Assembly (NCBI GenBank): GCA_965216785.1
Contig: OZ244197.1
Location: 1,920,001-1,984,000 of the forward strand
DNA from: Thermodesulfobacteriota bacterium
GTDB taxonomy: Bacteria; Desulfobacterota_D; UBA1144; Nemesobacterales; UBA2774
Length of the DNA: 64,000 bases
Direction: 5' to 3'
The notes under the pieces were generated by a model, which saw nothing but the letters and a program-made list of their open reading frames with translations, had not been told where the DNA came from and did no database searches. Position 1 is the first letter of the stretch; the number at the start of each line of letters is the position of its first letter. Of this stretch, positions 1 through 64,000 are shown piece after piece. The position numbers and the translations under genes were made by a program.

Positions 1-927
1 TCCTCAATTGGTCTCGGGTGTCTCCAGATGAGCCGGGGGAGCGGTATGTCCGGGATTATGTGGCCCACTCTAAGCATAGGAGAAGTGAGAGATATTGTAA
101 AGGCTTCTATCACCGGCGGGATTAATTGGTTCGACACCGCGGAGCTCTACGGCTGGGGTGAATCTGAAAGGGCTCTGTCGAGCGCCATTGAATCCTTGAA
201 CGTAGAGCGCGGCGGTATCACGGTCGCGACTAAATGGTGGCCGCTTTTCAGAACCTCCAGCTCTATCACATCTACAATTGATAAGAGGCTAGAGTGTCTC
301 GGCGCGGAAACGATAGATCTATATCAGATACATAACCCGTATTCGTTTTCTTCTATAAGCTCGCAGATGAGAGCTATGGCGAGTCTTGTAGAGTCGGGGA
401 AAGTTCAGAATATTGGTGTCAGCAATTTCTCTGCAAAGCAGATGCGCAAAGCGCACGCAGAGCTCTCAAAGCTCGGGCTTGCCCTCGTCTCAAACCAGGT
501 TAAATATAGCCTTATCGACAGACGCATTGAGACGAACGGAGTGCTGGATACCGCCCGTGAGCTTGGAGTTTCGATAATCGCGTACTCGCCGCTCGGCAGA
601 GGGCTATTGACCGGAAAATTTCACGATAAACCCGAGCTTATGAGGAAAAGGCACATAGTAAGGAGGTTCTACGCCTCGTTAAATCAAAGAAATATAAAGA
701 CGACCTCCGCTCTAGTTGAAGCGCTTAAATCCGTATCGAAAAAATATCAGGTGACTCCCTCGCAGGCGGCTCTAAACTGGGTGATCAACTCAAACGGCGA
801 CCAGGTATTCGCTATCCCCGGCGCTACAAAGACAGGTCAGGCTGAGGATAACGCGGCTAGTATGAAATTTGAACTCTCGCAGGACGACATGGACTATCTG
901 TGTGAGATGTCAGCCCCTTTTAAATAG
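1..927 (+). CDS. Aldo/keto reductase (5' end lies upstream of the window)
   Basis: Frame open from base 1 (SSIGLGCLQM); motifs GINWFDTAELYG, VATKW, IDLYQIH, IGVSNFS, NQVKYSL, AYSPLGRG, IPGA. Confidence 0.9.
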   Translation, partial: SSIGLGCLQMSRGSGMSGIMWPTLSIGEVRDIVKASITGGINWFDTAELYGWGESERALSSAIESLNVERGGITVATKWWPLFRTSSSITSTIDKRLECLGAETIDLYQIHNPYSFSSISSQMRAMASLVESGKVQNIGVSNFSAKQMRKAHAELSKLGLALVSNQVKYSLIDRRIETNGVLDTARELGVSIIAYSPLGRGLLTGKFHDKPELMRKRHIVRRFYASLNQRNIKTTSALVEALKSVSKKYQVTPSQAALNWVINSNGDQVFAIPGATKTGQAEDNAASMKFELSQDDMDYLCEMSAPFK

Positions 928-938
928 GGTATTTCGAA

Positions 939-1346
939 CTACCTTATACAATCCTTATGGATAAACCACTCTGAGCGGTGATTTCTGTCGGCGCTTCCGG
1001 TAGTGAGCTCCAGTATCTCGTGCGTAAACTCGTGTCTCCAGATAAATTCTGCTTCCAATACATCTGACTCGGGCTCGGGAAAGGCAATAAAACCCCTTGT
1101 CTGGCAGCCGGCGGAGCTTACATCACCGCAGTTTAAGGACTCTCCGGTCACGATTACAACCGTAGGGGAGGGCAGCTCGTCCGAAACCCCCATACACGCC
1201 GACACGTCGTTATAAATCTCAAGCTCAGTCTCATTTAACTCCCTGCATTGGCTGAATTCACCCCAGGTATTGCAATCTGCGGTGAACTCGTCCCCTGAGC
1301 ATGAGAAAGTGAAAATCGCGCATACTAGACCCAAAACCCATTTCAT
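939..1346 (-). CDS. Hypothetical small Cys-rich lipoprotein with HExxH motif
   Basis: Signal peptide with lipobox-like FTFSC; HEFTH motif; several Cys. Confidence 0.6.
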   Translation of the reverse strand: MKWVLGLVCAIFTFSCSGDEFTADCNTWGEFSQCRELNETELEIYNDVSACMGVSDELPSPTVVIVTGESLNCGDVSSAGCQTRGFIAFPEPESDVLEAEFIWRHEFTHEILELTTGSADRNHRSEWFIHKDCIR

Positions 1347-1401
1347 AACTACCGAAGTATACCATCGTAATGGCCCTAGATGTTTGGATTCTTCCGGGGG
1401 T

Positions 1402-2397
1402 TTACTCGCCGCTGCCGAGGACTTCGCTGATGGCTGATATAACTTTTTCGTGGAACCTGCCGTTCGTTGCCACTATGCCTTTATTGGAAAGAAGCGTCCT
1501 GCCGAGCGAGAAATCGAGCTTCCGGCCATGGATGTCCGTTACGGTTCCACCCGCCTCTGTAACGATGAGCGCTCCTGAAGCGTGGTCCCAGATTTTCTCT
1601 ACGTAGTCTTTTCTGGTGGGAAGCCTTAGGTAAATCGACGCGTCGCCTCTGGCGATGACAGCGTATTTACACTGGCTGTCTATTCTGATAGGCGGGTTGG
1701 TTACGCCCAGAATTTCCGCAATCTTCTCCGCGTCTCCGTGCGAGGAGTGCGCCGACTCCACGGATTCGCAAAAGGACGCGTCTTTAGATTCTGCGGTATC
1801 TGAAACAAGGATTTTTGTTGACGAGCTTTCACCAAGCGGCTTAATGTACGCTCCTTCCCCTTTAATGCTCCAGAGCAGGCTGCCTGTACTGCTCTCAGGG
1901 TCGTTTATATTGAGCGGGAGATCGGGGCATCCGACTATTCCCAGTACTACTTCGCCGTTTTCTATGAGCGCAAGGGCGACAGCGTACTGCTCTGCCCTCA
2001 GAAACCCCTTAGTGCCGTCAATGGGGTCGAGGGTCCAGAGCCTTCCTTGTGCGCCTCCATCGGACGCGCCGCTGTCGATGGCCTCTATGACCTCAGACTC
2101 GGTTATGCCGGGCAAAAGGGCCGAAACATGCGTCATTATGTGCGCCAGGAGCGTCTCACCGCCCTCGGCTGTCAGTTCCGCCGTGTCCTCCTCCGCGACT
2201 ATGGGATCGTCCGGAAAAGCCTTGTTGAGCGCTTTGCAGATGACGGCCTGGGCGCCGAAATCGGCCACAGTGACAGGCGATTTGTCTTTTTTTGTCATAG
2301 TCTCTTCTGACACGAGTGAGGACTGTACTTCTCTGCACAGAAAGCAGGCTTTTTCCACTGCTTCGATAGCTATTTTGAGCTCGTTTTCAAATTTCAT
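1402..2397 (-). CDS. 3'(2'),5'-bisphosphate nucleotidase, HAL2/SAL1 type (inositol monophosphatase superfamily)
   Basis: KKDKSPVTVADFGAQ, AEED, LDPIDGTKGFLR, DSQCKY, EKIWDHASG motifs. Confidence 0.9.
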   Translation of the reverse strand: MKFENELKIAIEAVEKACFLCREVQSSLVSEETMTKKDKSPVTVADFGAQAVICKALNKAFPDDPIVAEEDTAELTAEGGETLLAHIMTHVSALLPGITESEVIEAIDSGASDGGAQGRLWTLDPIDGTKGFLRAEQYAVALALIENGEVVLGIVGCPDLPLNINDPESSTGSLLWSIKGEGAYIKPLGESSSTKILVSDTAESKDASFCESVESAHSSHGDAEKIAEILGVTNPPIRIDSQCKYAVIARGDASIYLRLPTRKDYVEKIWDHASGALIVTEAGGTVTDIHGRKLDFSLGRTLLSNKGIVATNGRFHEKVISAISEVLGSGE

Positions 2398-2526
2398 TAT
2401 ATCTCCGTATTAGTGCTTCTGAATTTATGGCGAAGGATTATACCATTTATGTGAGAAATGTGTGGAAACGATTTTATGTTTAACCACGAATTAACACGAA
2501 TGGGCGCGAATACATAAGGAAATAGG

Positions 2527-2554
2527 GAGATTGCTTCGCTTCGCTCGCAATGAC
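2527..2554. repeat. REP-like palindromic repeat GATTGC...CTCGCAATGAC, copy 1
   Basis: gagattgcttcgcttcgctcgcaatgac; related copies at 25886 and 32250. Confidence 0.7.
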
Positions 2555-2561
2555 AGAGTTA

Positions 2562-5500
2562 TCATTCTGAGGCTGCGGGTGCAGTGCGGCCCCGCATTCT
2601 TGCAAACCAGGCAGAGAAGTTGGTTTTGCCTTCAAGTACTAGGCTGAATACAGAGGGTACGAGTATCAGCGTGAACATTGTGGATACCAGTAGGCCTCCT
2701 ACTACGACGCTTCCGAGTCCCCTGTAGAACTCAGAGCCCGAGCCCGGAAGGAGAATTAGCGGCAGCATGCCGCATACACTCGTTGTGGTGCTCATGAAAA
2801 TAGGCCTGATACGGGATTTTACGGATTCTACGATTGCCTCTTTTGACTCCATCCCATGGTCCCGCATGTTGTTTAGCGCCTGATGCACGATGAGAATAGC
2901 GTTATTCACCACAATACCAATGAGGATAATAAACCCTAGCATCGTGAGCACGTTCAGCGGCATATAGATGAAGAAGTTCAGTATAAAAAGCCCCAGAAAC
3001 CCTCCGAAAGAAGCGAGAGGTACGCTGAACATAATGACAAGCGGGTATAGGAAGCTCTCAAACAGCGAGGCCATAAGTAAAAAAGCGATCACGGCGGCAA
3101 GTAGAAAATTCCACTGTAGAGCCTCACGCGTAACCGACAGATCATCGGCGCTCCCGGTGAGTATGGCGTTATATGAGCCTGATAGCTGTCCGCTTGCCTT
3201 TAGAGGGTCCAGTATTTCAGCGTTTATGAGATCGATCGCGGTTTCAAGCGGCATCTCCTCGGGCGGTATAATGGAAATCGCGATAGTCCTTTGCCGCTCG
3301 TAGTGGTTTATCTGCTCGGGGCCTGTCGTAACGTTTACATCCGCAAGCGACCCCACTGTAACCATTTTACCGCCCTCGGTGTTGACCATGAGGTCTTCTA
3401 TATCCTGAGTTCTATTTGCGTACTCGTCTATGCCCCTTAAGGTGAGGTCGATCTCATCGCCGTTTATCTGGAACTCGCTCACTGTGGCCCCATCCACAAG
3501 GGCGTTTAACATAAACCCGAGCCCTTCGTTTGTTATGCCGAGGTCAGAGGCCCTTTCCCTGTTAAGCACTAGCTGCACTTCGGGGTTGCCAAGGTCAAGA
3601 CTCGGAATAGGGCGTACCTGTGCGTCCGGGATCTTCTGCATGGCGGCAAAGAACACCTGCTGACCAAGCCCCACGAGCTTTTCCATGTCGGGGCCTGTAA
3701 GCTGAACGTTGATCGAACGGCCCTCACCGATACCCCTCTGGAATATGCTCGATTGCGTGACGATTGCTATCATCCCCGGAATCTTGCTGAGCGAGGCCTG
3801 CAATACGGGCATGACTTCTTTAATTCTGTGGGGCTCCTTAACACGAGCTCCCATAAAAGCCTGACGTCCACGGGCGACGTAGAAGAAATTCAGTATCGGG
3901 GGTCCGTCAAGGGCGGCGGCCTCGGGTGTGCCGGGCTCTGCCTCCCAATAGGGCCTGAGGTCAGCTTCTATCTGCTCACCGATCCTCGTGAACTCGTCTA
4001 TGTTGTAGCCCGGAGGCGGAATTAAAATGCCGAACACGAGGTTTCTGTTGCCCTCGGGCAGATACTCCGTCTTGGGGATCATTATCCAGCTAAGGAATAT
4101 CGCCCCGAGCGTAAACCCGGCGACAACGAATATTCTCGATCTGGTGCTTGAAAGTATTGTGTCTACAAACCCCGCGATCGTCGCCGCAATCCACCCAGCC
4201 GTCTGTGATAATCCCCAGAGGTTAGTGAAATTTTTGCCGGGCTTAGTTTTTACGACGCTAAGGATTTTTGCCGATATCGTAGGTATTACGGTGATGGATA
4301 CAATGAGACTAAGCACGACTGATACACTGATGGCTATAGCAATGTCCCGGAATAGCTGGCCCGCCTGGTCCTGGACGAATATTACGGGGACGAACACCGC
4401 CGCAGTGGTAAGTGTGCTCGCGAGTACCGCTCCCCACACTTCCACCGCGCCGTCATAGGCGGCTCGGGCGCGGGACTTGCCCATCTGCATGTGGCGGTAG
4501 ATATTCTCTAGCACGACAATGGAGTTATCGATGACCATTCCGACAGCAAACGCCATACCGGCAAGACTGATTACGTTAATAGTCCTTCCGAGCGCCGCCA
4601 TGACGAGGAAAGTTCCGACGATGCTGATAGGAATGGCTGTCGCTACGATGAGCGTGCTGCTGCCGCTACGTAAGAATAGCAGGAGCACCGCTATTGCCAG
4701 GAGGCCCCCTATGACCAGGTTCTGCTGCACGAGGCTGATGGCGCTTTTTATGTATCCGGTTTCCTCATAGACGTTAATGAGATAGAGGCCTCTTTTCTTT
4801 AGCTCGCCTTCGTTGAGCTCTTCCATGGCTTCCATCAGCCCGGCCATGACTTCAATGGAATTAGCGCCGCTTTCCTTTACCGCGTTTACCGCGATCGAGG
4901 GCTCGCCGTTTTGGCGTACTGCAAAGTCAGCGTCCTTATAACCGAGCCTTACAGTGGCTACGTCGCGCACGTACACAGGCGCGCCGCCTCTTCTGGTGAT
5001 GATTACGTTCTCTATGTCTTCGGGAGAGCTGTATTCTCCGATCGTCCTGACGGTGTATCTTCTCTTACCCTCGTCGAAATCTCCGGCGCTGTAGTTGTCG
5101 TTCTCCGCCGAAAGCGCGGTGCCCATCTGAGAGAGAGTAATACCCCTTGCCGCAAGAGCGTTGGGGTCGACCAAGACCTGCATCTCCCGCTCATAACCGC
5201 CGTAGACGTTTGATGACCCGACTCCCGAGACACGCTCGAAGCGGGGTTTTATATAGTCTTCTGCGAAATCGTGATAGGTGTTAATATCGACGTTTTCATC
5301 CTCGGGTTTTAGGATGAACCAGGCCATAGCGCTCGCGCCCGTATCTGTCGTGCTGATGACAGGCTGATCTGCGTCGTCAGGGTAGTCTTCGACCTGGTTA
5401 AGCTTGTTTGAGACGTCAACGCTCGCGGCGTCGATGTCCGTGCCTATTTCGAACTCGAGCACGATAGTGCCAGAGGAGTCCTGGCTTTCGCTCGTCATCT

Positions 5501-5735
5501 CTACAAGGCTGTCCAGGGTTTTAAGCTCGTCTTCCTGGTCACGTATAATCTCTGTCTCAATTTCCTGAGGGCTCGCCCCCTGCCAGAAAGTTGAAACAGT
5601 GATCGTGGGTTTTTCCACATCGGGCGTTAGCTGTACGGGTATGCTGAAAAGAGCGATAAAGCCGAATAGTAATATGAAAATCACGGCTACGGCTACGCTT
5701 ACGGGTTTGTTGATTGAAGTTTCGACCAGTTTCAT
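2562..5735 (-). CDS. RND efflux transporter permease (AcrB/AcrD/AcrF family)
   Basis: 1057 aa; GMVIDNSIVVLENI, GIVVNNAIL and SRIRPIFMST motifs; 12-TM pattern. Confidence 0.95.
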   Translation of the reverse strand: MKLVETSINKPVSVAVAVIFILLFGFIALFSIPVQLTPDVEKPTITVSTFWQGASPQEIETEIIRDQEDELKTLDSLVEMTSESQDSSGTIVLEFEIGTDIDAASVDVSNKLNQVEDYPDDADQPVISTTDTGASAMAWFILKPEDENVDINTYHDFAEDYIKPRFERVSGVGSSNVYGGYEREMQVLVDPNALAARGITLSQMGTALSAENDNYSAGDFDEGKRRYTVRTIGEYSSPEDIENVIITRRGGAPVYVRDVATVRLGYKDADFAVRQNGEPSIAVNAVKESGANSIEVMAGLMEAMEELNEGELKKRGLYLINVYEETGYIKSAISLVQQNLVIGGLLAIAVLLLFLRSGSSTLIVATAIPISIVGTFLVMAALGRTINVISLAGMAFAVGMVIDNSIVVLENIYRHMQMGKSRARAAYDGAVEVWGAVLASTLTTAAVFVPVIFVQDQAGQLFRDIAIAISVSVVLSLIVSITVIPTISAKILSVVKTKPGKNFTNLWGLSQTAGWIAATIAGFVDTILSSTRSRIFVVAGFTLGAIFLSWIMIPKTEYLPEGNRNLVFGILIPPPGYNIDEFTRIGEQIEADLRPYWEAEPGTPEAAALDGPPILNFFYVARGRQAFMGARVKEPHRIKEVMPVLQASLSKIPGMIAIVTQSSIFQRGIGEGRSINVQLTGPDMEKLVGLGQQVFFAAMQKIPDAQVRPIPSLDLGNPEVQLVLNRERASDLGITNEGLGFMLNALVDGATVSEFQINGDEIDLTLRGIDEYANRTQDIEDLMVNTEGGKMVTVGSLADVNVTTGPEQINHYERQRTIAISIIPPEEMPLETAIDLINAEILDPLKASGQLSGSYNAILTGSADDLSVTREALQWNFLLAAVIAFLLMASLFESFLYPLVIMFSVPLASFGGFLGLFILNFFIYMPLNVLTMLGFIILIGIVVNNAILIVHQALNNMRDHGMESKEAIVESVKSRIRPIFMSTTTSVCGMLPLILLPGSGSEFYRGLGSVVVGGLLVSTMFTLILVPSVFSLVLEGKTNFSAWFARMRGRTAPAASE

Positions 5736-5825
5736 TTGATTATTATTGCCCCATCAAAAGGATTATTTGATCATTGTCGAGCCGGGCGTTACAACGTCCT
5801 AAAACTCTCACTAGGCATCAAAGCA

Positions 5826-6953
5826 CTAATTAACTTTGTTGTTTACGTCCGTGCCCTCGTTAACTATCTGAACCGGTTGGTTGGGCATGAGCCTCTCGTT
5901 TCCTCTGATAACTACTTGCTGACCTGTTTCTACCGGGCCCAGTACCTCGATCCTGCCGTCATACGCAGTTCCCGTGGTCACAGGGATGGGCTGTACTGCA
6001 CCGTCTACTACAACGTAAACGAAATTAGCGTTATTTTGAGTTACGATTGCGTCTTTGGGTACGAGCTTTACATTTGCGGGCTCGCCGATCGGAAAAGATA
6101 CCCGGGCTACCATGCCGCTTTTTACCGCGCCGTTTTTGTTATCTATCGTAACTTTCACAGGGAATGTCCTGGATTCACTGTCCGCCTGGGGTACGAGTGA
6201 GGTAATCTCTCCCTGAACGCTCTGTCCCGGAAGAGCATCAAAATCCACCGCTACCGCGCCTCCCTTTTTAATCTTACTGACATAGCGCTCAGGCATGTCG
6301 ATCCTAATCTCCACGGTTTCCGTATCTATGAGCTCGACCACAGGGCCGCCCTTCTCAACCCACTGACCGACTTCGGTGAACTCTTCTGTGATGTACCCGC
6401 TGAACGGGGCTTTAATCTCCGATTTGTCCAGATCGTACTGGTGGCTTTCTATCTGAGCCTGAAATTGCCTGATCCTTGCGCCCCAGGCGTCTTTTTCCGC
6501 CCTGGCGTCATCATGCTGCTTAACGGAAGCAACTCCCTTTTGCTCAAGCTCTTCAAAGCGCTCCTGGTCCTGTTTTGCCAGCCTGTACCGGGCTTGAGCT
6601 TCGCTTTTGGACGCTTTGGCTTCCTTTAAATCGATCTCGATATTCGTTGTGATAAATTTGGCTATTAAATCGCCCTTATTTACATACACCCCTTCCTCGG
6701 CGGGAAAGCTCTCCACAAGCCCTTCCACTTCGCTTGCGATAACGCTCTTTTTAACGGGCTCCACAGCGCCTACAAGAGTTACGGGTTTTTGTAAAGACTG
6801 CTCCTCTACTGTATCCACAACAACAGGGGCCGCGGGCTGGGCCTGAGCATGTACGAACGCAGCAGTCATGAGCAAGACTGCGGTACAAATAAGCAGATTT
6901 CCGGTAAATTCCATTATCGGTTTCATTATTTTCCCTGTAAATATATGATTCAT
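5826..6953 (-). CDS. RND efflux periplasmic adaptor (MFP) subunit
   Basis: Lipoyl halves flanking a coiled coil, IKAPFSG, SRTFPVKV; adjacent to RND permease; exact start uncertain. Confidence 0.93.
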   Translation of the reverse strand: MNHIFTGKIMKPIMEFTGNLLICTAVLLMTAAFVHAQAQPAAPVVVDTVEEQSLQKPVTLVGAVEPVKKSVIASEVEGLVESFPAEEGVYVNKGDLIAKFITTNIEIDLKEAKASKSEAQARYRLAKQDQERFEELEQKGVASVKQHDDARAEKDAWGARIRQFQAQIESHQYDLDKSEIKAPFSGYITEEFTEVGQWVEKGGPVVELIDTETVEIRIDMPERYVSKIKKGGAVAVDFDALPGQSVQGEITSLVPQADSESRTFPVKVTIDNKNGAVKSGMVARVSFPIGEPANVKLVPKDAIVTQNNANFVYVVVDGAVQPIPVTTGTAYDGRIEVLGPVETGQQVVIRGNERLMPNQPVQIVNEGTDVNNKVN

Positions 6954-6958
6954 TTAAC

Positions 6959-7594
6959 CTATGCCTTGATTCCATCTAAAAATATACTGACAAAGGTATC
7001 GATTACTTCTTTTTCGTTTGCTTTCTTTCTGTTTTTAGCTCCGAAAAGCTCACGCTCTATTATGTGGTTTACAATCATTCCGATAAAAGCTTGTGAAGCG
7101 TAGAGCGGCTTTACTTTCTTAAAAGTTTTATCCGTCACCCTTTTTTCGATGTAGTCGCAGATGAGCATGTTTACATACTCGACGTAGGTATCGAAAAACA
7201 TATCCGAGAGCTCATGTCCCTCGAGCGCGCTGAAATGAAGGAGTCTGATAAAGCTCGAGTCCTTGCCGCATTTGTCGAACATCCTCTCTGCAATCGCCGT
7301 GAAAAAGAGCCTTACGTCCTTAGAGTCTTTGTTCTCTAGGATAGGCATTTCGATTCCGGGCTCATCATCGATCTTCTTTTCTATAATCGCTCCGTATAGC
7401 TCTCTTTTTGTTGAGAAGTGTCTGAAAATTAGCGATTCGTTAACGTCAGCCCTCTCTGCTATCTCCTTAGTGGTGGTACCGTTAAATCCTTTTTCGGCGA
7501 AAAGCTCGATCGAGGTCTCGAGTATCCTGTCGCGCGTGCTGGGCTTTTCTTTTACTAAGGGTTCTTTTTTGGCCGCGGTTTTTTGTGTTGACAT
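6959..7594 (-). CDS. TetR/AcrR family transcriptional regulator
   Basis: N-terminal HTH: LFAEKGFNGTTTKEIAERADVNESLIFRHFSTK. Confidence 0.95.
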   Translation of the reverse strand: MSTQKTAAKKEPLVKEKPSTRDRILETSIELFAEKGFNGTTTKEIAERADVNESLIFRHFSTKRELYGAIIEKKIDDEPGIEMPILENKDSKDVRLFFTAIAERMFDKCGKDSSFIRLLHFSALEGHELSDMFFDTYVEYVNMLICDYIEKRVTDKTFKKVKPLYASQAFIGMIVNHIIERELFGAKNRKKANEKEVIDTFVSIFLDGIKA

Positions 7595-7619
7595 TTTTAT
7601 TATTCCCTGTACGCTGTAA

Positions 7620-7665
7620 GTAAGTAATTACTTACAAGCTACCAGTTGGGTGCCTGAGTGTCAAG
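7620..7665 (-). promoter_or_regulatory. Sigma70 promoter of tetR-MFP-RND operon with perfect 16-bp palindromic operator
   Basis: Minus strand TTGACA-17-TAGCTT immediately followed by GTAAGTAATTACTTAC (7620-7635). Confidence 0.7.
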
Positions 7666-7823
7666 AAGGGGGTCCGGCAGGAGCCTTAAAAGCGGGATTT
7701 GTTAATAGAATACGTTTTTTGAGAATATCTTCAATTTGAAACTCCCGGAAAAATCAAATATAAATATGCTGATTATAGTGAAACGCTTAAACCCGAATAT
7801 TACTTCAAAGAAGGGAATAATTC

Positions 7824-9338
7824 ATGACTGAGACTTTGTTAATGGTGCTTTTTATGGTTACGGGAGCAAGTGGGGTGCTCAATCTTTCACTCGATGACGC
7901 TCTTCGGATCGCTATAGAAAACAATAGGGATATACAGATAGAGCAGAAAAACGTAGAGGTCTCTGAGGGTGAAGTTACGGCGCAGGAAGGGGTGTTTGAT
8001 CCCGTTCTGAACATAACGTCCTCTTATACTGACAGTCAAACCCCAACGACCAGCACGTTTATTGAATCCGGAGAGATTAACGAGCAGGAGTTTAACGCTC
8101 AGTCAAATATCGAGGGGAACATCTCGACAGGAACTTATTATGACATACTTAACTTTTCCACTACCAGAACTGAGACGGACTCACCGATACAGGACCTTAG
8201 CCCGAGCTGGTTTAACAACCTAAGTTTCACAATAGGCCAGGAGCTACTTAAAAATTTCGGTATAGGAGTTAACAGAACTTTTATTGTTACCGCGGAGCGC
8301 TCGAGTGAAATTACCGTAAAAGAGCTTGAGAGCATTACTTCGGACGTGCTCCTATTGGTAGAGCGCCGCTACTGGCTTTTGGTCGCCGCAAGTCAGAACC
8401 TCGATCTTGAAAGGACGGCGCTAGATCTGGCAAAGGACCTTGAGCGGAGAAACGAAATACAGGTAGAGGTCGGAGTGCTGCCTCCTGTATCCGTTACCCA
8501 GGCAAAGTCTGAAGTGGCCGCAAGGGAAGTGGATGTGATCGTAGCGGAGAACAACCTTCAGGCGGCGGCGGATAACCTTAAAAATGTACTCGCCATGAAC
8601 CTTTCACAGGAGATTCAAACTACGGACGAGCCTACAACAGAGGTATTTAAATTCAGTGAAACGGAGTCGCTGGAAGTTGCATATGATGAGCGCCCCGAGA
8701 TGGACCAGGTGCTTTTGGACATAGAGAATAAGGAAACACTTAAGAAATATTACTCGAACCAAAGACTACCGCGGCTTGCGGTCGAGGGCACGGTAGATCT
8801 GCAGGGGTTAGGGGGAGATGAGAACCCCGACCGTGAGGGCTTCGGGGGGATACCCGAGCCTATACCGCCTCAGTTCCTGGGAAGTGGAGAAGCGTTCAGC
8901 CAGGTTTTCGGCGCCGATTTCCCGACCTGGCAGATACTAGGCGTATTCAGCTTCCCTCTTTTTAACCGAACCGCCAGAGGGGAGTACGTAAAGGCCACAG
9001 CGGAGCTTGACCGGAGCCAGATAACTCTTAGTAAAACAAAGGACGATATCGCACTAGAGGTAAAGAGCGCAATAAGGGAGATCGAAAACAGCCTGAGAGC
9101 GATCGAGGCGGCTAGAGTATCTATCGAGCTTGCAGAAGAGGTTGTTGAGAACGAGCAGGAGAGGCTGAACGTGGGTATCGGTACCACTAGAGAAGTGCTC
9201 GAAGCCCAGAGGGACCTGATTGACGCCGGAACCCGTGAAATCACGGCGATTGCTAACTATAACATCGCGCTTGCGGAGCTAGAGCGCGCCAAGGGCACTA
9301 TTCTTCAAAAAAACAGCATAGAGATCGGGCAGAAGTAG
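7824..9338 (+). CDS. TolC family outer membrane efflux protein
   Basis: Two OEP repeats (LSLDDALRIAIENNRDI; EQERLNVGIGTTREVLEAQRDL); divergent from RND operon. Confidence 0.92.
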   Translation: MTETLLMVLFMVTGASGVLNLSLDDALRIAIENNRDIQIEQKNVEVSEGEVTAQEGVFDPVLNITSSYTDSQTPTTSTFIESGEINEQEFNAQSNIEGNISTGTYYDILNFSTTRTETDSPIQDLSPSWFNNLSFTIGQELLKNFGIGVNRTFIVTAERSSEITVKELESITSDVLLLVERRYWLLVAASQNLDLERTALDLAKDLERRNEIQVEVGVLPPVSVTQAKSEVAAREVDVIVAENNLQAAADNLKNVLAMNLSQEIQTTDEPTTEVFKFSETESLEVAYDERPEMDQVLLDIENKETLKKYYSNQRLPRLAVEGTVDLQGLGGDENPDREGFGGIPEPIPPQFLGSGEAFSQVFGADFPTWQILGVFSFPLFNRTARGEYVKATAELDRSQITLSKTKDDIALEVKSAIREIENSLRAIEAARVSIELAEEVVENEQERLNVGIGTTREVLEAQRDLIDAGTREITAIANYNIALAELERAKGTILQKNSIEIGQK

Positions 9339-9474
9339 CTGGGCCCGCGCGCACTATTTTTGCAGGGAAGAATTCATAACTCTAATATTCAGTTTTCAAA
9401 TGAACTCTCTATATGTGACATAAAAATTATATTGGATATACTATTCCCGAATTTAGATTAAGGAGACATATAAT

Positions 9475-9804
9475 ATGGCCAGTGAAGCGATATTGGAATT
9501 AAGTGACGCTATTTTCGATGACGAAGTCATAAATAGCGATGTGCCAGTGCTTGTGGACTTTTGGGCTCCATGGTGCGGACCGTGCCGCGCTGTTGCGCCG
9601 ATTGTTGAGGAAATCTCCTCAGCTTACGAAGGTCAGATTAAAGTTGGTAAGGTGAACGTGGATGAAAACCCTTCGACAACTATGAAGTTCGGTATTAGAA
9701 GCATTCCTACTCTTCTCGTGTTTAAGGGCGGGGAGGCAGTGGAGCAAATTATCGGAGCAGTACCAAAGGGTGAGATAGAAAAAGCCCTCGATAAAGCCCT
9801 TTAA
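9475..9804 (+). CDS. trxA: Thioredoxin
   Basis: [19 protein letters not shown]; 109 aa; SD AGGAG. Confidence 0.97.
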
Positions 9805-9817
9805 TCCCTAAGCGGAT

Positions 9818-10531
9818 TTATCCTTTTTCTTTAGCTCCAATTTCAGACGCCTTTTTCTCAAGCGCCGCGATTTTTTGGTCAAGCGCCGATATCGCTCTGC
9901 ATTTCTTAAGTACCTCGGCTTTTGCCTGGGGTTTGCCCGCCGATTTAGCTCCCTTAGCCGTAGGGCCGGCCTTCTTTGATTTTCCGGCTCTGACTATCAC
10001 GTCCATGGTCTTATCTTTGTCGAAGACATAAACTGTTTCGCGCTCTTTATTGATCCTCTTGGAAAACTTACCGTCTGCGAGATTGTACTTGCCCAGCACG
10101 CGTCCGAGCCACTGGAGGTTCTGGCCTTTTTTCTCGGATTCCGGGAGATGTTTCTGTACTTCGTCCAGGAGCTGCTTGGCGGTAATCTTAAACTCATTCT
10201 CGGTGTCTTCGAACAGCTTGTCTCGAAGCTCGCCGTCGTTTATTACCTTGAGTACATCCAGGACAGAGCGGTCCCACTTGTCGAGCACGAAATCCCCAGA
10301 CTCGGGGAGCTTAGAGAGTTTGTCCACTGCAAAGGGGTCGATGCCGCCGGAAGCCTCGAAAGACGCGTGAATTATCTTGCCAAGGTCCTGAAGCGCTATC
10401 TTTCTCTCCGCTTCAAGCTCTGAGAGCTGAAGCCTGATGCGCTGCTTACCTATGATCTCTTTGGATTTGACGTTTACAGTTGAAATACCCTTATCGAGGG
10501 TGCCTTTAAGTTTATCCAGGAACTCTGCCAT
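9818..10531 (-). CDS. Hypothetical coiled-coil protein with central inserted domain
   Basis: 237-aa ORF with GGAGG SD; helical N- and C-terminal segments. Confidence 0.7.
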   Translation of the reverse strand: MAEFLDKLKGTLDKGISTVNVKSKEIIGKQRIRLQLSELEAERKIALQDLGKIIHASFEASGGIDPFAVDKLSKLPESGDFVLDKWDRSVLDVLKVINDGELRDKLFEDTENEFKITAKQLLDEVQKHLPESEKKGQNLQWLGRVLGKYNLADGKFSKRINKERETVYVFDKDKTMDVIVRAGKSKKAGPTAKGAKSAGKPQAKAEVLKKCRAISALDQKIAALEKKASEIGAKEKG

Positions 10532-10695
10532 AACCTCACCTCCGTTAATACATTATATACGTAAATGAGACGGCGTTACAACAAGCCCGGACAGTTTTCA
10601 ATCAAGCGAAAGAATATCATGTCTACCCATGGAAAATTCGGTTTAATTTGGATATATTTTCATGTTTTAATATTTACGACAGTGTGAGGTGAGGT

Positions 10696-10899
10696 ATGTA
10701 TACAATCGGCGCTACGGTGAAGTTAACAGAGCAGATAGACGGTAAGAACGATAGTTTTCACGACGGTCTGGAGGGGACGATAGTAGAGAAGTTCGATCTT
10801 CCTCACGGCAGATCGTACCGAGTGCAGTTTATGGACGGCAGGGTCGCCAGGTTCCCCGAGGAGCTTATGGACCAGGCGGTAGAAGTAGTTTCGGGCTAA
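10696..10899 (+). CDS. Small hypothetical protein (SH3/KOW-like beta barrel pattern)
   Basis: 67 aa with GAGGTGAGG SD; IGATVKL...GTIVEK...YRVQF pattern. Confidence 0.65.
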   Translation: MYTIGATVKLTEQIDGKNDSFHDGLEGTIVEKFDLPHGRSYRVQFMDGRVARFPEELMDQAVEVVSG

Positions 10900-10940
10900 G
10901 AACTAACATAAGAATAAAGTTATCTCTGGAATGGCCAGAA

Positions 10941-11612
10941 TTAAAGTTTTCTCAGGAGCGTACGTACCGGGGAGCCATCCGATTTTTCTATCCTGAGCGG
11001 AAGGCAGATCATCTCGTAATCGCAGGGCTCGGTTTTCGCAAGATAGAGTCCCTCTATTGGCCAGATACCCGCTTTTAGAAGAACCCTGTGTATTTCCCCG
11101 CCGTCACTTTGCATACTTGCAATCGAAAGATAGTCTATGCCGACAGTCCTCACCCCTCGTTGTGCCAAAAAACGCGCGGCCTCTAGTGAGAGCGAAACAT
11201 ATTTTTTATTGAAAGGTTTTAAATACCAGCGGGATTTCGAGTTGTCTGTCTTAAACAGTACGCGCTCGCCTTTTCTTATCCTGTGGGGTTTTAGATCTGC
11301 GGGGGTGATGATTTCCCTACCCTGGATAGCTATAACACGGGCTTTTCCTATAACATTATCGAGCGGAATCTTATCTATGCCTGCTTTTGAATTTAAGAAA
11401 TGGCAGGGAGCGTCAATGTGCGTCCCCGTATGCGCTCCCATGTTGAGCTTGGTGACGTTGGCTTCGGCCCCTTTCTCTATGTCGAGCGCGCGCTTTATAC
11501 TTACTTTAGGGTCGCCGGGCCAGCTTACCATGCCGTCTTTCAGCGGTACCGAAACGTCTATCCATCCAGTAGATGAGATCGGGGTTTTACGTTTAGTGCT
11601 TGATGTGGGCAC
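10941..11612 (-). CDS. Cyclase family protein (kynurenine formamidase-like metal hydrolase)
   Basis: HTGTHIDAPCHF, VGIDYLS, HRVLL..IEGL, DGSPVR. Confidence 0.92.
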   Translation of the reverse strand: MPTSSTKRKTPISSTGWIDVSVPLKDGMVSWPGDPKVSIKRALDIEKGAEANVTKLNMGAHTGTHIDAPCHFLNSKAGIDKIPLDNVIGKARVIAIQGREIITPADLKPHRIRKGERVLFKTDNSKSRWYLKPFNKKYVSLSLEAARFLAQRGVRTVGIDYLSIASMQSDGGEIHRVLLKAGIWPIEGLYLAKTEPCDYEMICLPLRIEKSDGSPVRTLLRKL

Positions 11613-11621
11613 TGTTCTCTC

Positions 11622-12143
11622 TCAGTAAGTAAGGTCTCTTATAAGCTCTTGCGCTACCTCGTCTACGTTCATGCTCTCGGTATCTATAATCAGGTCTGCT
11701 TTTTGATACAGATGCTCTCTTTCATCTAAGAGCTCGCGCGCTCTCTCCAGTGGGTTCTCTACTTGGAGTAACGGGCGGTGAGTACTGTCCTTTATCCTCT
11801 CGTATAACACCTCGACAGGGGCTTTTAGGTAAATTGTGAGACCGGCCTCTTTCATAATATCCCAATTGCGGTCTTTGATGACGACGCCACCGCCTGTGGC
11901 GATTACCTGTTTTTCGCCTTCTGATATGGATTCGAGAGTTTTTGTTTCGAGGTCCCTGAAGTAGTCTTCCCCGTATTCTGAGAATATTGTTGAAATTGTT
12001 GTGCCCGCGTTTTCTTCCAATACCTGATCGGGGTCAACACACGTGTACCCTATTTTTTGTGCGAGCACTTCGCCCACGGTGGTTTTTCCGGCCCCCATAA
12101 ATCCTATTAAGAATATGTTCCTGTATTTTATTTCATCAGTCAT
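11622..12143 (-). CDS. aroK: Shikimate kinase
   Basis: LIGFMGAGKTT, GEDYFRDLE, ATGGG, RPLL. Confidence 0.96.
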   Translation of the reverse strand: MTDEIKYRNIFLIGFMGAGKTTVGEVLAQKIGYTCVDPDQVLEENAGTTISTIFSEYGEDYFRDLETKTLESISEGEKQVIATGGGVVIKDRNWDIMKEAGLTIYLKAPVEVLYERIKDSTHRPLLQVENPLERARELLDEREHLYQKADLIIDTESMNVDEVAQELIRDLTY

Positions 12144-12179
12144 AAGCTCTGGCCTCTGAGTGTTGTAAGTACGTGCTAA

Positions 12180-12776
12180 CTATTTCCCAAGTGTAACAAA
12201 CTTCTCGACGTATTTCCCGATTATGTCGCACTCAATATTTACGGTATCACCTTTCTTTAGGTCGCCGAAAATAGTCTCGACAAGGGTGAAAGGTATAATG
12301 TTTACCGTAAATTCACTACTTTTAACCTCGTTTACCGTGAGGCTAACGCCGTCAACGGCTACTGAGCCCTTCTCGACTATATATTTTGCAAGCGCCTTAG
12401 GAACCGAGAAGCGAAATATGTGGGAGTCTCCCAGTTTTTTTATGGACTTTACTTTTCCCACTCCGTCCACGTGCCCGTTTACTATATGGCCGCCGAGCTT
12501 GCCCCCCGCTCTTAAGGAGCGCTCTAAATTTACTCTGTCGCCCTTTTTTAATTCGCCGAGGTTGGTTTTGGAAAGAGTCTCATGAGAGGCGTCCACGGTG
12601 AATTTATTCTTGCCCATAGAGGTAACCGTAAGGCATGTGCCGTTTACGGCAATGCTCTCACCGAGCTCAACTTCGCTCATGTCGATCTTTGCGACTTCGA
12701 AAGTAAACACGCTTTCTTTCTGCTTGCGCTTGATCCCGCTTACGCGGCCTATGTCTTCGACTATTCCTGTAAACAC
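12180..12776 (-). CDS. ribE: Riboflavin synthase (alpha chain)
   Basis: MFTGIV N-terminus, SIAVNGTCLT, GGHIVNGHVDG, VNIECD. Confidence 0.96.
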   Translation of the reverse strand: MFTGIVEDIGRVSGIKRKQKESVFTFEVAKIDMSEVELGESIAVNGTCLTVTSMGKNKFTVDASHETLSKTNLGELKKGDRVNLERSLRAGGKLGGHIVNGHVDGVGKVKSIKKLGDSHIFRFSVPKALAKYIVEKGSVAVDGVSLTVNEVKSSEFTVNIIPFTLVETIFGDLKKGDTVNIECDIIGKYVEKFVTLGK

Positions 12777-13261
12777 TACTGTCCTCTTCTTAATATAAAT
12801 GTGTCAAACAAGATTAGTATAACACCTATGGTTATGGCAGAGTCGGCGAGGTTAAACGGAGGCCAGTGTAGTGCCGGGTTGCCGAACCAGTGAAAGTCTA
12901 TAAAGTCTGTTACATAGCGGAGCCTGAAGCGGTCTATGGAGTTTCCGACGGCGCCTCCCATGATGAGGCCGAGAGAAAAGACCAGGAGCCTGTTCCCGGG
13001 CCCGGCTTTCTTGAGAAAAATGAATATTACCACCACGGCCGCTACAAGTACCAGCGCGAAGAGCGGGAGCCTTACAGACTCTGGGAGGTCGCGGAATATT
13101 CCAAACGCCGCCCCCCGGTTGATGATGTGGGTTACGTCGAAAAACGGGAGGACCTGAATCCTGTCGTAGAGCGGTACGTATTTTACGACGAGCCACTTGG
13201 ATAACTGATCGAGAATGACGACCACAGCCGCCACGATAGTTGCTGTTCTGTATCTTTCCAT
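12776..13261 (-). CDS. lspA: Lipoprotein signal peptidase II
   Basis: DQLSK, NRGAAFG, GNSIDR, VTDFI, FNLADSAI. Confidence 0.96.
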   Translation of the reverse strand: MERYRTATIVAAVVVILDQLSKWLVVKYVPLYDRIQVLPFFDVTHIINRGAAFGIFRDLPESVRLPLFALVLVAAVVVIFIFLKKAGPGNRLLVFSLGLIMGGAVGNSIDRFRLRYVTDFIDFHWFGNPALHWPPFNLADSAITIGVILILFDTFILRRGQ

Positions 13262-13341
13262 GATTGCGAGCCAACAGTATATAGAATTCTGATATTACTT
13301 CAATATTTCACTTTAACTTGCAGGGGCGCCGCTATGGCGTT

Positions 13342-15576
13342 TTATTCCTCCAGCTCTTGGGCCCAGGCGCTCCTGTCGATGAAATCAAGGGAATAATCCT
13401 CGCGCTGCCCGCTCTCATCAAGTAAAATGAGCTCTGCGAAAGCTTCCCGGGCCTCTTCATAGCGTCCTGCCGTGTATAAAGCAATTCCCAGGATACGAAG
13501 GTTCTCAAGCGTTAGTTTCTCCAAACCGAGCCCGAGCTCTTGGGCTCGGCTCAGATATGGCAGAGCCTTATCAAACTGCTCGTTATTAAAAAACATCCTT
13601 CCGAGAAGGTAGTAGGAGGGCGCGTATTCCGGATGTTCCCGTATAAGCTCCTCAAGGGCCGCGACTTGGAGAGTCCTTTGTCTCGTACCGAAAAATTCCT
13701 TAATCTTCTCCTCGGTAGCGCCGCCCCGGTTAATGGCCGAAATTTTTATGTCTAACTCTCTTTTCAGGTCATCAGGAAGGGGCTTGTCGCGAAGGGCCTC
13801 GAAAACCTCAAGCGCCTCGCGGGAGCCGCCTGTCTGCCAGAGCGAGTTTGCCCTGATGTTCTGGAGGATGTGGCGGTCAACGATCGGCAGACGCTCTGTA
13901 GTTTCGGCCGGTATCGCCACACGCTCATGATTGCCCGCGTAGTAGTTTGAATATGAGAGGCCGTTTAAGAGCACCGCGTCTTCGCCGCTGTAGCCAAGCG
14001 CCTCTTCAAAATATTTTACCGCTCTGTAATAATCATCGTCCCTGAAGTGCCTGAACCCTAGGGTTTTTAAGCCCGCTACCTTTCTAGGGCAAGCGGCCTT
14101 GAATATAGATGGCTCGCTGAACCTGGACTCGGCAATCGCTTTAGTATCCTCCGGTGTGTACACATCCTCTAAGAACTCCTTCCACTCAGAGCTAAGCTCG
14201 CCGAGGCTCTTGCCGTAGACCGTGAAGTCGCCGGTCTTATAGAGCGTCTTGAAGTTTTCTATGCCGTATGTGTCTATAAGGTATCTTGAAAACGAGCCCA
14301 TGAGCGTGTAGCTCACCTGAGGCGGCGCGTACCAAAAGCCAAAGCCTATGATGTCCTCTATCTCCGGGGCCATGTTTTTCTCTTTCAAAGACTTTGAGTA
14401 CTGATGGCGAGTGTAGCCATTCCCGTTCCAGTCGGCGGCTACCGCTATGCCTTCCAGGAGGCCGATCTTCGGACTTATTTTCAGATATTCCGAGCCGAAG
14501 TCCCCGGCCATTACATGCACCAGCTCGTGCTTTAATATGGGATGCGGGAAAGAGCCGTAGACCAAGTGTATTTCCTTATGCACGGGGTTTGCGATAGTGG
14601 TCTCTCCAGCGCCAACGATCTTTTTTCTAGTATCGATGTCAGGGTAAATGTAAGAGCGTATCTTGCCGCTTGAGTTGAGATTCAGAAATTCACTTAACTG
14701 CTTATACCTCCACTCGTGGTCCTCGGCAATCAGCTCTATGTAGGTGGCCTCGGGGGAGCCGGGGTCGTAGTAGATAGTAAAATTGTCCGTCTCAATTGAT
14801 CCCGGAAGTATTTGTTCCGTAATGTAATCGCGCGAGTAACTAAACCCGATGCTGTGCTGATAGGAGTAGGAGATTATTAATACTAAAACAACTACCACAA
14901 GCGATATAAAATCAAACGCGCGGGCCTTTTGAAATGAGATGCCGTTCAATACCTTTAAAAGAAGTAAGAGCAATACTCCCCAAAGCACTGTGATGGACCT
15001 GTATATGACTAATGTTTGTGTTACAGGTACGGCCTCGTCATAGAGCGGACCGGGGAAAAAGCCGATAACGGGGTTATAGAGAAAAAGCGGCAGACCCGAA
15101 TAGAGTTTCCAGAGGGAATAGAATATTATAGCGAGAAGTATGAGAGCCCCCAGTAGAAAACCCCTTCTTTTTACTACAAATCCCGTAAGCAGTCCGAGCG
15201 CGGTAGAGAAAAATACGGTGACCGCGGGAATCAGAAGAAAAAAGACAGTCCCCTCCAATATGTAGCAGTCCTGCTTTAAGAGGGAGCTGAATAGGCCGAT
15301 TAAATAGACGACGCCAAGGATGATGAAATTGATGAGAATGATTGCGGAAGACCTGTCAGAGACTCTCTGACCGAAAATGCGGCTCCTTAGCTCTATGTTC
15401 GCCAATTCCGAGGCCAGAAATACGGAGATAAACGCCATAAAGAACGCCGTGAAGATCGAGTATTCGAATCCGAGCGCGCCCACAAGGGGCAGGAATGTGA
15501 GGATAATTGCTAAAATAACCGCGAGGGCAAGAGAAGTGAGCACTAATTTTGAGAAGAAAAATTGGTTGAATGTCAT
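13342..15576 (-). CDS. Multi-pass membrane protein with gluzincin (peptidase MA-like) domain and C-terminal TPRs
   Basis: About 7 N-terminal TM helices; LKHELVH...LLEGIAVA; TPR-like helices at C-terminus. Confidence 0.75.
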   Translation of the reverse strand: MTFNQFFFSKLVLTSLALAVILAIILTFLPLVGALGFEYSIFTAFFMAFISVFLASELANIELRSRIFGQRVSDRSSAIILINFIILGVVYLIGLFSSLLKQDCYILEGTVFFLLIPAVTVFFSTALGLLTGFVVKRRGFLLGALILLAIIFYSLWKLYSGLPLFLYNPVIGFFPGPLYDEAVPVTQTLVIYRSITVLWGVLLLLLLKVLNGISFQKARAFDFISLVVVVLVLIISYSYQHSIGFSYSRDYITEQILPGSIETDNFTIYYDPGSPEATYIELIAEDHEWRYKQLSEFLNLNSSGKIRSYIYPDIDTRKKIVGAGETTIANPVHKEIHLVYGSFPHPILKHELVHVMAGDFGSEYLKISPKIGLLEGIAVAADWNGNGYTRHQYSKSLKEKNMAPEIEDIIGFGFWYAPPQVSYTLMGSFSRYLIDTYGIENFKTLYKTGDFTVYGKSLGELSSEWKEFLEDVYTPEDTKAIAESRFSEPSIFKAACPRKVAGLKTLGFRHFRDDDYYRAVKYFEEALGYSGEDAVLLNGLSYSNYYAGNHERVAIPAETTERLPIVDRHILQNIRANSLWQTGGSREALEVFEALRDKPLPDDLKRELDIKISAINRGGATEEKIKEFFGTRQRTLQVAALEELIREHPEYAPSYYLLGRMFFNNEQFDKALPYLSRAQELGLGLEKLTLENLRILGIALYTAGRYEEAREAFAELILLDESGQREDYSLDFIDRSAWAQELEE

Positions 15577-15660
15577 GAGGTTATGCTCAATTTTTAAGTC
15601 TTTCCTTAACTATACATAATATTTGGGTGGGAGTGTGCGTTTTTTTAGAATAGGAAACTT

Positions 15661-15687
15661 TTCACCCTTAGAGAGCCTGAGGGTGAT
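15661..15687. repeat. Short palindromic repeat TCACCCTT...AGGGTGA, copy 1
   Basis: ttcacccttagagagcctgagggtgat; related copy at 17917. Confidence 0.55.
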
Positions 15688-15707
15688 TGGGGATTTTAGC
15701 GGTATTC

Positions 15708-16508
15708 CTAGCCGCTATCGAGCTGGAATTTTATCGGGACTTCGACCCAGCTAGAGATTTGCTTACCTGCTTTCTTGCCGGGGATAAACACCCAGTCTTT
15801 AACAGCTTTAAGGGCGGATTCGTCAAGCACTGTGTAGCCCGAGGGATTTACAATCTCGATTTCTCCCACCTTGCCGTCCTCTAACACAAGCACGCGCAGC
15901 AGCACCGTGCCTTCCTGTCCCCGTCTGCGGGCGGACTTGGGGTAGGGGGGATTTGGGTTCATACCGTAATTGGGTCTTGCGCCCTCGCTTACGTTATATG
16001 TAAGCTCGCCGGGGGAAGTGTTCTCAGTTTCTTTCTCAGATTCTGCGCCCTCAGTGCCGGTGCTTTTCTCCCCCACGGCGGATTCAGCGAGCGCCGTTGA
16101 ATCTGACTTTGTTACAGCACTTTTATCAGCTACGGATTCTTTCTCTCTCTTTTCGGAGTTCTTTAGTTCTTTAGCTGCAGGAACAGGTTTAACTTCAGGT
16201 TTATTCTTGATTGTCTCTTCTTTAGTAATCTTGGGGGTTTCCTCTAATACAATACTCTCTTGGCTGGAGTCTTCTTTCTCTTGCTCCGTCTGAGGAGTTT
16301 CGTTTGAATTCTCTGAGCTTTGTTGAGAAATATCACTTTCATCTATCACACTCACTATTATTGGCTCTAGTCTTCCTCCAGCCTGTCCCTCTCCGCTGCC
16401 TGTTTCCTTATCGAAGAGGTATATAAGCGCAAGCGTGATCACAACTCCCAGAAAAATGTGGAGTAGGATCGAATGCAATAGAAAGTGTCTCAGGTGTGTT
16501 CTCGGCAT
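15708..16508 (-). CDS. tonB: Energy transducer TonB family protein
   Basis: N-terminal TM with HxxxH, charged linker, C-terminal PPYPKSARRRGQEGTV...SGYTVLDESAL...VPIKF. Confidence 0.9.
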   Translation of the reverse strand: MPRTHLRHFLLHSILLHIFLGVVITLALIYLFDKETGSGEGQAGGRLEPIIVSVIDESDISQQSSENSNETPQTEQEKEDSSQESIVLEETPKITKEETIKNKPEVKPVPAAKELKNSEKREKESVADKSAVTKSDSTALAESAVGEKSTGTEGAESEKETENTSPGELTYNVSEGARPNYGMNPNPPYPKSARRRGQEGTVLLRVLVLEDGKVGEIEIVNPSGYTVLDESALKAVKDWVFIPGKKAGKQISSWVEVPIKFQLDSG

Positions 16509-16646
16509 AGTTATACCCTACTGAAGTCTATAGAATAATTAAGCGCTATATGCGAGGCAAGTGCGGGGAGAAAGATGAGGCGTACTGTAAATATACTAAC
16601 TTAAATTGTAATATTAATCTGTACATACATCGGGAGGGTATCGTAA

Positions 16647-16997
16647 ATGCTCTATTTAATCATAAAAACAGTCCTTACCGCAGTGATAATCGTAGGCATC
16701 TCGGAAATAGGTAAGCGTTATACCACCTTTGCGGCGCTGCTCGCGGCACTTCCGCTGACGTCTCTTCTGGCTATGATCTGGCTTTACGTAGACACCAAGG
16801 ATCAGGAGCGCATTGCGGATCTCTCTGTTGGAATTTTCTGGCTCGTGCTGCCTACGCTCCTTTTCTTTCTCATACTGCCCTGGCTTTTAAGACAGCACTT
16901 AAACTTCTGGGTATCGATGGCTGTGTCGAGCGCGGTGATGATACTTTTTTATCTTGGCTACGCCACAATAGGCAGAAAGCTCGGGCTTCCGCTCTGA
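16647..16997 (+). CDS. DUF3147-like small membrane protein
   Basis: ISEIGKR, LLAALPLTSLLAMIWL, IFWLVLP; 4 TM. Confidence 0.75.
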   Translation: MLYLIIKTVLTAVIIVGISEIGKRYTTFAALLAALPLTSLLAMIWLYVDTKDQERIADLSVGIFWLVLPTLLFFLILPWLLRQHLNFWVSMAVSSAVMILFYLGYATIGRKLGLPL

Positions 16998-17014
16998 ATC
17001 CGTGCAAGTTACAC

Positions 17015-17617
17015 CTATACGGCGGGCTGTTCGGGCTCTTCTGTAGCCAGGCTGGCTCTGAGCTTGGACATGCCGGCGCGCATCCAGCTCTTTACTGTGC
17101 CGAGGGGCTCGTTGAGCATTTCGGCAATCTCGGTCTGTGTGAGGCCGTAGTAGTAAGCAAGCTCTATTGATTTTCTCTGTCCAGGGGACAGATTCTCGAG
17201 CGCGCCTTTAATCAGATCGCGCTTTTCCCTGATATCGGTTTTCTCATCAGAGGTGGAAGAAGAGGTAGGTACATTAAAATCTAGTGAGTCCTCCCTTATT
17301 CTTCTCTTGCTATCGGTACGGAGCCTGTCAATTGCTCTACTCCTGGTGAGCGTGATCAGCCACGCGCTTGGTGAGCCGCGCTCTGGCGAGTAGTCAGCGG
17401 CTTTGTTCCAAATCTGCTTAAACACGTCCATGGCCACTTCGTCCGCGTCATGGTTTTTGGTGAGTATCTTGAGCGCGAGCCCGTAGACCTTGGACACAGT
17501 GAGATCATAGAATTTACTCAGTGCGGACTCACAGCCCCTTGCAATTTTGTCGATCAGCTCGGCGAGGTCTTTTTCGTTTGAGGGAAGCTTCGAGAGTTTA
17601 TCTTTGAGGTCGGTCAT
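17015..17617 (-). CDS. ECF RNA polymerase sigma factor (SigK-like)
   Basis: Region 2 DVFKQIWNKAADYSPERGSPSAWL..RSRAIDRLR; region 4 LAYYYGLTQTEIAEMLNEPLGTVKSWMR. Confidence 0.93.
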   Translation of the reverse strand: MTDLKDKLSKLPSNEKDLAELIDKIARGCESALSKFYDLTVSKVYGLALKILTKNHDADEVAMDVFKQIWNKAADYSPERGSPSAWLITLTRSRAIDRLRTDSKRRIREDSLDFNVPTSSSTSDEKTDIREKRDLIKGALENLSPGQRKSIELAYYYGLTQTEIAEMLNEPLGTVKSWMRAGMSKLRASLATEEPEQPAV

Positions 17618-17916
17618 AGTTTAAAAGCCCGCGTGCGGAAGTGCTTTAATTGTAACTCCTGTGCAGGTTAGATGCCACAACAAAAATGCAATTTGTATAT
17701 TTTAGCCTTGAATTCATGGAACGCTAACGAAATAATTATTACGACCTTTCTCTTCTTTTGAGTGATCAAAAGAAGCAAAAATCACCGACTGGACATAAAT
17801 TACGCTAAAAATGAACCCTGAAAACTAAACCTTATAATTCCTCCCACACCCCGTATAAGGTTTTTAACGTTTCCATTCTTCATTTTCTTAACGCTATTTA
17901 TGTATGTCGGAAACAA

Positions 17917-17942
17917 TTCACCCTTCGAAAGTCTCAGGGTGA
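17917..17942. repeat. Short palindromic repeat TCACCCTT...AGGGTGA, copy 2
   Basis: ttcacccttcgaaagtctcagggtga in the sigma/anti-sigma intergenic region. Confidence 0.55.
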
Positions 17943-18089
17943 TAGGGTTTAAGGAATCTTCCCTAATTTAAACCGAAAGCGGTTTTGCGGCGTATATCTT
18001 ATAAACACGGCGGCGGTCTGGAAAATTAGATATAATATCTCTATAGAAGTTGCTGAAGAAAGGGAAATTACGTAACGGAACGGGAAGGT

Positions 18090-18911
18090 ATGACGGAACT
18101 TGAAAGAATGGAGGAGCTTATCTCGCTTTACGCTCTCGGGATACTAGAGGGAGAAGAGCTTACAGAAGCGGAAAGGCTGATCAGCGCCGGCTCTTCCGAG
18201 ACGCTCTCGATGCTGAGGGATTATGAAAGAGTGGTCTCTATGATGTCCTACGCTACGCCGGGTGTGGCTCCCGACCCGGCTCTAAAAAAAAAGCTCCTCT
18301 CCGATTTAAAACAGGGTCTTTCAGCATATAAGGTAAAGGAAACACCGCCGTCACTGCTGGACAGGATCCGTCCCCTGTGGCTCGGCCTTGGCGGCGCAGT
18401 AGCCGCGGCGGCCATACTGGTACTCGTAATCTCTAACATATCTCTACGTAATAACCTCAATGACAGTTCGACCTTAATAGCGGGGCTGGAGGAGCGCGTC
18501 ACGCTCCAGCAGCAGGAGCTGCAGTCGCTTGAAGGCGAGCTTGCCCAAAATGAAGAGCTTGTAAGTTTCCTCCAAGATCCGGACGTAGTTGTCGTAAAGC
18601 TCTCGGACACCCATCCGGTGCACGACCCCGGGGGCAGGGTGCACTGGGACAAGGGCGACGATGAGGCCCTTTTTGTAAGCTATAACCTGCCTGAGACCCC
18701 TTCGGGTAAGTCCTATCAATGGTGGGTAGTGGCGGACGATACGCCCAGGAGCGCCGGAGTGTTCAAAGTAGGCCCCGACGGAACGAGCCTTATGAAAATC
18801 GGCGAGCTTTCTGATTTCGGCAATATTCAGAACTTCATTCTAACCATGGAGCCAGAAGGCGGAGCAGAGAGTCCGTCGAGCGAAAGGCTCCTGATCGCGG
18901 ATTCTTTATAA
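18090..18911 (+). CDS. Anti-sigma factor, RskA family
   Basis: YALGILEGEE N-terminus, single TM, coiled coil, C-terminal LPETPSGKSYQWW...SAGVF...TMEPEGG. Confidence 0.9.
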   Translation: MTELERMEELISLYALGILEGEELTEAERLISAGSSETLSMLRDYERVVSMMSYATPGVAPDPALKKKLLSDLKQGLSAYKVKETPPSLLDRIRPLWLGLGGAVAAAAILVLVISNISLRNNLNDSSTLIAGLEERVTLQQQELQSLEGELAQNEELVSFLQDPDVVVVKLSDTHPVHDPGGRVHWDKGDDEALFVSYNLPETPSGKSYQWWVVADDTPRSAGVFKVGPDGTSLMKIGELSDFGNIQNFILTMEPEGGAESPSSERLLIADSL

Positions 18912-18946
18912 GTTCCTACTATACTCCAGACGGAAGCAGCAGAAAT

Positions 18947-18973
18947 AAAAAAGGGAGCCGAAGCCCCCTTTTT
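18947..18973. terminator. Bidirectional intrinsic terminator (UUCG hairpin on minus strand)
   Basis: aaaaaagggagccgaagcccccttttt between convergent rskA and IPTL gene. Confidence 0.85.
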
Positions 18974-19007
18974 GTAATCTATCTTGATGTACCTTTTTAG
19001 TTTCTAA

Positions 19008-19904
19008 TTAAGCTACGGACTGTCTTCTTCTGATAGCAAGTAGCCCGATAATTCCCAGCACCCCTGCCATTGCTATAAGTCCCCACTGGCTGAGCGTCGG
19101 GATGGGGCGGGGCTGAATCTGCCCGAACACTAAACCGTCCGCGCAATCGGGCAGGGCGCCTAATTCCGTAAAATCGCCCGTTTCGGTATCTACAATTATC
19201 AGAGTGCTCTCGGACCTTGACTTAAAAATCCCATAAAGCTCGCCCGTTACCGGGTGGAAATCGAGTGCGCCGATAGTGCCCCGTCTGAGTACACCCCCAA
19301 CCTCGGTGCCCTGGCCCGTGTCCGGGTTAATGGTGATTAGAGTCGTGGCGTTGTATGAGAAAAGTGTGCCGTCATCCCTCCGCGCGAGGCCGTGACCGCC
19401 AAAGTCAAACCCGGTCGGGCCGATTACAGTTCCCTGTCCTGTGGAGGTGTTTATGCTTTGAAAGGCGGTGTCGATATCTTCATCGCACCTTCTGGCTGTG
19501 GCGTAGAGCATATTCGTATTCGGGTCAAGGGTCATGCCAGGCGCCCTTCCGCAGGTCATGCTGCCGCTGCCGTCGTTTCCGATCTCACCGATCAGGCTAC
19601 CCTGGCCCGTGAACGGGTTTATATCTATCAGAACGGCGATGTCTTCTTCGTCATCGTCATTCGCGCTGCCGACCAGCCGTCCGTCCGGCAAGATTTCAAG
19701 TGCGGTTAGGCCGTCAAACCCGGTCTCCCCAATAAATTCGGCCTCTGCTGTTGCGGGGTTGATTCTGTAGAGTGAGCTGAATTGATTTACATCGCCGCAG
19801 AACTCTGACGCCGCGCCGAGCAGGAATACTTCCTGGGCTTGCGAAAGCCCCGAAGCGGTTAATGCCAAGAAAAATGATAATACGGTTAATTTCAGTAGTT
19901 TCAT
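19008..19904 (-). CDS. IPTL-CTERM surface protein, beta-propeller-like repeats
   Basis: AAGGAGG SD before MKLLKL; signal peptide; repeated INPxTGQGTxIG; C-terminal PRPIPTLSQWGLIAMAGVLGIIGLLAIRRR. Confidence 0.88.
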   Translation of the reverse strand: MKLLKLTVLSFFLALTASGLSQAQEVFLLGAASEFCGDVNQFSSLYRINPATAEAEFIGETGFDGLTALEILPDGRLVGSANDDDEEDIAVLIDINPFTGQGSLIGEIGNDGSGSMTCGRAPGMTLDPNTNMLYATARRCDEDIDTAFQSINTSTGQGTVIGPTGFDFGGHGLARRDDGTLFSYNATTLITINPDTGQGTEVGGVLRRGTIGALDFHPVTGELYGIFKSRSESTLIIVDTETGDFTELGALPDCADGLVFGQIQPRPIPTLSQWGLIAMAGVLGIIGLLAIRRRQSVA

Positions 19905-20108
19905 CCTGGTTCCTCCTTTAATTATTAACCATCCATTGTACATTATTTTTAATCAAAATTGAAGGTGGAAAAACTACGGCGACTCCGACATTTGTGGAAT
20001 GTGGGAGTGGCGGGGTTTTTAAAGGCTAATAATTACCGCGCAATTGGCAATTTTATCCCGTTTGTTATAAAATACTGTATTAGCTAGTTTCCAAGAGGAG
20101 GATTCAAG

Positions 20109-20909
20109 ATGATTTCAATAAATAATATTAAACGATCAAGTTTCATTTTATTTGTGTTATTGTTAGCGACATTTATTGCAGGGCCTACCCAGCAAGTGTC
20201 TGCAACCGACTTTCCGGGGCCGGATGCTTTTGGGTATGTAGGGACTACTGTCCCATTCAATCTGCGTGATGTTAGTGCTACGGGTACAAATGTGCCGCTT
20301 AGTGATGATGAAGTGAGCGGTGCAATACAAATACCGTTTCTATTTAACTTTTATGGGATTGTCTATACTCAGCTATTTATTTCATCCAATGGTTTTATAA
20401 AATTCACGGGCGGCGGCAGCAGCGGATGCTGCTCTGGGGAACCGATACCAACAGCAGGCGGTGATGCCGATAATCTTATCGCCGGCTGGTGGAACGACTT
20501 GTACCCACCAGGAAGCGGGGAAGTCCGCTACCAGACATTGGGCGCTGAAGGAAGCAGGGAGTTTGTAGTTGGTTTTTATAACATGCAGTATTGCTGCGGC
20601 GGTAGTACCAATGTCACATTCGAGATGATACTTCACGAGGAGACCCAGGATATTGAGCTTCAGTACGCGTCCGCGCCCGGGCGACCCGGCGGCAGCAATA
20701 CGAGCGTGGGTATCGAAAACAATAACGGCAGAGTCGGCTTGCAGGTTGCTTTTGGAGAATTCGATTTTAATGATCAGGGATTCCTGCTCTCTCCGGAAGG
20801 AAGAGTCAGGCCTATCCCGACGCTTTCCGAGTGGGGCCTTTTGGCCATGGCGGGAGTTTTGGGAATCGTAGGGCTCTTAGCAGTCCGCAGAAGAAAAGCC
20901 ACGGCGTAA
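20109..20909 (+). CDS. IPTL-CTERM surface protein (nidogen/NIDO-like passenger)
   Basis: Signal peptide; DDEVSGAIQIPFLFNFYG..ISSNG, IAGWWNDL; tail RPIPTLSEWGLLAMAGVLGIVGLLAVRRRK. Confidence 0.88.
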   Translation: MISINNIKRSSFILFVLLLATFIAGPTQQVSATDFPGPDAFGYVGTTVPFNLRDVSATGTNVPLSDDEVSGAIQIPFLFNFYGIVYTQLFISSNGFIKFTGGGSSGCCSGEPIPTAGGDADNLIAGWWNDLYPPGSGEVRYQTLGAEGSREFVVGFYNMQYCCGGSTNVTFEMILHEETQDIELQYASAPGRPGGSNTSVGIENNNGRVGLQVAFGEFDFNDQGFLLSPEGRVRPIPTLSEWGLLAMAGVLGIVGLLAVRRRKATA

Positions 20910-20945
20910 CTACTCGCGGTAACAAATAGAAAAACTAAAGTAAGG

Positions 20946-20970
20946 AAAGGGAGCTTCGGCTCCCTTTTTT
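20946..20970 (+). terminator. Intrinsic terminator GGGAGC-TTCG-GCTCCC
   Basis: Hairpin followed by T run. Confidence 0.9.
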
Positions 20971-21115
20971 ATTTCCGCCATTACCTTCTGCACCTTTTCC
21001 GCGAACACAAGCTCTTCGAGCATGACAAATCCTCCGGTTAACAAATAGCAATAAAAATAAAATGTGCTATTATAGAAATGTATTCGCTACATTTCTTAGA
21101 AGGAGGATAGTTACG

Positions 21116-21925
21116 ATGAAAAAAGTTAGTTATATCTTATTTTTACCGCTTGTTTTATGCTCATTTCTTCTCATGGGTTTTGTTCTACCGCCTGACGAGG
21201 ATAATCTTGTCGTGAACGGCAGCTTTGAGACCGGCGACTTCACCGGATGGATCCGGGATGATATTAGCGGGGCCGGCATCTGGGACGTTTACACAGGCAC
21301 GCCGCCGCCTTTATTCTTCCCTCCGCCAGTCGGCGATTTCGCAGCTACCACTTTTCAGATGAGTCCCGACTCGAATATCCTTTATCAGGACATTCAGCTG
21401 CCCGAGAATTCAGAAATAACGTGCTCGGCGATCGTGTACTACGTAAACGAGGCTTTAATCGGTGGTGGTGGTGTGGAGTCCGAAACCTTCACTAAAGGTC
21501 TTGTTGCCGCAGATCCCGGTGATGTGACAGCCGAGCGCATATTCATCATAGGCGACGGGCTGACTTTAAATCAACCAAATCAGCAGTACAGGGTGGACAT
21601 TATGGACCCGGACGCGCCTCCCTTCGATACTGGCGCGGGAGTGCTGATGAACCTTTTCCAGACACTGCCAGGAGATCCGGACATACGTGATTATACGACC
21701 CTTAATTTCGACCTCACCCCTTACGCAGGACAGACGGTGAGGATAAGGGCGGCTGTTGCCGTAACGGAAAACCCGCTGTTTGGCGCGATAGACGCTGTAA
21801 CGTGTGCTTGGGTACCTACAGCAAGACCGATCCCAACCTTGTCTCAGTGGGGGCTGATCGCTATGGCAGGGTTGATTGGAATCATAGGGCTTCTTGCTGT
21901 CAGGAGAAAGAGGCTGACCGCTTAA
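21116..21925 (+). CDS. IPTL-CTERM surface protein (jelly-roll/CBM-like passenger)
   Basis: AGGAGG SD before MKKVSY; NGSFETGDFTGW, LYQDI, DLTPYAGQTVRI; tail RPIPTLSQWG...RRKR. Confidence 0.88.
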   Translation: MKKVSYILFLPLVLCSFLLMGFVLPPDEDNLVVNGSFETGDFTGWIRDDISGAGIWDVYTGTPPPLFFPPPVGDFAATTFQMSPDSNILYQDIQLPENSEITCSAIVYYVNEALIGGGGVESETFTKGLVAADPGDVTAERIFIIGDGLTLNQPNQQYRVDIMDPDAPPFDTGAGVLMNLFQTLPGDPDIRDYTTLNFDLTPYAGQTVRIRAAVAVTENPLFGAIDAVTCAWVPTARPIPTLSQWGLIAMAGLIGIIGLLAVRRKRLTA

Positions 21926-21959
21926 AAAAGCCCGAGGAAATAACTTAAATTTACTAAAC

Positions 21960-21983
21960 AAAAAGGGAGCTTCGGCTCCCTTT
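21960..21983 (+). terminator. Intrinsic terminator GGGAGC-TTCG-GCTCCC
   Basis: Same hairpin as 20946 and 23060. Confidence 0.85.
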
Positions 21984-22074
21984 GTTATGTCTTTTATAAT
22001 CATTGCTTTTATTTTCAATATTGCTATAATGCTGTTTAAGTACTGTTTTTAAATCTGCATGAGGAGGAAACAAG

Positions 22075-23031
22075 ATGAGGAACTTACTTGTATTAACTAT
22101 ATTCGCGGTATCTTTAGGCTTTTTCTTTACCCCTGCGTCACAAGCAGGAATTGCTCTACCGCCGCTCTGGCAGGACAACTTCGGCGATGAGCTTGAAGAC
22201 GTTTCAGACTGTGACGACTGCGAGGAGATGATTACGCTACCCATCCCGTTCCCGTTTAACGGCAACACCTACAATACGGCGTATGTGGGTTCGAACGGCT
22301 GTATACAGTTTGACGGCCTGGGCCTGGACGATGAAATAGACTATGACCACTGGAATTATATGGAAGAATTTTTGGCCGACTCAGACCCCGACAACCCCGA
22401 GATTTGTCCTTTCAATACCGACCTTGACACTGAAGAGGGCGGCACGGTTTATTATAACAACTCAAGTAACCCATTAATAATAACCTGGGACGGAGTTGCC
22501 GCTCATAACGATACCGATATTATTAATACATTCCAGATACTTTTATACCTAGACGGAAGTATAGTGCTCAGCTTCAACGGTATCGGAGTAGGTGAAGATT
22601 TATTAGATCTCGATGGAGGCATAGTAGTCGGCGTTACACCAAGCGACTTCCCGTTTGACGGCGAGCTTTTCGTTCCGGGCGACCCGGGCCCCAATGATCT
22701 AAATTCAGGTACAGCGGCTTACAACCGGGCCACAATCTACGAGCGCTGGTGCTATGATGAGGCCAACTCGTGCGGAGTCGAGGGAAGTGACACCGGACTT
22801 CCCGGGCCTATTAACACAGCGTTTGACCTGGACTTTCAGAGCGTTTGCTTTGCTCCTATAGGAGCGGGATTTCAAGTATCGAGCGCCGGAGAGGAAAACC
22901 CGGCCTTTGTTTGCGCGGCGATGTTGGTAAGGCCGATACCGACGCTTTCAGAGTGGGGACTGATCGCTATGGCCGGAGTATTGGGCATAGTTGGGTTGTT
23001 GGTTCTCAGAAGAAGAAATGTGACGGCTTAA
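22075..23031 (+). CDS. IPTL-CTERM surface protein (acidic nidogen/NIDO-like passenger)
   Basis: Signal peptide; LPIPFPFNGNTYNTAYVGSNG, NTFQILL; tail RPIPTLSEWG...RRRN. Confidence 0.88.
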   Translation: MRNLLVLTIFAVSLGFFFTPASQAGIALPPLWQDNFGDELEDVSDCDDCEEMITLPIPFPFNGNTYNTAYVGSNGCIQFDGLGLDDEIDYDHWNYMEEFLADSDPDNPEICPFNTDLDTEEGGTVYYNNSSNPLIITWDGVAAHNDTDIINTFQILLYLDGSIVLSFNGIGVGEDLLDLDGGIVVGVTPSDFPFDGELFVPGDPGPNDLNSGTAAYNRATIYERWCYDEANSCGVEGSDTGLPGPINTAFDLDFQSVCFAPIGAGFQVSSAGEENPAFVCAAMLVRPIPTLSEWGLIAMAGVLGIVGLLVLRRRNVTA

Positions 23032-23059
23032 TCCAAGCCTGAATACAAATAAAATAAAT

Positions 23060-23090
23060 AAAAAAGGGAGCTTCGGCTCCCTTTTTTTTT
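23060..23090 (+). terminator. Intrinsic terminator GGGAGC-TTCG-GCTCCC
   Basis: Hairpin with long T run. Confidence 0.9.
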
Positions 23091-23221
23091 GTGTCATTTT
23101 TCTGCTCCCGTATGAAGTTAATGTAAAGAAATCCTTGCATTTTTCGTAGAGTTATTTTAAATTGTCTATGGTATTTTTTTATGTAATCTATACCCATTAA
23201 GGAACACTCGGAGGCTTAACC

Positions 23222-24661
23222 ATGGCTAAGAAGGCGACCAAGAAAAAATCAAACGGAAAAGCGAACGGAAAAGGAAACGGCAAGGGCAAGAAGATGCAGG
23301 AGCTTAGCGAGAGGTATCAGGCGGCTCTTGACTACCCACTGTTCGACTCTATTTTCAACAGACGCTCGCGCCGCTTCGGGCTCGGGATGAAGCTCGAGGA
23401 CGAGGACCTCGGGTTTGAGTCAAAGTACGACCCGGTGCCTCTTGAGGAAATGGAGGAAGCCCTTATAGCTTGGTCGGGCACGGGGCTCACAGGGCTCTGC
23501 CTGGCTGACCTTCCGCCGGAGACTGGTATTGATCTCCTATGTCAGTGGACAGGGCGCACATGGCCTTCCGCGTGCAACAACCACGGCACAGAGCTGTTCT
23601 TCACAAACGACGAGGGTCTTTACCACGTTGACGTAAAGCACATGCTGCCCAAGCACCATGAGCTGGATATGTTCTTTAAGATGGACCGTGAGGACAGGAT
23701 CGCGCGCCTTATGGAGCTATACCGTGAGAGCCTCGTAAAGCTTGAGGACGGAAGGGCCGATCTGCCGGACCGTATGCCGGGGCTGTTCAACTTTAACGAA
23801 TGGAACACCAATAAGCCCGGCACTTCAGTGTATATCCCCGTGACGGATATTACTGAGGAGTATCTAAACCTACTACATCTATACTGCAGCAATACATATG
23901 GCTTTACTATAATCGACGACCTTACGGGTAAGCCAGCGGGTATTAGCAAATGGATTAAGAAGGGCAGGCTTAAAGACAGCGTCAAGATGTCTCTCTTTGA
24001 CCTTGAGGTCAGGATCCTCACGGGTCTTAACGTCGAGCAGGCTTTTATCTGCCAGAACATGAGCCTTGCGCTCCAGCCGCTGGGGCTTGCCGGGTGGACG
24101 TTCAGCGGGTTTATTCCCCGCTTCGCACTGGGCGCCGCTCCCGATCTGTTTAAGGGGCTAGGGTTCAGGTTTATACAGCCAAAGAAAGGAGCCATCGATC
24201 CGCCGGCGACGATCCCCGTGGGCAGGGACGGCGTGTTTGAGGCATACGCCCCGCCGTACTATAAGAACATGGACGAGGCCATTGACGCATTCCACGAGCA
24301 CAAGAACGCCGCTTGGGAGCCGGATAAACCCTTCCCATACAAAGAGCCGGATAAGCTATTGATGAGAGCCCCCAAGCCGACTGAGACCACTAAGCAGATT
24401 GTTAAAGACGTGGCCAATTACATTTACGACACATACGGGCGTTTTCCGGCATTCGTTGACCCGATGTATATGCGCCTTGTGTTTCAGGCAATGAACATTG
24501 ACGTCGAGTTTTATGACGAGCACTACCCTAAAGGCTCCTATTCGGAAATGCACCTGAACCGCTTCCTCGATCATCATCCCGAGGCAGCCGGAAAGGCGGG
24601 GGCAAAAGTGGGCAAAAAAACTGCGACAAAAACAGCGGCTAAAAGAAAGATGAAAGCTTAA
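23222..24661 (+). CDS. Hypothetical protein, possible nitroreductase-like FMN-binding fold, with Lys-rich termini
   Basis: 479 aa, GGAGG SD; IFNRRSRRF and WPSACN resemble nitroreductase RRSxR and PSAxN. Confidence 0.6.
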   Translation: MAKKATKKKSNGKANGKGNGKGKKMQELSERYQAALDYPLFDSIFNRRSRRFGLGMKLEDEDLGFESKYDPVPLEEMEEALIAWSGTGLTGLCLADLPPETGIDLLCQWTGRTWPSACNNHGTELFFTNDEGLYHVDVKHMLPKHHELDMFFKMDREDRIARLMELYRESLVKLEDGRADLPDRMPGLFNFNEWNTNKPGTSVYIPVTDITEEYLNLLHLYCSNTYGFTIIDDLTGKPAGISKWIKKGRLKDSVKMSLFDLEVRILTGLNVEQAFICQNMSLALQPLGLAGWTFSGFIPRFALGAAPDLFKGLGFRFIQPKKGAIDPPATIPVGRDGVFEAYAPPYYKNMDEAIDAFHEHKNAAWEPDKPFPYKEPDKLLMRAPKPTETTKQIVKDVANYIYDTYGRFPAFVDPMYMRLVFQAMNIDVEFYDEHYPKGSYSEMHLNRFLDHHPEAAGKAGAKVGKKTATKTAAKRKMKA

Positions 24662-24819
24662 CTTGCCCGTATGGGAGTTCGGCAGTACTATTAGCCACAA
24701 GAGCGGTTTTTTGGATGGAAAGCAAGAATAATTAACTCTAAACACTTGACAACTATTAAGAAATTATCTAAAGTGGAGATGGGTCAGAATTATATTACAA
24801 ACTCGGATGGGGGTTAACC

Positions 24820-25107
24820 ATGAAACGTTCAGACATTGAAAAAGAGCTCGCAGACAGATTTAATTTACAACCTTCTCAGTCCGAGCAGATATTGGATACG
24901 ATTATCGAGCACATGACCGAAGTGCTTGAGGACGGCGGCAGGATTGAGATTAGAGGGTTCGGGAGTTTCTTTACCAAGAGTTACGGATCTTACGAGGGAC
25001 GCAACCCTAGGACCGGCGAGCGCGTTACCGTTTCTGAGAAAAAGCTGCCACATTTCAGACCGAGTAGAGAGCTGATCGGAAAGCTAAACGGCGAAGAAGG
25101 CTCTTAA
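24820..25107 (+). CDS. ihfB: Integration host factor beta / HU family protein
   Basis: RIEIRGFGSF, GRNPRTGE, PHFRPSREL. Confidence 0.85.
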   Translation: MKRSDIEKELADRFNLQPSQSEQILDTIIEHMTEVLEDGGRIEIRGFGSFFTKSYGSYEGRNPRTGERVTVSEKKLPHFRPSRELIGKLNGEEGS

Positions 25108-25151
25108 CCAAAGCTTATCTGAATTATTCCCCCCCCCCCGCGTATTCCAGG

Positions 25152-25250
25152 CACTTTATATTATTCCTGCAAGTATCGCACTACTACGCTCACCTTCTTA
25201 ATTCTATTCCTACGGGCATCGCTGTGAAGCGCTCGCCTCTGCCCCCCCCC
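25152..25250 (+). repeat. Two degenerate tandem copies of the ~48-bp repeat family (reverse orientation relative to the 35215 array)
   Basis: ctttatattattcctgcaagtatcgcactactacgctcacc and cttaattctattcctacgggcatcgctgtgaagcgctcgcctctgcc align to the reverse complement of the 35215 unit. Confidence 0.65.
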
Positions 25251-25287
25251 AATTGACAATTAAGAGTGTTTAGATAGCATTTTTTAT

Positions 25288-25860
25288 ATGGCGCTTCGTA
25301 AGATTTTATTATATCCGGACAGTTTTCTTAGAAAAAAATGCAAGCCCGTCGAGGAGATCGACGGAGAGCTGCTGGAGCTCCTGGACGATATGGCCGATAC
25401 CATGTACGCCGCCCCGGGCGTAGGGCTTGCGGCTCCCCAAGTAGGGGTCGATAAAAGAATTATCGTAGTCGATGTTGTCCCGAGTGTAGAGAGGGACCCT
25501 GAAGAGGGGGAAGAAGGGGAAGAGGAAGAGTACGACAGGCGGGGGCTTATAGAGCTTATTAACCCCGAGATCGTTTTCTCTGAAGGGGAGATCATCGGCG
25601 AGGAGGGGTGCCTGAGCATCCCCGGGTTTCTGAGCGATGTGAAGCGCAAGGGGGTTGTTACCGTCGAGGGATATAACCGTGAAGGAGAGCCGGTCGCGTA
25701 TGAAGCGCAGGAGCTTCTCTCACGTGTTTTCCAGCACGAGATCGATCACCTGGACGGAGTGCTGTTCATAGACAGGCTCGGAAGGCTCAAGCGCGAGCTG
25801 TTGCTGAGGAAAATAGAGAAGACGCTTGGAAAAGAGCAAAAGAAGTATGCTGTGTTATGA
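25288..25860 (+). CDS. def: Peptide deformylase
   Basis: GVGLAAPQVG, EGCLSIPG, QHEIDHLDG. Confidence 0.97.
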   Translation: MALRKILLYPDSFLRKKCKPVEEIDGELLELLDDMADTMYAAPGVGLAAPQVGVDKRIIVVDVVPSVERDPEEGEEGEEEEYDRRGLIELINPEIVFSEGEIIGEEGCLSIPGFLSDVKRKGVVTVEGYNREGEPVAYEAQELLSRVFQHEIDHLDGVLFIDRLGRLKRELLLRKIEKTLGKEQKKYAVL

Positions 25861-25885
25861 TTCCTCACCGGCGCCAAGATAGTAA

Positions 25886-25921
25886 GAGATTGCCGCGCTC
25901 GCTTTGCTCTCTCGCAATGAC
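25886..25921. repeat. REP-like repeat GATTGC...CTCGCAATGAC, copy 2
   Basis: gagattgccgcgctcgctttgctctctcgcaatgac. Confidence 0.65.
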
Positions 25922-25986
25922 TTAGTTCATTTAGGTTAATCTATTTATCTAGACAACACTATTCTTTACACATAGAATTAACCCCC

Positions 25987-27141
25987 ATGCCGTCAAAGCT
26001 TTCAGAAGAGCTGTCCCCGTTTTACGTGATGGAAGTGCTCGAGCGGGCTCAGGAGATCGAGTCCGGTGGAGATAGGGTTATACACTTTGAGGTCGGGGAG
26101 CCGGACTTTCCAACGCCTGCCTCCGTCACGGAGGAAGCGCTCCGTGCGATGACGGAGGGCGATACGAAGTACACCCACAGCCTCGGGGTCTTTGAGCTTC
26201 GTGATGCTATCGCCGAGGATTACCTGGCTACCTACGGTATAGAGATATCACCCGAGCGCGTGGTGGTGACAATGGGCAGCTCGCCCGCGCTGCTGGTATC
26301 GATGCTCTCTATCATAGAGCCCGGAGAGGAGATAATTATCACAGATCCTCACTACGCATGTTATCCCCAGATTATTAAAGTCGCAGGCGGCGTGCCCAAG
26401 CGCGTTCCTATATTTGAGGATGAGGGGTTTCAGATAGATACGGGAAGGCTTAAGGACGCTATTAGCTCAAACGCGAAGACGGTACTCATTAACTCCCCGG
26501 CAAATCCAACGGGGGCGGTGCTGAGCGCTGATGTAATGCAAAAGATAGCGGAGCTTGGAATATTTGTAATTTCCGACGAGATTTATCACGGGCTTAATTA
26601 CAGTACAAAGGCAAACACAATATACGAGTTCACCGAGAACGCTTTTGTAGTAAACGGGTTTTCGAAATACTATTCCATGACTGGCTGGCGGCTCGGGTAT
26701 CTGATTGTGCCTACAGAGTACGTCCGGCCCGTGCAGAAGCTTCAGCAGAACCTTTTCATCTCGGCAAACCCTTTTGTGCAGAGGGGCGGGATCGCGGCGC
26801 TTAAAAGCGCGAAGAAGGATGCCCGGGATATGGTCACTGAGTTTGATCTCAGGAGAAAGAAGATGATAGAGGGCGTGAGGGAGCTTGGGTTTGAGCTTGC
26901 CCACGAGCCCAAAGGGGCGTTTTACGTATTCGTAAACGCGTCCCGGCTGAATGCCGATTCGCGCGAGCTTGCGTTCGACATACTGGAGAAAGCGCATGTG
27001 GCTGTAACGCCGGGCATCGACTTTGGCTCCGGAGGGGAGGGGTATCTGAGGTTTTCCTACGCGGTTTCACTTGAGGACATTGGAGAGGGGATAAACCGGC
27101 TGGCGAAATACATAAACCAAATAAAGGGCGGACGGAAATGA
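25987..27141 (+). CDS. PLP-dependent aminotransferase class I/II (aspartate aminotransferase-like)
   Basis: GEPDF, NSPANPTG, SDEIY, GFSKYYSMTGWRLG, YLRFSYA. Confidence 0.95.
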   Translation: MPSKLSEELSPFYVMEVLERAQEIESGGDRVIHFEVGEPDFPTPASVTEEALRAMTEGDTKYTHSLGVFELRDAIAEDYLATYGIEISPERVVVTMGSSPALLVSMLSIIEPGEEIIITDPHYACYPQIIKVAGGVPKRVPIFEDEGFQIDTGRLKDAISSNAKTVLINSPANPTGAVLSADVMQKIAELGIFVISDEIYHGLNYSTKANTIYEFTENAFVVNGFSKYYSMTGWRLGYLIVPTEYVRPVQKLQQNLFISANPFVQRGGIAALKSAKKDARDMVTEFDLRRKKMIEGVRELGFELAHEPKGAFYVFVNASRLNADSRELAFDILEKAHVAVTPGIDFGSGGEGYLRFSYAVSLEDIGEGINRLAKYINQIKGGRK

Positions 27142-28349
27142 TCCCGGCGATTAACGAAATAGATATAGTAGAGAAGAGGGTGTTTATCAGGGCAGACCTG
27201 GACGTGTCTTTAACACCTGAGGGGGAAGTTGCCGACGACTCGAAAATTTTTCGCGCCCTGCGTACTGTGCGCTACGCGATAGGACAAAAAGCTAAAGTTA
27301 TATTGGGATCAAATTTTGGCAGACCGGGAGGTAAGCTGGACCATCGCTACTCTCTTGAAACTGTGGGCAGCAGGATCTCCGAAATGCTGAACTGCCGCAT
27401 TTATTTCACAGAGAACTCAGTAGGAAACGCGGTTAAAAAAGTAGTGAGTGACATGCTCCCCGGCGAGGTCATGCTGCTTGAGAATTTGGATTTTCATAAA
27501 CAAGAGCTTTCCTCCGGCTCTGAGTACGCCAAGGCTCTTTCAGAGACGGCGGACGTTTATGTGAACGACGCGTTCTCTGTATCAAACCAGAATAGAGCTT
27601 CTATGACCGCTATGCCGGAGTTCTTTGATAATGTCTCGATGGGGCTTGAGTTCAAGCGCGAGCTTGAGGGCTTAGAGGCAGTACGGAAACCTGAGCAGCC
27701 TTTTGTTGCAGTCCTCGGGGGGTCGAGAGTGAGCCGTAAGATCGGGTTTATGGAATCTATAATAGACAGAGTCAATACGTTTTTAATCGGCGGGGCGCTG
27801 GCCAACACTTTTTTAAATGCCAAGGGCATCGGCACCGGGAAGTCACGGATTGACCGGGCTTCAATATACCGGGCGAAGAAGCTCATATCGAGCGCGGCTA
27901 GCAGGAATATAGAGTTAATTCTGCCCGGTGATGTGATTGTGGCGGAAGGGAATTTGAGAAATCACGGTACTTGCTATATAATTTCACGCGAATCGATTCC
28001 GGGAGATTCTGAGATTATGGATATCGGCCCCGGAACTGTTAAGGAATTCAAAGCCCGACTCGAGGGCGCAGGTACTGTGCTCTGGAACGGGCCTCTGGGC
28101 GTTATTGAAAAGCCCGAATTTGTGAAAGGCTCAAGTGAAATTGCAGGAGCGCTCGGTGGTTCGGGCTCATTTACGGCTGCCCTGGGTGCTCACACTGCAG
28201 GTATATTAAACACTCTGGGAATTGAAGAGGGTAGCAGCGGGAGCAAAGAAAGCATAGATTTTATATCCTACGGCGGCGAGGCCTCGTTTGAGTATTTAGA
28301 GAGCGGGACGCTCCCGGCAATTACAGCATTAGAGAAGCGGATACGATGA
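27138..28349 (+). CDS. pgk: Phosphoglycerate kinase homologue with degenerate active site
   Basis: PGK fold motifs (LLENL, VYVNDAF, DIGP, WNGPLG) and position upstream of tpiA-secG, but many invariant residues are substituted. Confidence 0.8.
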   Translation: MIPAINEIDIVEKRVFIRADLDVSLTPEGEVADDSKIFRALRTVRYAIGQKAKVILGSNFGRPGGKLDHRYSLETVGSRISEMLNCRIYFTENSVGNAVKKVVSDMLPGEVMLLENLDFHKQELSSGSEYAKALSETADVYVNDAFSVSNQNRASMTAMPEFFDNVSMGLEFKRELEGLEAVRKPEQPFVAVLGGSRVSRKIGFMESIIDRVNTFLIGGALANTFLNAKGIGTGKSRIDRASIYRAKKLISSAASRNIELILPGDVIVAEGNLRNHGTCYIISRESIPGDSEIMDIGPGTVKEFKARLEGAGTVLWNGPLGVIEKPEFVKGSSEIAGALGGSGSFTAALGAHTAGILNTLGIEEGSSGSKESIDFISYGGEASFEYLESGTLPAITALEKRIR

Positions 28350-29104
28350 GAAAACCATTAATTGCGGCTAACTGGAAAATGAATATGCTCCGCTGGGAGG
28401 CGGAGGAACTGGCACGCTCTTTCCTTGAGAAAGTGCCCGACCTGACGGCATATACGGACGTTGTGCTGGTCCCCCCATATACCGTGCTTGATGTAGTAAG
28501 AGGGATTATTGACGGAACGCATGTTAAGCTCGGAGCGCAGAATGTTTTTTGGGAAGAGAGAGGGGCGTTCACGGGAGAGATATCCCCGGGCATGCTAAAA
28601 GACTCGGGATGTGAATGGGTAATTGTTGGGCACTCTGAGCGAAGGCACGTGCTCGGAGAGACAGACGATATGGTGAAGAAAAAGGCTCGGGCTGCGCTTG
28701 AGTACGGGCTTAATGTCATAGTCTGCGTCGGAGAGACTCTTGAAGAGCGTGAGAGCGGTAAACATATAAAGATTATCACAGGGCAGGTGGAAATTGCCCT
28801 TTCAGATCTTGAGCTTGAAACCCCTCATAGTCTCGTGATTGCGTATGAGCCTGTGTGGGCGATCGGGACGGGAAAACACGCTACTCCGGACGAGGCAAAT
28901 GATGTACAGGGTACAATTCGTGAAATAACAGGTAATATATACGGTGATAAGGCCGAAGACGTCAGGATCATATATGGCGGAAGTGTAACCCCCGATAACA
29001 TTAAAGAGCTAATCGGAGAGTCCCATATAGACGGCGCCCTCGTAGGCGGCGCGGGTCTTAAAGCCGAGTCATTGGCAAAAATAGTGCAAATTGCAGGAGA
29101 GTAA
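28346..29104 (+). CDS. tpiA: Triosephosphate isomerase
   Basis: ANWKMN, GHSERR, AYEPVWAIGTG, YGGSV. Confidence 0.97.
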   Translation: MRKPLIAANWKMNMLRWEAEELARSFLEKVPDLTAYTDVVLVPPYTVLDVVRGIIDGTHVKLGAQNVFWEERGAFTGEISPGMLKDSGCEWVIVGHSERRHVLGETDDMVKKKARAALEYGLNVIVCVGETLEERESGKHIKIITGQVEIALSDLELETPHSLVIAYEPVWAIGTGKHATPDEANDVQGTIREITGNIYGDKAEDVRIIYGGSVTPDNIKELIGESHIDGALVGGAGLKAESLAKIVQIAGE

Positions 29105-29110
29105 AGAAAA

Positions 29111-29611
29111 GTGGAACTATTAACACATGCGGTACAGATTATACAGGTAGTTGTCAGCATATTACTAATATTAGTGGTGCTTCTTCAGCCCGGAAAGAGC
29201 GGTGACCTGGGGTCGATTTTCGGAGGCGGTACCAGTGAGAGCGTATTCGGCGCGGCAGGCGCCGTGCCTTTTTTGGAGAAGCTAACGAGAGGGCTCGCGG
29301 TGCTGTTTATGGTTTCGTCCCTGGCGCTTGGGTTTTTTGCCGCCAAGGGAGGGACAAAATCGGTGATCACCGATGTGGCTCCTACAGCAGTAGAGCAGAC
29401 TATTCCCGATACCACGGCGACAACAGGGGATGAGGCCTTGGTTCCGGCGGATGAAAGTACGGATGCTACAGCTACAGAGCCGGCCGAGAACGCGGCGGCT
29501 ACAGACGGTGAGCCCGAGGCAACCGCGCCTGAGGCTCAAGATACAGCTGAATCACCGCCCGCAGAAGGCGGGGATGAAACCGCTCCTGAAGCTCAGGAAA
29601 CAACTCAGTAA
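29111..29611 (+). CDS. secG: Preprotein translocase subunit SecG with acidic C-terminal tail
   Basis: LVVLLQPGKSGDLGSIFGGG, LEKLT; follows tpiA. Confidence 0.93.
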   Translation: MELLTHAVQIIQVVVSILLILVVLLQPGKSGDLGSIFGGGTSESVFGAAGAVPFLEKLTRGLAVLFMVSSLALGFFAAKGGTKSVITDVAPTAVEQTIPDTTATTGDEALVPADESTDATATEPAENAAATDGEPEATAPEAQDTAESPPAEGGDETAPEAQETTQ

Positions 29612-29731
29612 GACTCAATATAGGAGTATTATTTTAGGATTTGGCTCATAGCAGGCGCTAGAGCTTCTTTTGCCTTGCGCGCTATTGGAGCATTAAGTAT
29701 ATTAACATCAATACTTTTTGGAGGTTTTTAA

Positions 29732-29998
29732 ATGGCTTATATTATTGCTGAACCGTGTCTGGAAGTTAAAGATAAAGCTTGCGTAGAAGCGTGTCCCGTA
29801 GACTGCATATATGAGGGTGATAAGATGCTCTACATACACCCCGAAGAATGTATCGACTGCGGAGCCTGTGTAGACCCGTGTCCGGTGGATGCCATTTATC
29901 ATGAAGACGAGCTTCCAGAGAAGTGGAACGATTATATCGCTATAAACGCGGACTTCTTTGAAGGTAAAGAGGGGCTTGAGCCCGCTCGTAAGGATTGA
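29732..29998 (+). CDS. 7Fe ferredoxin ([3Fe-4S]+[4Fe-4S], FdxA type)
   Basis: [18 protein letters not shown] and [12 protein letters not shown]. Confidence 0.93.
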
Positions 29999-30038
29999 CT
30001 CTAAGTCAGTCAGAAAGTTTTAAAATAGAAAATTACCT

Positions 30039-30072
30039 AAGGGGATGCGCCGAGTGTGCATCCCCTTTTTTT
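30039..30072 (+). terminator. Intrinsic terminator after ferredoxin
   Basis: aaggggatgcgc-cgagt-gtgcatcccc-T run. Confidence 0.85.
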
Positions 30073-30132
30073 ATGTTTTCACAAGGTAGTTTAAAATATA
30101 TGCACCTTATTTCTAAAGGTTTGGTGATGAAT

Positions 30133-30219
30133 TCACCCCCACCTTTAATCCTCCCCCGTGAAGGGGGAGGGTAAAAAAGATTTCTTCCCCCCAGCGCGGG
30201 GGAAGGTTAGGATGGGGGG
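30133..30219. repeat. Paired inverted REP-like element (CCCCACCTTTAATCCTCCCCC...GGGGGAGG family)
   Basis: Two oppositely oriented C/G-run hairpins upstream of nth. Confidence 0.65.
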
Positions 30220-30244
30220 ATAGAATAAAGAGGACTAGCAGCTC

Positions 30245-30916
30245 TTGAACAAAAAGACGCCGATAAAAAAATCCGAGTCTCAGAAAGCTAAGAAAGAGAG
30301 GGCGCAGGAGATTGTCTCCATCCTGAAAGAAGAGTATCCAAACGCCCGCTGTCATTTGAATTACGAGAGCGCGCTCGAGCTTCTGATAGGGTGCATACTC
30401 TCTGCCCAGTGTACGGATAAGATGGTAAATTCAGTTACTCCCGCGCTTTTTGAGAAGTACCCCACTGCTGCCCATTTCTCGCGGGCGGACCGCCTGGAGC
30501 TTGAAGACGAGATACACTCATGCGGGTTTTACCGGGCCAAGGCAAAGTCCATTATAGGCTGCACTACAGCGCTTGCCGAGGACCACGACGGCGTGGTGCC
30601 GAAAACCATGGACAAGCTGACAAAGCTTGCCGGAGTGGGAAGGAAGACGGCAAACGTCGTTTTAGGGAATTACTACGGAGTCCCGGGCATCATTGTCGAT
30701 ACGCACATTAAGAGACTCTCTAACAGGCTTGATCTCACGAAAAATTCCGACCCGACAAAGATAGAATATGACCTTCAAAAGCTCATACCAGAGCAGAAGT
30801 GGACTTTCTTCTCTAACTCTCTTGGAGACCACGGTCGCACTGTTTGCTTCGCAAGAAAGCCAAAGTGCGGGGAATGTGCTCTCAGCCACCTGTGCCCTTC
30901 GGCGGGGAAGGTGTGA
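30245..30916 (+). CDS. nth: Endonuclease III
   Basis: LSAQCTD, LAGVGRKTANVV, VDTH, CFARKPKCGECALSHLC Fe-S motif. Confidence 0.96.
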   Translation: MNKKTPIKKSESQKAKKERAQEIVSILKEEYPNARCHLNYESALELLIGCILSAQCTDKMVNSVTPALFEKYPTAAHFSRADRLELEDEIHSCGFYRAKAKSIIGCTTALAEDHDGVVPKTMDKLTKLAGVGRKTANVVLGNYYGVPGIIVDTHIKRLSNRLDLTKNSDPTKIEYDLQKLIPEQKWTFFSNSLGDHGRTVCFARKPKCGECALSHLCPSAGKV

Positions 30917-30990
30917 AGAATTTATCCAAGCTTGCCATTTTGCAAGTAATCTGTGTAATATCATTCAGTGAGTAAACATGGAGGTAGGTA

Positions 30991-31344
30991 ATGTCCGAAG
31001 CGATAATGAAGCACCATTTGGACGCGTTCGGGAAGCGTGATGTTGAAGAGATTCTTAAGGACTACACGGAGGATTCGACCATAATTACCCCTGACGCCGT
31101 AATAAAGGGACTCGATGCTATAAGAATGCAGTACGAGATTGTTACTAAGACCCTGCTGCCTGCGGGTGCCGAGTTTGTGGTTACAAAAAATGTAGCGGAT
31201 GACAACGTGGGGTATCTGATCTGGCACGCTGAGTCCGAATATTTTAAAGTCCCTTTCGCAACCGATACATTTGTCTTCGAGGGCGGGAAGATAAAAACCC
31301 ATACTATTGCTTTTGTAATGGAAGGAAAGCACCATGCCGACTGA
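30991..31344 (+). CDS. SnoaL/NTF2-like protein
   Basis: HHLDAFGKRDVEEILKDYTEDS, TDTFVFEGGKI. Confidence 0.85.
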   Translation: MSEAIMKHHLDAFGKRDVEEILKDYTEDSTIITPDAVIKGLDAIRMQYEIVTKTLLPAGAEFVVTKNVADDNVGYLIWHAESEYFKVPFATDTFVFEGGKIKTHTIAFVMEGKHHAD

Positions 31345-31387
31345 ACGCTCTGGTAAGCCTCTCCCGCTGAGCAGCTTCTAGCTGGAA

Positions 31388-32134
31388 TCAGCGTATTGAG
31401 TACTCCATGGTGACCACGGCTTTTACGCTCTTTTCGATTGTAGAGGTATCATACATTCCGTAATTCGCAACCTCTGTCGAGTGTACGGGGGTTATCTGAA
31501 AAACTCCCTGGCTCGCGTATTTAAGAGCCCCGACTTTGCTCCCGCTATTTTCTGCGAGCTGCTGGGCTCTCATGGCGGCGTTCTTTGTCGCTTCGCCTAA
31601 AAGCTCAATTTTCATATCATCAAGCTTCGTGTAAAAGTACTGAGGGGAAAAGGAATCAATTTCTATACCATCCTTGATGAGGGCGGTAATTTCGCCTGCG
31701 ATATTAGTAACTTGATTTATATCCGGGGACGTGATTTTTACAGTTTGAACCAGTATATAACCTTCTACTATATTCGTTATCGACCCGTTTGCGGTTCTCT
31801 TGTACTGAATTGTCGTAATAACCGAAGGTATAGAGATGTCCTCCTTGCGAACTCCATGCTGCTGGAGATATAAGAGCACTTTGCCCAGATCCGCTTGCAG
31901 GTTATCATACGCGCTGACAAGCTCGGGTGAGCGTGTGGTTATCTGCCCGCTCCAGACCGCAATGTCCGAAGTGATAGCGCGCTCTGCAAACCCTTTGACC
32001 GTTATCCTCTGGTTTTGGAACTTTACGGTTTGCACGGTTTTTGCGATAATGAGTGTTCCTATGACGATCCCTACCGCAAGCAATGCTCCCAGAAGAGTAA
32101 GCCCGAGCCATGATTTAGAATTTTGATTAGCCAT
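31388..32134 (-). CDS. SIMPL domain (DUF541) periplasmic protein
   Basis: ITVKGFAER, EATKNAAMRAQQLAENSG, ASQGVFQI. Confidence 0.88.
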   Translation of the reverse strand: MANQNSKSWLGLTLLGALLAVGIVIGTLIIAKTVQTVKFQNQRITVKGFAERAITSDIAVWSGQITTRSPELVSAYDNLQADLGKVLLYLQQHGVRKEDISIPSVITTIQYKRTANGSITNIVEGYILVQTVKITSPDINQVTNIAGEITALIKDGIEIDSFSPQYFYTKLDDMKIELLGEATKNAAMRAQQLAENSGSKVGALKYASQGVFQITPVHSTEVANYGMYDTSTIEKSVKAVVTMEYSIR

Positions 32135-32249
32135 TCTGTATGCGCTTCCCTTTAATAGATATGATAATATGTCAATAGAATATAGTGCTGTCTGTTAAGA
32201 ATCTAGTAAAATTTGCACCTAACTGTTAAATAAGTGCCAGTATTGCGGT

Positions 32250-32276
32250 AGATTGCCTTGCCTCGCTCGCAATGAC
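32250..32276. repeat. REP-like repeat GATTGC...CTCGCAATGAC, copy 3
   Basis: agattgccttgcctcgctcgcaatgac. Confidence 0.65.
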
Positions 32277-32313
32277 TGCAATAGGATAAACCTGTATAAT
32301 TAAAACCATTATC

Positions 32314-33258
32314 ATGAAAGAGCGGTACAGGAACTATAGGACATATATAAATGAAATGTTCGGGGAAAGAGTAAATAAGCTTTCTGTGGACATGGGGTTT
32401 ACGTGTCCGAACCGCGACGGCTCGATCGCCCAGGGTGGGTGCGTATACTGCAATAACGACAGCTTTGTGCCCCCTTACGCGAGGGTGCGGCACACTATGC
32501 GGGACCAGATCGAGAACGGCATGGAGTATCTAAAAAAGCGGTTCAAGGCAAGGAAATTTATCATTTATTTCCAGGCGTATACGAACACATACGCAGACGT
32601 CGCAGAGCTTGAGCAAATGTACCGCGAAGCGCTCTCATACCCAGATGTCGTGGGCATAGCGGTGGGTACGCGCTCAGATTGTATAGACGAGGAAAAGCTC
32701 GGCATGTTTGAGAGGCTCGCCCGTGAGTGCTATGTCACAGTCGAGTACGGTATCGAGTCTATTTACGATGAGACGCTGAAGTTCATGAACCGCGGGCATG
32801 ATTACAAGTCTGTTGTGGACGCAATAGAGCTTACCAAGGGGAGGGGGATAGAGATAGGAGCGCACATTATTGTCGGTATGCCCACAGAGACCAAAGAGCA
32901 GATGCTCGCTATGGCGGACGAGGTATCGACGCTTGGGCTGGATACCTTTAAAGTGCATAATCTTCATATCGTAAAAAACACACAACTTGAGAGGATGTAC
33001 CGCGCCGAGCCGTTTCAGATGTTCGGGTTCGAGGAATATATAGAGTTTATCGTGACGTTCCTTGAAAGGCTCGCTCCCGATTTAGTTGTCGAGAGGCTAT
33101 TTACCGATACTCCATATGAGCTTCTTGTAGCTCCGGTATGGGAAAAGTCTCATCTTCAGGTTCTTCAGGGGATTGAGGCTGAGCTTAAGAGAAGGGGGAC
33201 TTATCAGGGAGCGCTGTACGGCGGGGCGTTCAAGAGCGCAAGTCCCGGGCTGCTTTAA
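32314..33258 (+). CDS. Radical SAM protein, YhcC/TIGR01212 family
   Basis: GFTCPNRDG..GGCVYCN, YFQAYTNTY, GTRSDC, RGH. Confidence 0.93.
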   Translation: MKERYRNYRTYINEMFGERVNKLSVDMGFTCPNRDGSIAQGGCVYCNNDSFVPPYARVRHTMRDQIENGMEYLKKRFKARKFIIYFQAYTNTYADVAELEQMYREALSYPDVVGIAVGTRSDCIDEEKLGMFERLARECYVTVEYGIESIYDETLKFMNRGHDYKSVVDAIELTKGRGIEIGAHIIVGMPTETKEQMLAMADEVSTLGLDTFKVHNLHIVKNTQLERMYRAEPFQMFGFEEYIEFIVTFLERLAPDLVVERLFTDTPYELLVAPVWEKSHLQVLQGIEAELKRRGTYQGALYGGAFKSASPGLL

Positions 33259-33355
33259 CACTGAAAGAATTGCTAAGAATTTATATAAACCCTAGAACTG
33301 GATGCTATAATATCTACTTGCGAAAAGAGCGCATATTATACGGAGGTAATAGAAA

Positions 33356-34096
33356 TTGATTAAAAGCTCTAATCCTGCACTTGGAAAGAAGACTTTTGAG
33401 GCTTACGACACGACCCTTCCCATGGAAGGGCGGATGACCATTAACGGTACTATTAATAAGACCGTAATTCTACTTGTGCTGCTTATGATTCCCGCCTACT
33501 GGATGTGGGGTATGTTCTCTCAGTCAGGTGCTGAGGCTGTTACCCCGTGGCTATACGGGGGACTTTTCGGCGGATTGATATTCGCCTTCGCTACGATATT
33601 CAAAAAAACCTGGTCGCCTTTTACGGCGCCTATCTACGCGCTGCTAGAAGGCCTGTTCATTGGCGGAATTTCGGCGATATTCGAGGCACAGTTCCCTGGA
33701 ATAGTGTTTCAAGCCGTAGCTCTTACGTTCGGTACGCTGTTTTCTTTACTGGTGGCTTACCGTTCCGGGCTAATCAAGGTGACGCAGAAGTTCAGGCTGG
33801 GTGTCGTCGCGGCCACAGGCGCCATATTCCTCGTTTACTTCGTGTCTTTAATCATCGGATTTTTCGGCGTTAACGTGCCCTTTATTTATTCGGGCGGAAC
33901 TTTCGGTATACTTTTCAGCCTGTTCGTCGTGGTGATTGCTGCGCTCAACCTGGTGCTTGATTTTGACTTCATAGAACAGGGCGCTGAGCACGGGGCCCCT
34001 AAATTTATGGAATGGTACGGGGCGTTCGGGCTTATAATTACACTAGTATGGCTGTATATTGAGTTTTTGAGACTGCTGTCCAAAGTTAGACAGTAA
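33356..34096 (+). CDS. Bax inhibitor-1/YccA family membrane protein
   Basis: SSNP N-terminus, 7 TM, LDFDFIE, LVWLYIEFLRLLSK. Confidence 0.9.
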   Translation: MIKSSNPALGKKTFEAYDTTLPMEGRMTINGTINKTVILLVLLMIPAYWMWGMFSQSGAEAVTPWLYGGLFGGLIFAFATIFKKTWSPFTAPIYALLEGLFIGGISAIFEAQFPGIVFQAVALTFGTLFSLLVAYRSGLIKVTQKFRLGVVAATGAIFLVYFVSLIIGFFGVNVPFIYSGGTFGILFSLFVVVIAALNLVLDFDFIEQGAEHGAPKFMEWYGAFGLIITLVWLYIEFLRLLSKVRQ

Positions 34097-34121
34097 AAAT
34101 TCTTTTTCGCGGAGGATTTAG

Positions 34122-34637
34122 ATGACCTACTTAACAAATCACTGTAAAAAGCTGCTGCTACTTGCCGCTCTACTTTTAATACCGCTCTCTGGCGCGTTTG
34201 CTCAGGTTGATCAAAGCACTCCTGAAGCGCTGGGGAAGAGTAAGGCGGTCGCCACTCAGGCTAAGGACAAGACCGCTCTAAAGGGGCTTATTCACCCTGA
34301 AGTTGTAAAACATATGCAAAAGCACGAACCGCAGAAGCTGGAGGAAATCCTGAACGCGTGGACAGTGATCGCGATTCCGGAAAATTATCTCCTGGCGGTA
34401 AAGCCGGTGAATGAGATAGGAGAATATAATGCCGAGACTCAGACTATGAACGTGACCGGCCAGGAAATGTATTTCCCTGTGCCCCCGTCTCACTTCATGG
34501 TAATAGTCGCGGAAACGCAAAAGACCGATAGCGAGGGAAATACCAAGACTGTGAGGGTTCCTCTGGGTATCGACCCCATCACTCAGGTCGGCGGTAAGTG
34601 GTACATTATCCTTCCCGGAGTCAAAGAAGCGCAGTAG
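34122..34637 (+). CDS. Hypothetical secreted protein
   Basis: Signal peptide ending AFA; GGAGG SD. Confidence 0.7.
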   Translation: MTYLTNHCKKLLLLAALLLIPLSGAFAQVDQSTPEALGKSKAVATQAKDKTALKGLIHPEVVKHMQKHEPQKLEEILNAWTVIAIPENYLLAVKPVNEIGEYNAETQTMNVTGQEMYFPVPPSHFMVIVAETQKTDSEGNTKTVRVPLGIDPITQVGGKWYIILPGVKEAQ

Positions 34638-34698
34638 CATGCTTCTTTGAGCGCGGCTACAGTGGCGGCTTAGAACTACTCTGATTATACTCTTTTAA

Positions 34699-35124
34699 GT
34701 GAGCACAGACAGCGGTGATCCAGATTATACAGGGCCGGTAGTTCTCTTTGACGGGGTCTGCAACCTTTGCAGCGGTTCTGTCAGGTTTATCATCGATCGG
34801 GACCCCGGGGGCGTATTCAAATTCGCTCCGCTGCAGTCCGAAACTTCAAAAAGCATTCTTGATAGGCTCGGCCTTCCGACCGATAGTTTAGATACGTTTA
34901 TATTAGTCGAGGACGGGAAATGCTATGTCCGCTCCGAAGCGGCGCTCAGGGTGGCCCGCCGGCTGGGAGGGGCGTGGGCATTGCTGTATATATTTGTCAT
35001 TATCCCCCGGCCGATAAGGGACTATCTGTACGGAACAGTCGCGAGGCATAGATACGAGTGGTTTGGAAAGCGCGAGCAGTGTATGGTGCCCGAACCCGGA
35101 GACCAAGAGAGGTTTCTCAAGTAA
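34699..35124 (+). CDS. DCC1-like thiol-disulfide oxidoreductase (DUF393)
   Basis: VLFDGVCNLC, FAPLQS, YGTVARHRYEWFG..C. Confidence 0.92.
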   Translation: MSTDSGDPDYTGPVVLFDGVCNLCSGSVRFIIDRDPGGVFKFAPLQSETSKSILDRLGLPTDSLDTFILVEDGKCYVRSEAALRVARRLGGAWALLYIFVIIPRPIRDYLYGTVARHRYEWFGKREQCMVPEPGDQERFLK

Positions 35125-35214
35125 TTTAAGCAGTAATTTTCTCTTACTTGGGACGATTTGCATAAAAATTTTGACGAACGGGCCGCAAAGTTTTATTATG
35201 TGATTTAATATGGG

Positions 35215-35418
35215 GACAGAGGCGAGCGTTTTCGTGCGATGCCTGCAGGATAAAATAAAGCAGACAGAGGCGAGCGTTTTCGTGCGATGCCTGCAGGATA
35301 AAATAAAGCAGACAGAGGCGAGCGTTTTCGTGCGATGCCTGCAGGATAAAATAAAGCAGACAGAGGCGAGCGCTTTCGTGCGATGCCTGCAGGATAAAAT
35401 AAAGCAGACAGCGATGCC
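35215..35418. repeat. Tandem repeat: 4 x 48 bp plus a partial unit
   Basis: gacagaggcgagcgttttcgtgcgatgcctgcaggataaaataaagca at 35215, 35263, 35311, 35359 (one mismatch in the 4th unit); no spacers. Confidence 0.95.
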
Positions 35419-35458
35419 TAAGCGGAAATAAAATCAGAAAAAGTAAGGAGGGCATAAG

Positions 35459-35989
35459 ATGGCAAGCTTAGTAGATCGGATGATAAGGGCTTCAAAGCTC
35501 GACGTGAATCTGTACGAGGAGGTTGAGGCCGACCAGGGCTCGATGGGCCAGGCGATTTCGGTAGTTGTAATCTCTAGTATCGCCTCGGGAATCGGTGCGA
35601 TGGGGGTAGTCGGTATCAGCGGAATAATTGTTGGTGCCGTAGCCGCTCTAATAGGATGGGTGGTGTGGGCGTTTCTTGCATATATTATAGGCACAAAGCT
35701 ATTGCCTGAGCCTCAGACAAAGTCCGACATAGGAGAGGTCCTGCGAACTACCGGGTTTGCGAGCTCTCCGGGCGTGTTTCGCATTCTGGCGTTTATTCCA
35801 CTAGTCGGCGCCTTGATATCTATCGCCGCGAGCATATGGATGCTGGTCGCTATGATCATCGCCATCCGGCAGGCTCTTGATTACAAGAGCACCTGGCGCG
35901 CTATTTTGGTATGCGTGATCGGTTTTATAATCTATGTAGTAATAGTTGGGTTTATCCTCTCATTCTTCTTGCCATCGGCTGTTATTTAG
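35459..35989 (+). CDS. YIP1 family membrane protein
   Basis: LYEEVEAD, LRTTGFASSPG, AIRQALD; about 5 TM. Confidence 0.85.
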   Translation: MASLVDRMIRASKLDVNLYEEVEADQGSMGQAISVVVISSIASGIGAMGVVGISGIIVGAVAALIGWVVWAFLAYIIGTKLLPEPQTKSDIGEVLRTTGFASSPGVFRILAFIPLVGALISIAASIWMLVAMIIAIRQALDYKSTWRAILVCVIGFIIYVVIVGFILSFFLPSAVI

Positions 35990-36125
35990 CCTGGTATTGA
36001 AGCTTGGGTGCTCTGAAGTGTTCACAGGAAATATTTGCTAGGTTTTTTCGGGCCCGATTGGGTATAGTTATAGCAAATTTCTTCTCCGAAGATTTACGAA
36101 TAACCAATAAAGGAGCATTAATCAG

Positions 36126-36659
36126 GTGTTAATCAGCAGAATACTAAGGGCGCTCACGTTAGATCCGCATCTTTTTGAGGAAGTAGAGCATGATAAGACC
36201 GCCACGGTGCAGGCAGTAGTAATCATGCTTCTTTCAAGCGCCGCTGCTGGTCTGGGCGCAGTAAAAGTAGGGGGTATATGGGGGCTTCTTGTTGCGACAG
36301 CGCTGTCCTTTGCCGGATGGGTAGTAATGGCGGGCTTGATCTACGTAATAGGCACCAAGCTCTTCCCCGAGTCTCAGACCAGGACCACAATCGGCGAGCT
36401 GATAAGGGTGCTCGGGTTTGCCAGCGCTCCGGGCCTATTGAGAGTAGTGGCGTTTTTCATCCCTTACTTAAGCGCGCTTGTGCTTCTTGTAATCTGGATA
36501 TGGATCTTCGTTGCGATGGTCGTGGCTACGAGACAGGCCCTTGATTTCAAAAACACCTGGAACGCTATATGGGTGTGTGTCGTGGGCATAATCGCATACG
36601 GACTTGTATATGTGCTCCTGCTATTCGCTTACGGGCTTCCCAAACCTATATGGTCGTAA
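36126..36659 (+). CDS. YIP1 family membrane protein (tandem paralogue)
   Basis: FEEVEHD, RVLGFASAPG, ATRQALD; clearly similar to the upstream gene. Confidence 0.85.
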   Translation: MLISRILRALTLDPHLFEEVEHDKTATVQAVVIMLLSSAAAGLGAVKVGGIWGLLVATALSFAGWVVMAGLIYVIGTKLFPESQTRTTIGELIRVLGFASAPGLLRVVAFFIPYLSALVLLVIWIWIFVAMVVATRQALDFKNTWNAIWVCVVGIIAYGLVYVLLLFAYGLPKPIWS

Positions 36660-38141
36660 GTATGCTTTGTTGTAATATCCTTAAACAGTAGAAAACCATA
36701 TAACCCTATGGAAGGACAAAGCGGAATAAAGCACTGTAAATACTAAGCGTTTTTATACCCGGCATAAATAGCAATCGTTAACGTGCCTTAAGCTGTGGAT
36801 AGCACAAGCAGTACACGGAATATAAAAAATCCGTTTCAATTGCGGATAGATTGCGGATAGCAATTATTTAAAACTGATCTATAGAGAATATCAAATAGAC
36901 AAAAGGATATATCTGTTTTATTATGCATTAGTGCTGTATTGATTGGGGATAATGTTAAGTGCTTAGAAATAGACGATGATAAAATCTAGCTTATATCTTG
37001 TTTCATCCATCTTTTGTGTTCTGATTAGTTGTAGTAATAACCAGCAAACAACATCTATAAATAATTGCAATAAAGTACAGCAGTCTTATGCCTCTGGTTT
37101 GTCTAATCTATATTCTAGCCAATATGAAAATGCTATACAAAATTTCACAGATGTGTTGAATATCAAAAATATATCAAATTGCACGCCAAACCCAATAAGT
37201 GATGTTGCTCCTTCTTTTTATAGAAATAGCGATGGTATTCCTATTATCTATAAAAATAGAGGAATTGCTTACTTTAATTTAGGGGATCCGTTTAAAGCTA
37301 AGAGAGACTTTGAAAAATCTATATCTCTGATTGAGGATTCACAAGATAAACCCTTACTCTTAATAGAAGAAAGCATTTTAGCAGAACTTTATGTTTACAA
37401 GGGAAAAGCCATACAAAAGATGTTTATTCAAACTAACCATCCTGATTCCATCGAAGCTTTTAGAATGTCCTATAAGTATGATCCAAGAGGTCTTTGGATA
37501 AATCCTGATGTTAAGAAATATAAAAAAGACGCAGATGACTTATATTTGTCAGCGGCAGCTTTAGAATTTAAATCAGACAAAAAATCAAAAGAATTGTTCG
37601 AATACGGCATGAATGAGGCTTTGATTTTATATATCAAATATCTGGAGCATAATCCAGCAGATGCAGGAGTGCATGGCAGTGTTGGAAGAATATACATGAG
37701 GCAATCTAAATTTCATGAGGCAATTCAAAGTTGTAACATAGCAATAAGCATTGACCCTATGAATAGTTGGGATCATTTCAATCGCGCTTACGCGAAAAGT
37801 GAGTTAGGAGATAATAGAGGAGCAATATTAGATTTAGACAAAGCCATAAATTTAGACCCTCAATTCAAGGAAGCATACTATAATAGGGGTCTTGCAAAAT
37901 ATAATTTGGGAATATTGGATGATGCGTGTTTTGATTTATCGAAAGCAGGTGAGTTAGGTTTTGCTCAAGCCTATAAGGTTATAAAAGAAAATTGTAATTG
38001 ACTTTTAGATACTTCTGAAAAAAAAGAGACTGCTTTGCGGACAGATTACGGATAAAAACAACAGAACCTTCTAAAATGCCTTTATTTACAAGGGCTTTAT
38101 AGCTTTGCTTACGGGCTTCCAAAGCCTATATGGTCGTAAGT
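36627..38141. mobile_element. Integrative islet remnant in the 3' end of the Yip1 gene (att-like direct repeats, no integrase)
   Basis: 35-bp repeats at 36627-36661 and 38107-38141 (2 mismatches); AT-rich interior; paired ttgcggatag-type repeats at 36840-36860 and 38035-38055. Confidence 0.75.
36976..38001 (+). CDS. TPR-repeat lipoprotein (AT-rich islet cargo)
   Basis: Lipobox LISC; TPRs (YKNRGIAY, AYYNRGLAK, ACFDLSKAGELG). Confidence 0.85.
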   Translation: MIKSSLYLVSSIFCVLISCSNNQQTTSINNCNKVQQSYASGLSNLYSSQYENAIQNFTDVLNIKNISNCTPNPISDVAPSFYRNSDGIPIIYKNRGIAYFNLGDPFKAKRDFEKSISLIEDSQDKPLLLIEESILAELYVYKGKAIQKMFIQTNHPDSIEAFRMSYKYDPRGLWINPDVKKYKKDADDLYLSAAALEFKSDKKSKELFEYGMNEALILYIKYLEHNPADAGVHGSVGRIYMRQSKFHEAIQSCNIAISIDPMNSWDHFNRAYAKSELGDNRGAILDLDKAINLDPQFKEAYYNRGLAKYNLGILDDACFDLSKAGELGFAQAYKVIKENCN

Positions 38142-38234
38142 GGTTTTTATCCCAGCGGGCATCGCTGTGTTTTGATTTTAAGCCCGCTCTCGCTCATAAA
38201 GGACATTCACTCGCGGCCCCCAGCCTCTGTCCCC
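38142..38234 (+). repeat. Related copy of the ~48-bp repeat family with an internal insertion
   Basis: tttatcccagcgggcatcgctgtg ... gcctctgtccccat; last 14 nt are the exact reverse complement of 35210-35223. Confidence 0.55.
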
Positions 38235-38235
38235 A

Positions 38236-39837
38236 TTAACCCCGGGCTTTTTCGGCTTTCTTGGCTTCGTCTTTTAGGATCTTGTAGTCGATACTATCCA
38301 CAAGCGCCTTCCAGCTGGCTTCGACAATGTTGTGAGATACCCCTACGGTACTCCAGTTGCTCTCGCCGTCCCCTGACTCGATCAGCACTCTGACAACGGC
38401 GTCCGTGCCTTGCTTGGTATTAAGCACCCTTACCCTGTAGTCTTTGAGCTTTACGTCTTTGAGGCTGGGATAGAACTTAACCAGGGCTTTTCTGAGCGCC
38501 TGGTCAATGGCGTTTACAGGGCCGTTGCCGATCGCGGCGGTATGCTCTGTCACGCCGTCCACCTGAACTACGAGTGTGGCCTCGGTCATCGGGTCGTCCC
38601 CTTCGGTGCGCTTGTCCGTCATAGTGCGGGCGCCTATGAGTTTAAAGGGTTTTCTATACTCGCCGAGCGCCTTTCTTACCAAAAGCTCAAAGGATGCGTC
38701 AGCGCCCTCAAACTCATACCCGTCGTTCTCAAGCTTCTTAAGCTCGTCGAGTATGGAGATCACTCGCTCGTCTTTAGGATCGAGTTCTACACCAAGCTCT
38801 TCGGCCTTATAAAGTATGTTGCTCCTGCCCGAGAGGTCTGAAACCAGGACGCGGCGCCTGTTGCCTACGATTTCGGGGTTTACGTGCTCGTAGGTATCCG
38901 GGTCTTTCATCACCGCGCTTACGTGGAGCCCCCCCTTGTGGGCGAAAGCGCTGTCACCGACGAATGGACGGTGCTTGATCGGAGGAAGGTTCGTAAGCTC
39001 ATGGATAAAGTGCGAAGTTTCATACAGCTTCTTGAGCTCGTCTTCCTCAAGGCAGTCGAATCCAAGTTTAATTTTCAGGTCCGGGATGATGGAGCAAAGG
39101 TTCGCGTTTCCGCAGCGCTCTCCGTAGCCGTTTATGGTACCTTGGATTTGCCTTGCCCCCTCTCTTACTGCATAAAGGGTGTTCGCGACTCCCATCTCGC
39201 CGTCGTTGTGGGTGTGAATGCCGAGACTCGCGCCGGGCAGGCTCTCTCTTACCTTCTTTACTATTTCCTCTACTTCCCACGGCATGGTGCCGCCGTTCGT
39301 ATCGCAGAGTACCACGACGTCCGTGCCTGCCTCATAGGCCGCGGTTATGGCTTTCAACGTATATTCAGGGTTTCGCTTAAACCCGTCAAAGAAATGCTCG
39401 GCGTCAAAAAACACCTCATCCGTGTGTTTCTTTAGATACTCAACTGAGTCGCTTATTATCTCCAGATTTTCATCGAGTCCGATTCTGAGGGCTTCTGTGA
39501 CGTGGAAGTCCCAGCTCTTTCCCACTATTGTAACAGCAGGGGTTTCGGCCTTTAGGAGCGCCTGAATGCTGGAGTCTTCTTCACATGTTTTTTTAGCGCG
39601 TCTCGTGCTTCCGAACGCGGCGAATTTTGCTTTTCTGAGCTTTACTTTCTTGGCTTCTTCAAAAAAACCCTCGTCGCGGTCGTTTGACCCGGGCCAGCCG
39701 CCTTCAATGTAGTGCACCCCTAGCTCGTCGAGTTTTTGAGCGATGCGGATCTTATCGTGAATGGAAAAGGAGATGTCCTCTCCCTGTGTGCCGTCTCTAA
39801 GTGTTACGTCGTATATCTTTACAAAATTATCGCTCAT
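38236..39837 (-). CDS. cimA: Citramalate synthase (LeuA/CimA family)
   Basis: [43 protein letters not shown]-terminal regulatory domain. Confidence 0.93.
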
Positions 39838-41087
39838 TTATTTTCCTCATTTTCCGGAGTCCCGCCGAGTTTAAACGCCTCGTGCAGGGTCCTTACAGCA
39901 AGCTCGGTATATTTTTCCTCTATTACACAGGAAATCTTGATTTCCGAGGTGCTTATCATCAATATATTTATTCCTTCCTTGGCAAGCGCCGTAAACATCT
40001 TGGTAGCCACGCCCGAGTGGGTCTTCATTCCTACGCCTACAAGGGATACTTTGGTAATTTTATCGTCAGAGAGTATCTCTCTTGCTCCCAGGCTTCCTGC
40101 CACTTCTTGTGTAATTATAATCGATTTTTTATAGTCTGTCCTGGGCACGGTGAACGTGAGATCTGTATGGCCTTCGTGGCTTACGTTCTGAACGATCATG
40201 TCCACAATTATCCCGTTTTCCCCAAGGGGAGTGAATATCTTGGCCGCAATACCCGGGCTGTCGGGAACCCGGCTGATGGTGATCTTTGCCTGGTTCTTAT
40301 CGAACGATACTCCGGATATAAGAATTTCTTCCAAATGAGACATCTCTTCTTCCTCCTCTACGACCCATGTGCCCCGGGCGTCTGGTTTTGCGGTGGGGCG
40401 TACGTGAAGCGGCACGCCGTGCTTCATGGCGAACTCTACTGCGCGCGCCTGTAGCACCTTGGAGCCGAGGCTTGCCATCTCTAGCATTTCTTCATAGGAT
40501 ATGCGCTCGAGCTTCCTTGCCCTCGGCACCATTGTAGGGTCTGTAGTATATATTCCGTCTACGTCGTCTTTATACAGCTCGCAGGAGTCTGCCTTAAGGG
40601 CGGCCGCGAGCGCGACCGCGGTGAGGTCAGAGCCACCTCTGCCCAGTGTGGTAACGTTGCCGTCAACGTCCACACCCTGAAACCCCGCCACTACTACGAT
40701 CTTGCCGTTTTTGAGGGCGTCCTCGATCTTCTCCGCGTGTATGCTCTGTATCTTTGCCTTTGAGTGTGCGTTATCGGTCACGATTCTTACCTGGTGTCCC
40801 TGAAAAGAGACCGCTTCGTGCCCGAGCGATTTGATCGTCATCGATAGAATGCCGGAGGACACCTGCTCTCCGCTCGAGGTGATGACGTCGAGCTCTCTTT
40901 CATCTGGAGGGTCCATTACCTGAAGCGCCAGATTTACGAGCCTGTCCGTCTCACCCGCCATGGCCGAAACCACCACCAGGACGTCGTTTCCGTCCCTGCT
41001 TGTTTTAATGACGTGCTGCGCAACGCCCCTTATCTTCTCTAAATTAGAGACGCTTGTGCCGCCGTATTTTTGAACGATAAGACCCAT
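39834..41087 (-). CDS. lysC: Aspartate kinase (alpha2beta2 type, two ACT domains)
   Basis: [29 protein letters not shown]. Confidence 0.96.
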
Positions 41088-41533
41088 TCACTTGCACCTT
41101 TAATGTTTATATCTCTGCTGTTTTCCGATCCCTCTTCCTCGGGGATCGTAATCTTTATTTCTATCGCTTCCTCGGGGAATATTCCGGGTACTCTGTCGGC
41201 CCACTCTACAGCGGCCACACCGCCGCCGTAAAAGAACTCCTCGTATCCCATTGCCATAAGCTCGTCCTCGTCCGCCACTCTGTATAGATCGAAATGAAAG
41301 AGCGGCAGCCGTCCCTCATAGCAGTTCATTATTACAAACGTTGGGCTGTTGGGCTCTTCCTCTATCTGAAGTCCCTTCGCGATTCCTTTTACGAGTACGG
41401 ATTTTCCGGCACCGAGCTCGCCCACAAGGGCTATAATAGTACCGGGGTTTAGCGATTTTCCAATAATCTCGCCCAGTTTGAGTGTTTGATTCGCGCTATT
41501 TACATGTATTTGTATACTGTCGAGTTCAGTCAT
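41039..41533 (-). CDS. tsaE: tRNA t6A biosynthesis ATPase TsaE
   Basis: [22 protein letters not shown]. Confidence 0.95.
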
Positions 41534-41560
41534 TTAACGTTATCGGTGAATAATTTGAAT

Positions 41561-43117
41561 TTAGCGGATGCGGATTACGGGCTCTTCTTCTATTTCGGGG
41601 ATCGCGCTAAGCGCCTCAGGGAGGGTGTCGGCCAGGTCACCCGCAGTGAGTCCGGCATCTCCTATCTCATCTGCAACCAAGTCTCCCGAAAGCCCGTGTA
41701 CGAACGTCCCGAGCTTGCACGCCTCTGCCGGCTCGAGCCTTTGCGCAAGGAGTCCTCCGACAACGCCGGTAAGCACGTCTCCCGTGCCCCCCGAGGCCAT
41801 ACCCGGGTTTCCGGTCGTATTGATGGAGATCTCTCCCTCTGGTGTCGATATGACTGAGCGCGCGCCCTTTAAAATCAGATGCACTCCGTAACGCCGGGTG
41901 AATTCAAGCGCGGTTTTGACTCTGTCGCCCTGTATATCGCTTATGCTGAGGCCCGTTAGCCTTGACATCTCGCCCGGGTGCGGGGTTAGTATAATCGGCG
42001 CTTTAGCTTTCTTTAGAATTTCGGGTTCATGGGAAATCAGAGTAAGCCCGTCAGCGTCTATGACCATGGGCTTGTCCGTCCGCCTGATAATCTGAAAGAG
42101 GAACTCACCCGCTTCATCGCTCGTACTCATTCCGGGGCCTAAGGCCAAGGCCGAGATTCTTTTCTCGGAGGCAAGCTCAAGGGCCCTTTGCACAGACAGC
42201 TTTCCGAATGTCTTAAGGTCTGTCTCGGGCAGGGGCTCGGTCATGACCTCTGTCGTCTTTTGTTCCATTATGGGGTTTAGGCTGAAAGGCACTCCCACGG
42301 TTACAAGCCCTGTGCCTACTCTGAGCGCGCCTTCCGAGGCGAGCGTGGCCGCGCCCGATTTCCCGGGCGAGCCCGCGAGTATCAGCAGGTGGCCGTAGGT
42401 GCCTTTGTTCGTATCTTCATGCCTCGGCGGTATTATATCGACCACGTCGTATGCGGTAAGAAGCTCAAGAGATATGTCCTCTTCCAGAACCTCGGGAGTT
42501 GTTATGTTCGCTAAAAAAACGTCGCCCGCGTAATCTACACCCGGGTATACGGAAGTGCCGATCTTTGGCAGCGCGTATGTGACGGTTATGTCCGCCTCTA
42601 CCGCTGCGCCGAGCGGATGCCCCGTGTCCGCGTCCAGCCCCGAGGGCAGGTCTACAGAAATAACCGGGGCCGACTGCGAGTTTATAAATTCGATTACCTT
42701 TTTATAGAACCCTGTGACTTTCCTCTCAAGCCCGGTGCCAAAGAGAGCGTCTACGATGATATCCGCAGTCCTGTACTTCCTTAAGCTTCCGCCGAGCTCT
42801 ACAATCTCACCACCCGATTTTTTGAGTGCGCGGTAATTTGTGAGGGCGTCCCCCTTATATTTTTTGGGGTCTGAGGCAACGTATGTGACGACCTCGACAC
42901 CTTCAGAGATAAGCTGCCTAGCGATTACAAAGCCGTCCCCTGCGTTGTTTCCGCCTCCGGCGAATACTGCAGCCGCCTGAGTGTAGGGGTATTCGGCGAT
43001 TATCACGTCCGCTGTAGCACGCCCGGCGTTTTCCATGAGTACGAGGCCGGGAATGCCGTATTTCTCTATAGATTTCCTGTCTATTTCTCTTATTATGTCA
43101 CGAGTCGCTATCTTCAT
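41561..43117 (-). CDS. nnr: Bifunctional NAD(P)H-hydrate epimerase/dehydratase
   Basis: LMENAG, GNNAGDG, DALFGTG, DLPSG; GPG, DADGL, TPHPGEM, GGTGDVL. Confidence 0.96.
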   Translation of the reverse strand: MKIATRDIIREIDRKSIEKYGIPGLVLMENAGRATADVIIAEYPYTQAAAVFAGGGNNAGDGFVIARQLISEGVEVVTYVASDPKKYKGDALTNYRALKKSGGEIVELGGSLRKYRTADIIVDALFGTGLERKVTGFYKKVIEFINSQSAPVISVDLPSGLDADTGHPLGAAVEADITVTYALPKIGTSVYPGVDYAGDVFLANITTPEVLEEDISLELLTAYDVVDIIPPRHEDTNKGTYGHLLILAGSPGKSGAATLASEGALRVGTGLVTVGVPFSLNPIMEQKTTEVMTEPLPETDLKTFGKLSVQRALELASEKRISALALGPGMSTSDEAGEFLFQIIRRTDKPMVIDADGLTLISHEPEILKKAKAPIILTPHPGEMSRLTGLSISDIQGDRVKTALEFTRRYGVHLILKGARSVISTPEGEISINTTGNPGMASGGTGDVLTGVVGGLLAQRLEPAEACKLGTFVHGLSGDLVADEIGDAGLTAGDLADTLPEALSAIPEIEEEPVIRIR

Positions 43118-43684
43118 AATCTGCTATAAAAAATAACTAAGAATAAGGGGGTTGTATAGGAGGAGATACTATTTAACGGGGTTTGGTGCTCAGTAAATAG
43201 AATTACACTATAGCTAATGCGTATTGTCAGGGTTTGTGAAACTCAAACATACGGGTTGCATCCACTCCCTTTTCTAAAGTATCTATAAAAATCTTGCTTC
43301 AAACAAACATTTGCAATCTCTTTCTAAACATCTTTCTCTTAATTTGCGACTTGTTGACAATGATATATGTGTAATATTATAATAAGTAATGACAGTAATA
43401 TAAGCAAAATATTGTAATTGATAAAGAGAGGCATATTTTGCAAAAGGCATTGGGGATTGAGGAGTTTTACCTTCCTGTAGTACGACAAGAGAAAATATCA
43501 GACGTCCCTGAAGGAATGTCCAAAATCCAGGGGTGTCCAAAATCACTGTATCGATTGCTTGGAGAATGCGAATATGACCCGAGGAGGGATGTTTGTGATG
43601 AAAAAGCAATTAATATCTCCCGACTGTAATTTTGAGGCACAAAAATCCGAAGAAGCTGTTTTTCAGGCTGTGAAAGGAGGCAGG

Positions 43685-46183
43685 ATGATGAGAGTATTGC
43701 AATCAAGTTTAGTACTAATAGGGTTGGTAGTTTTAATTTCGTTAATCGCTCCCGTAAATCTTAAGGCGCAGCCAGTTACTCTTGGCGTAGTGGCCGACAA
43801 TCAAACGCTGGTCCCCGGCGGCGGAGGCGGCGACTTCACGGACTTTAATAGTCCTGTTTTCCTCGGGGGTAACGATGTAGCGTTTAGAGGTTTTGGCGGT
43901 ACCGGGATGGAGGGTATATATACGACAATTTTGGGAGTGCCGACGTTAGTAGCCAATAAAAACACGCCGGTCCCCGGTGGGGGTGGAGGAAGCTTTACAG
44001 GCTTTGGTGATCCAGCCTCCCTGGGTGGTGGAGATGTAGCGTTTTTCGGTGAAGGCGGTACAGGAGTGAGTGGAATATATAAAACGGTAGGGGGAGTATT
44101 GATGTTGGTAGCCGATAGGAATACGCCGGTTCCCGGTGGTGGTGGAGGAAACTTTACAGACTTTAGCACTCCAGTCTCGCTGGGTGGTGGAGAGGTGGTG
44201 TTTGTCGGTCTCGGCGGCACAGGAGTCACAGGTATATATAAGACGGTAGGTGGAGTACTGACGTTAGTTGCGAATACAAACACGCTGGTTCCCGGCGGGG
44301 GTGGAGCAGGCTTTGTAAGCTTTGGTCTTCCCGTTTCCATAGGTGGTGGAGAGGTGGCGTTTCTTGCTAGTGGTGGTACAGGTATAGCTGGCATATATAA
44401 AACGGTAGGTGGAGTGCCGACGTTAGTCGCCGATAGGAACACGCCGGTCCCCGGCGGCGGAGGGGGAAGCTTTACAAGCCATCAGAAACTTATCTCTCTT
44501 GGTGGTGGAGAGGTAGCGTTTTTCGGTGAAGGTGGTACAGGAGCGAGCGGTATATATAAAACGGTAGGTGGAATACTGATGTTAGTAGCGGATGAAAACA
44601 CGCTTGCCCCCGGAGGTGACGGAGGGGGATTTAGATTCTTTGGTGGTCCGGTCTCCCTGGGTGGAAGCGATGTAGCGTTTTACAGCGGAGAAGGTGGTGC
44701 GGGAAGGGAAGGCATATTTAAAGAGGTGGGGGGAGTGCTGATGTTAGTAGCGAATGAAATCACGCCGGTCCCCGGCGGCGGAGGGGGAAGCTTTACAAGC
44801 TTTGGTGATCCGGTCTCCCTGGGCGGCAGTGAAGTAGCGTTTTTCGGTGAAGGCGGTGCGGGGGAGAGCGGTATATATAAAACTGTGGGGGGAGTGCCGA
44901 CGTTAATAGCCAATGAAAATACGTTAATCCCCGGCGGCGGAGGGACAAGCTTTACAGACTTTTTTACTCCCGTCTCCTTAGGGGGTGGTACTGTAGTGTT
45001 TAAAGGTGATGGTGTGGGGCTGACAGGTGTATATATCGCCGGTACGGGCTCGACGCTTAATGTAACCAAAACAGGTACGGGTACGGGGACCGTAACGAGC
45101 GTGCCTTTGGGAATAAACTGTGGTGCGGTCTGCAGCGAGGACTATGTTATAAACACCGTAGTTACCCTTACGGCCGTAGCCGGCGCGGGCTCTGTATTCG
45201 CAGGCTGGACCGGCGACCCTGACTGTACGGATGGTGTCGTTACTATGGATATGTCTATAACATGTACAGCGATTTTTGCTATGGAAGCGGATTTGTCTAT
45301 TGTTAAAACTGCAAGCCCAAACCCCGTGGAATTGGATAGCGAGCTTACATATACTATTGAGATAGAAAACTTAGGCCCGGACCCGGCTGTGGGGGTAGTG
45401 CTTACGGACATACTGCCCGGAGGGGTAATGTTCATATCCTCATCAGTAGTTTGTGATAATATGGACGGGACATTGACTTGCGAGCTAGAGGATATCGACA
45501 ATGGAGATACTACTACTGTAACTATAGTGGTAGTCCCGCCTGAGATTGGTGATATAACGAATAGCGCGACAGTAAGCGCCGAAACCCCCGACCCTAATAT
45601 GGATAACAATACCTCTACCATAATTACACAGGTCGAAGAGGATGTGCCGCAGATGCTGGACGTGGTGCTGGACCAGTCTGAGTTTACGGTGAACCCCGGA
45701 GGTATGGTAAGCATGGCGGTAGAAATTAGTAACCCTCCTTTACCCATAACGAGTTCGCTTACTCAGACAAAACAGACTGCAACAGGAGTAGTATTGACAA
45801 TTGACATTCCCGAAGGGTTTGACGTAGAGGATATAATTACAACACAAGGGGTGTGCGATATAGACCTGCGTCAATGTACAATCGGTGATATCATGCCCGG
45901 TGAGACCGTAACAGTGGTACTGGACGCTATTGCTCCACAAGGAGACGGAGTGTTTGTTGTAAGCTTCCGCGCCGGCACTTCGACGGGTCAGATGTTTTCG
46001 GGTACTGCTATTGTAACTGTTCGCGGTAGTGACGGTGGAGACGGTAACTGTGCTCTTGCTTCAAGTAATGCAGGAAAGCCTGAAATATTCGGACTACTTG
46101 CTCCGTTCGTTCTGCTGCCACTTATGATGCTGCTGAGAAGAAAGAGAAGAGGCAGGATTACAGCGCATACTGGCACAAAATGA
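43685..46183 (+). CDS. Surface protein: 8 x 53-aa Gly-rich propeller repeats, InlB-B-like repeat, DUF11-like domains, Cys-containing C-terminal sorting tail
   Basis: AGGAGG SD before MMRVLQ; 159-bp repeat period; ADLSIVKTASP..TYTIEIENLGP; tail GGDGNCAL...TM..RRKRR. Confidence 0.85.
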   Translation: MMRVLQSSLVLIGLVVLISLIAPVNLKAQPVTLGVVADNQTLVPGGGGGDFTDFNSPVFLGGNDVAFRGFGGTGMEGIYTTILGVPTLVANKNTPVPGGGGGSFTGFGDPASLGGGDVAFFGEGGTGVSGIYKTVGGVLMLVADRNTPVPGGGGGNFTDFSTPVSLGGGEVVFVGLGGTGVTGIYKTVGGVLTLVANTNTLVPGGGGAGFVSFGLPVSIGGGEVAFLASGGTGIAGIYKTVGGVPTLVADRNTPVPGGGGGSFTSHQKLISLGGGEVAFFGEGGTGASGIYKTVGGILMLVADENTLAPGGDGGGFRFFGGPVSLGGSDVAFYSGEGGAGREGIFKEVGGVLMLVANEITPVPGGGGGSFTSFGDPVSLGGSEVAFFGEGGAGESGIYKTVGGVPTLIANENTLIPGGGGTSFTDFFTPVSLGGGTVVFKGDGVGLTGVYIAGTGSTLNVTKTGTGTGTVTSVPLGINCGAVCSEDYVINTVVTLTAVAGAGSVFAGWTGDPDCTDGVVTMDMSITCTAIFAMEADLSIVKTASPNPVELDSELTYTIEIENLGPDPAVGVVLTDILPGGVMFISSSVVCDNMDGTLTCELEDIDNGDTTTVTIVVVPPEIGDITNSATVSAETPDPNMDNNTSTIITQVEEDVPQMLDVVLDQSEFTVNPGGMVSMAVEISNPPLPITSSLTQTKQTATGVVLTIDIPEGFDVEDIITTQGVCDIDLRQCTIGDIMPGETVTVVLDAIAPQGDGVFVVSFRAGTSTGQMFSGTAIVTVRGSDGGDGNCALASSNAGKPEIFGLLAPFVLLPLMMLLRRKRRGRITAHTGTK

Positions 46184-46211
46184 CTATTAAAATATAATAT
46201 TCCGGGAGCGC

Positions 46212-46415
46212 TTTCTACTTGGCCATTCCGCCGTAGCTAACAGGTCTTGTGTCCCCGAAGGTGTTTACGAGAGTGTCGAGGAATTCCTCTGTGTGCTCCT
46301 CGCAGAAATGATAGGTGAGTGTGTCCCTGCCGTCGCGGCTAGAGACAGTGATCTGCTCGTAGTGTCTTCCGCACAGGTCTTTTTGGCAAAGAGCGCAAGA
46401 CTTAATACCCTGACG
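46212..46415 (-). pseudogene. Displaced 3' fragment of the Cys/His protein gene at 48640-48924
   Basis: 204 bp matching 48637-48840 with 5 mismatches; in-frame TGA at 46434-46436 upstream and no in-frame start. Confidence 0.88.
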
Positions 46416-46440
46416 TTCACACCGCTTGAAATGTCATCCT

Positions 46441-47331
46441 TTAATTGTGGCCGTTTACGAAAATTTCCTCAATTACGCGCCCGTCTATGTCCGGGGGAGG
46501 TTTGAGACCGAGCGCGCGCAGCACCGTCGGAGCGGTATCGTATATATAGACCTGCTCTTTAACGGCGTAGTCTTTTTTGACGTACTTTCCTATTGCAAGC
46601 CAGGGTATTTGTATTGAATGCGGTATGTCGTCGCCGTGGTTTATGCCTTGGCCGCCGTGGTCGGATAATATCATAATAAACATAGCCTCATATATTCCCT
46701 CATCTTTCAAAGACGCTATTATCGTTCCCAGAGCTTTATCTACATCAGCTATGGAATTCAGATACTCAGGGGACATCCATCCCTTTACGTGCCCAGTGAG
46801 ATCGGGGTAGGGGAAATGGACCAGCGAGAGCCGGGGCTTATTCTCCTTCATATATGTTACGTAGCTTTTTGTTATCTCCCGGACGCTGTCCTCTGACTCA
46901 GAGGTTGATTCGTAATGCTCTGTAGTTCCCGGAGTGTTTATGTAAGAGAGCTTGTCTTTCCCTACGAAGAGCGCGGAATCGAGTCCGCTCTTTTTCGCTA
47001 CTGTAAATATGGTCTCAAACTCCGTATGCCCCAGGTCCGGAGAATATTTGTTTACCGTCATTCCGTGTTTTTTAGGTGTAAGCCCCGTAACGAGAGAAGT
47101 GTGCGAGGGCAGGGTTTTGGCGATCTCAACCGTTCTCGCGCTCGGCGTATAGGAACCCGTCTTTATTAGTGAATCGAGATTTGGGGTGTCTGCAAGTTCA
47201 ATCGCATCCGGTCTTAAGCCGTCGATAGTAATAATGAGAGCATAAGGAGCTTTGCTCTTAGCGGATGAGCATGCGGATATTAATATAAAGAGGATAAAGA
47301 TTATGGGGATTCTTACGCGCGAAATTTTCAT
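46441..47331 (-). CDS. Alkaline phosphatase superfamily lipoprotein (type I phosphodiesterase/nucleotide pyrophosphatase)
   Basis: Lipobox ISAC; ITIDGLRPD, TLPSH..TG, PDLTGH..GW, SDHGG, DTAPT. Confidence 0.9.
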   Translation of the reverse strand: MKISRVRIPIIFILFILISACSSAKSKAPYALIITIDGLRPDAIELADTPNLDSLIKTGSYTPSARTVEIAKTLPSHTSLVTGLTPKKHGMTVNKYSPDLGHTEFETIFTVAKKSGLDSALFVGKDKLSYINTPGTTEHYESTSESEDSVREITKSYVTYMKENKPRLSLVHFPYPDLTGHVKGWMSPEYLNSIADVDKALGTIIASLKDEGIYEAMFIMILSDHGGQGINHGDDIPHSIQIPWLAIGKYVKKDYAVKEQVYIYDTAPTVLRALGLKPPPDIDGRVIEEIFVNGHN

Positions 47332-47442
47332 TAACAGAGTTCTGCTGCTTCCCTTATGCTAAGCTCGGTTTAAGTCTGAATTATGAAGAACGCAATTCAT
47401 AATTGATATTCTAATAATGTGGTCAAATGCTGCCCATTTCAA

Positions 47443-47484
47443 CTGCTCAGCAGAAATCGGTATGGCGGAATTTCTGCTGAGCAG
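47443..47484. terminator. Inverted-repeat hairpin downstream of the 47545-48171 gene
   Basis: ctgctcagcagaaat...atttctgctgagcag. Confidence 0.6.
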
Positions 47485-47544
47485 GATTATGGTTTATCGG
47501 AGTGAGAATAAATTTACTCACATTGTTCAGCATAAAGATTTACA

Positions 47545-48171
47545 TTAAGGCGTACTTACAGATACCGCCATTGCCTCAGTGTAGGTAACCAGTACCTTCT
47601 CGCCGGGTTTTAAATTCTCCATAGTGCTGACGCTAGGATCAACCTTAACTCTCGCAACCTGTTTGCCGGGAGCCTTGTACTTAAGCATATTGGTAGCTCT
47701 ATCTATGCCTATTACCTCGACTACTTCAGAAACTATCTCGATATCGATTTTGCCCGGTTTATCGGAATCTTCGACCATTACTGTCATCCCCTGAGTATCA
47801 AGCGGTTCTGCATCCGGAGCAGCTACCTGAAGCGCGAGCGATTCGTAAAATCCAATTGTGACCTTATCGCCGATAGCTAACTTGTCGAAGTTAGGAACAT
47901 CGTCATCCACCTCAACTACGTCGACTAAATTGCCGTCCGCATCAGCAAGAACGACAAGACGCTCATTCATATTAAGAGCCTGAATATAAAGCGTCTCTAC
48001 TGCGATGCCTTTTAAAACAATTTTTCTATCACCCTTTTCGAGCATCATAGTCTTGCCTGTATTTCCAGGCTGCTCAAGCATCTCCTTCGCGCCATCATCC
48101 TGAGCAAAAGACCCTGTCGAAAAAGACACAAACGCAAAAGCTAATACCGAAAATAAAAATAATCTCTTCAT
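47545..48171 (-). CDS. Hypothetical periplasmic protein with two OB-fold-like repeats
   Basis: Signal peptide ending SFA; FDKLAIGDKVTIGFYESLA and MENLKPGEKVLVTYTEAMA. Confidence 0.75.
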   Translation of the reverse strand: MKRLFLFSVLAFAFVSFSTGSFAQDDGAKEMLEQPGNTGKTMMLEKGDRKIVLKGIAVETLYIQALNMNERLVVLADADGNLVDVVEVDDDVPNFDKLAIGDKVTIGFYESLALQVAAPDAEPLDTQGMTVMVEDSDKPGKIDIEIVSEVVEVIGIDRATNMLKYKAPGKQVARVKVDPSVSTMENLKPGEKVLVTYTEAMAVSVSTP

Positions 48172-48639
48172 AACAATACCTCCTTGGGATTTTTTAAATC
48201 TTTAATTCAAACTGCTTTAGATCCCCGCCATTTTCTAATTAAAGACTGAACAAATGTCACAGCACAATACAGTATTAGCGGCTGGTGTTATAAACCGCCC
48301 TGCCAATTATGTGCTGAGTTCAATTGTTACTACGCTATCTAATGTGAATCAATGTCGCCATCTATTGTATGTTATTGTCCTTTAGATATGTTTGAATGCG
48401 GATTAATCTAAAGGTGACCCATACAAAACCCATATAAAGCTTAGCATATATAAAAAGTTATCCTAACGTATTTTTGCAAACTAAAAATTTGTGGGAAATC
48501 GGGTATATGATGTATGTCAGGCGGAGATTAGAAAACCTTCTAATCTCCGGAGCTTCAAGCTTTCTTTCCTTATGGCTTTTACTGTAATTGTACTAGATTA
48601 ATTCTAGCGGCTTCTTATTGAGTGGCAGTATAGAGTTTT

Positions 48640-48924
48640 CTACTTGGCCATTCCGCCGTAGCTAACCGGTCTTGTGTCCCCGAAGGTGTTTACGAGAGTG
48701 TCGAGGAATTCCTCAGTGTGCTCCTCGCAGAAATGATAGGTGAGCGTGTCCCTGCCGCCGCGGCTAGAGACAGTGATCTGCTCGTAGTGTCTTCCGCACA
48801 GGTCTTTTTGGCAAAGAGCGCATGACTTAATACCCTGACGCTCTCCTTCGCTCTCGCAGCGGGTGCCGTCTTCGTGAACGTGATCGCACTGGTACATCTC
48901 TACAGTTATTGTTTTTACGGACAT
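48640..48924 (-). CDS. Small Cys/His-rich putative zinc-finger protein, paralogue 1
   Basis: C-x9-C-x11-C-x2-C-x4-C-x2-H-x19-C-x2-H; GGAGG SD. Confidence 0.85.
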   Translation of the reverse strand: MSVKTITVEMYQCDHVHEDGTRCESEGERQGIKSCALCQKDLCGRHYEQITVSSRGGRDTLTYHFCEEHTEEFLDTLVNTFGDTRPVSYGGMAK

Positions 48925-48990
48925 TGAAATCCTCCCAGCTTAAATATTAATTCTCTGTATCTGATAATACTGAACGCCAGCCCCACATTA

Positions 48991-49023
48991 CTATTAAACT
49001 AAATACTCCCTTATAAGTCAATA
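48991..49023 (-). promoter_or_regulatory. Conserved sigma70-type promoter of paralogue 1
   Basis: TTGACT-17-TTTAAT within ATTTAGTTTAATAG. Confidence 0.75.
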
Positions 49024-49050
49024 TATTTTAGATGCCGGTTTTTATGGTGG

Positions 49051-49383
49051 TTATGACGCCAGATATGTGCCGTCTCCGATGCCGGGGATTACCTCGCCCT
49101 CGCCGTAGCGGTCTACTACTATGTTCCTAAACTCCTGGTAATGCTCCTCACAGAAATAGTAGAGGAACCTGACCCTGTTGCCCCGGAGGAGGTTGTTTGA
49201 GATATTGTCGCCGTCCCCAATGAAGACGACAGTCGTAATCTCGCAGTGCTCCTTACACAGGTCCTGGCGGCATACGTGGCATTCTCTCATCTCTTCTCTG
49301 TTGCCCTCGTTCACGCAGCGCTCGCCCTGGCCGTTTTCATGGTCACACTGATAAACTTCAAGCTCAATCTCTCTTTTTGACAT
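49051..49383 (-). CDS. Small Cys/His-rich putative zinc-finger protein, paralogue 2
   Basis: Same ligand spacing with a longer loop (x31) before FCEEH. Confidence 0.85.
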   Translation of the reverse strand: MSKREIELEVYQCDHENGQGERCVNEGNREEMRECHVCRQDLCKEHCEITTVVFIGDGDNISNNLLRGNRVRFLYYFCEEHYQEFRNIVVDRYGEGEVIPGIGDGTYLAS

Positions 49384-49422
49384 TAGACCCCTGCGCTGTC
49401 TCTCAAGTGGTATATTTTTATT

Positions 49423-49455
49423 CTATTAAACTAAATCGGGAGATGTATGTCAATA
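49423..49455 (-). promoter_or_regulatory. Conserved sigma70-type promoter of paralogue 2
   Basis: TTGACA-17-TTTAAT within ATTTAGTTTAATAG. Confidence 0.75.
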
Positions 49456-49481
49456 AGGTTTTTAAGGTATGTAGCTGACTG

Positions 49482-49781
49482 TTACCATCTGCTGAGCGTA
49501 ACCCCATACCCGCTCTGGGGCACGGGGCTCGTGTCGCCGAACTTATCTATAAGGATCTGTCTGAACTCGTCTGTGTGCTCTTCGCAGAAGTAATATGTGA
49601 AGTGCTCTCTGGTGCCGCTGATGGTGACTGTCGAGAGCTCGTAGTGGGTGATGCAGATATCGTTCCCGCACACCCCGCACACCTTGATCGCCTCGCGGTC
49701 GCCTCTGCTCCGGCACTGCTCGCCGTCCTCGCCCACGTGGTCGCACTCGAATATCTCTAGCTCTATTTCCCTTTTGGACAT
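49482..49781 (-). CDS. Small Cys/His-rich putative zinc-finger protein, paralogue 3
   Basis: MSKREIELE..CDH..C..CGVC..ICITH..YYFCEEH. Confidence 0.85.
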   Translation of the reverse strand: MSKREIELEIFECDHVGEDGEQCRSRGDREAIKVCGVCGNDICITHYELSTVTISGTREHFTYYFCEEHTDEFRQILIDKFGDTSPVPQSGYGVTLSRW

Positions 49782-49788
49782 GTAACCA

Positions 49789-49822
49789 CTATTAAACTAT
49801 AAATGGGGCGGGGAAGTCAATA
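49789..49822 (-). promoter_or_regulatory. Conserved promoter of paralogue 3 (near-leaderless)
   Basis: TTGACT-18-TTTAAT, 9 nt before ATG, no SD. Confidence 0.7.
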
Positions 49823-49855
49823 AGGACTATGGTTCAGTATGCGTGATGAGTGATA

Positions 49856-49886
49856 TGGATTCCCGATAAATACGCTCGGGAATGAC
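49856..49886. repeat. REP-like hairpin GGATTCCCG...CGGGAATGAC
   Basis: tggattcccgataaatacgctcgggaatgac. Confidence 0.6.
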
Positions 49887-49978
49887 AGGCTATTACAGGC
49901 CTACAGTGAACGATTTTCTTACAGTTTATTAAACAGTCAACTTGAAAAACCGGCTCACGTTATGTATAAATAACGCTA

Positions 49979-50941
49979 ATGATTTCACCTCAGGAAAGCT
50001 TAAAGGGCGCGATAAAGTACTTTCATACAAGAGCAACGGGAAGTCCAAAGCTCGTTAACCTCGAGATTACGAAGCTCTGTAACGCAAAGTGCGATTTCTG
50101 CGACTACTGGCAGACACGCCACGAAGAGAGGATCTACGACTACCGCCCTGTGATTAAGAAGATCGACCCACTCGTTGCGGTCATCACCGGCGGAGAGCCT
50201 ATGCTCCGTAAAGACCTTCCCGATATCGTAAGGCAGATTAAGGAATGCTCTTACTTCATCTTCACCTCGATGGTTACGAAGGGAGACCTGCTTACTGTTG
50301 AAAAGGCGGACGAGCTGTTCGACGCGGGTATTAACCAGATTGCGGTATCGCTCGATTTCCCTAGTAAACAGCACGACGTTTACCGCGGAGTGCCGGGGCT
50401 GTGGGACAAGCTGTCCACGATCCTCCCCGAGCTCGGCAGGAAATATCCTGATAATCAGATCACCATGAATACTATTATTATGGAGGACAACCTTGAGTAC
50501 ATCCCCGAGCTTGTGCGCCACGCCCACGATTGGGGAATAGGGATTTCCTTCAGCTCGTATTCCGTAATGAAGACCAATAACGAAGATCACTTTATCGAGG
50601 AAAACGAGAAGGTCAGGAATCTGGTAGCGGAGCTCGTGAGCCTCAGGCGTGAGCTTAAGGGCACTATCATATCGACCGAGTATTACCTGAACGAGATACC
50701 ACGCTACTTTGAGTCGGGAGGCATTCCGGGCTGTACGGCGGGTATAAGCCACATACAGGTGACCCCGAGCGGACACTTGAAACGCTGCTCGGAGATGCCC
50801 GTGACCGCGCATTTCTCCGAATACCATCCAAAGCTCTACGACGAGACAAACTGCACGGCGTGCTGGTACAGTTGCAGGGGCGAAACTCAGACCCCGGCGA
50901 GTATCAAGCGCGCTCTTGAGTATATGGGTATCTGGGTTTAA
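49979..50941 (+). CDS. Radical SAM protein with C-terminal SPASM/twitch-like domain
   Basis: CNAKCDFC, ITGGEP, VSLD; CTAG..VTPSG..RC and CTACWYSC. Confidence 0.92.
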   Translation: MISPQESLKGAIKYFHTRATGSPKLVNLEITKLCNAKCDFCDYWQTRHEERIYDYRPVIKKIDPLVAVITGGEPMLRKDLPDIVRQIKECSYFIFTSMVTKGDLLTVEKADELFDAGINQIAVSLDFPSKQHDVYRGVPGLWDKLSTILPELGRKYPDNQITMNTIIMEDNLEYIPELVRHAHDWGIGISFSSYSVMKTNNEDHFIEENEKVRNLVAELVSLRRELKGTIISTEYYLNEIPRYFESGGIPGCTAGISHIQVTPSGHLKRCSEMPVTAHFSEYHPKLYDETNCTACWYSCRGETQTPASIKRALEYMGIWV

Positions 50942-51009
50942 TCCATCCTGTTGTATAATTAAGCGTAAAGAGTTTTCCCTTAAAATTTATTTCCGGTAGA
51001 GGTTTAGAT

Positions 51010-51624
51010 ATGAAATCCGCTGAGACTTTCATTCTTGCGCTGTTAATCGCCGCTTTTTATTTGTCCGCCAGCTCCACAGAGGTATTCGCCGAGACTCTCC
51101 CCGAGCCCGTATATAAGACGGCCTGGCCGAAATTCGCGGAAATAACAGAAGAAGCTGTATATCAATACCGGGTCATGGAATATAAGGGCAGGGTGAAACT
51201 AGACCTTGTTAAAAATGAATCTGACGCTAAATACGATACGCCGGAAGACGCGCTGATATCATTATTTTCCGCTATATACGCTGGAGATTATGATTGGTGG
51301 CTGAGCTCGTGGACAAAGGAGTCTCAAAAGGAGTTGAAAGAGGACTATAGTTCAAAGGATGATCTTCTGGAGGAGTGGAAATCATTTTACAAAGATAATT
51401 ACATCGCGCTTATAAGCAGGATCGAAACAGGGAAGTACGTGCTTTTATATTACAACGTAGCCTCGAAACGAAATAAGATTAAGCAGCGCCGGACTATAGC
51501 TTTTGTGAAAGAGGACGACAGATGGCTTGCCACAAACGAGCTGAGTGACGATCCGGTTTTTCTGTATTGGCAAAATTCAAACTATAAGGCTTTTAAGGTG
51601 GGCAGGGAATTGATTTTGGAGTAG
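51010..51624 (+). CDS. Hypothetical secreted protein
   Basis: Signal peptide; TPEDALISLFSAI..GDY and FVKEDDRWL suggest an NTF2-like fold. Confidence 0.7.
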   Translation: MKSAETFILALLIAAFYLSASSTEVFAETLPEPVYKTAWPKFAEITEEAVYQYRVMEYKGRVKLDLVKNESDAKYDTPEDALISLFSAIYAGDYDWWLSSWTKESQKELKEDYSSKDDLLEEWKSFYKDNYIALISRIETGKYVLLYYNVASKRNKIKQRRTIAFVKEDDRWLATNELSDDPVFLYWQNSNYKAFKVGRELILE

Positions 51625-51633
51625 TTATTTACC

Positions 51634-52206
51634 GTGGGAATTGAAGATATAGAAGATTTTTTAGTTGAGGGAGAGCATGTAGTCTGGAATGGCCGGCCAT
51701 CGCTAGTACCGTTTGTCCTCAATACTTATCCGCTGTTTCTATTGGGTCTCGTACTTCTGGCGGTTGTTACGATATTCTTTATATCTCCTCTGTTTTTTAA
51801 CCCTGCCGCAGCCGGAGAATTGTTGCCTGTATGGATAATCTTACTTGCTCCATGGGTAGTGATATCCGCTTTTTTTATTTTGTTCCCAGTCTTCGCTGTA
51901 GTCTTTCATAAAACCCAAAAATACGTACTTACAAACAAGAGGATCATTAAGCTTGGCGGCGGGTTGCCCGGATATAGGGAATTTATTCCGATCTCGCAGA
52001 TACATAGGGTTGGCATTAATTACGGGTTTTTCGATAGATTGTTTCACGTAGCGAATATAAGTGTCGGTACTCAAAATCAAAGCTCACATACGAGGAAATA
52101 TAATAAATATTTTTACTCGATTGTGGACTATTTCGAATTTATGAGCGCCGTGAAGCCATTAATTAAAGACGATCAGTTATATGCTGAGGAGAATTGGAAA
52201 AGATGA
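51634..52206 (+). CDS. Membrane protein with bacterial PH domain (bPH_2/YdbS-like)
   Basis: GEHVVWNGRP, 2 TM, YVLTNKRII, FDRLF. Confidence 0.8.
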   Translation: MGIEDIEDFLVEGEHVVWNGRPSLVPFVLNTYPLFLLGLVLLAVVTIFFISPLFFNPAAAGELLPVWIILLAPWVVISAFFILFPVFAVVFHKTQKYVLTNKRIIKLGGGLPGYREFIPISQIHRVGINYGFFDRLFHVANISVGTQNQSSHTRKYNKYFYSIVDYFEFMSAVKPLIKDDQLYAEENWKR

Positions 52207-52736
52207 GCGGCGGCGCGAATGATCTTGATCTAAAAGGTAATGAGCAAATATTGTGGATGGGTAAACCGTTGCTCAAACCCTTCATTTTTAGCCCATACGC
52301 TAAAATTATCGCCGGCTTCTTACTGTTATATATTTGGACGGTCGTTTTGGTTGGATATCTTGCGGTGAATTATGGGGAAGAGTTTCCGAAGTTTTACGTT
52401 TATTTCATATTAGCCGCCGGTTTCCTGCCGGGATTCGCGGCGCTGTTTTTGTTATATAAAAAAATTGAGCACAAGAACCTCAGGTATGCAGTTACTGATA
52501 ACAGGGTGATTATTGAATCGGGTCTTTTTGTTAAAAAAACTCTTACAATTGAGCTTGACACTATTCTAAGGTGCCGTATTTACAGTACTTTCGTTGATAA
52601 TATGTACGGCTCGGGGTCAATTATGCTTGACGCAGGGGAATTGGATAAGCGGAAAAGAGATGTATACCATGCTTTGTACTCAATACCCAACGTGCTAACT
52701 GTGTCTAAATTGCTTGAATGTGAAATACTAGGCTGA
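52203..52736 (+). CDS. Membrane protein with bacterial PH domain (paralogue)
   Basis: NEQILWMGKP, 2 TM, YAVTDNRVIIESG; ATGA overlap with upstream stop. Confidence 0.8.
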   Translation: MSGGANDLDLKGNEQILWMGKPLLKPFIFSPYAKIIAGFLLLYIWTVVLVGYLAVNYGEEFPKFYVYFILAAGFLPGFAALFLLYKKIEHKNLRYAVTDNRVIIESGLFVKKTLTIELDTILRCRIYSTFVDNMYGSGSIMLDAGELDKRKRDVYHALYSIPNVLTVSKLLECEILG

Positions 52737-52742
52737 TAACAC

Positions 52743-54176
52743 TTAGCTCTTTACCCGCCAGAGCGTGCCTTCGGCTTTATCTTCAAGGAGGATACCCTTA
52801 TCGCTGAGCTCGTCTCTGATCTCGTCCGCCCGGGCCCAGTTCTTCTCGGCCCTTGCCGAATTCCTTTCATTAATAAGCTCCTCGATCTGTTCTTCTGTAA
52901 TTCCCGCGTCAGATTTCGCGAGCTTATGGTCTTTTAAATACTCGTCGGGCTCGTATTCCAAAAGCCCCAGAGTGTCTCCGAAGACTTTGATTTCCCGGAG
53001 CGCATCTTGTAGCGCGGGTGTGTTACCGTTTGAGTCGAGTGAGCGGTTTACTGCCCTAGTGAGCTCAAAGAGAGCGCCTACGGCCCCTGCGGTATTAAAG
53101 TCATCGCACATGTTCGCGACCCATCTCTCTTTGAAAGCTTCAACCGCCGCCGAAAGCTCGGGATCGTCCCCACTTCCTTCTTCTGGAGTCTCCTGCGCGC
53201 GCTTTATGGTGATGTAAAGCCTTTCGAGAGCGGCTTCTGACTCGTCCATGATCGTGTCTGAGAAATCGGCCGGGTTTAAGTACTGATGGGAAAGGAAAAA
53301 TAGCCTGATCGCCTCTTTACTCCACATCGATACCGCGTCTTTGACGTTTAAGATGTTGCCGATGGATTTAGACATTTTCTCACGGTTAATCTGAATAAGT
53401 CCGTTGTGGATCCAGTACTTCGCGAATTGATGCCCGGTAACGCACTCGGATTGGGCTATCTCGTTTTCATGATGGGGGAAGATGAGGTCTTTTCCGCCGC
53501 CGTGGATGTCAAAGCTCTCTCCCAGGTATTTCATGCTCATGGTCGAGCATTCTATATGCCATCCGGGGCGTCCTTTGCCCCAGGGGCTGTCCCAAGCGGG
53601 CTCCCCCGGTTTCGCCGCTTTCCAGAGCGCGAAGTCCAGAGGGTCTTCTTTCTGCTCGTTTATGTCTATTCTGATGCCGGCGAGCATGTCGTCAGGGTCT
53701 CTTTTCGAGAGCTTTCCGTATTCCTGGAATTTCTTTACAGAGAAAAATACATCTCCGCCTGACTCGTAACCGTGGCCGCTTTCAATTATCTTCTCAATCA
53801 GCTCTATAATTTCAGGGATGTGCTCTGTTACCTTCGGCTCTACAGTAGGCGTCCTGACACCGATCGAGGCCATATCGTCTTTGTATTCCTGTATGAATTT
53901 CTCGGAAATCTCCTCTGCGGGGACGCCTGTCTCGTTTGATTTATTGATGATCTTATCGTCGATGTCGGTAAAGTTTCTAACGTAGGTGACTTCGTACCCT
54001 AGGTGCGTCAAGAACCTGTCGATCACATCGAACGTGACCGCGGCGCGCGCGTGCCCGAGGTGTGCGGAGCTGTACACAGTTGGTCCGCAGACGTACATCC
54101 TGATCTTGCCCTCCGTTAATGGTACAAGTTCTTCTTTCTTTTGAGTGAGCGTATTATAAAGCGTTATTTCTTTCAT
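52743..54176 (-). CDS. cysS: Cysteine--tRNA ligase
   Basis: YVCGPTVY, HLGH, DFALWK, GRPGWHIECS, KMSKS. Confidence 0.98.
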   Translation of the reverse strand: MKEITLYNTLTQKKEELVPLTEGKIRMYVCGPTVYSSAHLGHARAAVTFDVIDRFLTHLGYEVTYVRNFTDIDDKIINKSNETGVPAEEISEKFIQEYKDDMASIGVRTPTVEPKVTEHIPEIIELIEKIIESGHGYESGGDVFFSVKKFQEYGKLSKRDPDDMLAGIRIDINEQKEDPLDFALWKAAKPGEPAWDSPWGKGRPGWHIECSTMSMKYLGESFDIHGGGKDLIFPHHENEIAQSECVTGHQFAKYWIHNGLIQINREKMSKSIGNILNVKDAVSMWSKEAIRLFFLSHQYLNPADFSDTIMDESEAALERLYITIKRAQETPEEGSGDDPELSAAVEAFKERWVANMCDDFNTAGAVGALFELTRAVNRSLDSNGNTPALQDALREIKVFGDTLGLLEYEPDEYLKDHKLAKSDAGITEEQIEELINERNSARAEKNWARADEIRDELSDKGILLEDKAEGTLWRVKS

Positions 54177-54257
54177 ATTTTCCTTAGTGGGTATTTCGTT
54201 CTCTGTAGATTTTGGTTGCCGGGTGCCTAATAATGAGGAGTAACAGTGTAATTTAAC

Positions 54258-55067
54258 CTAAATCAGGTCTTCTCCCCCGTCCACTCTAATGACGTTTCCG
54301 GTGAGCCAGTATGTGCCCGCCACTGCAAGCGCTGCTATGGCGCGGGCTACGTCCTCAGTGGTCGTCAGCCTGTTGGCCGGGTTTACAGCGAGGGCGTTTT
54401 TTACTATATCCTCATTCCCGGGGATCTTGCTCAGCGCGGGAGTCATGGTGACTCCGGCCTGTATGGCGTTAGCGGTTATGTCGTGCGGCGCAAGCTCCAC
54501 CGCAAGCTGGCGCGTGTGGGACTCGATTGCGGCTTTTGACGCTGACACAGGGCCGTAAGTCGGCCAAACTCTGTGGCCTCCGGCGCTGGTCATGGCGTAG
54601 ATCCTGCCGCCCGCCTTCATAAGCCCGCGGGCCACTAGCTCCTGAGCCCAATAGACCATGCTGTGAGCCATAACGTCGAGCGTCATGTCCATGTTCTTAA
54701 TAGACACCCGTTCTTTCTCTGTATCCGCGATGTAGGGTTTTAAGGTTCCGAACGCCAGTGAATGAACCAGCACTTTTACGCTCCCCGGATTCCCGTGCTC
54801 GTCCAGTATCTGCTCCATCTCGTCAAGTGTCTCTGAGCGTTTCTCGGGGTCAGAGGCGTTGATGTTGAAAAACACCGCCTCGCGTCCAAGCTCTTTTATA
54901 TTATTTTGTATTTCCTCGACCTTGGGCATGGTGCCCTTACGGTCAAGGTGAACGCCGAAAATGTTCATCCCGTGCCCAGCGAGCTCAAGCGCGATTGCCT
55001 CGCCGAATCCGCTGGAGGCTCCTAATATTAATGCCCAGCTATTTTCCAATCCGGTTTTAGTGCTCAA
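54258..55067 (-). CDS. SDR family oxidoreductase (FabL-like enoyl-ACP reductase)
   Basis: LGASSGFG, YGPVSASKAA, NAIQAG, TGNVIRVDGG. Confidence 0.85.
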   Translation of the reverse strand: MSTKTGLENSWALILGASSGFGEAIALELAGHGMNIFGVHLDRKGTMPKVEEIQNNIKELGREAVFFNINASDPEKRSETLDEMEQILDEHGNPGSVKVLVHSLAFGTLKPYIADTEKERVSIKNMDMTLDVMAHSMVYWAQELVARGLMKAGGRIYAMTSAGGHRVWPTYGPVSASKAAIESHTRQLAVELAPHDITANAIQAGVTMTPALSKIPGNEDIVKNALAVNPANRLTTTEDVARAIAALAVAGTYWLTGNVIRVDGGEDLI

Positions 55068-55311
55068 TATTTCTCTCCTAACTCGAATTTATTGCTATAA
55101 ACAGTTATTAAGCAAGTAATTGCCGATATCTAAATAAAAAACAATACTCACAGACGAAAATATAGCCCCGTGCGAAAAAAAGATTCTACGCAGATTAGAC
55201 CGAAATGCAAGATTGTAGGTATTGGACGCATCATGCAGGATTCGCGGCGCAGGTGATTGCCGCGATGACTGATATAGTGGTTGGATTCAGATAGAGGGCC
55301 TGTAGAATATT

Positions 55312-56136
55312 TCAGAAATGCTTATTCAGTATCTTTCCGAACTGATCTGCCAGCCTGTATTTTTGGACCCGTTTCCAAAGCCTCGTCCGTTGTAAATATT
55401 TCTTAAGCTTTTTTCTGGGGCTATTTTTCCACATAACTAAAACCCTTTTACCAACCATAAGACTGATGCCAATATCGTATGTCGGGCTTAAGGTCTCAAA
55501 TATTTTATTCATATATATACGGGACATTTTTTCGTTATTTGTCAGTAAGAGCTTTCTCTCCAATACTGCTATTGGCCATAGCTCCTTTTCCGCATCGAAT
55601 AAATAGCGGTATGTACCCTCCATAACTCCAAGCCAGCTTTCGTGAGGAAAATCGTCAAGCCATATTATTCCGCCGTCTGCCAGGGTATCGGCCGCAAGCT
55701 TAATGTCGTTGTAAGCAGTGCCGGCCTCATGCCCTCCGTCGACAGAGATCATCCGGATGCCTCCGTGCATTAAAAGCTCATCGGGAGATATGTTAAGTGA
55801 ATTTCGGGTGATTATCTCTATTCTGCTTAAGTCGCAGCCGGTTTTTCGCAAATTTTCTAGAAATATTTCCTTATTACCTTTCCCGGAGCTTCCAATGTTT
55901 TCATTCTGCCTCTCGAATAAATCACAGGCTATGCTGTATTCATCCCTATCGGTCAGCAGGTGGAGCAATATAAAAAACCGCCCGTGATGTATGCCTATCT
56001 CGCATACGCTCCCTTTGATGCCGTGTGATTTCTGTACGTCCGACAGCTCGCATATGCACTTGATGGTTGCGGGATAAATCCAGCCTTCCACTTCTTTGTA
56101 GCCTTTACGGCGGTAATAGTCCAGCTTCTCATTCAT
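55312..56136 (-). CDS. Class I SAM-dependent methyltransferase (Methyltransf_24-like)
   Basis: EIGIHHGR, SVDGGH, DDF; start placed at MNEKL because the longer ORF overlaps ogt. Confidence 0.85.
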   Translation of the reverse strand: MNEKLDYYRRKGYKEVEGWIYPATIKCICELSDVQKSHGIKGSVCEIGIHHGRFFILLHLLTDRDEYSIACDLFERQNENIGSSGKGNKEIFLENLRKTGCDLSRIEIITRNSLNISPDELLMHGGIRMISVDGGHEAGTAYNDIKLAADTLADGGIIWLDDFPHESWLGVMEGTYRYLFDAEKELWPIAVLERKLLLTNNEKMSRIYMNKIFETLSPTYDIGISLMVGKRVLVMWKNSPRKKLKKYLQRTRLWKRVQKYRLADQFGKILNKHF

Positions 56137-56215
56137 GCTCTTATAATACTCACTGCCGGTCTGCCTTGACAAGGATTTCCTCGTATGCAAACTCAAGTTG
56201 AGGTGCAGCTTGGAT

Positions 56216-56707
56216 ATGGGTGACTTGAGATTCTCGACTATTGATTCCGATCTGGGTGAGATTTTTGTAATCTCAAATGAAAACGGGGTCTCAAACCTTT
56301 TTTTCAGCCGCAAGAAGTACAGCGAATACCTTAAGTACCTGGGCGTAAAGGATATTAAAGAGGGTGGGGCGGCTGAGGGTTTCGCCCGTGAGCTCCGCCA
56401 ATATCTAAAGGGCAAGCGCTCAGGTTTTAAATCGACCCTTGATTTAAGCTCCGGGACAAGGTTTCAGAAAACGGTATGGAAAAAGCTCCTAGATGTACCC
56501 TACGGTGAGGTGGTAACCTATAAAGAGCTTGCATGCGCGGTAGGCAGCCCGCGGGCCGCTCGCGCAGTGGGGAACGCAGTTGGTAAAAACCCGCTGCCGA
56601 TAGTGGTCCCGTGCCACAGGGTGCTTGCCGCAAACGGACTCGGGGGGTATTCGTGCGGAATCGAAATAAAGAAAAGCCTGCTCAGGCTCGAAGGAGTAAT
56701 TAGTTAG
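56216..56707 (+). CDS. ogt: Methylated-DNA--protein-cysteine methyltransferase
   Basis: GTRFQKTVW, RAVGNAVGKNP, VPCHRV; GAGGTG SD. Confidence 0.95.
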   Translation: MGDLRFSTIDSDLGEIFVISNENGVSNLFFSRKKYSEYLKYLGVKDIKEGGAAEGFARELRQYLKGKRSGFKSTLDLSSGTRFQKTVWKKLLDVPYGEVVTYKELACAVGSPRAARAVGNAVGKNPLPIVVPCHRVLAANGLGGYSCGIEIKKSLLRLEGVIS

Positions 56708-57157
56708 GTGAAAGAAGGCGCCGCAAAGCTGATCGCTACATTTTTTTACGTGGGGCTGATACCTGTCGCGCCGGGCACCTTCGGCACGCTTGCGGCAATT
56801 CCGCTGTTTTGGATTATCTCGGGACTGTCCGTATACATTTATCTTCTGATAACGCTCATAGTGATCGGCGTGTCCGTTTGGGCAGCGACAGAAACTGAAA
56901 AAATATATAAAAAAAGAGACCCGGGTCAGATAGTGGCGGACGAAGTGGCCGGTTATCTGGTGACGATGATACTTATACCGGCTACTGCGACAAACATTGT
57001 GATCGGGTTTTTCTTGTTCAGGCTTTTTGACATACTAAAACCTCCGCCTGTAAGGAGATTAGAGAAGCTGCCGCGCGGATGGGGAGTCGTGATAGACGAC
57101 GTGGCAGCGGGGGTATACGCGTGTGTGTGTATGCATTTGATTCTGATGTACTTGTAG
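56708..57157 (+). CDS. pgpA: Phosphatidylglycerophosphatase A
   Basis: APGTFGT, DPGQIVADEVAG, FRLFDILKP, DDVAAG. Confidence 0.95.
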   Translation: MKEGAAKLIATFFYVGLIPVAPGTFGTLAAIPLFWIISGLSVYIYLLITLIVIGVSVWAATETEKIYKKRDPGQIVADEVAGYLVTMILIPATATNIVIGFFLFRLFDILKPPPVRRLEKLPRGWGVVIDDVAAGVYACVCMHLILMYL

Positions 57158-57179
57158 TCCGACATTGCGTGCGAATGAA

Positions 57180-58421
57180 ATGAAAATCGAGATAATAACT
57201 ACGGGTGATGAGCTGATGAGCGGTCTTACACTGGACCGCAATTTCAACTGGGCGGGAGATTTGCTTTCCAATTTGGGCTTTGACGTTGCCTACCACACTA
57301 CGGTCGGGGATATAAAAGAGCGGATTGCCGAGGCTTTCGATATAGCCCTGAATAGAGCAGGGGCCGTGATAGTAACCGGGGGGCTGGGCCCTACGGACGA
57401 TGATCTCACCGCCGAGGTTGCGGCTGAGTACTTCGGCTCGCCGCTTGAATTTAAACAAGAGGCTTATGAGAAGCTTGAAGCCTGGCTTAGAGGCAGAGGA
57501 AGGGAAGTAAACGAGTCCAACAAAAAGCAGGTATATCTGCCCGCTTGCTCAACCGTACTCGATAATAAATGGGGCACAGCGCCCGGTTTCAGTATCGAGT
57601 CTAAGGGTGTGATCTTTTTCTTTCTCCCGGGAGTGCCGAGGGAGTTTCACGAGATGACGCGCTGCTACGTTGTGCCTGAGCTTGATGGCCGCGACCAAGG
57701 TAGGATGAAAAGGGATATGCGGCTCGTTAAGATTTTCGGGCTCCCTGAATCCGAGGTTGCGGAGAGGCTGAAGGGACTTCACATGCAAGGGGTTACGCTA
57801 GGTTATAGGTCTCATAGGCCTGAAATACACCTTCGAGTGTGCGCCTATGCGGATACGGAATCTAAAGCGATGAGCTTAACCCAAGATTATATTGAGGAGA
57901 TAAAAGCCCGGCTAGGTGATTACGTCTTCACTACAGAGGGAGAGCTGCTTGAAGAAGTTGTAGGAAAGCTGCTCACGGAAAAGTCCATGACGCTCGCAAC
58001 GGCGGAGTCGTGTACAGGGGGGCTGCTTTCGAGCAGAATTACGGACGTACCCGGCAGCTCTGCCTATTTCCTGGAGGGTGTTGTCACTTACTCAAACGAG
58101 GCGAAGGAAAAGTTGCTCGGTGTTCCTTTTTCCCTACTAGAGTCACACGGCGCCGTAAGCGCCCCTGTGGTAGAGGCGATGGCGAGCGGCGTGCGCAGGC
58201 TCTCGGGCGCTGATATGGGCGTTGGAATCTCCGGTATCGCGGGGCCCGGCGGGGGGACTGCTGAAAAACCGGTGGGAACCGTGTATATTGGTCTTGACGC
58301 CAAAGGGTCAGCTACGGTCTCACAGAAGTATTTATTTGGCGGCAGCCGTGATCAGATTAAAAACGTGAGTTCCGAGACGGCATTGGATATAATTATGAAG
58401 TTTTTAATAACAAAAATATAA
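57180..58421 (+). CDS. cinA: CinA (MocF domain + PncC NMN deamidase)
   Basis: GDELMSG, TGGLGPTDDD, LPGVP, AESCTGG, SGIAGPGGG. Confidence 0.95.
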   Translation: MKIEIITTGDELMSGLTLDRNFNWAGDLLSNLGFDVAYHTTVGDIKERIAEAFDIALNRAGAVIVTGGLGPTDDDLTAEVAAEYFGSPLEFKQEAYEKLEAWLRGRGREVNESNKKQVYLPACSTVLDNKWGTAPGFSIESKGVIFFFLPGVPREFHEMTRCYVVPELDGRDQGRMKRDMRLVKIFGLPESEVAERLKGLHMQGVTLGYRSHRPEIHLRVCAYADTESKAMSLTQDYIEEIKARLGDYVFTTEGELLEEVVGKLLTEKSMTLATAESCTGGLLSSRITDVPGSSAYFLEGVVTYSNEAKEKLLGVPFSLLESHGAVSAPVVEAMASGVRRLSGADMGVGISGIAGPGGGTAEKPVGTVYIGLDAKGSATVSQKYLFGGSRDQIKNVSSETALDIIMKFLITKI

Positions 58422-58433
58422 TTGGGAGACATC

Positions 58434-59477
58434 ATGACGGAAGAAACACAAACAAAGCAAAGCAGTGAGAAAGAAAAAACAATTGATCTTGCCATATCTT
58501 CAATAGAAAAGCAGTTCGGCAAAGGTTCTATTATGAGGCTCGGAGCGGGTACGCCGATACCTCAGCTTTCCGTAATATCCTCAGGCTCTATCGGGCTTGA
58601 TGTGGCGCTCGGTGTGGGTGGATTCCCCAAGGGCAGGGTGATCGAGATTTACGGTCCCGAGGCCTCTGGTAAAACAACGCTTGCGCTCCATGTTATAGCG
58701 GAAGCTCACAAGCAGGGCGGGATTGCGGCATTCGTGGACGCGGAGCACGCGCTTGACCCGAACTATGCGAATAACCTTGGAGTTAAAGTGGACGACCTTC
58801 TAATATCTCAGCCCGACTTCGGTGAGCAGGCGCTTGAGATTGTGGACACGCTGGTAAGGAGCGGGGCCGTGGATGTAGTGGTGCTCGATTCCGTAGCGGC
58901 GCTCGTTCCAAGGGCGGAGATAGAAGGGGAGATGGGTGACACGCACGTCGGGCTTCAGGCAAGACTGATGTCCCAGGCCCTGCGAAAGCTCACGGCGACC
59001 GTAGGGAGATCGAACACCCTTGTTATCTTCGTCAATCAGACGAGGATGAAGATCGGCACGCTCCCATATATGAACCCCGAAACCACAAGCGGAGGCACGG
59101 CGCTCCGCTTCTATTCCTCTGTCAGGATAGATGTTAGGCGCATAGGCTCCATCAAAGACGGTGACGAGGTTAGAGGTAACCGTGTAAGGGCAAAAGTGGT
59201 AAAAAATAAGGTGTCGCCGCCGTTTAGGAACGCCGAGTTTGATATTATGTTCGGAAGCGGAATCTCTCAGACAGGAGAGATGATTGACCTCGGGGTCCAC
59301 TTTAAAGAAGTCGAGAAAAGCGGGACCTGGTACTCGTATCAGGGCGAGAGACTCGGCCAGGGACGGGAGAACGCAAGAGAGTTTCTTAAGGAGAACCCGG
59401 AGATAAGAGAAAAATTAAAAGAACAGATTTTAATAAAAAGCGGTATTATTAAAGGGAAAGAGCTAGAGGAGAAGTAG
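58434..59477 (+). CDS. recA: Recombinase A
   Basis: [41 protein letters not shown]. Confidence 0.99.
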
Positions 59478-60599
59478 ATGGCCGCACTGCATATAGACGA
59501 TATTCTAAAAGCCGCGCTGAATGTAGGCGCCTCTGACATACACATAGGTTCGGGCAGAAGGCCCTATTTCAGAGTAGAGGGCAAACTGCTTTCCGTAAAC
59601 GAGGCCCCTAAACTAAACAATGAAGACGTCAGGGGTCTTGTACAGTCTATGATGAACGAGAAGCAGTGGAATAAGTTTCAGGACTCCTATGAAATGGACC
59701 TTGCTTACAGTATCCCGGGATTATCCAGATTCAGGGTGAATGCATATATGCAGCGGGGCACGACATCTATTGCTATAAGAGCCATCCCATTCGATATAAG
59801 GGACTTTAAAACACTAAACCTGCCTAAGGTACTTGAGAAGATCGCTGATGAAGAGCGCGGGCTGGTAATTCTTACCGGCACTACGGGTAGCGGCAAGTCG
59901 ACGACACTGGCCTCGATTGTGGATTACATCAATCAGAGTAAAGCCCGTCACATTATTACTGTCGAAGACCCGCTCGAGTATGTACATCAGGATAAAAAGA
60001 GTTATATAAATCAGCGTGAAATCGGTATAGACACAGAGACTTTCGCAGACGCGATGAGGGCTGCGCTCAGGGAAGACCCCGATGTTATTCTCGTTGGTGA
60101 GATGAGGGACCTTGAGACCATGGAGATATGTCTTTCGGCTGCGGAGACAGGGCATCTGGTGTTGACAACTTTGCATACGCTCGACGCGATGGAATCCATT
60201 AACCGTATGCTTACGATATTCCCGCCCCACCAGCACAACCAGGTGCGGTATCAGCTGGCGCAGGTGTTAAAGGCCGTGATCTCGCAGAGGCTCGTACCCA
60301 CTGCCGACGGAAAGTCCAGGGTGCCTGCCGCAGAAGTGCTGATTGCGACCGAAAGGGTTAAAGACCTGGTGTCTGAGCCCGAGAGGACATGGGAGATCCG
60401 GCAAGCGATTGAAGAGGGTAACCTTCACTACGGTATGCAGACCTTCGATCAGTGTCTTTATAAGCTATTCACAGACAAGCAGATTTCCTATGATGAAGCC
60501 ATGCGTCAGGCAACGAACAAGAACGACCTCGCGCTCAGGATCGAGGGTATCACCTCTGGTTCCTCTTCGCTCGTTCGCGAAGAGAATTACGGCACATAG
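59478..60599 (+). CDS. pilT: PilT/PilU family retraction ATPase
   Basis: ASDIH, TGTTGSGKSTT, EDPLEY, LREDPDVILVGEMRD, TGHLVLTTLH, GMQTFDQ. Confidence 0.9.
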   Translation: MAALHIDDILKAALNVGASDIHIGSGRRPYFRVEGKLLSVNEAPKLNNEDVRGLVQSMMNEKQWNKFQDSYEMDLAYSIPGLSRFRVNAYMQRGTTSIAIRAIPFDIRDFKTLNLPKVLEKIADEERGLVILTGTTGSGKSTTLASIVDYINQSKARHIITVEDPLEYVHQDKKSYINQREIGIDTETFADAMRAALREDPDVILVGEMRDLETMEICLSAAETGHLVLTTLHTLDAMESINRMLTIFPPHQHNQVRYQLAQVLKAVISQRLVPTADGKSRVPAAEVLIATERVKDLVSEPERTWEIRQAIEEGNLHYGMQTFDQCLYKLFTDKQISYDEAMRQATNKNDLALRIEGITSGSSSLVREENYGT

Positions 60600-60774
60600 T
60601 TAATGTCTGCTTACTAGAATACTTGCCCGCCGGCTATTTTAGACTGGAGCTTTGAGACGCCGACAGATAAAAAAATAGAGCGGCGCCCGTATCTAAAATC
60701 TACTAACTTAGGGTTTCAAACCCCCTTATACATTGATAGATATATTTTAGATGTGTACAATTCCAGGGTTAATT

Positions 60775-61476
60775 ATGAAAATTCTTGGAATAGAGACGTC
60801 TATGTATGCGGGGAGTATCGCGGTCTCTGAAGACGAGAAGGTTCTCGGAGAGTATTATTTCAATACCGGGCCTTCCCACTCGGAGAAGCTTATGCCCTCG
60901 ATCCAGTGGCTGCTTACAGAGCTGTCAATCGATAAAACCGCACTTGAGGCGGTAGCCGTGTCACTGGGGCCGGGCTCTTTTACCTCACTCAGGATTGGAT
61001 TGGCCAGCGCGAAAGGACTCTCGTACGCACTAGGCATTCCTATCATAGGTATCTCTACGCTTGAGCTCATGGCCAATAACGTTCCGTTCGCGCCTTTTAG
61101 GATTTGTCCCTTGATTGACGCAAGGAGAGGAGAGGTGTTCGCCGCTTTTTTTGAGTCGCGAGACGGCAGGGTAGTGAGGATTTCTGAGGATATGGTATTA
61201 TCTGCAGAGAATTTGGCCGGGAAAATTAAAGAGAGAACTGTATTTGTCGGCGAAGGTGCTTTACTTTACTCGGATTTTCTGGAAGATATCATGGGTGCAG
61301 ACGGGTATGCGGCATTGTGTCCGGAGGCGTTAAATTATCCAAGAGCCGGAGTTTTATCTTCTATGGGTTATTCAAAAATTAAGGAAGGCGGCGGGGACGA
61401 CCCGCATACGCTTTCGCCTCATTATATGAGAAAGTCAGAGGCCGAATTGTCTAAAGAGAGCGGCAAGAAAACTTGA
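60775..61476 (+). CDS. tsaB: tRNA t6A biosynthesis protein TsaB
   Basis: ILGIETS, GPGSFTSLRIG, IDARRGEV. Confidence 0.95.
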   Translation: MKILGIETSMYAGSIAVSEDEKVLGEYYFNTGPSHSEKLMPSIQWLLTELSIDKTALEAVAVSLGPGSFTSLRIGLASAKGLSYALGIPIIGISTLELMANNVPFAPFRICPLIDARRGEVFAAFFESRDGRVVRISEDMVLSAENLAGKIKERTVFVGEGALLYSDFLEDIMGADGYAALCPEALNYPRAGVLSSMGYSKIKEGGGDDPHTLSPHYMRKSEAELSKESGKKT

Positions 61477-61539
61477 GCAAAAAAGTGATTGAACAACAAA
61501 TAAATACACATATAAGAATTAATAAAGTGAGAGGTAAAA

Positions 61540-61752
61540 ATGAGTGAAGCAGAGATAATAGAAAAGCTCTTAGAGGATGACGAGGAATTTAAGAAAATAT
61601 ATTCCGAGCACAGAGAGCTTGACGAAGTCGTTAGGAACCTTGAGGAAAAGGATTTTCTTTCAGAAGAAGACGAGGTTGAAATAAAACGACTCAAGAAAAT
61701 AAAACTTTCCCTTAAGGACAGAATGGAAGCTAAAATCCACGAAGCTGGCTAA
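61540..61752 (+). CDS. DUF465/YdcH family small coiled-coil protein
   Basis: EHRELD, RLKKIKLSLKDRM. Confidence 0.85.
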   Translation: MSEAEIIEKLLEDDEEFKKIYSEHRELDEVVRNLEEKDFLSEEDEVEIKRLKKIKLSLKDRMEAKIHEAG

Positions 61753-61895
61753 TTCCTAATACGCCGGGTTATACAGCCGGGACAGTGGTTTAACAGACCA
61801 AGACAGGGGTTAATTAATAATCCGAGATACGGGTAATGGAATATATTGTGTACACTAACATTAAAACGAGATTTACTATTTAGGGGGTTTTGAAA

Positions 61896-63599
61896 ATGGC
61901 AAGAATGATTGGCGCCGAAATGTTTTTTGAGACTTTGATACACGAGGGCATAGATGTGGTGTTCGGGATTCCGGGCGGCTACGTGCTCAAAGTGTACGAC
62001 GTCATGCCGAAATATGAAGACAGGATAAAACACGTTCTTGCCAGACACGAGCAGGGAGCGACACATATGGCTGACGGTTACGCAAGGGCTTCGGGGAAAC
62101 CCGGCGTAGTGCTTTGCACATCGGGCCCGGCCGCAACGAACACCGTTACCGGCATCGCTACGGCTCAGATGGACTCTTCCCCTGTTGTGGTGTTTACAGG
62201 ACAGGTACCGCTGCCGTATCTTGGGAGCGACGCGTTTCAGGAAGCTGACCACATTGGGATCACAAGACCCTGCACGAAGCATAACTACCTTGTAAGAAGG
62301 GCCAAAGACCTTCCCCTGGCAATGAAAGAGGCTTTTTACATCGCGGGCACCGGAAGACCGAGCCCCGTGCTCGTTGACATGCCTAAGGACGTTATTCTCG
62401 GAGAGGACGAGCTGGTAATACCGGAAAGCGTTAGTCTCAGAGGCTACAAGCCCCCAAAGAAGGGCAACATTACGCAGGTTAAAAAAGCTGTAGATATGAT
62501 CCTCAAAGCAAAGCGCCCGTTAATTTTCGGCGGCGGCGGTATCATTTGGTCTGACGCCACGGAGGAGCTGAAAAAGTTTGCGCACAGACTAGAAATACCT
62601 GTTACCTCTACGCTTATGGGTCTGGGCTCCTACCCAGCGGACGATCCGCTTTTCGTAAACATGCTCGGGATGCACGGCTCATATGCCGCTAATATGGCGG
62701 TTCATGAGTCTGATCTAGTAATTTCCATAGGCGCTCGTTTTGACGACAGGGCCACAGGTGGAAATTTTGAGAAATTCGCCCCGAACGCAAAGATCATACA
62801 CATAGATATCGATCCCTCGACAATTGATAAAAACATAGTCGTACACTGTCCGATAATAGGCGATGCCAAAGCGGTGTTAAAGCAGATGATGGAGCTTCTG
62901 CCGGCTGAAATTAAAAAGAACAGGAAAAAATGGCTGGCTCAGATTAAGAAGTGGGACAAAGAGCACCCTATGAGCTATAACCAGAACGGGGATAAGATCC
63001 AGACAACTTATGTTATAGATACGCTAAGCAATTTAACAAAAGGCGAGTCGATAATCGTATCCGATGTCGGCCAGCACCAGATGTGGGTCGCACAGTTCTA
63101 TAAATTCAAATATCCGAGGACTCATATAACCTCGGGCGGGCTGGGTACAATGGGTTTTGGGTTCCCGGCGGCAATAGGGGCAAAGTTCGCGCGTCCCGAT
63201 AAGCAGGTTATATGTGTTTGCGGCGACGGCAGCTTCCAGATGAATATGCAGGAGCTCGCCACAGCGGTTGAGAACCGGATGGATATTAAGATAATTCTTA
63301 TGAATAACCGTCATCACGGTATGGTAAGACAGTGGCAGACGATGTTTTTCGACGGAAACTATTCCGCGTCGTATTTCGAAGTTCTGCCCGACTTCGTCAA
63401 GCTTGCCGAGTCGTTTGGTGCAAGGGGGCTTAGAGCGGAAAGGCCCGAGGACGTTGAGTCTACACTCAGAGAGGGGCTCTCGACCGAAGGCGTTGTGCTG
63501 ATGGAGATGATGGTTGACTGCGAAGAGCTCGTTTATCCTATGATCGCTCCCGGAGGCGCCATGAACGAAATGATCTTAGGCGCATCTGATGTAGCTTAA
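61896..63599 (+). CDS. ilvB: Acetolactate synthase large subunit
   Basis: RHEQGA, TSGP, MLGMHG, RFDDR, DVGQHQMW, GDGSFQMN. Confidence 0.97.
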   Translation: MARMIGAEMFFETLIHEGIDVVFGIPGGYVLKVYDVMPKYEDRIKHVLARHEQGATHMADGYARASGKPGVVLCTSGPAATNTVTGIATAQMDSSPVVVFTGQVPLPYLGSDAFQEADHIGITRPCTKHNYLVRRAKDLPLAMKEAFYIAGTGRPSPVLVDMPKDVILGEDELVIPESVSLRGYKPPKKGNITQVKKAVDMILKAKRPLIFGGGGIIWSDATEELKKFAHRLEIPVTSTLMGLGSYPADDPLFVNMLGMHGSYAANMAVHESDLVISIGARFDDRATGGNFEKFAPNAKIIHIDIDPSTIDKNIVVHCPIIGDAKAVLKQMMELLPAEIKKNRKKWLAQIKKWDKEHPMSYNQNGDKIQTTYVIDTLSNLTKGESIIVSDVGQHQMWVAQFYKFKYPRTHITSGGLGTMGFGFPAAIGAKFARPDKQVICVCGDGSFQMNMQELATAVENRMDIKIILMNNRHHGMVRQWQTMFFDGNYSASYFEVLPDFVKLAESFGARGLRAERPEDVESTLREGLSTEGVVLMEMMVDCEELVYPMIAPGGAMNEMILGASDVA

Positions 63600-63683
63600 T
63601 TCATACGATTAAGTATAATACTCGGGCTGTGAACAGTATTCCCATTTATACTCACAAAGAAAAAATAGCGGAGGTATGAATAA

Positions 63684-64000
63684 GTGAGGCATACGATATC
63701 ACTATTTGTAGATAATGAATCGGGCGTTCTCTCAAGAGTCGCGGGCCTATTCAGCGCACGGGGCTTCAACATCGAGAGCTTGAACGTGGCTGAGACCATG
63801 GACCCCGATACCTCCAGGATCACGCTCGTGACCGAAGGGGATGATTTCATAATCTCGCAAATAATAAAGAGATTTAACAACATGGTAAACGTGATTAATG
63901 TCACGGACCTGACAGATGAGCCCAAGGTTGAAAGAGAGATGGTGCTGATTAGGGTGGAGGCCAAGGATAAGACCAGGGCCGAGATACTCAGAATGGCCGA
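63684..64000 (+). CDS. ilvN: Acetolactate synthase small subunit (truncated by window end; absent from the ORF track)
   Basis: GTG start after GGAGG; translates MRHTISLFVDNESGVLSRVAGLFSARGFNIESL. Confidence 0.95.
   Translation, partial: MRHTISLFVDNESGVLSRVAGLFSARGFNIESLNVAETMDPDTSRITLVTEGDDFIISQIIKRFNNMVNVINVTDLTDEPKVEREMVLIRVEAKDKTRAEILRMA

Follow-up and report, generated by a model that had tools for sequence, protein, structure and literature searches.

Three small genes rich in Cys and His codons lie side by side in the DNA that we analysed, a window of 64,000 nt (G000:C1:1920001-1984000) from a 3.12 Mb single-contig, 92%-complete genome. The locus raises three connected questions: to which protein family and fold the products belong, what reads the promoter-like element that precedes each gene, and what the proteins do. 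The original prediction described three paralogues of 94-110 aa with a common ligand pattern, and our analysis bears this out: A, B and C are intact minus-strand ORFs (Table 1) with pairwise identities of 37-51%, and their spacing is C13-x9-C-x11-C-x2-C-x4-C-x2-H-x19-C-x2-H in A and C, with x31 in place of x19 in B. The proteins do not end in FCEEH, as had been supposed, since 25-29 residues come after this motif, whose two glutamates are retained in only 23/71 and 24/71 homologues. Nor can the genes be called monocistronic: a terminator scan of positions 48200-50000 gave no terminator-like site (the hairpin downstream of A was not called), and read-through from C through B into A is therefore possible. 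No Rfam match was found within 46000-50200.

Table 1. Features of the array and its surroundings (positions are those of the window).
Feature	Position	Strand	Description
Paralogue A	48640..48924	-	94 aa; order-wide subfamily; ends in conserved GMAK tail
Paralogue B	49051..49383	-	110 aa; 12-residue insertion, long beta-hairpin tip
Paralogue C	49482..49781	-	99 aa; start codon 9 nt past the -10-like hexamer
Fourth copy, 5'-truncated	46215..46418	-	residues 28-94 of A; without start codon
Element of A	48993..49021	-	TTGACT-17-TTTAAT, ATTTAG directly before the -10
Element of B	49425..49453	-	TTGACA-17-TTTAAT with ATTTAG
Element of C	49791..49820	-	18-nt spacer
12-bp hairpin	48522..48549		about 90 nt 3' of A; possible terminator without U-run
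Radical SAM gene	49979..50941	+	divergent conserved neighbour; context, not part of the system

A fourth copy, which the original prediction had overlooked, sits 2.2 kb from the array, just past a gene of the alkaline phosphatase family. It has lost the first two ligands and differs from A at 6 bases, 5 of the differences being synonymous, as expected of a once-functional copy. Its presence is backed by a 155-nt shared unitig at about double depth in read set X1, which may be the source sample, and by contigs of read set X5 that span the stretch. Inserted between the truncated copy and nnr is a gene (43559-46183) whose 874-aa product is exported, contains Gly-rich tandem repeats (DUF7453) as well as DUF11, and has a membrane anchor at its C-terminus. 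On the other side of the array, a 33-nt REP-like inverted repeat is located at 49855-49887 (6 matches in the genome with up to 6 mismatches), and a related strain (run X5) carries 1109 different letters between 49822 and 49905.

The finger family is present in 31/41 relatives and in 85/120 genomes of the phylum. Counted by taxonomic family (our labels f1-f9), it occurs in f8 (37/37), f1 (26/32), f7 (13/15), f2 (3/5), f4 (2/2), f5 (2/2) and f3 (1/1), and is absent from f6 (0/6) and f9 (0/19), both of which have streamlined genomes of 0.8-1.6 Mb. Copy number is one in the six families outside f1, and f1 genomes, in which the finger has expanded into four stable subfamilies, contain 1-7 matches each. 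The usual gene order is cysS, a divergent radical SAM gene, the finger array, often a phosphatase gene, and then what we take, from the appearance of the sequences, to be nnr, tsaE, an aspartokinase gene and a citramalate-synthase-like gene. In all seven loci read from the finger-less families (3 of f6 and 4 of f9), the radical SAM gene directly adjoins nnr with no finger between them, which indicates that the absence is real at this locus. The radical SAM gene itself is kept in 112/120 genomes of the phylum, those of 1 Mb included, and is thus independent of the finger. Its product in the window falls under the cut-off for every NCBIfam model listed (best, TIGR03961) and is an unassigned core enzyme. 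Rather than a local module, the finger is near-core in the order and sits at a housekeeping locus.

The sources of the close homologues are named as Candidatus Dadabacteria or Thermodesulfobacteriota. A profile search of 1.84 billion representatives gave 23 matches: (i) 9 family members or fragments of them, (ii) 5 distant stand-alone singletons from beyond the phylum (P0061, P0064, P0068, P0070 and P0072; E 7e-7 to 4e-4), which share a similar layout with the family, (iii) one further fragment-like sequence and (iv) 8 long multi-repeat proteins, of which two were read and judged to be chance Cys-rich matches. The search with a profile from a widened alignment added no distant relative, no fused form was seen among 4104 longer candidates (a weak test), and no relative was detected in annotated phages or, using A, P0064 and P0068 as queries, in IMG/VR. 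The three window proteins have no above-cut-off match in Pfam, NCBIfam or PHROGs, in keeping with the original view of an undescribed bacterial family, and a literature search on Dadabacteria zinc fingers and DUF2180 found no description of it.

We aligned 71 sequences, comprising 12 of the 51 homologue proteins and the copies taken from genomes (omitting 3 partial ORFs and 2 near-duplicates of A). A quick tree, based on 97 columns only, distinguished subfamilies A (30 sequences), B (9) and D (8) and a looser group C (24); A, B and D are each separated from the rest by a branch with a support of 99. The median dN/dS is 0.10-0.22, calculated from unsaturated pairs only (27/351, 3/10, 28/171 and 4/28). 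The description of the module as diversified, if taken to mean fast change, is not upheld, as there are instead four old subfamilies under purifying selection.

Eight putative ligands (C13, C23, C35, C38, C43, H46, C66 and H69; C6H2) are invariant in 71/71 sequences, together with D14, D41 and G82, which confirms the expected ligand conservation in homologues. The last pair, C-x2-H, comes after 19-36 residues across the family. Members of B and D carry an insertion of 12-17 residues at the hairpin tip, and the tails are conserved inside each subfamily. The proteins are acidic (mean net charge -2.5 to -5.9) and stop 12-17 residues past G82/G94. The AlphaFold models of A and B (pLDDT 81.0 and 76.6, with low values of 59-66 in the insertion of B) consist of a long hairpin in addition to short ones, a helix and a tail of low confidence; as monomers, they leave residues 1-10 without a partner strand.

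The two models were compared with 48,161 chains, and 50 rows were considered for each. A RIM zinc finger was the top match of both A (Z 5.8, rmsd 2.7, 54 residues aligned) and B (Z 4.9, rmsd 2.4, 54 residues aligned), followed in each case by FYVE-type fingers and the Lsr2 dimerisation domain. The FYVE-type cross-braced fingers cover about residues 10-75/86 of the models. Every Z-score is below 8, a range that, according to the tool, may reflect merely a common arrangement, so these matches place the fold and not the ancestry. Foldseek searches of the PDB and of a viral library gave nothing at E <= 0.001 (many rows of ribosomal eS21 were dropped, with an rmsd near 10), and a PDB sequence search produced two chance-level matches. 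The models of A and B predict a cross-braced two-zinc fold, as had been proposed, and more precisely a treble clef closest to the RIM/FYVE-type fingers. C13/C23/C43/H46 and C35/C38/C66/H69 are the two predicted structural zinc sites, their pairing being derived from the fit to FYVE-type fingers. Cross-braced binuclear clefs are described in PMC4999995, where the second site of FYVE/PHD fingers is said to resemble a treble clef.

The best structural matches of both models are the FYVE-related fingers (RIM 2CJS_C/2A20, rabphilin, Slp4 and FYVE domains). FYVE fingers have eight ligands spaced x11-12/x2/x4/x2/long, with the last pair starting the C-terminal helix, and our family shares both the spacing and the position of the last pair at the start of this helix. 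It differs in its first knuckle (C-x9-C), two His ligands, longer hairpin, extra N-terminal strand and tail, and in being a stand-alone bacterial protein of 9-20% identity to these fingers. FYVE domains proper bind PI3P through a basic R(R/K)HHCR pocket; this pocket is missing from every subfamily consensus, and the proteins are acidic.

The AN1/B-box assignment made in the original prediction is not supported, since the last pair and the spacing differ and RIM/FYVE-type fingers fit better. AN1 (PF01428; Cuz1 5IJ4) and the finger are both C6H2, both cross-braced (for the finger, as modelled), and begin with the same six ligands, CC-CC-CH; PMC5035049 gives AN1 as CC-CC-CH-HC with five residues between its two His. 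In our family, the ligands run CC-CC-CH-CH and the last pair is preceded by a long hairpin, whereas AN1 ends in HC, so that the AN1 label fails. The AN1 scores in the fold search (Z 2.4-3.3) lie under those of RIM/FYVE, and PF01428 matched 1/71 members (E 0.045) and 0/3 window proteins. The B-box (PF00643, PF25287; TRIM25) shares with the finger the local core C-x2-C-x4-C-x2-H. Its matches are weak (PF00643 in 1/71 members, best E 0.073; PF25287 in 6/71, best E 0.005; TRIM25 in the PDB sequence search at E 5.8) and none is significant; no B-box domain appears among the matches listed in the fold searches of A and B, and the finger has no B-box-style RING or coiled-coil context.

The nearest sequence family is DUF2180 (PF09947), which is itself uncharacterised. 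It matched 33/71 members at E <= 0.1 (best 5.7e-5) across profile positions 6-34 of 68 only, and among named Atlas clusters, too, it is the nearest (score 0.89-0.90, with the family on 37% of members). Among the window proteins, C reaches 16.4 bits against a cut-off of 22.2, and A and B have no match; the best member, at about 24 bits (estimated from its E-value), may just pass the cut-off.

The sequence TTGAC-N17/18-TTTAAT, reported upstream of each gene, was found at all three, shared and conserved, and the genome-wide motif scan counted four occurrences of TAGTTTAATAG in the 3.1 Mb genome, three at the array. The accompanying claim that the rest of the intergenic DNA is unrelated holds for A and C but not for the other pairs: with the motif masked, the similarity of A to B exceeded 300/300 shuffles and that of B to C 297/300, and 61/300 shuffles scored as high as A against C. 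The consensus of the element is ATATTGAC(T/A)TA-N8-RATTTAGTTTAAT, often with an A-tract upstream. Its -35 is canonical; the -10 has no A at the second position and almost always carries T at -11, and because this A is missing a standard sigma-70 scan does not call the sites. The element precedes 54/73 finger copies with enough upstream DNA (one copy with 48 nt was left out) against 8/2701 of the genome's own ORFs of at least 100 aa (B included), a comparison that is partly circular because the motif was derived from the same upstream regions. By family, it was found before 44/51 copies in f1, 7/11 in f7, 2/2 in f5 and 1/1 in f3, and is absent from the copies examined in f8 (0/4), f2 (0/2) and f4 (0/2). 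The pattern with one mismatch occurs in 45/120 genomes, versus 12 for the reversed control. In G043, the element was relocated along with the finger gene. Dispersed copies of the D type located off the array (G003:C1:2911, G018:C14:84462 and G018:C12:18814, the last of which is frameshifted) lack it.

A weight matrix trained without this genome ranked B (38.7) and A (35.5) well above the next site (18.5) and thus uncovered nothing else strong in it; C was left unscored because of its 18-nt spacer. Across the genome, TAnnAT peaks 17 nt from TTGAC-like hexamers (52, versus 8-24 outside 16-18 nt), and TTWAAT has no peak at this distance and is not enriched, which indicates that the -10 of the element is not the housekeeping form. 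ATTTAG is missing from the generic promoters of this genome. A Shine-Dalgarno-like site is present in all 41 rows of the A type, and 8 C copies start 8-10 nt past the -10 with no such site. The C gene of the window is predicted from its sequence to be near-leaderless, again with no Shine-Dalgarno-like site; with this difference between A and C, the paralogues would share induction and differ in translation.

Apart from the fingers, the element stands before an aldehyde dehydrogenase/mutase operon, a gene for an MFS transporter and one for a secreted protein. The first of these operons encodes an aldehyde dehydrogenase (or acyl-CoA dehydrogenase) together with a methylmalonyl-CoA-mutase-like protein; it is preceded by the element in f7 and f4 (G047:C19:75822, G041:C5:12926, G049:C50:31891, G036:C5:46647 and G033:C27:31459) and not in this genome. 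The promoter of the MFS transporter (G000:C1:245124, L074; also in G004, G005 and G040) has ATTTAG before a canonical TAGGAT, and stands upstream of an ammonium-transporter-like gene.

How the element is read may be explained in two ways. To the first, that it is an ordinary RpoD promoter, weak at -11 and controlled by a transcription factor acting on the conserved flanks, we give slightly less than an even chance. The canonical -35, the very few sites per genome, the pairing of the same ATTTAG with canonical TAGGAT at the MFS transporter promoter of four genomes and the weak imperfect dyad formed by the two blocks argue for such control. However, the spacer varies freely, the dyad is broken in common variants, and the distribution of the one candidate factor examined, the mutase operon's TetR, does not match that of the element (TetR was not found in G008, G030, G036, G026 and G049, and is present in G040, G051 and G038). 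Since TTWAAT is not enriched, a sigma regulon fits no better, and perhaps less well, than a gene-specific operator.

More tentatively, the element may be recognised by two RpoD-like sigma factors specific to the lineage (G000:C1:712285-713487 and 2322817-2324157), or by only one of them. The genome contains 25 sigma-70 region-2 matches, including RpoD and ten RpoD-like proteins of 369-447 aa (the two candidates and, for example, 1131723-1132901 of the same contig), and genomes of the phylum have between 2 and 12 RpoD-like matches each; a literature search on sigma factors of Dadabacteria/Desulfobacterota_D turned up no account of such an expansion. These RpoD-like proteins retain the RpoD region-4 motif, which reads the -35, and are altered in region 2.4/3.0, the part of a sigma factor that reads the -10 and the bases just upstream of it. 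The two candidates represent related orthogroups, which occur in nearly all f1, f7, f3 and f5 genomes and were not found in f8 (0/37), f2 (0/5) or f6; the fingers examined in f8 and f2 are those that lack the element. In each genome checked that carries the element, one or both of the candidates are present, as in the reduced, single-contig G008, which retains the element and one of the two, although this correlation reflects about two or three independent losses and chosen E-value thresholds and is confounded with genome reduction. Two genomes are discordant: G040 has one of the two sigmas and no element, and G027 has a fragment of one of them, while its sole element is degenerate and lies some 580 nt upstream. 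A borderline match to the candidates is also present in 14/19 genomes of f9, which have no finger.

As to function, we consider the chances about even that the fingers are old, conserved two-zinc treble clefs that bind a partner protein and are likely co-expressed from the shared non-canonical promoter. Each would consist of the two predicted zinc sites, the long beta-hairpin and the C-terminal helix, followed by a flexible tail. The hairpin and tail, which are conserved within a subfamily, would set the partner specificity, and the three copies would then be specificity variants under one signal; we infer this from the acidic, single-domain character of the proteins and from subfamilies that differ mainly at the hairpin tip and tail. 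A small acidic single-domain clef of this kind most likely binds protein, and a precedent is the anti-sigma factor CsfB (Gin; 5N7Y), presented in PMC5890618 as a stand-alone treble clef that acts by protein binding and inhibits sigma factors. Both are small stand-alone bacterial treble clefs, the finger by prediction (Z 2.9 in the fold search), but CsfB has one zinc, is about half the size of the finger and binds sporulation sigmas, so that the analogy is functional only.

Two other functions are each rather unlikely. In the first, the N-terminal strand, hairpin, helix and tail would form homo- or hetero-dimers and chains by Lsr2-like self-association, and the paralogues would mix to tune the assembly. 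The Lsr2 dimerisation domain (4E1P/4E1R, PF11774) aligns over its whole length with the models, N-terminal strand and tail included (A, 56/56 residues spanning 8-89, Z 4.2, rmsd 3.5; B, 55/56 residues spanning 8-100, Z 4.0, rmsd 2.6), and so takes in the ends left out by the FYVE-type matches; residues 1-10 would supply the unpaired strand. A phage Lsr2-like protein ranks 6th in the viral library (E 0.021, 92 columns), and the Lsr2 N-terminal domain is a treble clef, some homologues of which retain zinc ligands (PMC4999995). Nevertheless, a Z of about 4 is in the range of common arrangements, the identity is 5-7%, and Pfam Lsr2 was matched at E <= 0.1 by 0/71 members. Lsr2-N has one clef without zinc, in contrast to the two predicted zinc sites of the finger, which also lacks the C-terminal AT-hook-like DNA-binding domain of Lsr2; no Lsr2, Lsr2 DNA-binding (PF23359) or H-NS domain was detected in the 92%-complete genome.

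The second, of similar standing, is a redox or zinc sensor or buffer, in which a labile zinc site would allow oxidation or a change in metal to switch the protein. Six Cys and two His are invariant within about 95 residues, a conserved upstream element of its own would suit a gene induced by stress, and the zinc sites of some treble clefs are reactive (PMC4999995). On the other hand, the conserved neighbours include no metal transporter, thioredoxin or metal regulator, and the other carriers of the element, listed above, do not point to such a role. Metallothioneins have a ligand density far above that of the finger, and the MerR-type palindrome, seen at the mer-like operon of this genome, is absent from the variable spacer. 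In the latter operon (G000:C1:1198817-1202096), two tandem genes for what appear, from their sequences, to be MerR-like regulators are accompanied by presumed merT- and merB-like genes and by a palindromic promoter of the MerR type.

Within the protein-binding function, our best single guess at the partner is the transcription apparatus, with the finger as a CsfB-like feedback inhibitor of an RpoD-like sigma, a guess by analogy that is nonetheless unlikely to be correct. In the full loop, transcription of the finger genes would depend on an alternative sigma, whose class of promoters would combine a normal -35 with an altered -10 (ATTTAG-TTTAAT). The resulting proteins, dimerising with themselves and with one another and bearing hairpins and tails particular to each subfamily, would in turn act back on the expanded RpoD-like sigmas; this scheme is equally doubtful. 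The number of fingers does not follow that of the sigmas (in f7, one finger and 6-12 RpoD-like sigmas), which weakens a model of one finger per sigma, and no sigma gene adjoins a finger at the loci examined. A universal alternative sigma was rejected as an obligate partner, being present in the finger-less f6 and f9.

We regard an AN1-like adaptor of protein degradation as very unlikely: the first six ligands (CC-CC-CH) are as in AN1, the AN1 of Cuz1 was retrieved at Z 2.4-2.8 and ClpX/ClpG-type zinc domains share the clef, but the last pair, C-x2-H after 19-36 residues, contrasts with the close H..C of AN1, the genome has no Pup ligase and one proteasome-family gene only (a 179-aa frame, HslV-sized, its identity presumed), there are no protease neighbours, and clpP was discarded as a regulon member since its upstream region is without the element here. 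That the finger is a peptide substrate of the divergent radical SAM enzyme, a reading that falls under the enzyme-substrate option of the original prediction, is scarcely credible, for although most genomes examined have the two genes in head-to-head arrangement, the enzyme is retained in 6/6 f6 and 18/19 f9 genomes, all finger-less, the finger has been relocated away from it in several f7 genomes, and the enzyme is under the cut-off for all peptide-maturase models among the matches listed.

The fingers, for which we prefer binding to a partner protein, are lineage-restricted proteins of inferred function and a lineage-wide variant of a known fold group. If they do feed back on the transcription apparatus, they would represent a new class of anti-sigma factors, directed against group-2-like sigmas, and would show, as stand-alone proteins of bacteria, a fold that is otherwise known mainly from eukaryotic adaptors. 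The family has no name, is near-core in an uncultured bacterial order and is predicted to adopt a FYVE/RIM-like two-zinc fold without any further domain, and the element, conserved across four families, offers a handle on which of the unstudied RpoD-like sigmas reads what.
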